DNA of 62,817 bases, the filler included, from Rhabdomonas costata (lineage: Eukaryota): the NCBI GenBank assembly GCA_019059605.1. It is 42 parts of 42 records of this genome, joined end to end, with 100 filler letters (N's around TTAATTAATTAA, not from the genome) between each part and the next. Parts side by side here need not be neighbours in the genome. Positions count along the whole stretch, not along the records: positions 52,432 to 53,829 come from JAHMHO010017111.1; 41 more parts are not named here. One strand, written 5' to 3'. The position numbers and the translations under genes are program-made. Below, one piece after another: positions 1-62,817 of this stretch. How positions within the stretch are numbered: position 1 is the first letter of the stretch; each line of letters begins with the position of its first letter. The notes under the pieces are model-generated. The model was not told the DNA's origin and did not search any database. It saw only the letters and a program-made list of their open reading frames with translations.

Positions 1-324
1 GGGTGGGGGGGTGGATGGAGGGCTCGATGGATGGATGTGCAGCAGCACGTCCATGGCGGAATGAAAGAAAAAAAAGGGCAAACGGGCCAGACCGAGGGGA
101 AACCGAGAGCCACAAAACAAGGCGAGTACACTCTCACAGCGTTTGAAAATGGTGAAGAAGGATCTGGGAGAGGGGTTGGGGGCCTTCCATCAACAAAAGA
201 CAGCGTGTCGTCATGGCAATGGAAGCAAGGAAGCGAAACCTTCACCGCGAATTCTAACCGAAGCCATATGCACTGGTCCTTCGGGTGAGTGCTTACGAGT
301 AATTGCTCAAGAAAATATGTCCAC

Positions 325-986
325 CCATTCTCGCCGCTCCGCGAGCTGCAAGCGGATCCTCGCCACGGCGTCGGAAGGGTCGATCTGCAGCACAGAGCGG
401 TATAGGTCTGCCGCTGCACTGAAGTTGCCCTCCTGGTGCAACTGAGGGAAAGAAGTGCATTGTAGTGCAGAAGGAAGGGCAGGGGGCTGCTTCGCTGCAG
501 GCCGCGTCGCTCAAACAACATGGAAAACACTCTGCATGATTGCGGGTGGCGGTGATGGTTGTTCTGATGAATAGCACTCCCGCAACAAATGATGAAGAGA
601 GCAAAGACAGGTCCTCATAAAAGAATACACTGTACTTTCACTCAGCCATAGTGAGCACCTTCAGTCATTACATTCGAAACAGAAGCACCGGGCAGTGCTG
701 ATCCGAATTATTCCTCAACACCAACCCACATAAGTTAGGATCGGAAAAGCTCTAGTCACTGTTCTCTCGATTCAGGGGCATATGCCGTCGTCGTGTGAAA
801 CAATGGTCATCCTACCCTCTTCTCATTCACCACATAACCAGCTCAGCAATCGGGCGGCGGGAGGCGGTATGTGAACGACTGTCGCGCTGTCGAGGCATTT
901 TCGCAACACAGAACCTGCATGGCTTGCGAGAACTCATTCAGGGAGTCAAGCTTGGGCTCGTCGGCGGGCCTAAGCACTTCGTAGAC
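325..986 (-). CDS. C-terminal TPR-like tail of a class III adenylate/guanylate cyclase-like protein (partial, 2 exons)
   Basis: Exons 986-915 and 441-325 (AG/GT bounded, phase 0) splice to VYEVLRPADEPKLDSLNEFSQAMQ-LHQEGNFSAAADLYRSVLQIDPSDAVARIRLQLAERREW, matching the VYEL...F..A...Y..G.F..A...F...L...P.D..A tail that follows many class III cyclase domains. Confidence 0.6.
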
Positions 987-1602
987 CTGCGCAAATGGAA
1001 AACAGGGCAGCGACCCCCCCCCCTCTCCGTCGGGAAAGGAGCACAGAGAAAACCTGCAGGTTCCGTTTCCCTCCCCTCTTGGGTAACCGCGCACCGCAAT
1101 TCCTTCAATTGGAAAGGCTTGCCCTTTCACATTGCTCGGGCTATGGCTCAACACTGAGAACGACGCAGTTTCTGAACCCAAGAACACAAAGAAAACCGCG
1201 AAAAGTCGTGCCGTCTACTCAGTGCTCGGTACTCGTGAGTCCAAGTCAGTCCAACAACCGTTGGATCAAAGTTCATTCGCGCACGCAAACACCATCCCCC
1301 CTTCGTACCCTCCCGCTACGGGATTTGCCTTTTGATTTCATCCTTGGTCTTCCTTTCCTTCCTTCTTATAAATTTTTTGTTTGGTGCGAAACCAACAACN
1401 NNNNNNNNNNNNNNNNNNNNNNNNNNNNNNNNNNNNNNNNNNNTTAATTAATTAANNNNNNNNNNNNNNNNNNNNNNNNNNNNNNNNNNNNNNNNNNNNT
1501 GTGGGGTGGAGGGGTGATAGCTATAGAGGCCTTCCCGCTTGACCACCTCATAAGCAGAAGAAAAATCAGCAGCAGCTGCTGTTTGGGGTGATGGTGCTCA
1601 CC

Positions 1603-2898
1603 TCGGGCTCGGGGCCCTGCTCACGTGCCTTGTCAAGCTGGCTTCGCTTCGATCGGCGCAGCTTTTCCGGCACATAGCGGCACTTCCGCAAGTGAGCCTC
1701 CGGGTTCACTGACACCTCTGTGGGGTGTGGAATGTATGCCAAACTCTCACCTTAGTATAGTGTTCCAAAGAGATATTACGAATTAATCTCCTATGTTTTT
1801 TCAATGTCAAAGATCAAAGAAAAACAATTGATAGGAGCACAGCACTGCTTTTAAAGGGATATGATATAATAAATAATGAACAAAATAAAAATAATATGAC
1901 ATAATGAAGGTAAAAGTAACGAAATGGAGAAGGATTTGAATCGGCCAATGACAAACGGGCTTTGTTTAGCTGTTCAGCCGAAGCCCAACATTCCCGGTTG
2001 TGTCAATTTTGCCTTTTAATGGTGAACAGGGTGCCAGGATACCCTAACGAACTGCCGCCCGAGTGACGAGTGACGCCCTAGGGCACCTCGTGATGACGTC
2101 ACCCCACTCCACAATCCACCCCGTCAATAATCCCGCAGCTCAAAACAACTTGCAGGCAGAGCGAGGTCCGCACCTCCGACTGAAACGTACGGCTTGTTGG
2201 GCGGTGATAGGAACCCAGACTCGAACCTGAGCAAACCGGCCCCCACCCCGTCCGCACATACAACACACAGAGACAAGAACTCTCCGAGGGAGGTCAAGGA
2301 TTGGAAGACGTCTTCTCTTGCGCTTGTGATGGGTTTCCAAGGCTCCGAGAGGTGAATTTCACAACGGGCACAACGAGCAACTTAACCGGATCATTGGGAC
2401 GCATGGTCAACATTGCAGCTTCGCGCTTCGGCAAAATTTCTTAACGCTCTCTAACTCTTGTGTCCCTGCTATACTCACTACTTACTACCTAGTATACTTA
2501 TGCAGCCCGACCGAATCGGAGAAAACCGGAGAAAGACAGAAAGAGAGAATGAAAAGCGACAGCGGCACGGCTCGTACCTGGGCTTGCTGTGGCTCGCGAT
2601 GTGCCGCCTCTGTGGAAAAAAACCAAAATAACACAGGGAAACGAACAGGCGCGTTGGGCACCCTTGCTCAACTCACGAGCTGGGCACAGGCCAGACATTT
2701 AAAGAAATCCTTGCAGGCATGAAACCGGACAAGGTCAGGATGCGCTTGGGAGGTGGTGCGAACTCAAGAATCACGCCCCAGGTTATCCATCGAACGGCGG
2801 TAAAAGAGACCGAAAGCTGTTCACCTTGAAATGCTCCACGCGATTTCCGAAGACGACCACCACGTCATCGCGAGTCGACCGCAGCTGCACGTAGTGCA
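1603..2898 (-). CDS. Exon fragments of an unidentified protein
   Basis: GC-rich segments ~2898-2825 (HYVQLRSTRDDVVVVFGNRVEHFK, GTGAAC donor) and ~1718-1603 (VSVNPEAHLRKCRYVPEKLRRSKR..., GTGAGC donor); the phase join is unresolved. Confidence 0.35.
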
Positions 2899-3581
2899 NN
2901 NNNNNNNNNNNNNNNNNNNNNNNNNNNNNNNNNNNNNNNNNNTTAATTAATTAANNNNNNNNNNNNNNNNNNNNNNNNNNNNNNNNNNNNNNNNNNNNTG
3001 TTGTGTTTGGGTTACAATTACGCGTGCGCACAGAAGTGCGCCGTCACCAGCCGGCAATCCAACAGAAAACAATCTGATTAACGGAGTTCCGTCACTGGGC
3101 ACGAGTGAGGTCCAGAAGCCTGAAGCACCCCTCCACCACCACCTCAGGCACAAAATCGACCCTGGAGCACACCAAACGCAAACACACACACACACACATG
3201 CTTCGCGCTCTGGACAAACAATCCATTGGAGATAATGGGCAACCGAGAAACCGCACAGGAGCCACCACCACCCAATAACGCTTGAGTGCTCCGGCAACTG
3301 CCCCATAAGAGAAAAAGATTTTTGAAAGCCGACAGCCTGCAGCGATAGCGGGAAAGGGTCGGACACCACGACCATGAGTCTGATTCCAGGTGGGAGGGTG
3401 TCCAAGGCAGCAGTAAAACGCCATACAGCCCTTGGAGAGACCAATGCTTTGCAGCCTCAGAGAGCCGGATTGCAAATGTGTGAAGATGCTGAGGTTGAGA
3501 ACACGTCCGTCCCCTTCAAAACGGAAGGAAACGGCATTTCGGAAAGACCAACACACCTGGTGGCGGTTGAAGGAGTCTTCT

Positions 3582-4334
3582 TCATTTCGTGACCCGGATC
3601 ACTCCGTCACTTGACCCACCGCTGTCCTCGCAGCACTCCACCAGAAGCCGCGAGGGACTGTCCCAGGGCAGCACCGACAGCGCCTCGCGGAACCACCGCA
3701 GAGCCCCTGCGGAGTCTCCGTCGCTGTACAGCGCAATGCCCTACAAAGCGAAAGAAAGAGAAAGAAGAAAGACACGAAGCGTGCAGCGAGAAGAAGAGGG
3801 TGTGGTCCGAGCGTACACATCCCAATGGCGCACGACAGACACACTGTCAAACTACAGCAGAGTTCCATGAGGGGTTGCCCATGGGTGTGGGATTCTGCAG
3901 GAGTCAGCCTGAACGCAACTACCAAATACCAACCCACCCCAACACTACAGCTTTCATCCAAGAAACGTCAGAGAAAGCAGAACAGACGCAGCTGAGGCAG
4001 CGGAAAGAAAAAAAAGAAAAATAGAGTAAGCCCAACGGGGTACGCCCCCAGAGCTAAACTTCAGGCAACTGCACGTATGAGAGCTTTGTCTCCCCAGATA
4101 ACGCCGCTGGTATGCCTCGCAAGCAAATGGGTATGGAAGACTCAGAGCCACAACCCACTGCCGAAAATCACGAGTCCCAGTAAAAATCACTGAAGGCAAA
4201 AAACAAAGAGAGGGAGGGAAGAATCAGAGGGGTTGAGGTGAGGAGAAGAGACACCTTCTCGTACAGGCCTGCCGCTCGCAGCACGAGGTCCCGGCGAACC
4301 CACTGCCAGTGGTACAGCACCAAAGGATCGTCAC
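3582..4334 (-). CDS. 3' end of a class III cyclase-like protein (TPR-like tail, last 2 exons)
   Basis: Exons 4334-4255 and 3740-3582 splice in phase to DDPLVLYHWQWVRRDLVLRAAGLYEK-GIALYSDGDSAGALRWFREALSVLPWDSPSRLLVECCEDSGGSSDGVIRVTK*, resembling the YE.G..LY..GD...A...F..AL...P.D.PS.L...C...DGV...K* cyclase tail. Confidence 0.65.
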
Positions 4335-4390
4335 CTGAACACAGTCACAAGCAGGCAGGCCTGTACGAGAAGGTGTCTCTTCTCCTCACC
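4237..4390. repeat. Perfect 37-bp inverted repeat (4237-4273 / 4354-4390)
   Basis: GGTGAGGAGAAGAGACACCTTCTCGTACAGGCCTGCC and its exact reverse complement at the contig end. Confidence 0.95.
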
Positions 4391-4645
4391 ACCACACNNN
4401 NNNNNNNNNNNNNNNNNNNNNNNNNNNNNNNNNNNNNNNNNTTAATTAATTAANNNNNNNNNNNNNNNNNNNNNNNNNNNNNNNNNNNNNNNNNNNNGGG
4501 TGGTGGGTGGCGACTTGCAGAAATGCCCCGGTAGGGATTTGGAAAGTGCACCGGTGATTAGAACCCCGTGATCACCGGCACCTCCCCGCTGGGCATATTC
4601 AGCGGCTTAGTTTTCGTGCCTTCGCTTCTGTGGCGTTTTTCTCAG

Positions 4646-5561
4646 GACGAGTACGCGATTCGGATCCCCACGATCGACCACCAGCACAAGCAGCTGCTGG
4701 CGATCCTGGTGCAGCTCGGGGAGGTCGCCCTCGGCTCCCCGACGCAGGACCAGCGGGGGCGCACGGTATATCTGTTCGCAGTTCGCAGCATACTGTCCAT
4801 GGACACACAATTTGGTCTGCATGCGCACCTTTGGCCGGCAGATGGCGAGGATGGGCTGCTGCTATGAAGCCCGCGCCGTTGGACTGGCTGCACGCGTGCA
4901 CGCGAGGGCATTATTTTTGGTACATATCGACATTCCTAGTTTTGCTTCCGTTGTCCTGTGGCTTCTCATTTGTGCTTGCGCCGAACATCGGTTTACTGCA
5001 TAATTCCTAATATCTTGTCATTTATGTGTTCCTGTTTCTTTGCAGGTGTGAACGTCCCCTCATTATACCACAGGGCGGCTTTCAGCAAGCAAGCAAGCAA
5101 GCTCCCATTTTGTGTTTTTGCCGTCCTTGTTTTCCTAACAAATGCGAACGAGGGACTGCTTTGGTTTCCGTCCTCCTCGTGCTTTGTTCCCCACAAAACT
5201 GTGTTTGCTTCAACGGCACCTCTTGGGCTCCGTGGGCTCCGTCACTGCCGCTGAGGCCTCGCGACGAGACTGCGCGCCATAGCGTGTCTGTGTGGGTTGT
5301 CCAGGCTGCTTCCAGGGAGGTGTTCCATCCGTCCTGCTTATTTTGCCCTCTTAAGGGTCAAGCCTTGAAGCGGCTGCTCGAGTACGTGTTGTACCACTTC
5401 CTGGCTGAGGTAGTAGTGATGCAGCGCATTGGGTACCCCCTCTTCCAGACCCACCGCGTGGTCCACCGCAGCTTCACCACACTATGCCTGGAGCTCCAGG
5501 CAAAGTTCAGCGAGAACACCCTAGTGGTCGACGGCACGGTGTTATCCTCGGTGTACCAGTG
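4646..5561 (+). CDS. Hemerythrin (bacteriohemerythrin-like di-iron) domain protein, partial
   Basis: Exon 4646-4765 DEYAIRIPTIDHQHKQLLAILVQL... and exon 5356-5561 ...LKRLLEYVLYHFLAEVVVMQRIGYPLFQTHRVVHRSF...VYQW show the ID.QH, HxxxE, YP and HxxxH motifs. Small extra exons between them are not excluded. Confidence 0.85.
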
Positions 5562-6579
5562 GTAAATGCGTTTGCGCCGCCTTCTGTGTTCAATGAAGAT
5601 GACATTCTGAACTCAAAATTCGCCTCGACGGCGCCCTCTATATATGTCATAAAACCGAAGGGCGGAGCATTGAGCGGCCAAAGAACGCGTCAGAGTGGAC
5701 TTCCAGAGAAAGGACTTAAGTGCTGCTCAGAGCCTTCGAGCTCCAGAGGTTGATCACAGTCGACCGCTTGCACCAGTCCCAGAAGAAATCTTGGTTCCAA
5801 TGTATCCGGGGTTTTTGTATATGCCACCGCGGACCACAACCAGATCCACTCAGCTGAGGGTTGAGGATGAGGGATGCAGACTTTCACCCCCCCCACNNNN
5901 NNNNNNNNNNNNNNNNNNNNNNNNNNNNNNNNNNNNNNNNTTAATTAATTAANNNNNNNNNNNNNNNNNNNNNNNNNNNNNNNNNNNNNNNNNNNNTGTG
6001 GGGTGGGGGAAGGATCGCCTGTGGAGCGGCAACAGTTGGTCATGACCCAGGAGTGATAAGAGAACCATGCTTCGTTGGGTTCAGATATCCGTTGAAAAAT
6101 TACCGAGAAATTTGACGCCAGTTCACCTTCTTTATATTGTTCTTTCCTTCCACTTGTTATGACATGACATTTTGACATCAGCGTTATTGTCAAGCATGCA
6201 GTTCCGTGACGAATGACCTGGATAGACGCGCACCACAATGCCAAACTTATAATCTTTCCTCTCAGAATGACTGGCGGCTCCACCGTCGAATCGTTGTAAT
6301 GACCAGGAGGACATTGGAGTCATACAAGCAGCCAGCGATATTCAGAAAATATGATTTCTTTCATCGTCTCGTTCGAGTTTCCTCTCAGCAGAGCCCCATT
6401 TGAATAGGTCAAACCAGCCGTTTTCGGAATTTCCAACGCACCTTCGTCGGAAAGTTTTCCGCAAAAAACATTTTGGCAGAAAGCTCGCTCATTAACCCAC
6501 AGGCCGCTTTCCTGTGGTCACGTTGAGAAATACCTCGACACTACTATGCATAAAAGCAGTCTCCGGAGCAACATTTGTC

Positions 6580-6764
6580 AGCACCCCAGGAGTAGCCCGG
6601 GTGTCAGCGGGAGGCGGAATGGGGGATGCAGGGAGCTCCACGGCCACGGGAACCACTGTAGGGCTGGGGGACTGAGGCACTACCATGAGTCCCACCAGCA
6701 CGCCCAGCACAAGGGTTACCGTGAGGGGCAGGCAGAGTTTGCGAGGGCCGGGCCCATCAGGCAT
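6580..6764 (-). CDS. Probable first exon of a type II membrane protein
   Basis: MPDGPGPRKLCLPLTVTLVLGVLVGLMVVPQSPSPTVVPVAVELPASPIPPP: short basic N-terminus, one hydrophobic helix, Pro-rich stem; 3' boundary approximate. Confidence 0.4.
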
Positions 6765-8461
6765 CTGTCCGTCTGCCCAAACTTCACATCACCTCTCCGG
6801 CAAAACCAGACTTCCTTGCCGCTTGCCCAAGGGTGGAAAGCTTTTCATGCACAAACAAGAGAGAAGCACATAAGTCTGAAAATCGGCTTGAAGTGCATCA
6901 GGCTTTTGTAACAATCTGGCTTCGGAGCATATGCACTGCGCTGAAAGCCCCCAACAACACGTAATTACTCTCACACAGCTCCACTGAATCGCTAGCAAAA
7001 CCAGAACACCTCCTGACTTGTTTGTTTTCAGGTTTTACCGTAAACACTACAAACCAACCCACACAAAGGCATCTATTTGCTGATCAATCAAAAACTACTC
7101 AAAAGCGACGTGCAAGACAGAATGATCTTTTTCACACACAAATACGACTTGGAGCTTCGATGTTGCTCCGCCGTGGAAAAGGGAAGCCAGGGAAGCAGCC
7201 CGTTTCCCAAACCAGGTGTCCTCTCCGCAACACTTTTTCCCCGCCCCACGAAAGTTGTCAGGTGTGAAGGGCACGCTACTCCTTATCGACATAGCCTTTG
7301 CAGGCGAAAAGTACACAGCTCACGGTCCGTCACCAATCTCCAAACTACACAAAACCCAAAGAGCGGTGGCGTCACAGAGGCACGACACCCACCCNNNNNN
7401 NNNNNNNNNNNNNNNNNNNNNNNNNNNNNNNNNNNNNNTTAATTAATTAANNNNNNNNNNNNNNNNNNNNNNNNNNNNNNNNNNNNNNNNNNNNGGGTGT
7501 TGTGGCAAAGAGAGGTGTCCAAGCAGCGACTCATTGGTCTCATTCTCGCCAATCCTTAGCAGTCTCCAGTGACGACCTGCACTGGTAAGCAGATGATGCC
7601 ACTGCGATTGCTGATTATTTACGTGGCAAAAGCTCGCTACTCGAACTCCGTTTTTTCATTGGGTCAACCTTTTCTTTTATGGTAGGCTTAATGTGCCATT
7701 GTGAAACAGCTTCACTCTGAGAAAACATTTTCGCACAGCTGGAACACTGGAACACTGGAACAGCGTCCAAATGTCTGGTGGGAAAGGGAACTGCACCTTC
7801 TGCAGGGACAAAAGGGCCCGCACACATAAGGCGAAGCGGGCAGGGGAATGGAAGTCGAAGCAAACTCACAGCAGCTGACTGTTAAGCCGACGCGGCTCAG
7901 ACACCCGGTGCGGGCTATGGTGGCACAATCACACTGTAGCTCACCTCAGCCAAACATCTCATTGCACCCTTGGTTGTCACTTGCTGCATTTTGTTCCGTT
8001 TACCTCCACATTTCTTCTGCAGCATTTTTTAGGTCGTGTTCCGTTTCATTATGCCCAAACCATTCGAATATGCAGAGGTATGCGGCCCGGTGATTTGTTA
8101 TTCCTGCATTTGCAGTGTGCAATCTGAATTGGATTCCTGTGCTTACTCTGTGGTCGGTTCGCAGTGTGGATACTGCTGTGATCCATTAGCTTCGGTTGTT
8201 TTTGTGAATTTTCATATTTTCAAGCGATCGCTGGGTAGACAACTTTGCTCCCCCCATCCTTGCACACATGACCAACGTTTTTTCAACCAATGTCAGTCAA
8301 TATCGAGTACCGATTTTTGAACCCAGCCGTTGCAAAATTGTGTGTGTGCCTGTGCCGCAGTGCCGTGATCCACTTTCATTTTTGAACATTGTCCAGAACT
8401 GCACGGATGCATGTCCACTTTCTCCTTGCGCGGTTGCACGGCCATTTTGCGTTACGATGGG

Positions 8462-8567
8462 ATGGGTTTCTACAGAGACTACTACGAGGTGCTGGAAATA
8501 CCTCGGGACGCTGACCATGACCAGATTCGGAAGCAGTACAAGCTCCTGTCCCTTAAATGGCACCCAG
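8462..8567 (+). CDS. J-domain (DnaJ/Hsp40) protein, first coding exon
   Basis: MGFYRDYYEVLEIPRDADHDQIRKQYKLLSLKWHP then G|GTATGT; DYY motif and HP(D) split by a phase-1 intron. Confidence 0.9.
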
Positions 8568-9657
8568 GTATGTCTCGGCCCGCCTCAACAAAAACGAAAA
8601 AATGCCCACAAACCCGCCTAAAGACGGACCCAGTGCGCAGAGGTACAAGTGGACTATCGAGCATTGCAAGAAATCAGAGCCCTTATGCTACGGCCAACGG
8701 GAATCGAAGGGCAAGAAGTCAGTGAGGCAACCCCGAGGTTTAGCGTAAGAGGGCAGGAATAGCCCGCAACGCAGCTATAGAGCGAAGTGTTGGCACGGCA
8801 ACGCCTGTATATACCGGTGCTGCCCGTTCACCCATCCGAAAGAAAAGCTCTAAGGGTCTTTCCCACGGGAAAGGCCCCAGCCCCCCCAACACANNNNNNN
8901 NNNNNNNNNNNNNNNNNNNNNNNNNNNNNNNNNNNNNTTAATTAATTAANNNNNNNNNNNNNNNNNNNNNNNNNNNNNNNNNNNNNNNNNNNNGTTGTGG
9001 GGTTTCCAGGTGGTTCTCTCCCTTCTTCAGTTTGATTCTTCCACGTGTACACGCTTGTATGGGCATGGTCTCCTTTTTGTTCCCTTGGTTTTTTTTTCGA
9101 CGCCCTCGTTTGTGTTTGTGTGAAGGTGTATAGGACGTTGCTTCAGGGTGAATTACGGCGGCGGTGGCGCGAAACAGTTGCTTCCCGATTTGCTTTTTTT
9201 TTCAAACGTCGGTAGCCATGGTTTGTTTCCTTATATTTTTTTAATGCTTTGAGCGGGGTGCACATCAGTGCATCTTTGTGGGGGAGTTCACCATTGAAAT
9301 TAGAACATCCTGCTTGTTTTCAGTGTGGTTTGAATGAAATATTTGCAGTTGCACACGCGAGGACATTCCCGAGCAGAAGGTTTGCAAGGTTTGGTTGGGA
9401 GGGGATGCAGCTTCTTCAGCCAGGTTTTCAGCCGAAGCCGAGCAAGGGAATTCTATGAGGTTATCCAAGTGTATTTTGCAGCTGGTTGAGAGTGTGATAG
9501 ACCTTTTCACACTACGACTGCATGGGGCGCCCCAGTAGTCCCCGCCCACACTCCTTCTACACTTTCGGCCAACTTAAGAGCGAACGGGTACACACAGCTT
9601 CGTTAAGAGTGGTGGCCCCCACACCACTTTTCAATGCCGCTCCTAGACCGAGGGCAG

Positions 9658-9880
9658 GAATTCTGCCTCTGTGTCCCTCATGGGGTTCCTCTTTGCAGTG
9701 CTGCTGTGGTTCGCTGTTCTGTACCGCTACCTCTTCGGCTCGAGCGCGAGCGAGGGCATTGCCATTCCTGTGGTTGTGCGGTCCCACCTGGGCTTCCAGC
9801 CCTACCCCAACAACCTCACCGTGGGCCTGCCCGCGTACCTCAGCCTGTGGGAGCTTCCGCTGCGGAAACTTGGCCTGCAG
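9658..9880 (+). CDS. Exon of a membrane-anchored protein of unknown function
   Basis: AG...CAG|GTGGTC bounded GC-rich segment encoding MGFLFAVLLWFAVLYRYLFG...LWELPLRKLGLQ. Confidence 0.4.
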
Positions 9881-12800
9881 GTGGTCGCCACGGCTCCCCA
9901 TCTCATTGCTCTCCCTCCCTCTCCCCTCCCTCACTCCCACAACAGCAACTTGTGTGGATCCCCGTGTGTGGGTCGACTTCCAAAAGCACAGTGGTGGTTT
10001 GCATGTGTTTATGAACATTCACCTGCATTCACGGATCTGCAATGATACGCGGTTGATGCAAGCTCAGGTGCCTCAGGGCCTCTCTTCTGCAGAGAAATCG
10101 TACTGCTCTCTTGCTGAAGAACCAAGAACCCAAAATTAGTCTGAGAGCCAAAAAAATATGTCCGACCCCAACCCTGATTTTGAACGCTTGGGATTTCGAC
10201 GCTTTTTGTGGGAAGTTATGACGCACATTCGAAGTTCCCCTTTGTTTTCTTGTCTTCGCGCGCTTGCGTGTGTGGAAACTCGAAAGCAATCAGACACGTC
10301 AGAAAGAATGTCATTGCATTTTCTATACTGCAACGAATGGTTGCCCTTTGCTCGAAGGCCCGCGAGGTGACCAGAGCTTGCACAAACCCCCNNNNNNNNN
10401 NNNNNNNNNNNNNNNNNNNNNNNNNNNNNNNNNNNTTAATTAATTAANNNNNNNNNNNNNNNNNNNNNNNNNNNNNNNNNNNNNNNNNNNNGGGTGTTGT
10501 TGCATCCATTTGCGGTGACCCTTTCAAATGTTTTCAATTACTGCGGCCAAAAGCATGTGTTCTGAGGTTACGGTGTAATGTGCTATTAGAGGGAAAAAAT
10601 AGCAGGCTTCAGAGAGAGACATTTTTCACGTTAAAATAACTCAATAATCATCGCCAATGTGTGCCGGTGTGTGACGTGCGCACCAGAAACACCAACAACG
10701 CATCGGGCTAGCTTTACCAGTCCCATATGTGCAAGAAACGCCCACAACCGGGCATTGCTGGGGTGCCACATTGCCAGTACTGCGCCCAGAACGTGTTCTG
10801 AAATGCTGAAATGCGCTTCCAATCTTTTTTGCGTGGAAATCCGATTTGCGCAGTTTCCTATGTTGTTCTCAACCAGAACACAGTTATTCTGTGGTCACCA
10901 TAAAATATCCACTGCAATATAACGCCAGAAGGAGAACAACGGAGGTGACAAAGGCAAGACAAGAACTCAGACAGACACCAACAAACCTCTATACTCTATA
11001 TTGGTGTCCTTGCCGCAGACCCCTTCACGCGTTTGCCGTGTAGTGGGCACAAAAATGTGGCGCGCCCAGCTGTCCTCAGAGCACGTGAGTGCCTTCCAAG
11101 AGGGCACCGAACTCCGCCCCAGAGGTAGCACTACCCCGCAGCACAAAGTCCTCGAACAGGAACACGCACAGCGGAGCCTGCGGCACAGGGGAAACAGAGC
11201 AGGCAGGCAGACGTGGGGATGGATGTGGAACAAGCGCGCATTACGCGCTGTTCTGCGGATGCAAAAGGGTGGTAAAAGCACCTGCTGCCTGTATCAGCTG
11301 AGGTGATAGCATGTGATGCACTGCCGCAATCTTTGACGCTGCACTCGTGCCTGCATCTTCTTCTCCTTATATGAATGTATAGTGTTCACCAGCACGAAGC
11401 CAACGGCAATACACGGAAGCAATGAACGTGAGGAAGAGAGCGATTCAGAAAGAAAACCAAAGAAATTGCAGAGGAAGCTCGTGCCCCACGCCCCTCTGGC
11501 ACGAGGGTGACGCTTACCATTTCAGTAACAGTGCTGCTGGGGGTCAGCAAAAACGGTAGCTGTGTGTATGGTTGGGTTCCCCGTCCAACTCTGCTTATTG
11601 GGAGAGCTCACCACCAAATGCCCAGGAATGCAAGTGATGATACGACAGGCGCCACGAATTCTTTTTGCTGAGAAACTTGTCACCATGTCAGTATGAAACA
11701 AAACAAGCAGGATAAGTTGTCTGGTATTAGGTGGGTGCAACAGGGAGCTTAAGCAAAGAGCAAGTGAGTGTGTGTGAGGCAATTGAGCAAATAAAAAGCA
11801 CTGTGACTGACCTGACTTAGTGACACGCAATGACATGCATGTGCATTGAAAATGCATCTAAATGACACTGCATGGGCACACACAACCCCCNNNNNNNNNN
11901 NNNNNNNNNNNNNNNNNNNNNNNNNNNNNNNNNNTTAATTAATTAANNNNNNNNNNNNNNNNNNNNNNNNNNNNNNNNNNNNNNNNNNNNGGGTGTGGGG
12001 CCCGACGCAGGCAGAGACCAGCAGCTGAGAGCATGTGGGATTGTTGGAAGACGGGGAAGGGGGGATAGCACACAGTAGTTTTGGACAGTACAATGAACAT
12101 TTAGATGGCCTTGGTTTGAAGCCGAACTTCTTGTCCTGGTCTCTCACCATCTCTCACCATGCGTTCCTCATTTACCATCCCTCAGGCTACGATTGTCTCT
12201 GAAAGCTACCACAATCGGGGTTTTTCCTCATTGGGAATCAATCAAACTGAAATACACCCATACCATGGGCCGCAGAAAACTTCTGTTCGAAGAATGCCAG
12301 ATTTGATTTGACTTGCAATTACCAGTCCATCTCAATATCGGCAGCGTTAGAAGCTATACCATGCAGATAAAAATGCCCCAATGAAGTGTGTCTGTGAAAA
12401 GGAAGACTACTTAAGTGCTCTGAGAGTGTGCGTACAAAAAGCACTTTTGCACCGCCACGATTCAAGTCAATGTAAATGACCGAATAAAATGGATCCCCCG
12501 TAATACAAAAAGAGAGTCTAATCCTTTTTATCCCAGTGGCTTTGTGGCTTTTCCAAAGATTTCCAACACACTTAGTGGTTTCCTTGGTGGCTCCTTTGGT
12601 CCTCTTTTTTTTTTCAGCCTTGTGCTATTCGGACCTGCAGCAGGCCAGCCCCGGCCATTCAAAAATTACAAGTATCATAATTGAATGCACCCGGAAGATC
12701 AGATACTTTCCAGCACATGTGTTCATCGCTTTCACATGGACGACACTGTTGGTGTGCCAAAGGTGCTCGACCGGATATTTGGATGTGCGGCGAAGCTGAA

Positions 12801-13321
12801 AAACGTTGTGCGAAGACGGCGGGGGAAGAAACGCAGCAGAACAGTAAACATGCCAATAACTTCACCAAGTGCCAGAAGGGTGGGGCTAAAGTCGAGCTAA
12901 AAGAATCCACATGGACACAAAAAGGAGCTTGTGGACACCGCACACACCTTGCCCTCTTCCAGAGCGCTCGTAAAGGTGACAGAGAAGTCCACGTACAAGC
13001 TGGGAGAAATGGCCACGAAATCCCTCCCCAACCCCAACAGCACCAGAGATTTCAGACAGTTGCATCTAGCGAAACCTTTTCTTGAACTCAACAACGTGTC
13101 AGACATGAAATCATCATCATGAAGTCATTAGCCATCCCGCTCGGCCACACACGAAGTTCGACGGCTGCACAGCACACACGCAGCACACATTCTCATTTAA
13201 CGGCAAACTCCACCTCCTGCACCATCAATCTCCATGTCTCAATGTGTCTGTCCTTCCATTTCAAGCGCCTCTTTGTGTCTTTCCTTCATTTCTGCGTTCT
13301 TATCGGACAAGCACACACCAC

Positions 13322-13389
13322 AACCACTCCTAAACAACGGTCCCTGTGCACACCTTGTCTGTCACACGGACCGTTGTTTAGGAGTGGTT
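13322..13389. repeat. Perfect 22-bp hairpin (13322-13343 / 13368-13389)
   Basis: AACCACTCCTAAACAACGGTCC ... GGACCGTTGTTTAGGAGTGGTT with a 24-nt loop, at the contig end. Confidence 0.95.
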
Positions 13390-13640
13390 NNNNNNNNNNN
13401 NNNNNNNNNNNNNNNNNNNNNNNNNNNNNNNNNTTAATTAATTAANNNNNNNNNNNNNNNNNNNNNNNNNNNNNNNNNNNNNNNNNNNNTTGTTGTTGTG
13501 ACTACGCTATTGCTTTGTGCATGAAACGTCACTGGTTTTTTCAATGCAATCCCTTTTGGCCAGGTGCGTGCGGTGTGGTTGTTGTCTCTTCTGAGGCTTT
13601 CTTGTGCCTATCCGATTTCCCAACCCCCACCTCACTCAAA

Positions 13641-14887
13641 ATGACGCTTCGGCAAGCGCTTCTGGCCAATCCCGTTGGCGGGTGCCTGTTCGTGTTGTGG
13701 CTGTGGGTGTGCAGCTACATGGGCTCGATGGTGCTGATGTTGCCCTCGCTGATGGTTTTGCCATGGTCACCAAGGTCCGCGGAACGCCTGCATTTTTTGT
13801 GCGGTTTCCAGTGGAGGGCTGTTCAGGCGATTGCCGGAGTATAGCAGACCTTTTCTTTACGGAAATCTTGCCTGACCGGCAGGCAGAGACTTCTGAAGAG
13901 TGGCAGATGCTTGGGCTCACTAACATTCCTTTCATCCACTGATCTGAAGGAGCCTGCTTTTCCCCGGGTGGCGATCCTGCTTGTTCTTCGAGACTTTTGC
14001 GAAAGAAAGTCCACTCACGCTCGTTAGGGTCAGGTGGCAACGAGGCGTCGACGTTTGGTGCGAATATTTGGGTTCAATTATAGCAGTTATAAAGGGTTAT
14101 AAGGGTTATAAAGGTTTAGCTTCAGTTGTATATAATTAGACATGCTTTTGTTAAAAGGATTACGAGATCATTTTTATCGAGGGCATACTTTTTTTTTGAA
14201 AACTTTGGGTCGTTGAACTTGTTGTGAACGAATTAACTGTAACAGAAACGGGCAAGGTGAGGAACCCAAGACTGTCTCTATTTCCGCTCCCAATAAATCA
14301 AACCGACAACGAAAGCACAACATAGACTCAAGTGCCGGAAGGGAAGAAACCACTGCGATGGATGGAGGCGAGCGCGTAAAGCAAAAGCACGCAGATCACA
14401 CTGCGTCGAAGACTGGCAGATGGAAAGCAGATGGAGCGACCTCCGTGTGCGCTAGGTGAAAAGGAATTCATGAGCTGCCCTTGTGCTGCTGTTTTGTGTG
14501 GAGGACCATTGACGCTGAACGTGTTCCCTTTGAAACTTTTGTAGGGGTTGTAAGTCATCTCGAAGGCCGTTTCCTTTTGTGGAGACCAGGGAAAGTTTCA
14601 ATCAAGGTAAGCTGGCTCAATACCGCACCATATTGCCACTCTTTGGTGGATTCGGGCAAAATTTGTGTGTTTCTGGTGAAAGCAAGTGAAAGCGAAGCAG
14701 TGCAGTGCAGTGGAATGATTCTCGCTTTGGCCCATGACGCTCATGTTTCACATTTGGAGTTGCTGATTTTTCATTTTTGCGTATCGCAGGCTGTACCGGG
14801 ACTGGAATGACCTTGCCATTCTGTCCTGGCTGCACCTCCCTGTGGCCATGCTGGAGCTGCTGTTCGGGGTCCGCTTTGTGCTCACCA
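13641..14887 (+). CDS. LCLAT1: Lysocardiolipin acyltransferase (AGPAT family), N-terminal 2 exons
   Basis: Exons 13641-13774 and 14790-14887 (phase 2) give MTLRQALLANPVGGCLFVLWLWVCSYMGSMVLMLPSLMVLPWSPR-LYRDWNDLAILSWLHLPVAMLELLFGVRFVLT, matching the LCLAT1 pattern GS..ML.P...YR..N.....WL.LPVA.LE..FGV....T. Confidence 0.85.
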
Positions 14888-16710
14888 NNNNNNNNNNNNN
14901 NNNNNNNNNNNNNNNNNNNNNNNNNNNNNNNTTAATTAATTAANNNNNNNNNNNNNNNNNNNNNNNNNNNNNNNNNNNNNNNNNNNNTGTTGTGGTGTTA
15001 TCCGCTTACGTTGCCTTTTTGTGCGTTGGTTTTTCTCGCTTGACATTTGCAGATTTTTTCACGCTCCACGCGCCACATTTTTATGCCATTCTCTGTGACT
15101 TGGGCCGCTTCCTTCGGAACCTGTGTCACCGATGTTTTTCCACAAATCCATCAATTTGGTGCCCTGTGGTATTGAATGCTTTATTGAACAGGAAAGCAAT
15201 ACCGAGGGGTTCGGATCGCTGCTCTGTCCTATCCTGAACAAAACATTTGGATAAAATTCCGCACAGAGTCGCTAATGGTATGAAGCACCTCAAAAATCAC
15301 TGCGTCAGCTAATGAACACAATGCAATCAGGAGCAGAAAGTAAGTCGGTCACGAGGCACCGGAGGTAAGAAATGCCAAGCCACTTGTTGCAAAAGATTCC
15401 AGCCCACAGGGGTGTGGTGTGACCGGCGCGTGACTTTCAAATGCACCACCAGCGAGACCCACTGACTAACGGAAGAGACCTCGTCCATCTAGGTTCCTTG
15501 TGCAATAAATATCAAGTTCGATGCTTTCAATGCAGCTTTCAATGCCACAGCTGCTCCTTTTTGATCTTTTGATGTGCTTTTGACAGACAGGGCTGTGCTG
15601 CTAATTGCTGTTGGTTACAGTTTTTTGTAGTTAAATTTGTATTTCTCAAGGCCGTTTTGTGGCCAAATGATCTACAGAAAATGGGAACCGCTTGGCAAAG
15701 CCACATTGGGTTTTATTTATATTTTTGTGCGCTCTAAATATGCGTCTATGTGTGAACGCGTTGATTTTGGAAGCCAATGTTATAAGTTTAATTTCACCCA
15801 TCCACCAAATCCTCTAAGGCGATGTGCCTTCCACACGCAGAGGTCCCAATACCTCACACATGGTTGCAGACTAAAGAGTTGCAACCTACGCCCTGCCAGA
15901 TTTGCTGGTGTGCGTGCGTTTTACAACCACTTGTAGCTCCCAAAGCGGAAAAAGACCAGGTTTTTTACAGGTCAAAGCGTCGATCTACAAATACTTGAAG
16001 AAACCGAGATCTACGGCGAGGCATCTTTCGCCAAGACGCTGGATGTGTGGTACACAGCAAGGTGCCGTGATCAAGCTGCTTAAGTTGGAATATACACCCT
16101 CTTTTTTTTCATGGAAACAGGACAGATATCGTAGTCATTAAATCTATTTAACACTGAAATATGTGTTAATTGTGTCTTAGTTTTACATGGTAAGGTGAAT
16201 AAACTAAATCTCCAAGTCGCTCAAACTCATTACGTTGGGGCTAAACTTCCATTATTTGGCTACAAAAAATCCCTTAGTTTAATTCTGATAGGGTTGCTCA
16301 CTTTCCCACTTAGCGGTTATTTTACAAGGCTAATTTCTCTAATCAAGCAATGAGTGGACCACCTCAGCCAGTGGTGACCATTTACNNNNNNNNNNNNNNN
16401 NNNNNNNNNNNNNNNNNNNNNNNNNNNNNTTAATTAATTAANNNNNNNNNNNNNNNNNNNNNNNNNNNNNNNNNNNNNNNNNNNNGGGGGGTGGGCAACA
16501 AGACAAACATTTCCCCTCTCGCTCACCTCGCCACAAGGACAAAAGTTTGTCTTGTTGCCCACCACCCCATCACACCCCTTCCCAACTCTAGAACTTGCTG
16601 CCTTCTTCGGCGACAACTGCCGACCTGCTGTTCGTCACTCGATTGAGACGTGATGTGAGGGGGCGAAACGGGGCGAAAGTTTTACTTCCTGAATCGTCGA
16701 GCCTAAACAC

Positions 16711-17883
16711 CTGAATGCCGCACAGGCGCCTCTCCGATGGCTGGTACTTTGAAGAGGTGTAAAGGTTGATCTGCTTGATGGGCCACTTACGAAGGTCAAT
16801 TGGCATGAGATCCAGGTCGCTGAAAGGGAGCCCGTCGTTGTACACCCCCAGAGGATTGCTCCGAACGAAGTAGGCTGAAATGAAAGCACCTCAAACACAG
16901 CGGGAATGACATGCAAAAAAAATGGGTGGTAGGGGGGACGGAAGCTTCGGAATGTTCACTTCCGGAAGAGCTCGAATTCACAAGCCCCCCCTCCCCAGCA
17001 CTTAGTCAAGTTGAAAACGAAACTTGTGCACGTTTTTCGAACTTGAGCGTAGCCCCCCCCTCCCGGCCCGAAAATCACAGCCCCCAAATCGACCCTTTTG
17101 TTTTCTTGCTTTTGTTCATCTTGTTTTCTAGCTTTCTTTCGAAAACGAAACACACAGAATCACACAGAAAACCTGGGGTCACGGGGTCCGACAGTGACTT
17201 CAGCGCAAACGACAGCGGAATGCCCTATTCCAACCAACAAAAATGACAAAAATAAAGGGACCAGGGCTGTGCCCTCGAACTTGCAGGATTTTCTTCTTTG
17301 AGTTTTGCTTGAGGTTTGGATGAGTTTGGCACTCCAAAAACACACAAATCCTGCAACAAAACGACGGACGAGTGCAGAGGTAGGGCGTGATGTAACAGGA
17401 AATACCAAAACACACTGTCCCAGTCACCCAAACTAAATCACCTGAATCACGGTTAATTGTTACCCAATTGCGAAAGTGTGTGCAACGGTCTCTCGGATTG
17501 ATCGAGGGTTGCTCTTGGTCAACTTAAGTCTGTTATTGCTAGTTTGCTACGCAAACAACTGTTCTTCACGAACCACAAGGAATGCACACGTTTTTCGGCA
17601 CTACACCACAAAGCACGTTTGGCTTGACCAGTAACGGGACGGGATGGCAAAAAAAAATAAACACAGAACCTTAAAGGGCCTTGGTAAAAGGCGACCTCCC
17701 CCCCGCCTTCCAAGGTCCACGCTCATTTCCATCCTCATTATCATCTGTGTCAAAACTGTCCAACTCATTCGGCAACACCAACCCAACCGTGGCCCCATAG
17801 AAACGATTGCTTACCCCTGCACACCTCGTTGTCTTCTTCGTCGTCGTCGTCCGTGGGAATGGAGCGAGCCCCCCTCAACCACG
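16711..17883 (-). CDS. Possible jacalin-like lectin domain protein, partial
   Basis: Exons 17883-17815 and 16874-16711 join in phase 1; NPLGVYNDGLPFSDLD...PIKQINLY...LCGIQ resembles the G....G..F.D...I..I.I...I.GIQ start of beta-prism jacalin domains. Confidence 0.45.
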
Positions 17884-19481
17884 NNNNNNNNNNNNNNNNN
17901 NNNNNNNNNNNNNNNNNNNNNNNNNNNTTAATTAATTAANNNNNNNNNNNNNNNNNNNNNNNNNNNNNNNNNNNNNNNNNNNNGACTTCTTGGTGTTCTT
18001 CCAGAGTTCGTCCAAGGTGTTCAGAGCGGGGTACTCCGGGTCGTGGTCTGGAGACGATGACATTTTGGGCGTAACACCACAAAAAGGCTATCCCATGACC
18101 TTTTAGAACCAAGTGTGCACATCCGCATAACACACAGGGAGACAGACGCTTGAATCTTAGCTCGTCAACCCGTGAATTTAGTTACCATTGTAATTTGGGC
18201 GGCATATTGAAGGGCTCCGAGGGGCGACATGATGAACGGGCACAACCTAACACTCGCGCAGATTAGAGCCCTGTGTAGTACCCTTTCTCCTGAAGTGCGC
18301 AAGTCAGGCAAAGTGTACATCATCCCCAGCACGCCAGTGTGACGGAGAGAAGCATTCCCCTTTCTTTCACACCGCAGTGCTGGACGTTCTGCTGCTCCGT
18401 AGTGGTCTTGCGAACTCTGGGAACAAAGGGGTTGATCTCCTTCGTGGCGCGGCAACCTCCGCTGGGTACCCCGGAAGGGCAGGTTGGGGTGGGCACCCCT
18501 GTAGAGGTGCTCGTGCCCTCGCTCCTGAGCAAACAGCAGAAAACCAGCCCTATTTATGAGGAGCTCACAGCTTCATCTTTCACAACCAACTGCTGTCAAG
18601 CAGTCCACCTTCACATCGGAGACATGGAATGGAAACGGCCCACTTTGGACCAATGCAGGCCTGCACACTGAGCCTGAGTTTCCGGTCATGCCTGCATAGC
18701 ATCCGCCCCAATTATGCCCACAGCTGTCAGGGAAACAGAAGAGTAGCGCACCGGACGAATGCAGGGGCACGGGTCAGGCTAGGATCCATCCCCAGGGTGG
18801 TTGGCAAGCGAAGCGGGCGCCTGTTCACGTAGCCAGGGGGCCCTCCCCGGGCGTTCCGGTCCAGGAACTTCCGCGAGAGCAGAGCCTCGAAGGGGGACTT
18901 GGAGATGGTCACGCAGCGATCCTCCCCTTCCCCTGATATATCCGCGCCACACCCACATGAACCACACCGAAATTTAAAGCAAAACAAAACAATCTATCAT
19001 AAAAATGCGATAAAAATACGATAAAACTGCGACAGCGAGAAAGGCTGGCATGCCATCAATGGAGATCAGGGGGCGAGAACTGGGAAGGATTAGCGCTTGC
19101 TGTGAGGAGTTCGGAAGGTCAGTAAGGCGGAATAGCGTTCTGCTGGTGTTTCTTTTTACTTGCAACAGAATTAACCGCAACATTGAGAAGAATAATCGAT
19201 ACTCTTGAACTACTATGCGGAAACCAAAGCGAATGTGATAGGCCGATGGGTTCCGAAGAAGGAGGAAGGCAAGGGAAGGAAGAAGAACCAATAAGCAGAG
19301 AAACACACACAGTCTACGCACAAGCGGGGTGGTCAGGAAGCAAGCACACACCGCTGCTCGTAGAGAACAACCCCACCACAANNNNNNNNNNNNNNNNNNN
19401 NNNNNNNNNNNNNNNNNNNNNNNNNTTAATTAATTAANNNNNNNNNNNNNNNNNNNNNNNNNNNNNNNNNNNNNNNNNNNN

Positions 19482-20880
19482 GGGGTGGGGGTGCTATAGG
19501 GTGCAGCAGCCCAGGCGGCCGAGGGCCAGTTGCTTGGGGTCCTCTTTTGCCGGGATAGAGGCAGGTCGGTTTTTGCACATGTGTTGTGGGTGCTACGTTG
19601 TGCTTGCTTTGTGTTTCTGCTGTTTGTGCTTGTGTCTTGGTCAGTAGTTGGTGCAGTGGGATGCGGGAAGTAATCGGTGGACACAAGTCAAGTTGAAATC
19701 TCCTGAAGTCCCAAGTTCCACAATGAAGGTGGAATGCCTTGATGAGGAACCCTGCGAGCATAACAAAATAGCCAAGCAAGATGCTGCTTCTAAAAACGGA
19801 AAATTTAATTTTTTTGATGAATGCAAACGTTTTCGTGTTTTCGGGAATGGGGATTGAAACATTTCTTGCGGAATGCATCCTCGGCGCAACTTTCTGAGAC
19901 GGAATATATCCGCGCTGGAATTCGGACCAAGCTTCCAGATCCCCTTCCTGATGGTGGTTCTGACATCCTCCTGCTGGAGCCGTCCGAGGCCACTCCTGAG
20001 CACGACGACGTGTCCGTGGTGCACCACTCCGCTTCTGCAGCGGAGGCTTCACCCGGCACGGCAGCATCACCACTCAAATCCGAGGGTGCCCAGGAGTACT
20101 GAAAGAAAGTTTACCCCCGCTTCCGCAGAGATCACTTGGGGTCCCCAAGCACAGCGGTATATTCTAGCACGCGCCTTGGAGAAGCCATGGAGCCTCTCCA
20201 ATACATTGTGGAGGCGTTCGGGAATTTCCAAAGAAATAATACAATGCATTGTCTTTTAAATGCACACCAAACATAAGATTCGCAATAACAGGGCTTCGGT
20301 GTTTCGAGTAAGGTAGGAATGTGTTTCTTGCGAATTTGTCGGCTGCCCAATAGTGCGATCTATTAACGACGCCAGGACCCTTTGATTGCAAAGGTGCAAG
20401 GAATTTACCAGGTCAGCAGTTATAACGGGAAGCTGTTGTACGTATCACACGGTTCAGGTTGGTGCGTTTATTTTGAACATCCTTTTAACGCAAAGAAATG
20501 TTTCAATCCCCATTCCCGAAAACACGAAAACGTTTGCATTTGATCAAAAAAAATTAAAATTTCCGTTTTTAGAAGCAGCATCTTGCTTGGCTATTTTGTT
20601 ATGCTCGCAGGGTTCCTCATCAAGGTATTCCACCTTCATTGTGGAACTTGGGACTTCAGGAGATTTCAACTTGACTCGTGTCCACCGATTACTTCCCTCA
20701 TCCCACTGCACCAACTGCTGACCAAGACACAAGCACAAACAGCAGAAACACAAAGCAAGCACAACGTAGCACCCACAACGCATGTGCAAAAACCGACCTG
20801 CCTCTATCCCGGCAAAAGAGGACCCCAAACAACTGGCCCTCGGCCGCCTGGGCTGCTGCACCCTATAGCACCCCCACCCC
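19482..20880. repeat. Large imperfect inverted repeat: arms 19482-19870 and 20489-20880, 618-bp spacer
   Basis: The contig end is the reverse complement of its start over ~390 bp, with about ten substitutions/indels counted by eye. Confidence 0.95.
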
Positions 20881-21655
20881 NNNNNNNNNNNNNNNNNNNN
20901 NNNNNNNNNNNNNNNNNNNNNNNNTTAATTAATTAANNNNNNNNNNNNNNNNNNNNNNNNNNNNNNNNNNNNNNNNNNNNTGTGGGGGGTGTGTGTTTGG
21001 TGGGGTGTGTGTGTGTGTGTGTGGTAAGTATAGTAGTGCCAAGTGTTCTTTATTCTTAATCTTTGGCATGTAGCGAATGCCGATTTAGCACAGTCGACTG
21101 CAAAAAGGCACCCAGCGCAGAGAACACGCACAGTATCGGAAAGATTCAACACTGCTATCAAGAGTGGAGACTCCGTCGATCTTATCATGAGCTCCAAAAC
21201 GAGGAATCCCGATCCCTGGCCACCGAAGAAAGCCTAAAGGAGGGAACTTTCTTTCCTTCAGTGCAGTCCCGGGAACAGGAACAACCCCGCCTACTGGCAG
21301 GATTTGTGCGATACTCCTGAGATGGTCCAGGCAAACAAGTGTACAGTACAGAGGACTTGGGAACAGTCACTCCGTAGTCCATCATCTTTTGTTTGCCCTC
21401 AACACCGTTTTTTCGGGACAGCGCGCCCAGCTAGGGGCAAAGATGCGGTCAAAATCCTGGAAGGTCCCAAAGAGATAAACCCAGACTCCGGCTCCAGGCC
21501 CTGCATGTTAGGGCGGCGCGTGCAGAAAGCTGCACGTAAGCAACCTCTGCTGCTTCCGCAACTGAAGGGGGGCGGCTCCCTGGATTCATTGCTTTCACCG
21601 CATGTTCCAGCCATTGTATGCAAGAAGGCTTCAACGCGCGGTCCACCATTTGTCA

Positions 21656-22141
21656 TCAGAAGTCATCGTCCAGCGGACTTTCCCCGAGAGGGGAGAGGTC
21701 GTATCCATAATAACGCGAGAGCACAGCGTACGACCTGAAAGCGATCAAGGCAACCACGAAGAGAAGTAAAAAAAAATAAAGCCTTGGTTGCATCTGACAC
21801 CCACCACTTGAAAAGCAGAACAGATCTGAAACTAACGTTTCCCTCTTGTGAATGTGAAGGCGTATCGGGCGAACCGTGAAGCACTGCTGCAGGGATGGGG
21901 CTGCAGAAACTCCAAAGTGAAGGACAAGGAAGGGATTGGGGCCAAACCGGTGCGGGCACCATAGGCTGCGATTGTTCAGCAGACATCGCTGCAGCGGAAA
22001 CAGCTCGTCGGTGATGATGAAGGGGACCGACGTGGCTCCCTCACGATGGCCCGGGGCGTAGCCACGGTACTTCGACAGCAGCACCCCGGGAACCCCCGGA
22101 GGAGGAGAGTAGGCGAAGACATCCACGAAGGCTCCCGTCAG
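21656..22141 (-). CDS. LicD/fukutin-related nucleotidyltransferase-fold protein, last 2 exons
   Basis: Exons 22141-21948 and 21734-21656: LTGAFVDVFAY...ELFPLQRCLLNNRSLWCPHR-SYAVLSRYYGYDL...*; the VDVF.Y, FPL..C, CP and L..YYG motifs are typical of LicD C-termini. Confidence 0.7.
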   Translation of the reverse strand: MTGAFVDVFAYSPPPGVPGVLLSKYRGYAPGHREGATSVPFIITDELFPLQRCLLNNRSLWCPHRFGPNPFLVLHFGVSAAPSLQQCFTVRPIRLHIHKRETLVSDLFCFSSGGCQMQPRLYFFLLLFVVALIAFRSYAVLSRYYGYDLSPLGESPLDDDF

Positions 22142-22499
22142 CTGCGAGGCCAAGAGGAAGCAGGGGCGTAAGTCACTTTCAGCTCAGCAGCGCCCCTTCC
22201 CACTGAGATCATTGCCCTTTGACTGCAGAGTTTGCCATCTTATTTGCCCTCAAATCATAGAGGCTCTCTGTGAGTTCCCAGCGCCTCTCGCACTTCTGAC
22301 TCACGCTCAGTCCAGGTGGCAAAGCATTAACACTAAACACAGTACTCCCCACAGTACAGGTGGTGGTGGTGGTGGTTGNNNNNNNNNNNNNNNNNNNNNN
22401 NNNNNNNNNNNNNNNNNNNNNNTTAATTAATTAANNNNNNNNNNNNNNNNNNNNNNNNNNNNNNNNNNNNNNNNNNNNGGTTTGGTAAGGGAATCCTCT

Positions 22500-22751
22500 C
22501 TCTCCGCCCGGTACAGGGAAGGTACCCTTTCAGCATGAGAGAGAGGATTCCCTTACCAAGCCCAACTGCAAGGAGCACTAAATAGGTGAATTGCACGTGG
22601 TTCTTGTGAGCCCCATTCCCAAGTCATTGCGAAGCAATGCTCTCCGCCCGGTACAGGGAAGGTACCCTTTCAGCATGAGAGAGAGGATTCCCTTACCAAG
22701 CCCAACTGCAAGGAGCACTAAATAGGTGAATTGCACGTGGTTCTTGTGAGC
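22500..22751 (+). repeat. Identical 112-bp direct repeat with 140-bp period (22500-22611 = 22640-22751); candidate structured small-RNA unit
   Basis: Exact duplication read from the sequence; each copy contains two hairpins, and a CATTGC-GAA-GCAATG hairpin lies between the copies. Confidence 0.9.
22640..22687 (+). ncRNA. Candidate single-hairpin AGA-box pseudouridylation guide RNA (other copy 22500-22547)
   Basis: CTCTC-cgcccggtac-AGGG-aaggta-CCCT-ttcagcat-GAGAG-AGA-gga: basal stem, internal loop, apical stem, AGA plus 3 nt. It is short (48 nt) and no target is confirmed. Confidence 0.3.
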
Positions 22752-22990
22752 TCACGTTTCCGTACGCGTTTAGCCCGCATGGCCGAGATGTACCGGGCTG
22801 TTTCCCCCATTCCCCTTGAACCACCTCCCCTCGTAGTATGCACGTCAAGGGGACCGGCTTTTGCGAATGGTTTTGTGGTCTCCGTGTGGTTTTCCACTTT
22901 TATTGCAGCGGTTTTCTCATTGCCTCGCCCCCCCCCTCTTCTTTTTCTTTGTTTTGCGTTTTTTCCTTTTCTTTTTTGCTGAGTAGAAGG

Positions 22991-23790
22991 ATGGGAAGTG
23001 GCTTCTGCCGTGCCAGAAATGCTACAGAATGCATTCCAGCCCACACGGCCCCGCGCCACCGCAGCTTTCGGTCGAAGGACAAGAAGAAGACGCCCTCCAT
23101 CCTGGACCTTCCCGATGAACTGTGGTTGATGGCGCTAGCCTTCCTGCACTCCCGGGAGGTGGCCCGGGTGTGCATGGTGGGGTGCCCCCGCCTAAGCGCT
23201 CTGGGGGCGGAGGTGCTGCCGGGACGGGGTCGGCCTCGGGTCTTTGAGGGGCACGAGGGCCTAATCTACTCCGTTGACTTCTCCCCCTCCGGTTGTCTTG
23301 TAGTGCTTTGCATTGGATTGTTTATGCCGAGACAGGTATGAGGGCAGTTCGATTTTTGATGTCATTGCGTTTCCGTCCCTCCCTGTTATTGTGACAAAAA
23401 TGATGGGCAGTGGGGCAGCAGAGGAATGGTGGAACCCAAGCCCAGGGCTGAACCCGACATTGGCATTCGTTGGTGCTGATGTCAGAGAGACCCGTTTAGC
23501 TCTTGTTTCAGAAGGTAAACTGTTGTGAGGTGACAGAGACGCAGAAGAAGGGAGTATTGCTTGGGGTGCATTTCTTATCCTTTTTTTGGAAGTTCTTTCT
23601 GCTTTCTAAGGGGATCTGATTGTCTCTGCCTCCCCGATCGCCAATGAGCTGAAAGTCTGGAGCACCGTCACCGGGGCGAAGCTGCTGAATGTGGATGTTC
23701 TGAAGGTGCCGGAGCTTGATGGTGAGAGCTCGCTCTTCCCACAGTGCTGCCGGTTCAGTCCAGATGGGCGCCACTTCCTCAGCGCCTTGG
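22991..23790 (+). CDS. F-box/WD40 protein, first 2 exons
   Basis: Exon 22991-23291 (MGSGFC...ILDLPDELWLMALAFLHSREVARVCMVGCPRL, F-box; FEGHEGLIYSVDFSPSG) and exon 23611-23790 (DLIVSASPIANELKVWSTVTG...CCRFSPDGRHFLSAL, WD40) join in phase 1. Confidence 0.85.
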
Positions 23791-23863
23791 GTTTGTTCGC
23801 CCATCTGGACTGAACCGGCAGCACTGTGGGAAGAGCAAGCCCTCATCATCAAGCTCTGGCACC
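23705..23863. repeat. 66-bp inverted repeat with 4 mismatches (23705-23770 / 23798-23863)
   Basis: An inverted copy of the WD40 exon 3' part begins 7 nt after the exon donor. Confidence 0.95.
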
Positions 23864-24105
23864 ACCACAANNNNNNNNNNNNNNNNNNNNNNNNNNNNNN
23901 NNNNNNNNNNNNNNTTAATTAATTAANNNNNNNNNNNNNNNNNNNNNNNNNNNNNNNNNNNNNNNNNNNNTTTTCGATCTCGTTCCCCCCCCCCTTTTTT
24001 GTGTGTCTCGGCTGGGTCGTGTTTTGTTTTCATTGCGTTACGATGGTCCTGTGCGTGCCTGTTGTGCTTCCTTGGCTTTCATGTTTTTCCCCCTGCGCTC
24101 GAAGT

Positions 24106-24170
24106 GACATGACGTAAAATGACATGACATGACATGCTATGACATGACATGACATGACATGCTATGACAC
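24106..24170 (+). repeat. (GACAT)n microsatellite with GCTAT variants
   Basis: gacatgacatgacatgctatgacatgacatgacatgacatgctatgacac. Confidence 0.9.
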
Positions 24171-24829
24171 CATGTGGCAGGCCATCAATCAAGTCCGCAA
24201 GAACACTTTTTGTTCATTGAGGAACCATTTTCAACAGTGGTGCTTGCCGCAGTGCGCTTTCTTTTTCGCGCTTCGTGGCGTGACAAGTTTTGTTCCGGTG
24301 CCCTCGCCGCTATTCTGGGTACCTCTGGTGCATCAGGAAAGGGGCCCTACTGACAGGGAAGCGGTAGGGTTGCTGTTTGGTGGTGTGGGGGCGTTTTCGC
24401 CCACCATTGCCTGCTTTCCGTCTTGCCATATGCATGACGTTTTCCCAGCTGACGGGTGCGGAGTCTTGGAATGAGATCTCATTTCTTCCAATCGTAATAA
24501 TTGTAATGGGACTGACCCTCTTTAATTTGTTTCCGTGAAGTGTGTCCTGCGAAAAGTAAGTGCGAGTCCGACTTTGTGTCCGACTTTTTCTTTGACGTAC
24601 AACTGCTATTTCTTTCCTTCTCGGCATCGGAATTCTTTTGGGCAAATGATTTTTCACTCTCCAACTGTTGCAGCGCATCCTGCCGTGTCACCCTTTCTCC
24701 CCATCCCCCTGTTTTTTTCCATGTTCTCGTGGTTCTTGTGAATGTGCTGACGTGTCTTTCCCGGCTTTTCTCGGCTCACCGGCCGTCTTGCTGGGGCATT
24801 CCTTCCCTCCCTTTGCCCTCTTCGCTTGC

Positions 24830-25175
24830 CCCTCCTCGCCTCGTCCGGTTTCAGCACCACCGAATACTGAGGGCCAAAGAAGTGGCTCAGACCCAGCACC
24901 CACCCGGCGACGGGGTCTCCTTTGGACACAAAGGTATTGAGGGAGTCCAGCGCAGCGGCAGCCTCAGCGGGCGAGCCCCACCACAGTGAATACGAAAGCC
25001 TGGCGATGTCGTAGGTGAGGCCAGCTTGCCGAATCAGGGCCTTTCCTTTGCAGGGGTTGGGGCGTCCCCAAGAGCCACGCCACCGGCTGTACCCCAGCAG
25101 GAACGCACAGATGGGGTTTCGCGGAGCCTCTCGACGCAGCGCGGAGTGGGAGTACTCCGTGGGCAAGTTGGACAT
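24830..25175 (-). CDS. Sel1-like repeat protein, probable first exon
   Basis: NPICAFLLGYSRWRGSWGRPNPCKGKALIRQAG and KGDPVAGWVLGLSHFFG...KPDEARRG resemble Sel1 repeats; putative GC donor G|GCAAGC. Confidence 0.55.
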
Positions 25176-25480
25176 TTAGCGTGTCATGGATAACCACATC
25201 TCCAAAAACAATGGAAAGAAAACAAGGTGAATCGGACCTGTGGCAAGGTAAAAGCAACCATGCATCCATCCATTCATGCTTTCTGGAATCCATTCACTGG
25301 AATGATTGAATGTATAAACGGATGTCGATGCCCACACGCTCTTGTTTTCACGTGTCGTGTGGGCATCGNNNNNNNNNNNNNNNNNNNNNNNNNNNNNNNN
25401 NNNNNNNNNNNNTTAATTAATTAANNNNNNNNNNNNNNNNNNNNNNNNNNNNNNNNNNNNNNNNNNNNGTGTGTTGGTAT

Positions 25481-26866
25481 TCAAACGCTCTGGAGGGAGG
25501 TGGCCATCTCAGGATTGGCGCTGAGGTACACCAGGGTGACCTTGTCCGGGTTGGTCGGGAAATTGCTCTCCACTTCCCGCACAAGGTACCGCGACAGGGG
25601 TGGAAAAAGCACCTCGTCTTCCTCTATAAAAAATTCAAAGAGAAATCCACAATCTGCCATGGCAAAAAAAAGACAACTTCTATATAATAGCCAACGCCGC
25701 CAGCGACATACGCGTTCGATGTCTTTGACCATCTCTGACCAGACCACGCATATGCCATCGGGTGCAATCAGGTGTCCTCCGGAGCGGAGTGAGCTTGCCC
25801 AAAACGGACACAAAATGGCCTTCCAGGACCAGAAGTTCAATGCTTCTTTAATTCTTTACGTTTCTTTTCATCATGAGTTTCACTATTATTCACTTTTATA
25901 AATTAAAAAATAAAAACTATTATTATTATCAATTTGCAAAAACTCAACTTGCCAAAAATTAAAATAAATGAATTAAACTTAAGTTAAATTCCGAGCATCC
26001 TCGAGTGAACCCTTCCTGCGGAAAATAGCATGAAATGATACTTTTCTTACAGTAAACGCACAAGGTGATGGAATGCGACCAGGAGGGAAACAATGGCGCG
26101 CTAAAAACAAAACATACTCAAGCGATGCGACACAGAACGATGAAAAATAGTTCTATGCGAGAAAGCATTCATTTGCGAGGCCCCGCAACATACCCGGGAA
26201 GTAGCTCAGCGCAGCCAGGTGCGAAACCAGCGCGTTCTCAATCACAAAGTGTGTCGCAAAGTTCGGAGTCGCGAAGGCCCGGATGACCTGCCCCTGCCCA
26301 TCCGTGCACCTAAGAAGAACCTCGTTGGGCTGTCCCAGCTCCTGGTCGGGGTCGGGAACCTCGTACTCGTACCGCGTGCCCTCAACCCGACCCTTTCGGC
26401 TGCTCGGCTCCGCCAGCCCCAGCCGCAAAAGCTCCGCCATGCTCACCCCAGGAAGCAAGTCCTCCATCAGAAGGTAGCATCCCTTATCTTCACCTTCCAC
26501 CCCCACCCACCGCGGCTTCGAAAAGTTGGGGTTCGACGCGATCGCAAGGGACCGGCTGGCCGCACGGAAGTCATACGTCGTGATCACCGTGCCCTCTCGG
26601 AAGTGCAGCTCAGGACCGTAGTTCTGCGGGCTGGGGAAAAGCCACGGCACAACTCGGTACACCGCGGTGGGCTTCCGAGTAAACTCAGGAACTTTCGGCA
26701 GGTTCTCCAGCGCCCAGCTCAGAAGGCACACTGCAGGCATCACAAGGTCAAGCGTCGCGCCCGTCTTCCTCCCCGAGGGCCGAAGAGCGTTGTTGATCAC
26801 TCGGTAGGGGGCAAGCCTGGCACAGTCCTCCTCCCCAGCCGTCCACCATCGGCACGTTGCCACGGC
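25481..26866 (-). CDS. R-S-E clade (ARTC/toxin-like) mono-ADP-ribosyltransferase domain, last 2 exons
   Basis: Exon 26866-26194 has PYRVINNALR, ALENLP, VYR, F.EG.VI, FRAASRS, THFVI and LSYFP. The phase-1 intron GTATGT...TATAG joins exon 25623-25481 to give LSYFPEEDEVLFPPLSRYLVREV...*, with E-x-E intact. Confidence 0.85.
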
Positions 26867-28085
26867 NNNNNNNNNNNNNNNNNNNNNNNNNNNNNNNNNN
26901 NNNNNNNNNNTTAATTAATTAANNNNNNNNNNNNNNNNNNNNNNNNNNNNNNNNNNNNNNNNNNNNTATAAGCATAGGCATCGTACAGCTCATTGTGCTC
27001 AAGGAAAAATAGAAAAGGTTATGAGGCAGGGAGGATCGCTTTTTTCATTGGAGTGTAAGTCTTTTAACGTCGCCCCTCCCCCCAGGTCACCTTCCCCAGC
27101 CGCCCGCTTCGGCTACAACGCAAAAAAAAAAACTCGTTTGGGAAGTACTGGCAAGGTTTACCTTACCCCCTTACACCAAAAATAAAGGGTGCTGACATGT
27201 TTTACCTGATCCTTTCAAGTTTATTTAGCAAACTTTTTTAATCAGTTTTTTGTTTCACCTGGTACCACTGGTAACCGTTCCCACACCCCTCCCCCCAACT
27301 TCGATTGGGAGGGTGCGTTGGCATTGCACGAATACCTTTTACCATTTCCAGGCTGCGATAACGTGACTTTCTTTTCTGCCATGCAATGCGCCGCCACCCT
27401 CACACCCTCACGCAGACCTGGCGGGCGACGGCCGAGCCCAACGCCATCACGGCCAGCCCGACGACCAGCACCAAAGCCACCGCCCGTGTGCCATGGCCAG
27501 CCCACAGCGGCGCCCGCGGGGCGGACGTGTGATGTGGGACAGCTTCCTCAGGGAACGAGCCGTACCGGTCCCCCATGGTGTACAGGGGGGAGCAGGACAG
27601 TTTTCTCTCTCACTCACGGCACGCACACCCAAGAGAATTCAGAAGAGTAAGAAACCTGGATGTGAATGAGAACAAAACGCATAGGATGCAGAGGGACACG
27701 TCAAATTCAAGAGAATCGGGCGCACACAATTCGGTTCTGGGCAGGGTAATGTATGACGAGAGATCTTTGCAAGGCAAAAATAGCTTCTGTGCAAACTGTA
27801 CGGAGAAGGGTCACTCCCAAGAAGGCGCCAACGGATGGAGATGACTGCCGACCTCACTTTCCATTTCCTCCGTTCACTGGTTTTCATGTCAGGGGTCCCC
27901 ATTTCGGCATTTTGAGGTAACCTTGGCATTCAAATACTACAATGAAAATTTCGGGTAGCTCATCGCAATCAGAGCAAACACTGTGTCCAAAAAAATGCTG
28001 AGAGAAGATCAACGCGGGCACCGTGTGGTGCGGTCTTTGGTTTCAATCACTGTCAGTGGCTCACTTCCTTTCACTTCGCGGCCTC

Positions 28086-28321
28086 TCATATGGGAGACCG
28101 GCGGGAGTCCCCTCCGGAGACATGCTTGAACTTGCGGTACATCGCCATAGTGTGCTCCCGCAGGGCTTCGAAGCTGCGTTGCGACTTGTCAGGCAGCAGC
28201 TGCTGGCCAGGGGTAGGACGCCCCTGACGGGTCACCCGCTCGAACAGCTTGGGGTTCTCAAACAGAGTCTGTCGTGCCGCACAGAAACCCACGAGTGGGG
28301 GGAGGGGCATCCCTGCACCCG
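28086..28321 (-). CDS. Terminal exon of an unidentified protein
   Basis: CAG acceptor, then a GC-rich frame (...FENPKLFERVTRQ...SFEALREHTMAMYRKFKH...) ending in TGA. Confidence 0.35.
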
Positions 28322-28464
28322 CTGACAGTGTCGCATTAATAGCCACGCAAAAACACAAACCCCCNNNNNNNNNNNNNNNNNNNNNNNNNNNNNNNNNNNN
28401 NNNNNNNNTTAATTAATTAANNNNNNNNNNNNNNNNNNNNNNNNNNNNNNNNNNNNNNNNNNNN

Positions 28465-29580
28465 GTGGGGTTGGGCCCAGCCGTGGGGCAGGCCGTGGTG
28501 CTGCAAAGGCTGGCCTGCAAGGCGATGCGAGCGCACGTGCTGATCTCGGAGAGCGTGTTCACCCAGGCACGTGAGTCAACGGGGTGCCCTTTTGCTTGCG
28601 TGTGTTTGTGACCCAATTGGGTTTCCTATGGCCCCGCGTACATTGTAGATCGAGTGTCACAAATGTGGTCACATGTGGTAAGCCAACACCAGGTATCCAT
28701 TGAGAGGGACCGACAACAAGGGCGTGAGACCCAATAGCCCCATCGAAAATTGGGAGTCCAGGGGGGTAGTGGATTGCGAATCCTACTCAGGAAAAAACTC
28801 ACCCTAGCCAAGTGCACCAAGTGAGCGTGTGTACGTGTGTGCAACTGATCCGATCCCCTGAGCCCTCCAGTTTTTCTTTCTCATTCCAAAAGCTAGAGGT
28901 ATGAGCAAAAGATTGAAGAAAAAGGAGAGCTCGAAAAACGAGCGAAAACCAGCGCAACCATAGCGAGAACCCAGTTTTCACACCCGATTTGTCTTCGAAG
29001 TCCGAAAACACCGGATTTCGTGAGGTCAAGTGTCAAGTGAACAGTAACATCAATTTTTTTTTAATGAAAATGAACCTAACGTTCATTAATCACATTCCGC
29101 ATAGACTGGATAACTACAAATTGTGAGAGACCTTCTAAAAACTTATGCTGCGAGTGAAACCCTCCACTACGTTAGGAAAGAAGCGGTCATTAAGACTGAA
29201 ACAAAGAGCTGCTCAGGTTCACAAACCGGCCGACGGCGAAAGGATCGGTCACGCTTCGCTCGGGAGACCTGTTGCACAAGACCCGCCTGCCCACCCTGTA
29301 GGTGCCTTGTTCCTTAACTCCAAAACACTTCAGTGAGAATGTATTCGAAAAGCCAAAGTTATTTCGTTCACACGTACAGACAGGAAACGCGATTTTTCAC
29401 CCTCCAAGGCGCTCTCTGCCCGAAATAGTTGCACGGAGATTTGATTTTTTCATTTGATTTTTCGTCAGGTTGAGTTCAACTTCATCTGCTTTCCGATGAC
29501 GCTGCTGCGCCTGCCCACCAAAACAATTGCCGTGTACAGGCCAACTCGCGAGATCGACCCCGACTCGGCTCGCGAAGAGT
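28465..29580 (+). CDS. Degenerate class III cyclase-like domain, 2 exons
   Basis: Exons 28465-28566 (LGPAVGQAVVLQRLACKAMRAHVLISESVFTQ) and 29469-29580 (VEFNFICFPMTLLRLPTKTIAVYRPTREIDPDSAREE) align by eye to G..VN.A.RL...ILISE.T..QV...F.C....V.VY; the join needs a GC donor. Confidence 0.6.
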
Positions 29581-30075
29581 GTATGTTTCGGCATGCCCGC
29601 AATAACTTGGCCCAATGTAAACAGAAAACAATTTCCCTCCTCTGGTGACACCTCGTGCCAGTAAAGAAAGGGGCATCTGATTTAGTGTCTTATTTAGCTG
29701 GAACATAGTTTGCGCAGCGTCCTAAGATTTTCCGCACCTTGAGTGGGGCATTACGATACTTCCCCCCCCCCCCGCCCCTTGCGAGAACACGTGAAAGGAG
29801 AGGAGGGTGTGGCATTCATAAAAGGGAAAAAATCGGGGCACATCTCTAACCCCCCCCCCCCCNNNNNNNNNNNNNNNNNNNNNNNNNNNNNNNNNNNNNN
29901 NNNNNNTTAATTAATTAANNNNNNNNNNNNNNNNNNNNNNNNNNNNNNNNNNNNNNNNNNNNTTTTCAAAAAAAAACCCAAATGAAAATAAAATGATACT
30001 AGGCAACGTCTCTCACATTTATCGAAACTCATCACTTTGGCTTATTTTCGCTTTGTTCGACTCGTTTTCACGCAG

Positions 30076-30729
30076 ATGGTGCGAGAGCAGTCACGGAAAC
30101 AGTTTGAAGCACGGGTATTTGTCTGTGTGACAGGCTTGGTACACGCGGTTGCTGAAACCAGCTGCCCAGGAATTCAACCCGAAAATGAAAATCCAACATA
30201 CCAGGAGATTATTTTGTGTAAAAAGCGCCGGTCATGCCCTTTGGGAAGGCTCTTGTTTCTGTTGACAGTTTTATTAATGGGACTATGACGGAAACGCCCT
30301 CATGCACCATCGTTCGCCATCGAAATTTCTGGTTTATTCCTTGGGAACTGAACCGACCTCTGCGTCACTGGCGAATAGGTTTTTGGCTAAATGATGCATG
30401 AGCAAGACTTCGTTTTGCCTTGTACCTCTGCAGGCACTTTCCAAGAAAGTCAAGGAACGTGCCAGGTCGTGCGCGCCTCAGCATCGGAGCGAGCCTTCTG
30501 GGCCTTCATCCTTATCGTCATCACCTCCCGGACCCTCTTCCCCAGGGGTGGCTGGTTTTGCCTCCACCGCAGCCTCAGCGGCTGTACCTTCCGCTCCGCC
30601 TTCCTCGGCTTACCCCGGAGCAGTGTACAGAATGCTTCGGGCAGCAGCAAAGTGGACACTCGAAATAGCCTGTCACGGTTCTCCGCTGACTGAAGACTCT
30701 ACCTTGGCCAGTGCCACCCTCCGTTGGAG
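30076..30729 (+). CDS. Two exons of an unidentified Pro/Ser-rich protein
   Basis: Exons 30076-30114 (MVREQSRKQFEAR) and 30434-30729 (ALSKKVKERAR...) are AG/GT bounded and join in phase 0. Confidence 0.45.
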
Positions 30730-32091
30730 GTCAGGGGTCGCTTTTGCCTTTGAACACTTTGGGGACAGCACAGCCTTTTCCAGGCTGGAACCGTTGCTGA
30801 GTTCACGTTGCACCCTTGTGCAGTTCTGACAGGGTCAGGCTACGATGCTGTTCTGTGTCTGCTTTGCAATGTAAATGGAGTGACAGTTGCAGTCACAGCG
30901 GTGAAAGGAACGGGCACAGATAAACTAAAAGGCCCTTGGAACTGGGATTTTGAATGATTTTGAATGCATGGAGTTGGATGGTGCTAGTGGAACTTTTGCG
31001 GAAGAATTCTAGCAGTGCTGAGAATGTAAGTGGAAAAAAGGGAAGAAGGAAAATGAAGCTCCAGTGCGTGTTCTTTCGATTTCGTCTCCGGTAAACCAGG
31101 TGGTGAGGCTGTTCCCTGTTCAAAAACAGAAGATGGGTGAACGCATTGAGTGGAAGACAAGAGAGGGCAAAAAGGGAAAGATCTCTCGTGTATTTATTCC
31201 CATGAGATCAGTTGAATTTTTCGTGCGATTTTGAGCCTTCACCAAATTTAGAGTGATCCCTGGATGACGCCTCAATGCGCATACTTTTCACTGAATAGGT
31301 TTTAACACACACACACACACACACTTTTTCATTAAACTTTTTGCATCCAACCACCCCCNNNNNNNNNNNNNNNNNNNNNNNNNNNNNNNNNNNNNNNNNN
31401 NNTTAATTAATTAANNNNNNNNNNNNNNNNNNNNNNNNNNNNNNNNNNNNNNNNNNNNGTTGTGTGGTCCGAAGGTTCGGAAGAAAAAAGGGCAATGTCA
31501 GCATGACTCAGAGCTCATGAATACAGGGCAACCTGGCATCTACTCCGACTCCGGCATATCTTAGGCAACAGGTGCACAGCATTCTCTCCCCATAACAATC
31601 TTCCCAACCTTCGGACCACAACCCGAACCACGCCCATTTCACAGCAAAAAAAATGGTTCCAACTTATCTTTCCTACCGCAGCTCGGAGTCACGACGTCAA
31701 TCCCTACACAATAAAACCCGATGGATTAGCGACCCAGAGGTGAATGGCTCCTGTGTGCAAAAGCACAGCGGTGCTCGTTCGTCTCCAGCGGACTCACTTG
31801 TTCAATGTTGCTGATAACCCCATGCCTACGCTTCGCACAGACAGCCATAAACGCTTCTCCTTCTTTTTTATTCTTCTTTCTTGGACCCGTGTGGTCAAAA
31901 GTGGCGGGAAAACCTCTTTTGTAAGAACCAAGTTGGTTGGGCAGCCGGCGCTTACGAGCACAGCAGCAGCAGCAGCAGTAACAGCACAAAGAAGAGCAAT
32001 GCACGCATCACGCATAAATTACACAGTGTACTGGAAGACGATAGCACCCGAGCGGTACAGATGATTGGGGGTGGACCCCACCCCCGTATCC

Positions 32092-32409
32092 CTACTTCTT
32101 CAGGAAATTCAGCTTGGCTTGCTTCAGCGGCCGCGGAGAGGGAGCTACAGCTGTGGGCAATGAAAAGCCCATCTCCGGCCCTGCAGTAGCAGTCCCTGAG
32201 TCGGCTTCAGTGCCCATTGCCTCTGAAACGGCTGTGCGAGATCGCTTATGGGAAGCTGTCGATGAACAGCCGGCGCCTTGACTATGGGAGGGCACGGCGC
32301 TTCTCTCAGTGCTTCCTTGCAGGTCGGCTGGTGGGCTCTGAAGGTCCACGCTGACAGTCACAGTCTCGCCCCCACAGCTCTGCAACGTCCCAAGAGGCTG
32401 AACCAATTC
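32092..32409 (-). CDS. Terminal exon of an unidentified protein ending KQAKLNFLKK*
   Basis: TTTTTTGACAG acceptor, then an open low-complexity frame to TAG. Confidence 0.4.
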   Translation of the reverse strand, partial: ELVQPLGTLQSCGGETVTVSVDLQSPPADLQGSTERSAVPSHSQGAGCSSTASHKRSRTAVSEAMGTEADSGTATAGPEMGFSLPTAVAPSPRPLKQAKLNFLKK

Positions 32410-33248
32410 CTGTCAAAAAACCACATCGACAAAGCTTGAATAACTGAACCTTGACACACAACTATTAGCATTCGGAAAACTCAAAATCTCTCAAAACCTT
32501 AACATAACTTAACATAACTTAACAGTATAAAGCCAAGACATTCGTCAAGCAGTGCCATCAAAGATCAGGAAAGGTGTACAATGGAGATATTTACTTTGAT
32601 TACCACGAGGCAGTAAGGGGCCACACACCACTGGATCCGCAGCAGCAGGGACAGTTTCAGATCCTCTCGGGGGTTGAGGAGTTGTGTCCTCACCGCCGGG
32701 AAAGTCTGAGTGAGCAGCAAAAGCGGACACCGCTGGAAGGAAGGGAATATTCAGCAATCGAGTGAAAGAAAGGATAAAGCGTATCACACAGGTATGCAGG
32801 ATAAGGGAAACCGGAACATACTGGATGCCACTCATAAAGGTCTGACCCAACACCACNNNNNNNNNNNNNNNNNNNNNNNNNNNNNNNNNNNNNNNNNNNN
32901 TTAATTAATTAANNNNNNNNNNNNNNNNNNNNNNNNNNNNNNNNNNNNNNNNNNNNTGTGGGGTGTGTTTGGGGTGTGGGTGGGAAGAGTCTTTGGGTTC
33001 AGGGGGACGGGAGCGTTTTAACATGTCTGAAAAGGGCGCATTTTCCTTGTGGAAATGCATCGCGGTGGAGGCTCTGAGATTCCGATAGAAAGTTTTCATG
33101 GGGTTAGAGGGCGATTAGTAACAAGTCTTTCCGAATATTACGCAAAAAAAAATGAAAAGAATTGAAAGGGTGAGTCTAACATCCGTTCTGACTGATAAAC
33201 CTCATGGATGCCCGGGTTTCCCAAAACGACATGAACTCCTTTTCACAG

Positions 33249-34329
33249 CTGTGGTGCGGCTCTTTCGGGCTGTGGTGGCGAGCGGAGACGAGGCGTACCA
33301 CAAGCACCTCGCGTCCCAGGATTTGTTGGAGCCCCTGGTGGCTCTTCTGCAGCTGACGGGATCGCGGTACAACTCGGCGAACTCGGCGGCGCTGAGCATC
33401 TTCGAGTTTATTCGCAAGGCTTAGAGAGAGAGAGAGGGAGGGAGGGAGCCTGCAGACAAGGGACAACGGGTGAGGGGAGCGGCTGTGTGGCCGAGGCGGA
33501 GACTGTTGGGTTTATGGCCTTTCTGGGGTGTGTTTCTTTTATTTGGTTATTGGGACCGTTTTGGAGCGAAGGAATTTATCCCTGAAAACTGGAGTCTCAG
33601 AAGATGGGAGTGATGAGAAATTGACCCCCGGAAGAAAGACAGCAGTCGTGGGTTTATGGGGTGCTATTTTTTCTGTCCTAAGTCAAGCAAAAAGGTTTAG
33701 ACACTCTGACCGATCGCGGCAGAATTTGCTCACAGTACAAGCCCAGGTGCCCGCCATTGTTGCGCTTCTTTCTTGCGTGGAACTCCAAAAAGGACGTTGC
33801 TCCAGTCCAGTCACTGGCGAGCCAACAGGCCAACAGGCTGTGAGCCCACTGGCTGGTGTGGATTGGAGATTGTTGTACGCGCACGCTCGTCCAGGAGAAC
33901 ATTAAAACTCTGGTATGCTACGTCATGGAGGCACACGGAGAGCAGCTGCAGGGAATCACGTACGTGGAAACCTTCTCGGGGCTGCGGCAGAAGTGGGAGC
34001 AGCACAAGCAGCGCGAGGTGGACCGCCAGCTGCAGCAGTCCGGAGGCCCCGATGCGGCCATCCTGCCCAGCCCAGACTTGCGGTGCGTGCTTGAGTTTAG
34101 CATGGGCAACAATCTGTCTGCTTGATTGCCCCCTCCCACCAACGCTGTCGCGTAAAACGATGAGCCGCAGCCGGGCATGCTTTTGTTCTTCGCAGTGGAG
34201 GAAATGTATCACTGTGTGTCTTTTCTGCGTGGTTTGGGGGTTGGATGCCCCAGGCGCATCTCAGGGCCTTTCCGCGACTTTGGGGAAGACGAGGACGACG
34301 CGTACTTCAACGATGCGGAAAGGCCCTGA
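33249..34329 (+). CDS. PPP4R3: Protein phosphatase 4 regulatory subunit 3 (SMEK/Psy2), 3 exons
   Basis: Exons 33249-33418, 33895-34082 and 34254-~34329: VVRLFRAVVASGDEAYHKHL...LEPLV...GSRYNSANSAALSIFEFIRK-ENIKTLVCYVME...ITYVETFSGLRQKWEQ...EDEDDAYFND, the conserved SMEK C-terminal block. Confidence 0.9.
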
Positions 34330-34499
34330 GATGCGCCTGGGGCACCCAACACAANNNNNNNNNNNNNNNNNNNNNNNNNNNNNNNNNNNNNNNNNNNNTT
34401 AATTAATTAANNNNNNNNNNNNNNNNNNNNNNNNNNNNNNNNNNNNNNNNNNNNGGGGGGTGGGATATAAAGGGTATAAAAGAAAAGAGTGCTGTACTG

Positions 34500-35694
34500 G
34501 TGTATCGGAGCTCATGCACGGTGCGGGTCCAGGTCGACCATGCATTGCCGATGAACACCGCAGCGTCGATGCAGATCTGCTGCTCAGCCATCCCGACCAC
34601 ATCAGGATGCCCACGGAAGGGCTCGTCCTGACGAAACCCCAAATGATCCGGGAGTGTGCGCCAAACAAAATGGCAGTTCCCCTTTGGTAGACAGGCAGTA
34701 TGTGTTTTCACGGGCATCCGGGCAACGGCAACTGAAATTGGTATTTGTGCGGTCTGCTCTCTACAGTATGTGCAGATCAGTTCTGAAGAGTCTTGCACTA
34801 TGACATCTTTGGGGAGCACTGAAAGAGAGTATGTTCGGATCACAGATTGCGCCAGTGCAGGAATAATTAGGATCAATGAAGCACGAGACCAAATGGGAGC
34901 CTGCATTTGTCCTCCCATCGCGATCAAGACTCAGCCCTCGTGCATCCCACCGCTCCCGCCACCGCTCCTTTCGCCCCCCTCTCCTCGCCTTTACCACCAA
35001 TTAGCTTCTTCTGTAACTTCCAATTATCACCCTACCGCAAAACACCTCCCCTCTCTCGACTATTATCCGCATTCTCTTCATTGCTTTCCTTGTTCTCACG
35101 CGTGCCATTCCTTCTCATTCCGGTGCTTGTTTCCGCGGTTCTGGTTTATACCAACTGTGAAATGGTTAGCCAGGGCCCAAGCAAATCGCGAGTGAAAGCC
35201 CAACTCCAAAGACTCCAGAGGCTGAAGCAACACCAGTGTACATAAGAAAAAACGAGTTTCGCTGATCGCAATTCTGCCAGAAACAATAAACTGATCCAAA
35301 AACACAATTTTGTAAAAATCATAATCATAATCATAATAATGGGGAATAGCCAATGAGAGAGTCTCTCGGCGTTTTTTTCACGAGGCCTGTGGTCTGCTCA
35401 AAGCATAGCCCTGCCTCAGTTTACCCATCCCACCCCACTTCTTTGGGCTGCAGGGGGTTGGGAAGGATGGGAGACCTCAGTGTGGAAGGTGTGGAAGGTA
35501 AGGCCGGGGCTGGTGCGCCGCAGGTGGGCCACCGTGTCGTTGCGGTACTCCGGGGCGCATGCCACGAAGACAGTACTAAGGCGAAACCGTGCCGCGATAT
35601 CCCGCACCTGTGCGACAGCGCGGGCACGTATTCCCACCATCTCCCGGTCACACAAAGTTCGGAGGAGTGGGGTAGGGGTGGGGTACAAGGTAAG
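34500..35694 (-). CDS. O-fucosyltransferase-like (POFUT/GT-B) protein, partial
   Basis: Exons ~35694-35476 (...QVRDIAARFRLSTVFVAC...) and 34627-~34500 (VVGMAEQQICIDAAVFIGNAWSTWTRTVHELR); EQ.IC..A..FIG...ST....V...R is the O-FucT C-terminal motif. Confidence 0.7.
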
Positions 35695-36068
35695 CTGGAC
35701 GCCCTTTGCATGACACACTCACCCGCATAATGTGTGACGCCGTCCCGAAAATCATATGCTAAGCACCGTGCTTGCATTAGCTAGCTTTGCGTGTTCTGTG
35801 GGTAAACTGGACGCACGGGGCAGCGCCGAAGCTGAAGCTTGCTTTGGGCTGGNNNNNNNNNNNNNNNNNNNNNNNNNNNNNNNNNNNNNNNNNNNNTTAA
35901 TTAATTAANNNNNNNNNNNNNNNNNNNNNNNNNNNNNNNNNNNNNNNNNNNNGGGTTTGTGGTTTGATGCTGGCCCTTTTCTTCTCTGACCACGACTTTT
36001 TTTGTGTGTTTTTGGCACATCTTCATGCGCGCAGTGTGTGTATGTGTTTGTGTTTGTGTGTGCCTTAG

Positions 36069-36887
36069 GACGGCGATGAGATCGTCTCTGTGGTGTGCCA
36101 GAAGGTTACTTCTGTGATGGCCTTCCGCGGAGCCTTCCGCCGTGCCCCCGCGGCCGGACCTGTGGCGATTGAGCTGCGGCGCCAGGGCAAGCTCTTCCGT
36201 GTCTCTCTCACTGCCGAGGGCGTGCCCGCCCCCAGGGCCCAGGCCTGCTGCTGTTTTGCCTGTTTTTGTTTCTCCTACTGCTCCTTTGCAGAGCTGTTTT
36301 TGAAAGGGGGCAGAAGTCCCGTGAAGTGGAACAAAGTGGAACAGGAAGTTGAGGTGAAGCAAAGGATTGTGCAACCTACCCCTTGCTCAGTTGGGAGGTA
36401 AGAGATCCACTCAGCCACCGTGTTTTTTTTTCGCGCACGACCCTCTACTTGCCTGAAGTTTTGTCAACTGCAACAGCTTTGGCGGAGGGACCAAGGTAAA
36501 TCTTTCACTGCATTGATGATTGTTCTTGTGCTGCTGGGAATGTGTATGAATGTGAACAGAGGTCTGCGAGGTGGTGTGATTCTTGGTGTTTGGAGCCGTT
36601 GGGGGGAGGGGTTTCTTAGGCTGCTCGGGAGGTGGTTGACGCCTCTGGGCACCTGCTGAGCCCAGTGAGAAGCCCTTCTCGGGGCGTGGCAGATGGTCAC
36701 GCCTCTCCCGCAGGTTCTGGCCAAACCCCCGTTCCCTCGTTTGCCTCCCACATTCACTTCGGCCCAGATCTCGTTCAAAGAAGTTGCTCTTGAGCACTCT
36801 TTCATGTTTTGTGCTCCGCTCGGCACTGTCCACCATCGTGACAAGCCTCACGCTGAACCTACGGAACCCATTGTGATGATCGAGTGA
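36069..36887 (+). CDS. PDZ-domain protein, last 2 exons
   Basis: Exon 36069-36242 DGDEIVSVVCQKVTSVMAFRGAFRRAPAAGPVAIELRRQGKLFRVSL (second half of a PDZ fold; GC donor) and exon 36714-36887 ending in TGA. Confidence 0.6.
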
Positions 36888-37450
36888 TCCAGTGGTCAAG
36901 CTTATGTTTCCAGGGAACACTTGGTTTTTACACAGCTTTTTTTCACTGATGGCTCTATCAAATCTTTCTTCCTAACCTCGTTCTCTCTCTTGTTATGTGC
37001 GGGGGGGGGGTCTCGGAAGTTAACGAAACGAACCTAGACACCGGGATATTTACTGGTGGCGTGTGGCGGGAAGTTTGAGCTCTGTAAATGAGGCCTTTTC
37101 AGCTGGCCTCATGTACAAGGTCTACTATTCTACATTCCTGTGGTCTCGTGATGAAGAACGGAGCCTATATGTATCAATCATGTGGTATTCTACTTTCTCT
37201 CTCTCCCTCTCTATGTATGCCTCGCAGGAGGCGGTGTACCCATAATGGAGGGCTCGCCGCGTGCCCCTGTCCCGCTAGCTATGGTTTCTGCGGGTGGAGT
37301 GGCGGGTGCGCTTTCGCTGCCGCCACACAACCCCCCAAACACACCAACACNNNNNNNNNNNNNNNNNNNNNNNNNNNNNNNNNNNNNNNNNNNNTTAATT
37401 AATTAANNNNNNNNNNNNNNNNNNNNNNNNNNNNNNNNNNNNNNNNNNNN

Positions 37451-38642
37451 GGTGTTGTGGTGGCGCAGGAGGTTCAGTACGTGTGCCAATTTAACAATCG
37501 ATTTTTGCCTGGCACGGACTGCCTGGCCTTGGTCTGCGCTGACAGCCTCGTCCTTGGTCCGCGTGGGCAGTGTGAGGGAATAGCGGTGGGGGGGGGGGTG
37601 GAGAGAGGATTTACATTGTTTCCTGGAATGCGGTCATACGTTCGATGAATCTCGCAAGTTCGAAAAATCACGTTGCATGCTGTTCGCGCATTGTAACTCT
37701 ATGTTCTTGTGAGGAATTGGGGGTTTCGGTCAGTGAACATGTTTTTGCCTGTTTTTGCCTGTTTTTGCCTGTTTTTGCATGTTTTTGGTTTGGCATGCCA
37801 GTACGCTGGTGCTTGGTTGTCAAAGTTTCCTTTGTCTTCTTTGCCGGCTCGTCCACTTTGCAGCTTGCGGTTCGTGAGGTTGTGTTGGTCTTTTCGTCAG
37901 GTTGGAGTGCTGCGTCCTTTTGTTGGGTTTATTGCCCGTTCTTTGATGGACACAGGCACCATTGACTCCATCCAGAAGCTGCACATTCGCACCGTACCCC
38001 TGGGCGAAGAGCCCCGGCGCATCAGCTACCACAAGACCTCGCAGTGCTTTGTCCTGCTGACCTGCCGGTTCCCCCCCTCCTCCCATCTGACCTCTGTGCT
38101 ATGCAAAGGGTGCGACTGGACGTACCATGTGGGCTTGTGGACCGTTGTATGTGAGATAGTGAGGGTGACCGGTGCTCTGCTTCCAACGCTGTGCGGCTCT
38201 TAGTGAGCGTCCAACAAAAAGGGATACCCGGTTGTCTATAGTTTCACTTTTTCTCCATGCATCTTTTTTAAGTGATGAAGAAGCATAGTTTTTTCTCATT
38301 CTGCCTGCCCTTCAGGAAAGCAGCGGGGCAGCAGCTTCTGGGAGGCCAGCCCGATGCTTCCATGTCAAGCGGTATCTGTGCGCCGAGATTTTGTACTTGC
38401 TGTCTTGGCTGTGCTGATCCGAAACCTGCGCTGTGAGGAATAGGCCAGCAATCTTTTCAAGGAGCGATTTGATATTGCTGTAATACGCACACACCTACAA
38501 CCACGGGAACGCCTTTGGGAGCCAACGCCTGCAATTGTCGCGCTTCCCCCTCCCATCGGTGCCGCCTCAGGCTCCGTCGTGGATACCATCTCCGACGACG
38601 GCCTCCACTTTGTTCGACTGCTCAGGGGACACACCTTTGAGT
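37451..38642 (+). CDS. DDB1: DNA damage-binding protein 1, 4 internal exons
   Basis: Exons 37451-37556, 37956-38067, 38316-38371 and 38571-38642 splice in frame: EVQYVCQFN...[48 protein letters not shown]...[12 protein letters not shown]. Confidence 0.92.
37741..37790 (+). repeat. 10-bp tandem repeat (GTTTTTGCCT)x5, degenerate, inside a DDB1 intron
   Basis: gtttttgcct gtttttgcct gtttttgcct gtttttgcat gtttttggtt. Confidence 0.9.
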
Positions 38643-38949
38643 GTATGTGCCTATTACATCTTTCTATCCCTTTCTGTCTGTTTGGGTGTTGAGGGTGTGC
38701 TCGTTGCTTTTTCGCGGAGTTTTGCAGATCGGCCCTCGACACACTTTTGTGTGCAGCGATGCTGGAATACAGAGTCTTGGCTGCACTAAGGCACCTTGTG
38801 GCCCTCGACCCCAATTCCCTTCCACTACCCCACCCCAACAACCCAACACNNNNNNNNNNNNNNNNNNNNNNNNNNNNNNNNNNNNNNNNNNNNTTAATTA
38901 ATTAANNNNNNNNNNNNNNNNNNNNNNNNNNNNNNNNNNNNNNNNNNNN

Positions 38950-39758
38950 CCCCGTGGGCAGGCTGGACACCCTCCTCCTGCAAGTCCTCTTGGCCAGGTG
39001 GGTAGCCCGTTCTCGCCCGTTCTCCTTTAAACCCTCCTTCCAAATTACATCAGAGCACATCTTCGGACAACGCATTTTTTCTGCCTTGCTGCTGTGCTGC
39101 TGCTGACCGTGCAATTTTGGAATTCGGGGTGGGGTGGTATTTCGTACATCACACACACACACGCCTCTAGCCGTGTGTAAAATTTTCGAGTAGTTAGTTG
39201 TTTTTAATTTTGGGGGTGGGGGGCTGGTCGCAGGGTGTCTTTGGCGGAGATGCAGTACCAGCAGCAGCTGCAGGAGGCGCTGCGGGTCTCCCTGGAAGAG
39301 AGTCAGGAAAAGCCTGGAGGGCCACCCCCAGCCTTGGACCAGGTCTGATCTGGTCTCCGCCTGTCCAGACCTCCCATCCTGCCACCCATCCGCACCCACC
39401 TTAGCAAGGCTATACTTTGCAGGAAATAGAAGCGCAACCAAAGCGCAACCTGCACAGGAGAAGCATCGGTTTCGGGGGGTTGTGCACAATAGCAATACAT
39501 CTCCATTCAATACAAAACCCTCTCACTCTCTCTTCGCAGGACATTGCGAACCTCACCACGGTGACGATCGCGGAGGAGCACCTGCAATGCACGGACAAGC
39601 AGAGCTGTGTGGTGTGCCTGGAGGCCTTCCGGGTGGGCGACACAGTGCGGCAGCTGCCGTGCAGCCACGTGTTCTGCGACGAGTGCATCCTGCCCTGGCT
39701 GCGGCGCCACGGCACCTGCCCCTTCTGCCGCGAAGAGGTCAAGGAGGTCAAGAAGCTG
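38950..39758 (+). CDS. UIM plus RING E3 ubiquitin ligase (RNF126/RNF181-like), partial
   Basis: Exons 38950-38997, 39234-39342 (QLQEALRVSLEES, UIM-like; GPPPA) and 39540-39758 (CVVCLEAFRVGDTVRQLPCSHVFCDECILPWLRRHGTCPFCR). Confidence 0.88.
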
Positions 39759-40527
39759 GTAAGCCCGTGTGTGTGTATGTGTGTGTCAGAAGGAGATCGG
39801 GCCATTCGAGCCAGGAGTGTCCGAAGAGGCCGGAACGCAGGCGCCACCAGTCCGTTACGCCCGATGGGAATGAGAACGAGTAGGAAGCCAGCGGACAAGG
39901 AGAAGTGCGAGGAGCCAGCTGTAGAGGCCAGCCTCGAGGAGCAGCTCGAGCCCAAGAAACAGTGAAGCCAGACGAGATCTGCGAAGGCCATAGAGAGCAG
40001 CACGTAAGGATCCAAAATTGTCGCGAAGTCTCGTGCCGTGGTGAGCGAAAGGTCAGGAGAAAGTGACCTGAGGATCCGGGCAGAAGGGAAGAAAGGCTGA
40101 AGGGAGGCCACGAGGCAGCGAATTCAGAGTGGGCGAGGAGTTGGAGCTCCCTTGAACCGCGGTTTAATGCCCCGTTGAGGTTTCTCAAGAACCTTCGCCC
40201 AGCAGCAGAGGGGTGATACAGACCCCGTTAACAAATTTCCATCGGTCTCTTCAGCCATAGGATAGGCTGTGGCAGGGGACAGGTCGGAAGAGTAAAGGAG
40301 AAGGGATCGAAGCTGTTTTTGTCTGACGTGTCCCCTGCCACAACCACNNNNNNNNNNNNNNNNNNNNNNNNNNNNNNNNNNNNNNNNNNNNTTAATTAAT
40401 TAANNNNNNNNNNNNNNNNNNNNNNNNNNNNNNNNNNNNNNNNNNNNGTGGTGGGTGTGTTTGGGGGTTGTGTGATGGGGGTGTTTGGGGGTTTGTGTCA
40501 TGCTTTTTTTTCTCGACCTTTTCGAAG

Positions 40528-40666
40528 GGCGCTGGCTTACGAGAGCATGGACCAGCTGGACAAGGCCGAGGAGGTGCTCCGCAAAGCTGTGCTTCCTGGA
40601 GGCGCGCTGCTGCGGTTTGAAGACACCGTCGATGTGAAGCTTGCGATGCAGTACACGGAGCTTCTT
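40528..40666 (+). CDS. TPR-containing exon
   Basis: AAG|...|GTATGT bounded exon ALAYESMDQLDKAEEVLRKAV..., a TPR helix pair. Confidence 0.55.
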
Positions 40667-41032
40667 GTATGTGTGTGTGACATGTCCGGGCTGAGCTTGC
40701 TCCTCCGACAAAAGACATACCACGCCACTGTCGGCCTCTACCGCGGCAGAGGCAGGTGCACAGGAGTCCCCGCTGTAAAGCAATGAGGCATCGACGTTCC
40801 ACATCACAAGGGATAAACGCAAGGCAATATTTTCAGGCCACCAAAGCGACGGTGACATCTCCGAAACCGGAGGGCAGCCATACTCACTCTCTTCTGATAG
40901 AGTGACAACCGAAGTCACAATATTCGACAAATTTCGGGAAAGGAAGTCAAAAGCACAATTGGTTTGATTCTCCGGAAGGAAAAGATGGGAACGCAAGAAA
41001 AGAGGGATGCGATGCTGCTGCACGTCCCGCAC

Positions 41033-41723
41033 CACTGAGCTGCCATGGAGTCATGTTCGGCGGCGGGGTTCTGGACTTCTTCAGAAGGCGCCGGACGGCT
41101 GAACTCCGCGGAAACGGAGGCAGCGCCAGCGACCGCCTTGAGCTCTCGCATTTGCTGCTTGAGCAGGCGCTCCCGATCCTTCTGGCCCTTCTCAGGCAGT
41201 GCGCAGGCCCACTTCTTGGCCTTCCCAAATACACCCTGAAGCGGCAGAGCACATCAGTGGCACAAAGTGGGAGAGGGAGAGAGCAGGAGGAATCTGAAAG
41301 CACAGAAGCAAATGTGGAACATACGGAGTGAAGGACCTTGAGCTTCGCTACGAGACCGGTGAAGCTGTAACAAAGACAAGTAAATAAATCCGCATTGCCC
41401 CTTCACAAAAAACACGCAGTTCAAGGTCAGACACTGTCTCAGGTGACTCTGGTCCAAAATTGACCTGGAAATCGTCACAAAGATTGCTACAAAACTTGGG
41501 GTCCTACCTCCACGTCAATAATTGAAAATTCGAGTAAATCTCTCACAGAATGCCTTCCGGTGATGGCACACAGTTCCGAAAAATCTAAGTCTGAGGTAAA
41601 GCACAGATGGATTCCGCACTTCTTCTCGTGAGCTTTCTGCATCGCGGGATCCAGCGCCTTGCGGGTGTTCAAGCAGAAGGCCAGCTCCAGGGCTCGGGCA
41701 GTCTGATCCTTGTTTAAAGCGGC
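41033..41723 (-). CDS. Exons of a helical protein with weak resemblance to the Ctf4/WDHD1 C-terminal helical bundle
   Basis: Exon 41723-41620 AALNKDQTARALELAFCLNTRKALDPAMQKAHEK (GTGCGG donor) and a GC-rich segment 41236-41033 (GTGCGG donor); the join is unresolved. Confidence 0.3.
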
Positions 41724-43935
41724 CTGAAATCACACAGCAATCCAGGCACCCCCCAATTCCCACACCAGTTCCAATGCAACGGCTGACCTCAATCACGTCC
41801 CTCCCGGCGGGGTAGACGTTTGAGGCACATTTATGCACCACAACCNNNNNNNNNNNNNNNNNNNNNNNNNNNNNNNNNNNNNNNNNNNNTTAATTAATTA
41901 ANNNNNNNNNNNNNNNNNNNNNNNNNNNNNNNNNNNNNNNNNNNNGTGGGGTGGGGATTAGATTTCTCCTCTGGCACCGTGATGAATCAACTTGCACACG
42001 GTGCTGGTTTAAATCCACAAATTTCGGGGAACCCGTCACCTTTTCAACCTTTTCCTCTCCCCATCATCATCAATACCATTCTTTCTCATCAGCGGACAAG
42101 AACAAAATAAGGAAGAATTCGGGAAGCAAACAAAGGCCTAGTGCATGTGAACTGCCGTATATTATACAATGCCCGTTTTATCCTTGAAGTCCAAAGTACA
42201 GCTCTTTTGCAGTTCTTTATCGCTGTTCTGGGGGTTCTTCCAAGTGGGCTCTAGCCTCTTCAGCAGGTCTCCGACCCCTCACACACAAAGCACAGAAAAC
42301 GTGCCCATACTTTGTGTTATCACGCAAAAGCGTCACCTGCTCGTCCTTGGAAGGTTTCCTGCGTGAAAGCACGGCGAAATGTACGGAAGAATAGCCAGCA
42401 GAGCCAACAGCAGCAACCCCACTACCACGCACCCAAAGGATACAGCAACGAATAACAAGTGTCCAGCAGGGGGGGGGGGGGATGGGAGCTGGGGAACCCA
42501 GGAACCCAGGAACCCAGCACGCGAACGGAATAGCACCGTGACTTTGTTTTCGGAATTGTTGAAAATTGGCGTCAGAGAAAAACATACAAGCACATTATCC
42601 AAGACATCCCTTCTATGCCCCCCTCCCCTCCCTTCCCCTTCGTACCCTTCACTCGCCTTTCTTTTTTTCAATCGGCATTTTTCTTTTGCATGTCTTTCCT
42701 TGCATTCGGGGACTGGGTTTTGGAAGGAGAGTGCGGAAGACCTGTCGCGGTGTGGTGTGTGCGGGGTTCGCCTGGCCGAGCGGCTAGCAGGGGTGGGCTC
42801 TTCCGGGACACGCTCGGAAATCGCCAGGGAGAGCTTGGTACGCAACGCGGGAATCAGCTGCAGGACACACGACACACACTCTCCAGTGCACATGCATGCG
42901 GGCATAGGGCAAAGCTGTGCTCCAAACGAATACGCAACCACCACCACTACCCATGTTCCCAATACGCTTATTGCCCGGAAAAGACTTCTTCGAAGGTCCA
43001 GCAGACCTTACCCCGCTGAGCTGAGCAACGTGACCCAAGATCCAAGTTGCCGGAGGGTGGGAGCGTTGTGCTTGTTCCCGAGAAAATGGTCTTTGGTCAG
43101 GGGGCGATACATAACACCAGAACCAGAGCGGCACTTCAAACAGGCACAGAATTCCGCACCAGCTCCCAGGGTTAAGGAGGTTAAGGAGTTGTGGTCCATG
43201 GGAACAGGGTCGCATCAAGTCACACGGGCATACGAACACAAACCCCTGGGTATGTGGCCGAAAGAAAAAAAAGGATACCGACTGCTTGAAGAACATCTCC
43301 AGACGGCTGCTGAGGGACAGCCATGGCGCCGGGTACTTGTACGNNNNNNNNNNNNNNNNNNNNNNNNNNNNNNNNNNNNNNNNNNNNTTAATTAATTAAN
43401 NNNNNNNNNNNNNNNNNNNNNNNNNNNNNNNNNNNNNNNNNNNTGTGGTGTTTGTGACTGCTGCCTGCCATTTGGGGAAGGGGCGATTTGAAACGATTAT
43501 CGAGTTAGGTGCTTCGAACCCAACTTCCTGTTTTGTAAAATTTGAATCTGCGGACGCAATACACAAAGAGTGTCGGCATGATTTATGCCATAGCGGGAAT
43601 ACATCACTTCATGAAGAGAGGGGATGTTTATACGTGTCAGCGCCAATTCCTGAAATTACCGCAAACGTGCTCACTCTCCCTATGGGCAGACGCCGGAACG
43701 CCTCCCCGGAAAGCTCTGTCCCTGCCCGGTCCTCCTGCGCATCCACACAAAAAGAATGTCTCAGTTTTGGGGCCAAGCGTAGGGACGGGCCTCAACGCGA
43801 CAAGCAAAGGTGAAGTGACCAATGGTTGGCCGCACTCAGGAGACCCAGAGCAAAGACAACTTCCACTTCAACCGGAACATAACGTCACAAGGCCACAAAC
43901 AAACCTCCTCCACCAATAACAGACTGAGCAAAAGG

Positions 43936-44165
43936 ATTCCAGGTCGGCTCGGGCGCAGGGCTCTAGCTTTGGGGGGCCGCTTCCTAACGCGAAGCCTTGC
44001 AAGTAGGCCCCGCCACACGGCCTGCAAGAGAACGACCCGCTCGAGATGGGCGGCCTTGCGGGCCCGAAGTTCCGCTCCACTCCGCCGGCGCATCAACTGC
44101 TGCCGCGCTCGGTGAACACGGAACGCCCGCTGAATGCATTCCGCTGCGCCAGCCTTCCCATCGCT
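43936..44165 (-). CDS. IQ-motif (calmodulin-binding) protein exon
   Basis: After a (CT)n tract and TTTAG: AAECIQRAFRVHRARQQL and RVVLLQAVWRGLLARLRV, two IQ motifs; 3' boundary approximate. Confidence 0.7.
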
Positions 44166-44178
44166 CTAAAGACCGCGC

Positions 44179-44180
<2 letters not shown>

Positions 44181-44209
<29 letters not shown>
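44181..44209 (+). repeat. (AG)n microsatellite serving as the pyrimidine tract of the minus-strand IQ exon
   Basis: agagagagag... read directly. Confidence 0.9.
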
Positions 44210-44211
<2 letters not shown>

Positions 44212-45636
44212 CGATGAATTTGGGAAATTAACTCACAATGATGTTGGCGCCGATGCAGTACGGCAGGGAGTTGCGCGCTCGGATTCCTGGGCGCCAAGAG
44301 ACGAGACTGGAGTCGCGGCGAGATGAAATGATCCCTACTCAACGGCATGAAGCGAACACGCTGCCAATTCTCAGCAGAAATGGCGATACTCTGGAGGAGA
44401 GGGATATGAATTTAATGGGAGGGGGGGGCGTCCACTGATTCCGGGTATCCAATCAAACGCTGCTCATTTGACCAGCACAATGAAAATCTGCTTACAATTC
44501 GGAGGAAACGAGACCTAGCAGTTCACCTGAACCACCCTTCCCAGTCAAACGTGACATTCTCGTGGCGAACATGGATGCAAAAACATTGACTCTGCCCCCT
44601 TCCCATGTCCCCCAAAAGTCGAACCCACACATACCTGGGGGGCTTTTGCCATGCAAAGACTCGCAAACGAGGCTCCCAGCGGGGCAAGCCCGCCCTCCAG
44701 AGAAAGTGCACGGTGCACCAGCAGCGCCGCAGAGGAGCCCGCCCGCTCCATGGGATGGGCCAGAGCAGTTTCCTAAAAGAGAAACAAACTCAGGAATCAG
44801 TACCTATTCCACGACGGGAGAACCATCGAGCAAACACAACACNNNNNNNNNNNNNNNNNNNNNNNNNNNNNNNNNNNNNNNNNNNNTTAATTAATTAANN
44901 NNNNNNNNNNNNNNNNNNNNNNNNNNNNNNNNNNNNNNNNNNAGGCGGCGCAAAAAGTGCGAAGTGCTAATTGTTGTTCGCTGGGGATAAAGGCGACCTG
45001 CGACACGTCACATGCTTCTGCTCTGTGCACAGTTGTGATTGCAGTCAAAGCGAAGCATATTGACTGCAAGATTCACGTACAGCATATTGATCTAAATGTT
45101 TAGGTCACGCGAGAGCTAAAAAGACTACCTGGTAGTCAATACGAGTGGCGAGTCCGTGGTCCTGTCGCTGGCAGGGGGTCACTGGGACACCCATGCGGAC
45201 CTGTGCATCCCCACCCCCATCACATCTCCAATGCAGCCAATCTCCCTCTCCCGTCAGTCACACCGATCAGCGCATCCAACACGCAGAGCACACGGATGCT
45301 CCGGCTGAACTGAAAAAAAGCTGCCACTGATGCCATTACATAACAGAAAAGTTTTGCGCTTTAAAAACGAGCGACCCCTTGAGAAGGAGGCATTCTTTTC
45401 AAAAGGGTGGAGCGGACCCCTCTCCACTCGACCCGAGCCTGCATCCCTATACTTCTACTCCGTACAAAACCCAAATATGGGCGAATAAGTTGCAGAAACG
45501 CCACTTTGCAACCTCAGAGCCCACTTCACCCCACGGCTGCAAAGACACTTGTAGAAAAACCCACTCTTGTGATGCCATTTCAACGTTGTTCGTGTTGTTT
45601 TCTGGTGTGCATTGCGTCCTACATGCCAAGCCGCAC

Positions 45637-46201
45637 CTGGAAGGCGGGCAGAAGCATGTCCGAGAGGTCCAGCAGCTTGGTCTTCTCCGTAAGGATGGAC
45701 TCGTTGATCTGCGCAAAAGAAGAAGAAGAGAGAAAGCAGGATAGAGGTGTCCCACGCACCAGACGATACTGGACAAATCAGAAAAAGAGCCCCGAATTCA
45801 TCGGCAAACAACACAAACACGTGCTTGCATCGGATGAATGAAATAAATTGGATTCAATTCAATTCAAAGAGAATTGGAGGGCAGACTGGAAGAGAACACG
45901 ACGATGGGAGGCGTTCCCACGCACCACAAGCAGGTCAGAGCGCCCGGTCATCTCCTCCATGGTGCGGAACCCAAGCTTGGACATCATGCGGCGGATCCCG
46001 TCGGCCATCAGGAAGAAGTAGTTCACGACGTGCTCGGGTTGGCCCTCGAACTTCTTCCGCAGCACAGGGTCCTGGGTGGCGATACCTACGGGGCAGGTGT
46101 TGAGGTGGCACTTCCGCATCATCGTGCACCCCATCGCAATAAGGGGCGCCGTGCTGAACGCAAACTCGTCCGCGCCCAGCATCGCGGCAATCACAACATC
46201 C
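45637..46201 (-). CDS. GLT1: Glutamate synthase (GOGAT), FMN/3Fe-4S region, 2 exons
   Basis: Exons 46201-45925 ([63 protein letters not shown]...GRSDLLV) and 45708-45637 ([24 protein letters not shown]); C-x5-C-x4-C cluster motif. Confidence 0.95.
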
Positions 46202-47099
46202 CTGCAAAGGAAACCCCACAACCCACAATCCCAGAACTCCGCTTTCTGGTCGTCAATGGCCCCGTTCAATGAATTCCGAGACGGGTTCCAGGACCCGTCT
46301 CTCCGTGACATGACAAAAGCTACGAAGAAAACCCACCACCNNNNNNNNNNNNNNNNNNNNNNNNNNNNNNNNNNNNNNNNNNNNTTAATTAATTAANNNN
46401 NNNNNNNNNNNNNNNNNNNNNNNNNNNNNNNNNNNNNNNNCTACGAGAGCAACAGAGATGGTGTCAGGATGGGGTCAGGAAGCGAGCACCCTTCAACGAA
46501 ACGTTTCTGTGTTCAAAAACAAGAAAAAAAAACGAAGAAAAAAGAGCTATGAACGAGAATTGCGGTCGAAAATACGAAGAAAACCCGAAAATCTCTCATA
46601 TCCGATGTTAGTGGTGTTCTTGAACATGCTGAAAAGCCTTGGTTGTGGCTGCTATGTCTTGTATTTGTGTATGTCAGCAACCGAACAACCTCAGAAGATC
46701 TTCGCCCGATTGGTGCACGCCCTCTGTCCGATTGGTGCGGAGAGGTGCACTGATGCTCCACCTCGGAACCTCGGTCGCACGCTTGACGAGTGAAGGGCAG
46801 GGGGGAGTGCGGTGCTGATGAGCGCTGGCCTTTCCCTTTCCCCGTCTTCAGTTCTTCTTGGATCCTCTCTCCCCTATTTTAGCGATGCTGTGTGACATTG
46901 ACGGAATCACATGCTTCTTTGAATTACAAAGTGTGCTGTAATTGAGTGAAAGCGTCATCCCTCACTGTTGCAGACTCGGGTGCGCTCTTGCAGGATCGGG
47001 GCGCAAGGAATTCCACTGTAAACTTCTCGCAACCACATACGCAGCCCTCTCCACCCTGTGCAACGTACCGTTTCTCTCTCACCTTCTATTCGTGTGCAG

Positions 47100-47286
47100 G
47101 GTGGCCCTTGCGCGGAGGCCCACCCGGTACGTCTCGCCAGTGCTGGGGTACGGTGCAGCGGTGGTGTTCGCCGCCGCGGCCACTGCGGGGGTGGTCGCGC
47201 TGTCCGAGGTGGATCCCTGCGAGAACTTCCTGTGGTGGGTGCTGTGCTCCCTGTTCACCCTTGGGGTGGACTTCCTGGGCATCCAG
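47100..47286 (+). CDS. Two-TM exon of a multi-pass membrane protein (possibly polycystin-like)
   Basis: CAG|...CAG|GTGCGC exon: LGYGAAVVFAAAATAGVVAL...LWWVLCSLFTLGVDFLGIQ. Confidence 0.45.
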
Positions 47287-48243
47287 GTGCGCGCGTCTGT
47301 ATACGCATCTGTTTTTGTGTGCAGTCGCGTGGTTGGGTTGCCGACCAGTGGCGATTTTGCAATCGTCCACAGGTTTGTTGGTACGGGTTAAGGAGGCTAT
47401 ACTTTGTTGATGGGGGGGGGCGCTATCGTTGGGTCTCTTTCTCATTTCTGAAGGAGGTTGCTATTTGAGGGTCCCCAATTGCTGACCTTTCTTCGCTCAT
47501 AGTCCCCTGTCTACTGAGGCGCAAGGCCTCTTCAAGGTTTTCAGGTGTGGGTTCACTCATGTCCTCGTGCAACACGTATAAGTACACATCCCCCAACCGC
47601 AATGACACACACACGCCATGCACTGTACACTTGATAATCAGCCCCGCCGCCTCTCGGGGCTGAGGGATGTGGCAGCAGCGAGGATGGTGGGAGGGGTATT
47701 TACGCCAGCGGCCCTCCACAAGGTCAGCGATGACCAGAAAGAAGAGGCGACCAATCCCAACCCAGGTCCTCCGCGGGTGAAGGAGGATAGGTCAAAAGCC
47801 GAAAATGGGGACAGCACCCTCCAAAAACCAAAGTCGTCNNNNNNNNNNNNNNNNNNNNNNNNNNNNNNNNNNNNNNNNNNNNTTAATTAATTAANNNNNN
47901 NNNNNNNNNNNNNNNNNNNNNNNNNNNNNNNNNNNNNNGGTGGTTGGGCCTGGGTCTCGCCGCGGAAAAGGTGCACTTCGTTCGACTCCTCCCGCAGCGA
48001 GACCCAGGCCCGACACCGAAGCACACGCAGAACAATCTCGTTTTGAAATCCGCGCAACTAACTCAAAGATTTGTGGAAAAACGAGCGATGTGAATCTTCT
48101 TTGCCCACGGGCGCTTCCCGGGCACGTGGAGGGTTAACTTTTAATCAGGTGGTCTATTTTCACACGACAATGCGCGGTTAGGCCATCCACTGCCCCAGAG
48201 ACAGGAGGTTAGCAAAGCGGTCGATAGATCCTGACCAGCCGAG

Positions 48244-48768
48244 TCAGGCCAAAGCGTTCCACTCGCTCTGGACCCCATCGTGGAGGTCGTCATGCAATGT
48301 TGGGAAGATGTCGATGATGTCGATTGGTTCTTTGCCACACAGACACTGCACGTGGGCGTCTGGCAAGCGATACAATGCACTGGTGTCTGCCGACCCAGAC
48401 ACAACGATATTTACGTACGCCCGGCGAGGGCGGCGCTGATACAGGGCCACCAAACCCCTCTTGCCAACGTCCGTGTCCCGAAGCTCCAGCCTAAGCTCAT
48501 CAAGCAGTTCGCAGCGTTGCACCCCTACCGCAAGACCTTCGAGGGCAGTATCCCCCAGGGCATAATTGCAATCGAGACGCAGAACAACTTCAGACGGGAA
48601 GTGTGGTGACGCTGCAAGGACAAAGGCTGGCAGCCCGTGATCCCTCAAGTCATTGCTCTCCATATCTATGTCTAGGACGACCAGCTGTGTCATCCTGCTC
48701 AGTATATTCGCAAAGCCGTCCCCGGCAGCCGCAAGACTCGGTGTGTTCGTTGGATTAGAAGAACACAC
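48244..48768 (-). CDS. Leucine-rich repeat (RI-like) protein, intronless over 175 codons
   Basis: LVVLDIDMESNDLRDHG, VVLRLDCNYALGDTALEGLA and LDELRLELRDTDVGKRGLVAL follow the LxxLxLxxNx(I/L)xxxG pattern. Confidence 0.65.
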   Translation of the reverse strand: MCSSNPTNTPSLAAAGDGFANILSRMTQLVVLDIDMESNDLRDHGLPAFVLAASPHFPSEVVLRLDCNYALGDTALEGLAVGVQRCELLDELRLELRDTDVGKRGLVALYQRRPRRAYVNIVVSGSADTSALYRLPDAHVQCLCGKEPIDIIDIFPTLHDDLHDGVQSEWNALA

Positions 48769-50193
48769 TAACTAACATGAAGGGGGATACAAATGCGTAT
48801 TTCCAATATATGGAATGGTGAGGCAAAGAGGCACAACGCAGGGAAAAATGGCAGTAGACAAGGCCGAACGAAAATGGATCCATATTGTGTATTATGACGC
48901 ACAGCTTCGGTACAAGAAACGCCCACATTTATGAAATGATGCCCCCAAACCCGGCGGAGAAGAAAGTATCCCCCATCTCTCGCACGAGTGGGTGTGACAA
49001 TGAGTAAAACTGCGCGTACTACTGTGAGGAAAAGCCCAAACCGCCGAAGGACTGGTGTGGGAATGGGTTGCAGTGAACGTCCGGAAACCAAAAAGATGGT
49101 TCAAGGTGAAGACAAACAAGCCCGTCGCCTTGTCAAGGAAAGTGTGTGTCTTGGTGAAAAGTTTCGGGGAAAACACGCACATACTCCTTGGGAACGAAGA
49201 CACATGTCACGTCCATTGGAAGTTTCGGATTTGGTTGGTTGGAGCAGTGGAAGGAGCATAGCATGTACAACACAAAGTGGCTTGCATAGGCGTGGGCGTA
49301 TTCCTACGGAGTATGTGCGTGTTTGCCCCAAAACTCNNNNNNNNNNNNNNNNNNNNNNNNNNNNNNNNNNNNNNNNNNNNTTAATTAATTAANNNNNNNN
49401 NNNNNNNNNNNNNNNNNNNNNNNNNNNNNNNNNNNNGGGGGTGTGGTGCAAGAAGGAACTTCAGGGGGAGGACTATGCCTTAGGATCAAAAGAGCCCTTG
49501 GGCAAGGAGTGCCAGAAAGTTTCGTATTTATTCGCCAATTTTTACCATGGAGCGGATCCTTTTTAAATGAGTTGTCATCTCCTGTGCAGATCAAATTAGA
49601 GTACTGAACTATTGTTCTTTCGAATTCTTTCGAATTCTGAAGTAATGCGCTTCCCAAAGTTGTGTGTTCTCTGCTTAGGGGTTGACAAGGAAGACCACTC
49701 CGCGCAAGGAGTGTGGCAGTTCAGGCTGCATGGCTTGCCATGGATCTGTCAAGTTTGTTCTTCCCCAGATCCCATTGGTTGGGTCTTGATGTGCGTCGGT
49801 AATGGCGTGAGCATTCTGTTAGACGAGGAGCTAAAAAGACCGATGACCTGCCTTCGCCTTGCAACCCACGCATTAGCTGCTCTGCGCATAACCGCTTCTT
49901 TTCAATTAGTTTCCTGTAAATCAGCACTTTACTGACTTTTCTCTACTGTTGCACCCCCGCCCCCTCCTTCTCTGTGAACATGATCTGCTCCTGCTTTTTG
50001 GACGAAGGACATTCGAAGTGCACGCGATGCCCTGCTTTTGAATTGCATCGCAGCTTTAGCTGCGTAATGTTTAGGTACTGCTCCGTTGTGTGGTTAGCAA
50101 TGCAGAGGGTTCGCTTCCAGGTTAGTTAGGGACTCAGCTGATTTTGGCTTTGAACCATGTGCGTTTATTGCTGTCTTTTGAAAACTTGTACAG

Positions 50194-50322
50194 GACACCT
50201 CCGGGAGGTCTCGGGTGCTCAAGGCGGTGTTGCAGAGCTTGTACGCGGAGGGGTACCGTGTCATCACCACTTCGGGGCAGTTCTCGGAGCACTCTTACGA
50301 CAAGGCCTCGTGGATCCTCAAG
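50194..50322 (+). CDS. Internal exon of an unidentified protein
   Basis: CAG|43 codons|GTGAGG: DTSGRSRVLKAVLQSLYAEGYRVITTSGQFSEHSYDKASWILK. Confidence 0.45.
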
Positions 50323-51549
50323 GTGAGGCGTGGGCCCCAATATCCGTAGTCACATCTCATGTTTTGCCTTCCAGCCTTTATGGGCTTGAGCGTTCATGTC
50401 CATTTTGGAGCTGGAAAGAGGCACAGTTTGCAGGTATCCAAGGTGCTGGAGCCATTGTTCTGATCATGCCCGCGCAGGATTCGGCAGGGGGTGGTGATTG
50501 AAGAAAGGTGCAAAAGTTTCGTGTTTCGAGAAATTGGAGCCCGGCTGGACAGTCCGTGCTGACCTTCCCCCTCCATTAGTTGGGCCAGTGCGCTCTGGAG
50601 ACAATCACACCAAGCCCCTCACCCCTTCTGAGACCCTCTCTCTCCGAGCCTAGGCAGCATAGGAAGTATGTGAAGTACGCCAACGCGGGGCCGACCCCCA
50701 CATGCCCATGACTTATCATTTCGACCAATCCCCAAAAGGTCAGCAGGACCTTTCTTTTCATTCAGGACGGTGACCCACAAGGGCGTGCAATCAACAGCTG
50801 TTTTGTTTTGGCACGCCCTTGTGGGTCACCCCCNNNNNNNNNNNNNNNNNNNNNNNNNNNNNNNNNNNNNNNNNNNNTTAATTAATTAANNNNNNNNNNN
50901 NNNNNNNNNNNNNNNNNNNNNNNNNNNNNNNNNGTTGTTGTGGTTGAAAAGTGTGGGTGCACGGTTTCCCAGTGGTGAACTCGAGGAAAGAGTGCTTCGG
51001 ATGACCATCTGGTTGCTACTGTAGCTTGCGCTGCGATTGCTGCGGGCTCAGCTGTTGTTCTGCGGGCTGTGATGCTGTTTCGGCATAAGCGTTGGCGGCT
51101 CCAGGCGATGCTGCTGCTGCTGCTGCGATTGTGTGCGGTGTGGAGTCTGCCTGTGGAGAGCAGCATAAGCCAGGCCAGTTCCGAGTTGACGGCTACCGTG
51201 TCCACCAACCGCTTGGTTAAGGCATTGAGGCAAAAGCTCATGTCCGGCTTGCTAAATGAGTAAAACGGCTGATGGACGCATTCCAAAAGCAGCAACATGG
51301 CGACAGAAGCCTCCCATTGAGCAAGGGGCACAGCATGAAGGTGTGGGTGGGCCTAGATCCAGGCACCCAGTGATTGAGCTGCTTCTCGCTTCTGCTCTCG
51401 AAGACGTCTCGCATTAACCAGTGTGGTGCTCGACGAACTTTCTGGGGCCAAATGATGCAGAGTTTCGGCCGATCGAACATCCGCTAAGGTCCGGTCTCCG
51501 ACCAACAGAAGAGTGGGATCTCCAGAAACGGACAAGTGTAGGCCAGGGT

Positions 51550-52331
51550 CTGTGGAGATCCGCTCGTACATCAGGCGCTGGCGGCGCCGAAGAACATCAG
51601 CGATGCGCTCGCACATGTGGAGGTGGAACGTCCTGATGATAATGCTAATCACACAAGACTCCAGGACATGCAGAAACCCCGAATGGAGAGCGGAAGCAAG
51701 CCCACGTCCAGTTGAGGCAGATGTGTCGCGATCCAGTCAGCACAACGCGGTCGTGATTCCAACCAAATGCATACCAGAAGGCTGCAATCATAAGATCAAG
51801 GTCCGCGGAGCCGGTGCCCGGGCACCCAAAAACAGCATGAGCATCTTCCTCTGTCTCCGCCTAGCAACAGATGCGGGCCAATGAATCAGCCAGTTGCTTT
51901 GTGACCAGCCGAGCCCGCGTACTCAACGCCCCCGGGCGCAAAAAACCCACTTGAGCACGGGAGGAACCGCCGAGTAAACAAATGCATGTTCGATCACGTG
52001 GGGACATTTGAAGAGAATGGTGGAGGATGGCCAGTCAATCATCAAACCGACGTGGTAGAGCTGGTACAATAAAAAACGACGGTCGCCACCGTTCTTGGCT
52101 TGTTGAGCCAACCAGGAGGTTTTGGACATCCACAGATAGATCCACAGAGAGCAACAATGAGACTCGAGTGATAGAGAGCGCCAGCTAATGCCGGTGTGAG
52201 ATCCCTCCAGCAAAAGCCGCGACAGAAAATGCAAGGTTCCCATCCTGCTACTTGCGTTTGCGAGACACTGAAGCCATCGAAGCCGACGAGCAAGCGCTTC
52301 AAGGCGGGGCCCAAAAGGCGTACCACCCAGA
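51550..52331 (-). mobile_element. Decayed non-LTR retrotransposon (LINE) ORF2 3' region
   Basis: A minus frame with several stops contains LSTRARLVTKQLADSLARICC*AETEEDAHAVFGCP (51926-51819), the L.TR.RL...S..C..C...E...H....CP zinc finger that follows RT in L1-like elements; no splice pattern. Confidence 0.55.
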
Positions 52332-52431
52332 NNNNNNNNNNNNNNNNNNNNNNNNNNNNNNNNNNNNNNNNNNNNTTAATTAATTAANNNNNNNNNNNNN
52401 NNNNNNNNNNNNNNNNNNNNNNNNNNNNNNN

Positions 52432-53829
52432 TTGTTTTGGTTGCGCAGAACCTTTTGAATCTTCAGGTCGGCTATTTTCGAAGAGCCATCCTTTCCCACG
52501 CAAATTGGATGGCTGGACTTCTCAATAATTTCCAAAAGCCAACCCGCAGTTGAGGAAGTGACGTCAACAAGATCCTCCTCCAAAGTCCAGTTTTTCGGCA
52601 CAGCAACGGAGGCTAACTCAATCCGTCGCAGGTCTAGCATTAAAGAAGCGATGGGAAGAATCTGAGCATCGTTCAGCACAAGAAAGGAACCCTCGGTAGT
52701 GCGGGCCACATTGTCATGCGAGTCTTTGATTCTGACCGTCAATGTGGAGCTTAGATGGTCTCCTGGGATAAGCTGCACCGCGTTCCCAATGACCACATCA
52801 CACAGAAGCAGACTGATCGTACCCGGGCCTTTGGGGGACAGAGCACTTTTGAACTCGATTGCACTGGCGCCTGCAAACAAGGTCCCATCTCTTTGCATCC
52901 AAAAGCCATTCATTAAGATACAGGTCAGTAGATCGTCACTGTGGTGGGTATAAACTAGTTTGTATTTCCGATCTGGGCGCTGCAACGTTCGGACAGTCTT
53001 CCAAAAGCTTTGCTCCACCCGAGGATGGTACGCAGTCCGAGCCTTGCGCAAACTTACGTCCCAACCCGCTGGCAGGAACGACTTGACATCTCGAAAAAGA
53101 CCTTCAAACTCGCCATCACCCTCTTTGATGTCAAGCAACTTGGGAAGCCCACCATCACGCAAAAGACCCGTAGCTCTCTTTTCGCATTCCAAAGCAACCT
53201 GCTTTTGTTTTTCAGCGAATTCCCGATCACAATCAGGGCACGAGTACTCTGCAACGTGGCGATTGCCGCACTGAACAGAAACCCGGTGACGACACTTGGG
53301 ACGCTCGACTACTATTTTAGCAGCACAGCTTTTAGGAGGCTGCCCGCACTGCAAGCGCTGAACATGCTTGCACGGCAATGTGACATTCTCTCTGTAGGTA
53401 CATTGGCAAGGCTGGGAGCATTGTCCCTCGCAGCGGTGGGAGCACGGCAAAATCTCTTTGCAAGGATGTGTACAAATCGAATGAGATCCAGAATGACACG
53501 TCCGCTCGCAAATGTGCATCGGGCAGTTGTCAAATCGTTGCCCACATGGAAAAATGCACTTAAGTTCGTTTCGGGCTTTCAAAACGGATCTCGCAATTTC
53601 AGAGGCTGCAGGGGGCGAGGACGGGTGCCTACCCAGGAAAGCGGTTTCACCATGACGGGGACATTGCAACGGAATCTCATGTCTCACTGCCCCCTTGCGC
53701 TCCAAATGCTGAATCACTTGCTTCCAATGGATGTCAGTGTTTTGCAATAGGGCCCGGCTGCCCAGTACATACAGCGCATGCCTTGCCCTGCTGAGAGCCA
53801 CGCACATCCTGTTCTTTTTACACAAAAAC
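52432..53829 (-). CDS. ZNFX1-like protein fragment: SF1 helicase motif VI, NF-X1 zinc fingers, degenerate PARP-like domain, start of a second PARP-like domain
   Basis: The whole contig is one open frame. NRMCVALSRARHALYVLG...W..VI..L...IPLQCPRH is the Upf1/ZNFX1 helicase end; Cys/His repeats span 53558-53229; the PARP-fold pattern spans 53138-52635; VPKNWT...LVDV...LKIQKVLRNQN spans 52604-52434. Confidence 0.8.
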
Positions 53830-53934
53830 NNNNNNNNNNNNNNNNNNNNNNNNNNNNNNNNNNNNNNNNNNNNTTAATTAATTAANNNNNNNNNNNNNNN
53901 NNNNNNNNNNNNNNNNNNNNNNNNNNNNNGTTGT

Positions 53935-54113
53935 GTGTTTCAGAAGAAGTATAGCGCATGCTCATGTGGTGCATCTCTGATGTTGCTCACCCACACAACC
54001 CAGAGGAGGATTTCCCTCCCGCTGCGAGAAAATAGCGGTCGAGGGATGTCACTGTGAGTGAGCAACATCAGAGATGCACCACATGAGCATGCGCTATACT
54101 TCTTCTGAAACAC
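53935..54113. repeat. Perfect 56-bp inverted repeat (53935-53990 / 54058-54113)
   Basis: GTGTTTCAGAAGAAGTATAGCGCATGCTCATGTGGTGCATCTCTGATGTTGCTCAC and its reverse complement at the contig start. Confidence 0.95.
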
Positions 54114-55023
54114 TAGAATGCCGGATCGTGCCCCACATAAGAAAAAAGGTGGAAATACTTTCTGCCATTTGAAAGACAAACCAGCGGAATGAGAGCTGCA
54201 ACAAACTTAGGTCAGCTAACGGCCTTTGCATTTTGATAGTGGACGAGACTGACTGCATTTGACAAAACCGACGAAATCGAACCGAAGCGCCTAAATAAAA
54301 AGAAGAATGCCAACCTATAAGCGCTGACAACAACAGTAATGCAGTAATGCACAGCGCAGAGACTACACATACAACACACACACCCACACACACGTAGGAC
54401 AGGTTCCGGACCAACGTGGGCCAGAAGAAAAAGGCACCACGTGAGTCGAGCGAGTACTCAGAAAGCGCAAAAAGAAGTCCTGTTTGCTCCCAAGAAGAAG
54501 GGTAGGTTTCCACGATGGTGCCGCAGCCCACTCACCGTTATAACGGGCAATATAACGGTTGTCAGCGGTTCCAGAAAACAAGCCAGAAAACAAGTCATTT
54601 AACTTAAGGAAATTGTGCTCAAAAAGATTTCCTTTGGGGGGGGAACAGGTCAGCAGTTTGCATCTTTTCTTGTGCTCGAATATTTTCCATTTCTACACGA
54701 CTTAACGGTTCTCATAAGTTTTTTCGTTGCGGTGACCAAAGTTTGGCGCAATCATGTCTGACCCTGTGAGAAAGCAATGACCACGCGGCAATATGTTACA
54801 AGCACTTGCATGCACCAAGCACCTGCACTTCTTCCCGCAGAAAGTTAGCTCTTCCCCATTGGCAAAAGTTCCATCCCAGACAAGCTGAAACGCAAAAGCC
54901 CCCTCCTCTTACCAAAGGCTTCCTAATACGAGACCCGCAAACGTCCCGTTATGGCCCAAACATTGCGAGGCCACGGCCCGGCCGAGGGGCCCTGAAGTTT
55001 TCCACGCGACGGCCATAGAGTGC

Positions 55024-55194
55024 CTTCGTGAACCGCATATCCCCGCTGCCTCCGTGGGCGGCAGGGGTGACTGGCCCTGTGCTCACTGCGCTAGGGCTGG
55101 CCCTCCCTGCAGTCCCTCCAGCCCACCGGCGGTTGGGGCTGCGTTGGAGGGTTCGAAAGAGCTCCTGCTGCTGGTCAAGCTGCTGCTTCAGCTC
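55024..55194 (-). CDS. Coiled-coil protein exon
   Basis: TTTCTCCCGTAG|ELKQQLDQQQELFRTLQ...DMRFTK|GCACTC; 57 codons, putative GC donor. Confidence 0.45.
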
Positions 55195-55476
55195 CTACGG
55201 GAGAAAGACAGAGAGACAGCTTTTTTCTTATTACCACAGAAGGAGTAAACGACGGCAACCACGCCATAGAAGTAGACAATATACAATATACAATGTACAT
55301 GTAATATAACAAAAAAACCAACCACAANNNNNNNNNNNNNNNNNNNNNNNNNNNNNNNNNNNNNNNNNNNNTTAATTAATTAANNNNNNNNNNNNNNNNN
55401 NNNNNNNNNNNNNNNNNNNNNNNNNNNGTGTTTTTTTTGTAAATTGCGTTGTGCCACCATCTGTATTTGTGCACAG

Positions 55477-56665
55477 CTCGCTGCAAAACTCCTACCAGCC
55501 CATTGCAGACGACGTGGGCTGCTTTCTCCGCGTGCGGGTGTTCGATGCGGAGGGCCAATCAGGACACCCCGAGGCCATCAGCAACCCCACCCGCGTCCTC
55601 GTAGGTAGGTTTTGCGGTTCACTTGCTGGCGTTCCTGTCAGTTGCGGAACAGGACATTCGAAAAGATTGTTGGTAGGGAATAGCAGAAAAAGTCAAAGTG
55701 GGATGCTGTGTCGTCTGTGATCGGCTCGCTCTGCTCTATTGAAAGCAACATCAGCGTCTGCAAAGCTGTCGGACCCAAGCTGCGTCCCAGTGAATTGCGG
55801 TGGAAGCAGCTTCTTCTTTTCGACCTTCCTCGTGCTGCTTCAGACCCGACCATCAGGAAGCAGATCTGGGAGATTGTATCGCCAGGCCAAGCAGCGTTCA
55901 ACGTATGCCGTGCTCTGCTCTAACCTCTGTTAACATGAAGCACGCCATACTTGGATGGAGACGTTGTGTGGTCTATGGGAGTGTTGCGGCTTCATCTTTT
56001 GGTGCACATTCTGAGTCTGACTCGGAATGCTGTTGCCGGTCCTCCTCTTCGTTTTATACTACCCACAGGTAAAGGACCAGGAAAGGCTGAGCTGGGAGAT
56101 CGGCCTGAGCCACGAGTCTTGCCGCCTGCGGAAGGCCCGCACTCCGACTCCGGGCTCGCGAGACTTTGCGAAGGTGCGATGTGTATGCACTTGTGTGTGG
56201 GTTACTTTGTGATTGGTCGTCTGTTCGGGAGTTTATGTCTTAATTGCCGCACTCCAACAACAAGGTTTTGTGTGCGTATAGCTGGAACCCTGGTGTATTC
56301 CTTGCTTTTTGCGATTAATGGTTTTAATAACTTCACTTTCGCTTCTTTCATTTCGCATTGTTGCGTGTGTGTGTGTGATTTCGGTGCCTGACAGTATCGT
56401 ACCAGAGTTTACTTACAACAACTCAGTGTTTACGTGAGTGTGGATGTGTGTGAACGTTGAACTTGGGTTGTTTATTGTCCTTCTGCAGCTACGCCTGCTC
56501 TTCCCTTTCTCCCCCCGCTTTTTTGCCATATTTTTTCGCCAGGTGGACGAGTTGAGCTACCCCGCTAGTGATGGCACACGGCGGGAGCTCCCGCTGCTCG
56601 TCGACAAGCAGATCGACCGCGACATGATCGCCCTCGTATTTCGAATATTCCATGCCCTCGCCGAC
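55477..56665 (+). CDS. AIR9/SCAB-type Ig-like plus PH-like domain protein, several exons
   Basis: Exons 55477-55604 (SYQPIADDVGCFLRVRV), one ending ~55902 (DPTIRKQIWEIVSPGQAAFN), 56069-56173 and 56543-56665 (LLVDKQIDRDMIALVFRIF). Confidence 0.5.
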
Positions 56666-59355
56666 GTTAGCCCCCTGTTTTTTGTTTGGATGTTTGAATG
56701 AATGAATTCCATCATTTGTTTTTCCTGACTTTGAACAAGTTTGAATGAATGTCGTGACATACCGTTGCCCGTCCTGGTGGTCGGGCAACGGTATGGAACA
56801 AGTCCCCCCAAACAAAACCAACAAANNNNNNNNNNNNNNNNNNNNNNNNNNNNNNNNNNNNNNNNNNNNTTAATTAATTAANNNNNNNNNNNNNNNNNNN
56901 NNNNNNNNNNNNNNNNNNNNNNNNNGGGGTTTTGGCTTTTTCGCTGCTGTGCACGCTTGGTTTGCTCTTACCGCTTCACTTGATGTCAGACATTCGCTGG
57001 TGGTTGCTGCATGTTGGAGAGCGAGGCGTCAAGGGTATTTTGCCGCATCTGAGATTGTGCCCTCCCGCCGATGCAAATCTGCACAAAAAACATATAAGAG
57101 CTGTTGACGGAAATGGGTGGTTTGGCGGGTGTGCCGTCTGATATTTTTTTTGGCAGACACCGGAGACCTAGAAAGAGCAAAACTGGCCCTTGCGAGCCTC
57201 AGGGACACCCACAAACAGAACTTTTGGAGGGCCCGTTCCGATGCCAGCATTATGCCACGCTCCCAGGGTGTCTTCACTCCGGTATTTTCAGCAGCTTCTG
57301 GCTGAAAGCTTGGTTTGTAGTCTTCGAAGGTCGAACGGGTAGATGATGAATAAAAAAATTAAGAAAGTGGGAAAGAAAATTAATCAAAGTGGGCACTTCA
57401 AGAAACCGTACTTTTGCGTGGAGATGCAGGAAGAGGCTAGAGAGCTGCCATTAAGCACATCTCAGGCGAATATTTCATATGAGAATCAGCCAGATGAGCT
57501 CAAGTTATGTTCCCCACCTCAGCGTGACGTTTGGACAGAAGGACAGGGGGCTGGACGGTCCTGCTGGATAATCGTAACGCAGACATGGATGTTCTCCCCT
57601 TCAGTCCGCTTCCTGTCAGCTCTCGGTTGCCTGGCTTTGATCGGCCCCGCGCAACACAAATTTCAGCTGTCACTAACGGAGTATGGTGTCCTTTTTGTTC
57701 AAGTTGTGCCATATCATCCACCCATTCTTTTCTGCAGCAGCTGGGGACTCTCGTCCTGCACGGTTCGCGATCATTTGTTCCTTTTAATTGGGGTACCCCA
57801 TCTTTCTTCCTTCTTCCCTGAACCGCAGGCAAATGCGGAGAAGAAAACACAATCACAGTCAGCGCGCTCTCCTTAGGAAGGGGTTACCATGTGGTGGAAT
57901 CAAGCATCGCTTCAGCTTCAGATGGCACCTCCAGTGTTCTGCGACGTCGCAGAATACCCACGCTTCGGGATATTTTTCAGGCCTCTTAACGGGTTGAAAG
58001 CCATTTATAATCAGACTCACCCTAAGCTCCTGACTGACGTATTAACGTACGTTAGATGCCCCCTCCCCCGTTACGTGCATCCCTGCATTGTGACCACTTC
58101 GCAAAAGTGCACAGCGATCGCTACGCACAACCAAGATACCGATTCAAAGGCCTAAAGATGAAGAAGACACAACAACACATACACCCACGACATCCTGGAA
58201 AAAAACTTTAATTGGAATCCTATGGCATCGCCCTCCAACGGCAAATCCTCCCGCGGCAAAATAGCGCAGCGATTACTACGCAAAATAAATACCGCTGCAA
58301 CGCAAAGGTAATTAACCAACCACNNNNNNNNNNNNNNNNNNNNNNNNNNNNNNNNNNNNNNNNNNNNTTAATTAATTAANNNNNNNNNNNNNNNNNNNNN
58401 NNNNNNNNNNNNNNNNNNNNNNNGTGGTGGGTGTGTTTGGGTTGGTGTGGCTGACCACTGAAAAGGACTTTCGGTCCTTGCGCCGCGACTGAAGAGCAAA
58501 GAGATAGAGACAGAAGCAAGGGTGCTGATAAAGCACTGGCACTGGGTTTCATTTCACATGGACAAGAGCAGCACCATGCTCCCGCGGTTTTCAACTCGCG
58601 GAACCGACTATGGGGAGACAGAAGAAGAAGGAAGCAAACAAGAGAGCTTATTTACATCTTTTTGATCTACTTTGGTGTACCTTAATACCTCTGGGCCTGT
58701 AATGTTCTGTAGCGAAAATCGCCAGTTTTATTTTTCGAAAATTAATCTCCCGAACGCTGTTTTCCCTGGCCCGCGCGCACCCTGGAACGCGCGATCACAT
58801 AATTGACCGGGGGGAAAGAGTTACGTTACGCGGGCATAATAGATGGAGGGCGGGAGGGAGGCGGCAAGACAAAGAATAACAAGTTGTTTCAAACGAAACC
58901 GGAAAGGACGGAAAACAGGTTTGCAGTGTTGTCTGCAGTATTTCTTCATTGACTACTTAGGGACATTTGCGTTTCAGCCGTTTCAGTCCTCTGTCCCCCA
59001 AATGCAAAATTAGGGCCAGCCCTGATTGTTTGTTCGCGCTATGCATGACTGTGATGAAAAAAACGGAAAGAAAAGTAGAACGTCACATCCGAATGAAGTT
59101 ATATAGTATATACTCCACTCTTACACACACTCCTTCCAAAACATTGTACTATATGTCTCTCCTAAGCTTGTGATCACGGGATACCCAGGGGGCAGGGATG
59201 GGGTTGGGGGGTAAGTATGCGGTACCCATGTCAAGAGTGGCAGGTTCCACTGCGGGACTCACCAACACGCGTAGATCAAAAAGTGGATGGGGTGGGATTC
59301 GAATCAAGGGAGCCACTCAGTCACAAGATTGTAATATAGAGTAGAAAACACACAC

Positions 59356-59821
59356 CCTTTTCTCATAGCTTGCACACGTCTCCGTTGGAGGGTGGGCATT
59401 GCTGTGGACGAAGCAGAACTCCTTCTTGCACCGCTGGCAGGACATCTGAGGGTCCGCGGGGTTTCCCTTCTGTGGCAGCTCGCAGAAGGGGCAGGCCCTC
59501 AGCAGGGGGTCTGCGCGCAGGTTCCGCAGCTTCACGTACCGCTGCGCAAGCCCCACGTCCAGAAAGGGCTCCACCTCGGCCTCCGCCAGCAGCCGTCCAC
59601 ACATTTGGTCCCCGGAAAACGGGCAGGTCAGCCGCGTGTTCCCCTCGGTTATGTTGGCAATGAAATACTGTGCCAGACAGTCCCGGCAGAACCGGTGGCC
59701 GCAGCCCACTAACTCCGCGCTGGCTTCCATCCTTTCGTTGGACTGGCAGATTTGGCAGTAGAAGGTCTCCACCGGTGGGGCCGGAGGAGTTATGGGCTGC
59801 ACAGCCACTCTTATTGCCTCC
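59356..59821 (-). CDS. RBR (RING1-IBR) E3 ubiquitin ligase exon
   Basis: CQIC...GCGHRFCRDCLAQY...LTCP...C (RING1) then CPFC...MSCQRCKKEFCFVHSNAHPPTETC (IBR); donor GTGTGT. Confidence 0.92.
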
Positions 59822-60410
59822 NNNNNNNNNNNNNNNNNNNNNNNNNNNNNNNNNNNNNNNNNNNNTTAATTAATTAANNNNNNNNNNNNNNNNNNNNNNN
59901 NNNNNNNNNNNNNNNNNNNNNTTTGTTTTTGGGTGAGACACCTCACTCCACATCTTGGCTCCAGCCTTGGTCGCTCCGGCGTGCGCCATGAAGTGGAGTG
60001 AGGTGTCTCACCCAAAAAGAACAAAACTTTGGTCGAGAGATAAAGGGAATGAACAGGATTGACAACACTATTCAGAGTACAAAGAGATACAGGAGCGCAA
60101 AAGAATAGGATCCCAATGGAAGTAGCATAGGAGCCGCACATGCCCTGTGTGCGGAAAAACATCGATTTTCTTGCGATGAACTTCATCGTGAATTTGCTTT
60201 TGCGGATGCTAAGGTGAGAAACTTCCAAGATTCAATGGTGAAAGCATGAAGGGATAAAGGTAACTCGGCTGAGTTCTTTCAACTGAGAATCCATGGAGTC
60301 CTTCGAGCATTACAGAAAGCTATAGTCAGAACAAAATTGTCGACGATGTCACATGGACTGCAGGGCAGGATTCAAGTAGCTAGGGGTGAGCGAGGGGCAA
60401 GTCCTCCCCG

Positions 60411-61078
60411 TCATCCTGCGCCCGTCCCCTCTGCCTCCTTGCCATCCTCCTCTCCGGCGACATCGGCGGCTGAGTTAGCATTCAGTTCATCGGTGTGAGT
60501 CTCCCACACGCCCTTCCGGCTCTGCCCAGCGTGGGGGTCATTGGGGCGGGCCAGATTGACCTTGAGCACACGACCGTACAGCTGAGTGAGAAATGGGGCG
60601 GGGTGAAAGTAGGTCAGCACCTTTCTGAGAATAAAGGGGCTCCCTTCACTTCCTTTACTATCTTTTTCGCTAATATACGCTTCTGAGTTCAGCTTCATGT
60701 TAAAGCGAATACACTGGAAACAGAACCCGATGGCGGAAAATGCTCAGCCCGCGAGCAAAACAGAGCCAAACAAACATGTTTTTGAGGCTACAGCTCAGGA
60801 GAATTTCTTGTGCTCTCGGGACTGATGAAGCTTTACTGCTGGCTCCCCTTCCGTTTACAGGTCCGGATAAGCCTATCCCACCCAGCAAAAAAGCCTGCAG
60901 CATCTCGCGGCACCTCGGCTCCATTCATGTTCTCGATCGCCGCTGCGGCATCCTCCACGAGCTCGAACTCCACAAAGCCGAATCCCCGGGTCTTCTGGTC
61001 CAGCTGCACCACGGGGATCTGCACCCCGACGATTTCCCCGAAGGGAATGAACGCTGCCCTCAAGATGCCCTCGTTGAC
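60411..61078 (-). CDS. PPIE: Cyp33/PPIE-type RRM protein lacking the cyclophilin domain, last 2 exons
   Basis: Exons 61078-60914 and 60581-60411: VNEGILRAAFIPFGEIVGVQIP...[38 protein letters not shown]...KGVWE...*. Confidence 0.85.
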
Positions 61079-61420
61079 CTGATGTCAACCCATCCACCAT
61101 GACTCCCAGTACAGCGTTCATGGGTCTGTGGAAACCGATGTTTCACTGCGGTAATATCTGCGACGTTTGCATCGTTAATGCGAAACGAAAGTTTTCAACA
61201 GGAAGCAAGTTAATGAGTAGAGGACTGCGAGAGAACGATCCGGAATTTCGTCAAGCATTGCCATGTCGCGGAGTGGGGAAACAAACCTCTATCGTACCCC
61301 ACCACCCAAACACACCCACNNNNNNNNNNNNNNNNNNNNNNNNNNNNNNNNNNNNNNNNNNNNTTAATTAATTAANNNNNNNNNNNNNNNNNNNNNNNNN
61401 NNNNNNNNNNNNNNNNNNNG

Positions 61421-62817: not shown

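What the first reader, a model, noticed from the sequence alone, without database searches (positions are those of the whole stretch)
52432..53829. ZNFX1-type RNA helicase fused to tandem PARP-like domains, the first catalytically dead: candidate protist antiviral sensor-effector
Seen: one uninterrupted frame of about 465 codons in an otherwise short-exon genome. It has helicase motif VI and the L.C.RH linker typical of ZNFX1, then a short NF-X1 zinc-finger array. Next is a PARP-like sequence (LLDIKEGDGEF, KLVYTHHSDDLLTCILMNGF, FAGASAIEF, LLLCDVVIG, SHDNV, GSFLVLNDAQILP) where the HG(T), GIYF and catalytic-Glu positions appear substituted. Last is VPKNWT...LVDV...LKIQKVLRNQN, the usual entry into another PARP domain. 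Known: animal ZNFX1 senses dsRNA and acts in small-RNA inheritance but has no PARP domain; ZAP/PARP13 is antiviral with an inactive PARP domain. Inference: RNA sensing coupled directly to ADP-ribosylation through a pseudo-PARP/PARP pair, an architecture I do not recognise as described. Lack of introns suggests retroposition, transfer or a fast-evolving defence gene.
Basis: partly seen in the sequence, partly recalled or inferred. Interest (0 to 1): 0.75.

Follow-up and report, generated by a model that had tools for sequence, protein, structure and literature searches.

The report
ZNFX1-like helicase fragment with PARP domains
A single 1.4-kb contig, probably from a euglenid protist, encodes the tail of a ZNFX1-type RNA helicase whose usual ubiquitin-ligase end is replaced by a degenerate PARP-like domain followed by the start of a second PARP domain; rare, but the same design already sits in public databases.

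Summary
Its context is not. The window is an artificial chain of 42 unrelated pieces of about 1.4 kb, joined by N44-TTAATTAATTAA-N44 linkers. The finding is exactly one piece, open in one frame from end to end (465 codons).

- **Residues 1-205:** the end of an SF1 helicase plus a Cys/His-rich region. It is homologous to human ZNFX1 (PDB 9q9z, E 8e-7) and to 17 ZNFX1-like proteins.
- **Residues about 231-398:** a very diverged PARP-fold domain. Pfam and PDB sequence searches miss it. A profile-profile comparison with 13 true PARP domains gives 96.8% probability. A low-confidence model matches only PARP folds. The catalytic Tyr and Glu are gone; whether the His is kept depends on the alignment.
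- **Residues 405-465:** these match the lead-in to an intact H-Y-E, tankyrase-like PARP domain in the only close relative, a Rhabdomonas costata protein. The window stops before that domain.

Helicase-zinc finger-PARP proteins already exist in Limulus and in an unnamed assembly. I found no paper describing them. The function is inferred. Verdict: a new variant of known kinds, of moderate interest.

The parts
52432..53829 (.). One complete assembly piece (1398 nt), bounded on both sides by artificial N44-TTAATTAATTAA-N44 linkers
   Evidence: Gap map and sequence read. It is one of 42 such pieces.
52434..53828 (-). Open reading frame of 465 codons (P0001), open at both ends: an internal fragment of a larger gene
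   Evidence: Translation. Chance of staying open about 2.4e-10. Homologues.
53754..53828 (-). Residues 1-25: last helicase motif (NRMCVALSRARHALYVLG), the end of an Upf1-like SF1 helicase core
   Evidence: Pfam AAA_12 positions 170-194 of 195, E 0.0048, below cut-off. Aligned to ZNFX1 from residue 1297 and to the AAA_12 ends of P0002, P0014 and P0022.
53574..53753 (-). Residues 26-85: linker with the conserved W..(I/V)..L and L.C..H motifs seen in ZNFX1
   Evidence: phmmer alignment to 9q9z_A. BLASTP to P0002 and P0014.
53214..53573 (-). Residues 86-205: Cys/His-rich NFX1-like zinc-finger region (19 Cys, 8 His in 120 residues)
   Evidence: Aligned to the ZNFX1 Cys-rich region up to residue 1450 and to repeated Cys-rich units of P0002. 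Counts. Pfam zf-NF-X1 itself does not match.
52635..53138 (-). Residues 231-398: domain 1, a highly diverged PARP-fold domain (pseudo-PARP). Catalytic Tyr and Glu are replaced; the His is ambiguous.
   Evidence: hhalign against 13 PARP domains: 96.8%, E 2.6e-10. An HMM of PARP domains scores it 10.2 bits, reached by 0 of 2000 shuffles. BLASTP to Limulus PARP domain 1. MAFFT register. Model pLDDT 52 matches PARP folds only. No match in Pfam or in PDB sequence searches.
52434..52616 (-). Residues 405-465: N-terminal lead-in (VPKNWT ... LKIQKVLRNQN) of a second PARP domain that is cut off by the contig end
   Evidence: Aligned to P0019 residues 240-297, which run on into PF00644 at residues 322-470. 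The local PARP HMM matches residues 420-465 weakly (5.7 bits).

Best explanation
**Anatomy.** The piece is an intron-free internal fragment of a large protist gene, most likely euglenid. The gene belongs to the ZNFX1 branch of Upf1-like SF1 helicases. In order, the fragment holds the last helicase motif, the ZNFX1-type linker, a Cys/His-rich NFX1-like zinc-finger region, a degenerate PARP-fold domain (d1), and the first 60 or so residues of a second PARP domain (d2).

In the one close relative, Rhabdomonas costata RCo017192, d2 is a tankyrase-like domain with H, Y and E in place, and the protein as predicted ends there. In human ZNFX1 the matching C-terminal region holds the Z-RING and RZ ubiquitin-ligase modules. 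So this lineage has a PARP pair where animals have an E3 ligase.

**Proposed mechanism (inferred, not shown).**
- The helicase core, which lies outside the contig, binds RNA in a nucleotide-dependent way.
- This activates d2 to ADP-ribosylate the protein itself, bound partners or the nucleic acid.
- d1 has lost the Tyr and Glu needed to hold and activate NAD+. It would act as a structural or regulatory partner of d2, or as a binding module, like the inactive PARP domains of PARP13/ZAP and TASOR.
- The resulting ADP-ribose mark or chain would play the part that ubiquitin chains play for human ZNFX1, namely trapping or marking foreign RNA.
For: **Shown by calls**
- The frame is open for 465 codons.
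- ZNFX1 homology: 9q9z_A at E 8e-7. 17 of 17 hits among longer proteins carry AAA_11 and AAA_12, and 13 of 17 carry the ZNFX1 domain PF25396.
- An exhaustive phmmer search of the C-terminal 251 residues against 1.84 billion representatives gave one true relative, P0019 (E 4e-35, 35% identity). It is a Rhabdomonas costata protein.
- P0019 d2 matches PF00644 at E 3.4e-23 and tankyrase at E 3e-15, with HG, GIYFA and E aligned.
- d1 is PARP-derived:
  - BLASTP is colinear with Limulus P0014 over residues 1-391 (E 2e-19).
  - d1 alone against the Limulus PARP domains scores 35 and 23 bits.
  - hhalign gives 96.8%, and 0 of 2000 shuffles reach the real HMM score.
  - MAFFT independently placed d1 on the PARP domains of 12 of 12 proteins, with P, W, H, F, G, F, A, V, G, Q and P invariant.
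  - The Foldseek matches listed are all PARP catalytic domains (best E 1.2e-5, TM 0.55-0.57).
  - In the Foldseek-independent search, 18 of the top 19 chains are PARP or pseudo-PARP domains (Z 9.4-5.9), and rank 20 drops to Z 3.0.
- Triad: 12 of 13 reference PARP domains have H-Y-E. d1 has none of Y or E in any register.
- The same design occurs elsewhere: Limulus P0014 and unnamed P0022.
- The piece is not a compositional outlier among the 42 pieces: rank 26, 15 and 16 of 42 for 2-, 3- and 4-mers.

**From a paper**
- Human ZNFX1's RNA-stimulated Z-RING/RZ E3 activity (bioRxiv 10.1101/2025.09.05.674436; abstract and section 8 read).

**Circumstantial**
- The closest PARP domains to P0019 d2 sit in proteins with LRR and TIR domains (P0023) or with kinase domains (P0026-P0029).
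Against: - The helicase core, any N-terminal ZNFX1 domain, and the catalytic part of d2 are not in the window, so the full architecture is extrapolated from relatives.
- Pfam PARP does not match d1. Neither do phmmer nor a 2-sequence profile against PDB sequences.
- The first structure model failed (pLDDT 33.9).
- The second model has only pLDDT 52.4 and pTM 0.48. It was built from an alignment in which 12 of 13 rows are PARP proteins, which pushes it toward that fold.
- The reference PARP set for hhalign was chosen by me from hits to P0019 d2. It is small, and the E-value is for a single comparison.
- No expression data could be obtained.
- There is no evidence at all on RNA binding, NAD+ use or defence.
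- The relative P0019 shares only 35% identity, so this gene's d2 may differ.
Confidence: 0.7

Rival explanations
1. Domain 1 is not PARP-derived. It is a lineage-specific linker or unrelated alpha/beta domain, and the resemblance comes from weak motifs such as LLLC.V..G and Q.LP.
For: - No PARP match in Pfam at E 10 or below, in phmmer against PDB, or with a 2-sequence profile against PDB.
- The Atlas feature search gave no PARP lead; best score 0.84 to unnamed clusters.
- The second model is low-confidence and was built from a PARP-rich alignment.
Against: - hhalign gives 96.8% over 115 columns.
- 0 of 2000 shuffles, and not the reversed sequence, reach the real HMM score, for both d1 copies.
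- The d1 profile's best hit outside the two d1 sequences, among 31 stored proteins, is the Limulus PARP domain 1 (24.6 bits), then Limulus domain 2.
- The domain sits in the same position as in the Limulus helicase-PARP protein.
- Fold searches return only PARP folds above Z 5.9, apart from one unnamed-fold chain.
Confidence: 0.1
2. The contig is a decaying or unexpressed gene copy (a pseudogene or retrocopy fragment), or an assembly chimera, and not part of a working gene.
For: - Only 1398 nt are seen.
- No identical or near-identical protein exists in a collection of about 15 billion proteins: no hit of similar length, and the best C-terminal hit has 35% identity. So no transcript-derived model of it is on record there.
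- Expression could not be checked.
Against: - 465 codons have no stop or frameshift (chance about 2.4e-10).
- Residues that are invariant with P0019 run along the whole C-terminal 251 residues.
- The alignment to relatives is colinear and unbroken across all domain borders, which argues against a chimera.
Confidence: 0.12
3. The contig comes from a contaminant or co-cultured organism, not from the organism that gave the other pieces.
For: - The pieces are unlinked short contigs, so nothing physically ties this one to the rest.
- The nearest full-architecture match is an animal (Limulus) protein.
Against: - Its 2-, 3- and 4-mer composition ranks 26, 15 and 16 of 42 in deviation. CpG observed/expected is 0.81, within the pieces' 5-95% range of 0.64-0.91.
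- The closest relatives of both halves are euglenid proteins: Euglena gracilis for the helicase and zinc-finger part (36% identity, 102 bits, highest of the 8 relatives run by tblastn) and Rhabdomonas costata for the C-terminal part (34%, 174 bits).
- Identity to Limulus is only 25%.
Confidence: 0.08

Closest known systems
Human ZNFX1 (PDB 9q9z; NFX1-type zinc finger-containing protein 1)
   Same: The helicase end, the linker with the L.C..H motif and the Cys/His-rich region align to residues 1297-1450 (E 8e-7). Animal ZNFX1 proteins are among the 17 hits.
   Different: After the Cys-rich region, human ZNFX1 carries a Z-RING (1533-1631) and an RZ finger with catalytic C1860, which form an RNA-stimulated E3 ligase (bioRxiv 10.1101/2025.09.05.674436, section 8). 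Here that position holds PARP-type domains. The relative P0019, as predicted, ends at its PARP domain, and Pfam found no RZ finger in it.
Limulus polyphemus LOC106460493 (P0014, 1980 aa; one source calls it Poly [ADP-ribose] polymerase)
   Same: Same order of parts: SF1 helicase, Cys-rich fingers, then two PARP domains. BLASTP is colinear with residues 1-391 (E 2e-19). Pfam finds CSD, ZNFX1, AAA_11, AAA_12 and two PARP stretches. It is the best outside hit of the d1 profile.
   Different: Only 25% identity. In Limulus the first PARP domain keeps H-Y-E and the second is H-Y-V. Here the first is the degenerate one, and in the euglenid relative the second is H-Y-E.
Rhabdomonas costata RCo017192 (P0019, 472 aa)
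   Same: The only close relative of the C-terminal 251 residues (E 4e-35, 35% identity). It starts inside the last zinc finger, has the same degenerate d1 (no Y or E), and has the same ...VLRNQN lead-in.
   Different: It shows what the window lacks: a complete d2 with H, Y and E. Its N-terminus looks truncated, so its helicase is not seen either.
Inactive PARP domains: PARP13/ZAP C-terminal domain and the TASOR pseudo-PARP
   Same: A PARP fold with the catalytic triad lost. In the Foldseek-independent search they are among the three top-scoring chains: TASOR 6tl1_B at Z 9.4 and PARP13 4x52_A at Z 9.1, tied with PARP10 at 9.4.
   Different: No specific sequence kinship was shown; the Z differences are under 1 and the model is low-confidence. 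ZAP binds RNA through CCCH fingers, not through a helicase, and neither protein has a second, active PARP domain in the same chain.
Tankyrase, PARP10, PARP14 and PARP15 catalytic domains
   Same: The relative's d2 is closest to tankyrase in PDB (E 3e-15) and then PARP15, PARP14 and PARP12. The d1 model matches PARP10, PARP14, PARP15 and tankyrase.
   Different: Different partner domains: ankyrin/SAM or macro/WWE there, an SF1 helicase and NFX1-like fingers here.

Membership tests
ZNFX1 family (Upf1-like SF1 helicase with NFX1-type fingers) | SF1 helicase core (Pfam AAA_11 plus AAA_12) | tested here: inconclusive
   Only the last 25 residues of AAA_12 are on the contig (E 0.0048, 16.9 bits against a cut-off of 27). 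The rest lies beyond the contig end. All 17 homologues have both domains.
ZNFX1 family (Upf1-like SF1 helicase with NFX1-type fingers) | Cys/His-rich NFX1-type zinc-finger region directly after the helicase | tested here: met
   Aligned to ZNFX1 residues 1297-1450 (E 8e-7) and to the Cys-rich repeats of P0002. 19 Cys and 8 His in 120 residues. Caveat: Pfam zf-NF-X1 does not match.
ZNFX1 family (Upf1-like SF1 helicase with NFX1-type fingers) | N-terminal ZNFX1 domain (PF25396) | not testable with these tools
   It would lie upstream of the contig. No genome is held, and no other piece of the window matches.
ZNFX1 family (Upf1-like SF1 helicase with NFX1-type fingers) | C-terminal RZ finger (PF20173) and Z-RING E3 module | tested here: not met
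   Within the fragment, the zinc fingers are followed by PARP-like domains, not by a Z-RING. The relative P0019, as predicted, ends at its PARP domain and has no RZ match. The gene's true C-terminus is not on the contig, so an RZ finger after d2 cannot be fully excluded.
PARP / ARTD catalytic domain (PF00644), domain 1 | PARP fold | tested here: met
   hhalign 96.8%. All Foldseek matches listed are PARP domains. 18 of the top 19 chains are PARP folds, Z 9.4-5.9. Caveats: model pLDDT is 52 and the alignment was PARP-rich.
PARP / ARTD catalytic domain (PF00644), domain 1 | Score above Pfam's gathering threshold for PF00644 | tested here: not met
   No PF00644 match at E 10 or below. The equivalent domain of P0019 is not matched either.
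PARP / ARTD catalytic domain (PF00644), domain 1 | H-Y-E (or H-Y-x) NAD+-binding and catalytic triad | tested here: not met
   Tyr is replaced by L or E, and Glu by S or A, in every register. His is kept in 2 of 4 registers, but then without the following Gly. 12 of 13 reference domains have H-Y-E.
PARP / ARTD catalytic domain (PF00644), domain 2 | Catalytic core with H-Y-E | not testable with these tools
   Only the roughly 60-residue lead-in is on the contig. The relative P0019 has the full domain with H, Y and E.

The most novel reading that the evidence does not exclude
ZNFX1-type helicases may be a modular RNA-sensor frame on which evolution has swapped the covalent-modifier end. Animals carry a Z-RING/RZ ubiquitin ligase. 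Euglenids, and independently or anciently a chelicerate, carry a pseudo-PARP/PARP pair. In the PARP version, RNA binding would switch on ADP-ribosylation, with the dead domain acting as the allosteric partner of the live one. The ADP-ribose chains would take the RNA-trapping role that ubiquitin chains have in human ZNFX1.
Probability: 0.25. Interest if true: 0.7.

Novelty: new variant of a known kind. Interest (0 to 1): 0.45.

Why it matters
A 2025 preprint reports that human ZNFX1 is an RNA-activated ubiquitin ligase that restricts RNA viruses. A protist relative with a PARP pair in place of the ligase would mean the helicase and zinc-finger frame can drive different protein- or nucleic-acid-modifying enzymes. 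It would also give a natural case for asking how an inactive PARP domain works next to an active one in a single chain.

The case is limited. Only a fragment is seen, the design already exists unremarked in public protein sets, and nothing is known about its activity.

Tried and rejected
- **Pfam on the whole fragment:** only the AAA_12 tail matched; no zf-NF-X1 and no PARP.
- **phmmer of the fragment against PDB sequences:** ZNFX1 only, no PARP.
- **2-sequence d1 profile against PDB sequences:** two chance-level hits, PglZ and bL9m, and no PARP.
- **Homologue search among proteins of similar length:** none.
- **Exhaustive search of the C-terminal 251 residues:** the second hit, P0020, is a bacterial DUF11 repeat protein matched on a 35-residue stretch. 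I set it aside as spurious.
- **Atlas feature search of d1:** best score 0.84 to unnamed viral and bacterial clusters, below the level the tool calls a lead.
- **Atlas search with the Limulus helicase-PARP part:** only AAA_12 clusters; no large cluster combines AAA_12 and PARP.
- **First structure model (3-row alignment):** pLDDT 33.9, unusable and not searched.
- **Metagenome scan with the C-terminal alignment:** 593 pattern matches, none confirmed.
- **Rfam on the window:** no match.
- **Earlier notes of this scan:** nothing by place or by sequence.
- **Whole genome:** not held.
- **Sequencing-run look-up:** Coverage, expression and spliced-leader reads therefore could not be checked.
- **tblastn of 8 relatives against the window:** all 11 matches fall inside this piece, so no other piece carries the missing helicase or PARP parts.
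- **Literature:** four full-text searches found no paper that describes a ZNFX1-PARP or helicase-PARP fusion. In the fungal PARP preprint that surfaced, a passage search found no mention of a helicase. Blasi et al. 2022 on metazoan ZNFX1 helicases was seen only as a citation, and supplements were not seen. The fusion may therefore be mentioned somewhere I could not read.
- **P0022:** I looked for a d1-like domain between its zinc fingers and its PARP domain. None was found with either HMM.
Full report
**1. What the window is**

The 62,817-base window is not continuous genome. It holds 82 runs of exactly 44 N, arranged in pairs around the 12-mer TTAATTAATTAA. These spacers split it into 42 pieces of 1392-1399 nt. 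In other words, short contigs of nearly equal length were strung together with a spacer that has stops in all six frames.

The finding's coordinates, 52432-53829, are exactly one piece. 'One uninterrupted frame in an otherwise short-exon genome' compares this contig with 41 unrelated contigs, whose longest open frames are 94-325 codons. 'Lack of introns' can be stated only for 1398 nt. No whole genome is held.

**2. The observation**

On the minus strand, 52434..53828 translates to 465 residues without a stop, and the frame runs off both contig ends. From the piece's base composition, the chance of that is about 2.4e-10. A 263-codon antisense frame on the plus strand has no support. I take it as a by-product of the coding strand.

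**3. Residues 1-205: the ZNFX1-type end**

- Pfam finds only the last 25 positions of AAA_12, below its cut-off (E 0.0048).
- phmmer against PDB sequences finds one significant chain, human ZNFX1 (9q9z_A, E 8e-7). Residues 1-161 align to ZNFX1 1297-1450. That covers the last helicase motif, the linker with its L.C..H motif, and the Cys-rich region.
- Among longer proteins, 17 score E 0.001 or better. All 17 carry AAA_11 and AAA_12, 13 carry the ZNFX1 domain PF25396, and several are named ZNFX1 in animals.
- Residues 86-205 hold 19 Cys and 8 His.
- Pfam zf-NF-X1 does not match. So 'NFX1-type' rests on homology to the ZNFX1 region, not on that model.

**4. Residues 215-465: relatives**

An exhaustive phmmer search of these 251 residues against 1.84 billion representative proteins gave two hits at E 0.001 or better. 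One, P0020, is a bacterial DUF11 repeat protein matched over 35 residues, and I set it aside.

The other, P0019, scores E 4e-35 at 35% identity and covers the whole query. It is the Rhabdomonas costata protein RCo017192 from EukProt. P0019 starts inside the last zinc finger and aligns without large gaps to the window's end at '...VLRNQN'. It then continues into a PARP domain that Pfam scores at E 3.4e-23, residues 322-470. That domain is closest to tankyrase in PDB (E 3e-15), with HG, GIYFA and the catalytic Glu aligned.

The window itself stops before the catalytic core.

**5. Is domain 1 (residues about 231-398) a PARP domain?**

*Against:*
- No PARP match in Pfam.
- None by phmmer or by a 2-sequence profile against PDB sequences.
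- No lead from the Atlas.
- A first model from a 3-row alignment failed, with pLDDT 33.9.

*For:*
- (a) BLASTP against the Limulus protein P0014 is colinear from the helicase end through the fingers into its first PARP domain. Query residues 1-391 align to 1355-1755 at E 2e-19. Domain 1 alone scores 35.0 bits on Limulus PARP domain 1 and 23.1 bits on domain 2, in a 3-sequence database.
- (b) I built an HMM from 13 true PARP domains taken from stored proteins. It scores the two d1 copies at 10.2 bits (window) and 19.0 bits (P0019). None of 2000 shuffles of either reaches its real score; the shuffle maxima are 4.3 and 7.7. The reversed sequences score -2.5 and -1.8.
- (c) hhalign of the d1 pair against the 13-domain alignment gives probability 96.8% and E 2.6e-10 over 115 columns.
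- (d) MAFFT, given d1 and 12 whole proteins, placed d1 on the PARP domain of all 12. Eleven columns are invariant, including the P..W of the lead-in, F, G, FA, V..G and Q..P.
- (e) A second model from that alignment reached pLDDT 52.4 and pTM 0.48. Foldseek found 73 matches at E 0.001 or better, and those listed are all PARP catalytic domains (best PARP10, E 1.2e-5, TM 0.55-0.57).
- (f) The search that does not rely on Foldseek put PARP or pseudo-PARP domains in 18 of the top 19 places. TASOR pseudo-PARP scores Z 9.4, PARP10 9.4 and PARP13 9.1, running down to PARP16 at 5.9. Rank 13 is a Toxoplasma conoid chain of unnamed fold, and rank 20 falls to Z 3.0.

*Caveats.* The model is low-confidence, and 12 of the 13 rows in its alignment are PARP proteins, so the fold result is not independent of (a)-(d). 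The reference set was picked by me. Taken together, I judge the PARP origin of d1 to be about 90% likely.

**6. The catalytic residues of d1**

Of the 13 reference domains, 12 have H-Y-E. Limulus domain 2 has H-Y-V. The table gives what stands at each position of the window's d1.

| Position | BLASTP | hhalign | hmmalign | MAFFT | Calls |
|---|---|---|---|---|---|
| His | T | T | the second H of 'THHS', with the following Gly-Ser/Thr deleted | same as hmmalign | 13, 46, 56, 58 |
| Tyr | L | E | L | L | same |
| Glu | A | S | region not aligned | S | 13, 46, 58 |

The Rhabdomonas d1 has V or H, then V or L, then R at these positions. So the Tyr and the Glu are lost in both species, and the His-Gly pair is at best disrupted. 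'Catalytically dead' is a sound inference from what the triad does in PARPs. That role is general knowledge of the family; no call here tested it.

**7. The same design elsewhere**

- Limulus P0014 (1980 aa) has CSD, ZNFX1, AAA_11, AAA_12 and two PARP stretches by Pfam. One source names it 'Poly [ADP-ribose] polymerase'.
- P0022, an unnamed 1720-aa protein, has AAA_11, AAA_12, a Cys-rich stretch that aligns to this fragment, and a C-terminal PARP domain with 39% identity to P0019. I found no d1-like domain in it.
- Of the 17 ZNFX1-like hits, 1 has PARP. Of the 11 PARP hits to P0019, 1 has the helicase.
- No large Atlas cluster combines the two domains (a lead only).

So the fusion is real and recurrent but rare in what I could see. 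The d1 profile's best outside hit is Limulus domain 1 rather than any protist PARP domain. This hints that the tandem may share an origin. I did not test that with a tree.

**8. Whose gene is it?**

Of 8 chosen relatives run by tblastn against the window, the best match to the helicase and finger part is Euglena gracilis EG_transcript_332 (36% identity, 102 bits). The only close match to the C-terminal part is from Rhabdomonas costata. The piece is not a compositional outlier among the 42 pieces. A euglenid origin is therefore the best guess. It is not proven, because the pieces are unlinked.

For context, the genes examined in a euglenid draft genome paper are intron-rich: 2 to at least 10 introns in open reading frames of 0.9-2.1 kb (PMC8219788, passages read). 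A 1.4-kb exon is thus on the long side. That is not evidence of retroposition or transfer.

**9. How it may work**

A 2025 preprint reports that human ZNFX1 is an RNA-stimulated E3 ligase. Its activity comes from a Z-RING (residues 1533-1631) and an RZ finger (C1860), both located after the Cys-rich region. Its ubiquitin chains drive aggregation and RNA entrapment (bioRxiv 10.1101/2025.09.05.674436, abstract and section 8).

In the window's protein, the region after the fingers is a PARP pair instead. My reading is an effector swap on the same sensor frame. RNA-bound helicase would switch on d2 to ADP-ribosylate itself, its partners or nucleic acid. d1 would serve as a non-catalytic partner, as the dead PARP domains of ZAP and TASOR serve non-catalytic roles (recalled; not tested here).

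There is circumstantial support for a conflict-related role. The PARP domains closest to the relative's d2 sit in LRR-TIR-PARP and kinase-PARP proteins. Every step of this mechanism is inference.

**10. Verdict**

- The sequence observation is right, and most of the domain reading stands.
- The context claims come from a concatenated window.
- The claim of an unknown architecture is weakened by database examples.
- I found no paper that describes the fusion. Blasi et al. 2022 and all supplements were not readable here.
- It is a new variant built from known kinds, seen only as a fragment, with moderate interest.

Noticed in passing
window 1-62817 (e.g. 1400-1499, 52332-52431, 53830-53929): The whole window is 42 contigs of 1392-1399 nt joined by N44-TTAATTAATTAA-N44 spacers. 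Neighbouring pieces are therefore not neighbours in any genome, and any reading across pieces is unsafe.
   Followed up: yes
window 59320-59820 (-): A 167-codon open frame in another piece matches RING (zf-C3HC4, E 3e-6) followed by IBR (E 1.7e-6). It is a fragment of an RBR-type ubiquitin ligase. Seven other long open frames from other pieces had no Pfam match.
   Followed up: partly
window 52959-53747 (+): A 263-codon open frame lies antisense to the coding frame of the same contig. It has no homology support and is probably a by-product of the sense strand's codon use.
   Followed up: no
P0014 (Limulus), residues 1566-1771 and 1782-1979: The Limulus helicase-PARP protein also has two PARP domains, but in the opposite order of integrity: the first is H-Y-E and the second H-Y-V. 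It is also the best outside hit of the euglenid d1 profile (24.6 bits), which raises the question of a shared origin for the tandem.
   Followed up: partly
P0023, P0026-P0029 (unnamed and EukProt proteins): The PARP domains closest to the Rhabdomonas d2 occur in an LRR-TIR-PARP protein and in several protein kinase-PARP proteins. These architectures look like immune or signalling proteins.
   Followed up: no
P0009 (EukProt transcript, 2052 aa): By its precomputed Pfam list, this ZNFX1-like protein carries CCCH zinc fingers (PF00642, PF18345, PF18044) as well as the helicase, the ZNFX1 domain and an RZ finger. That is a ZAP-like RNA-binding module on a ZNFX1 frame.
   Followed up: no
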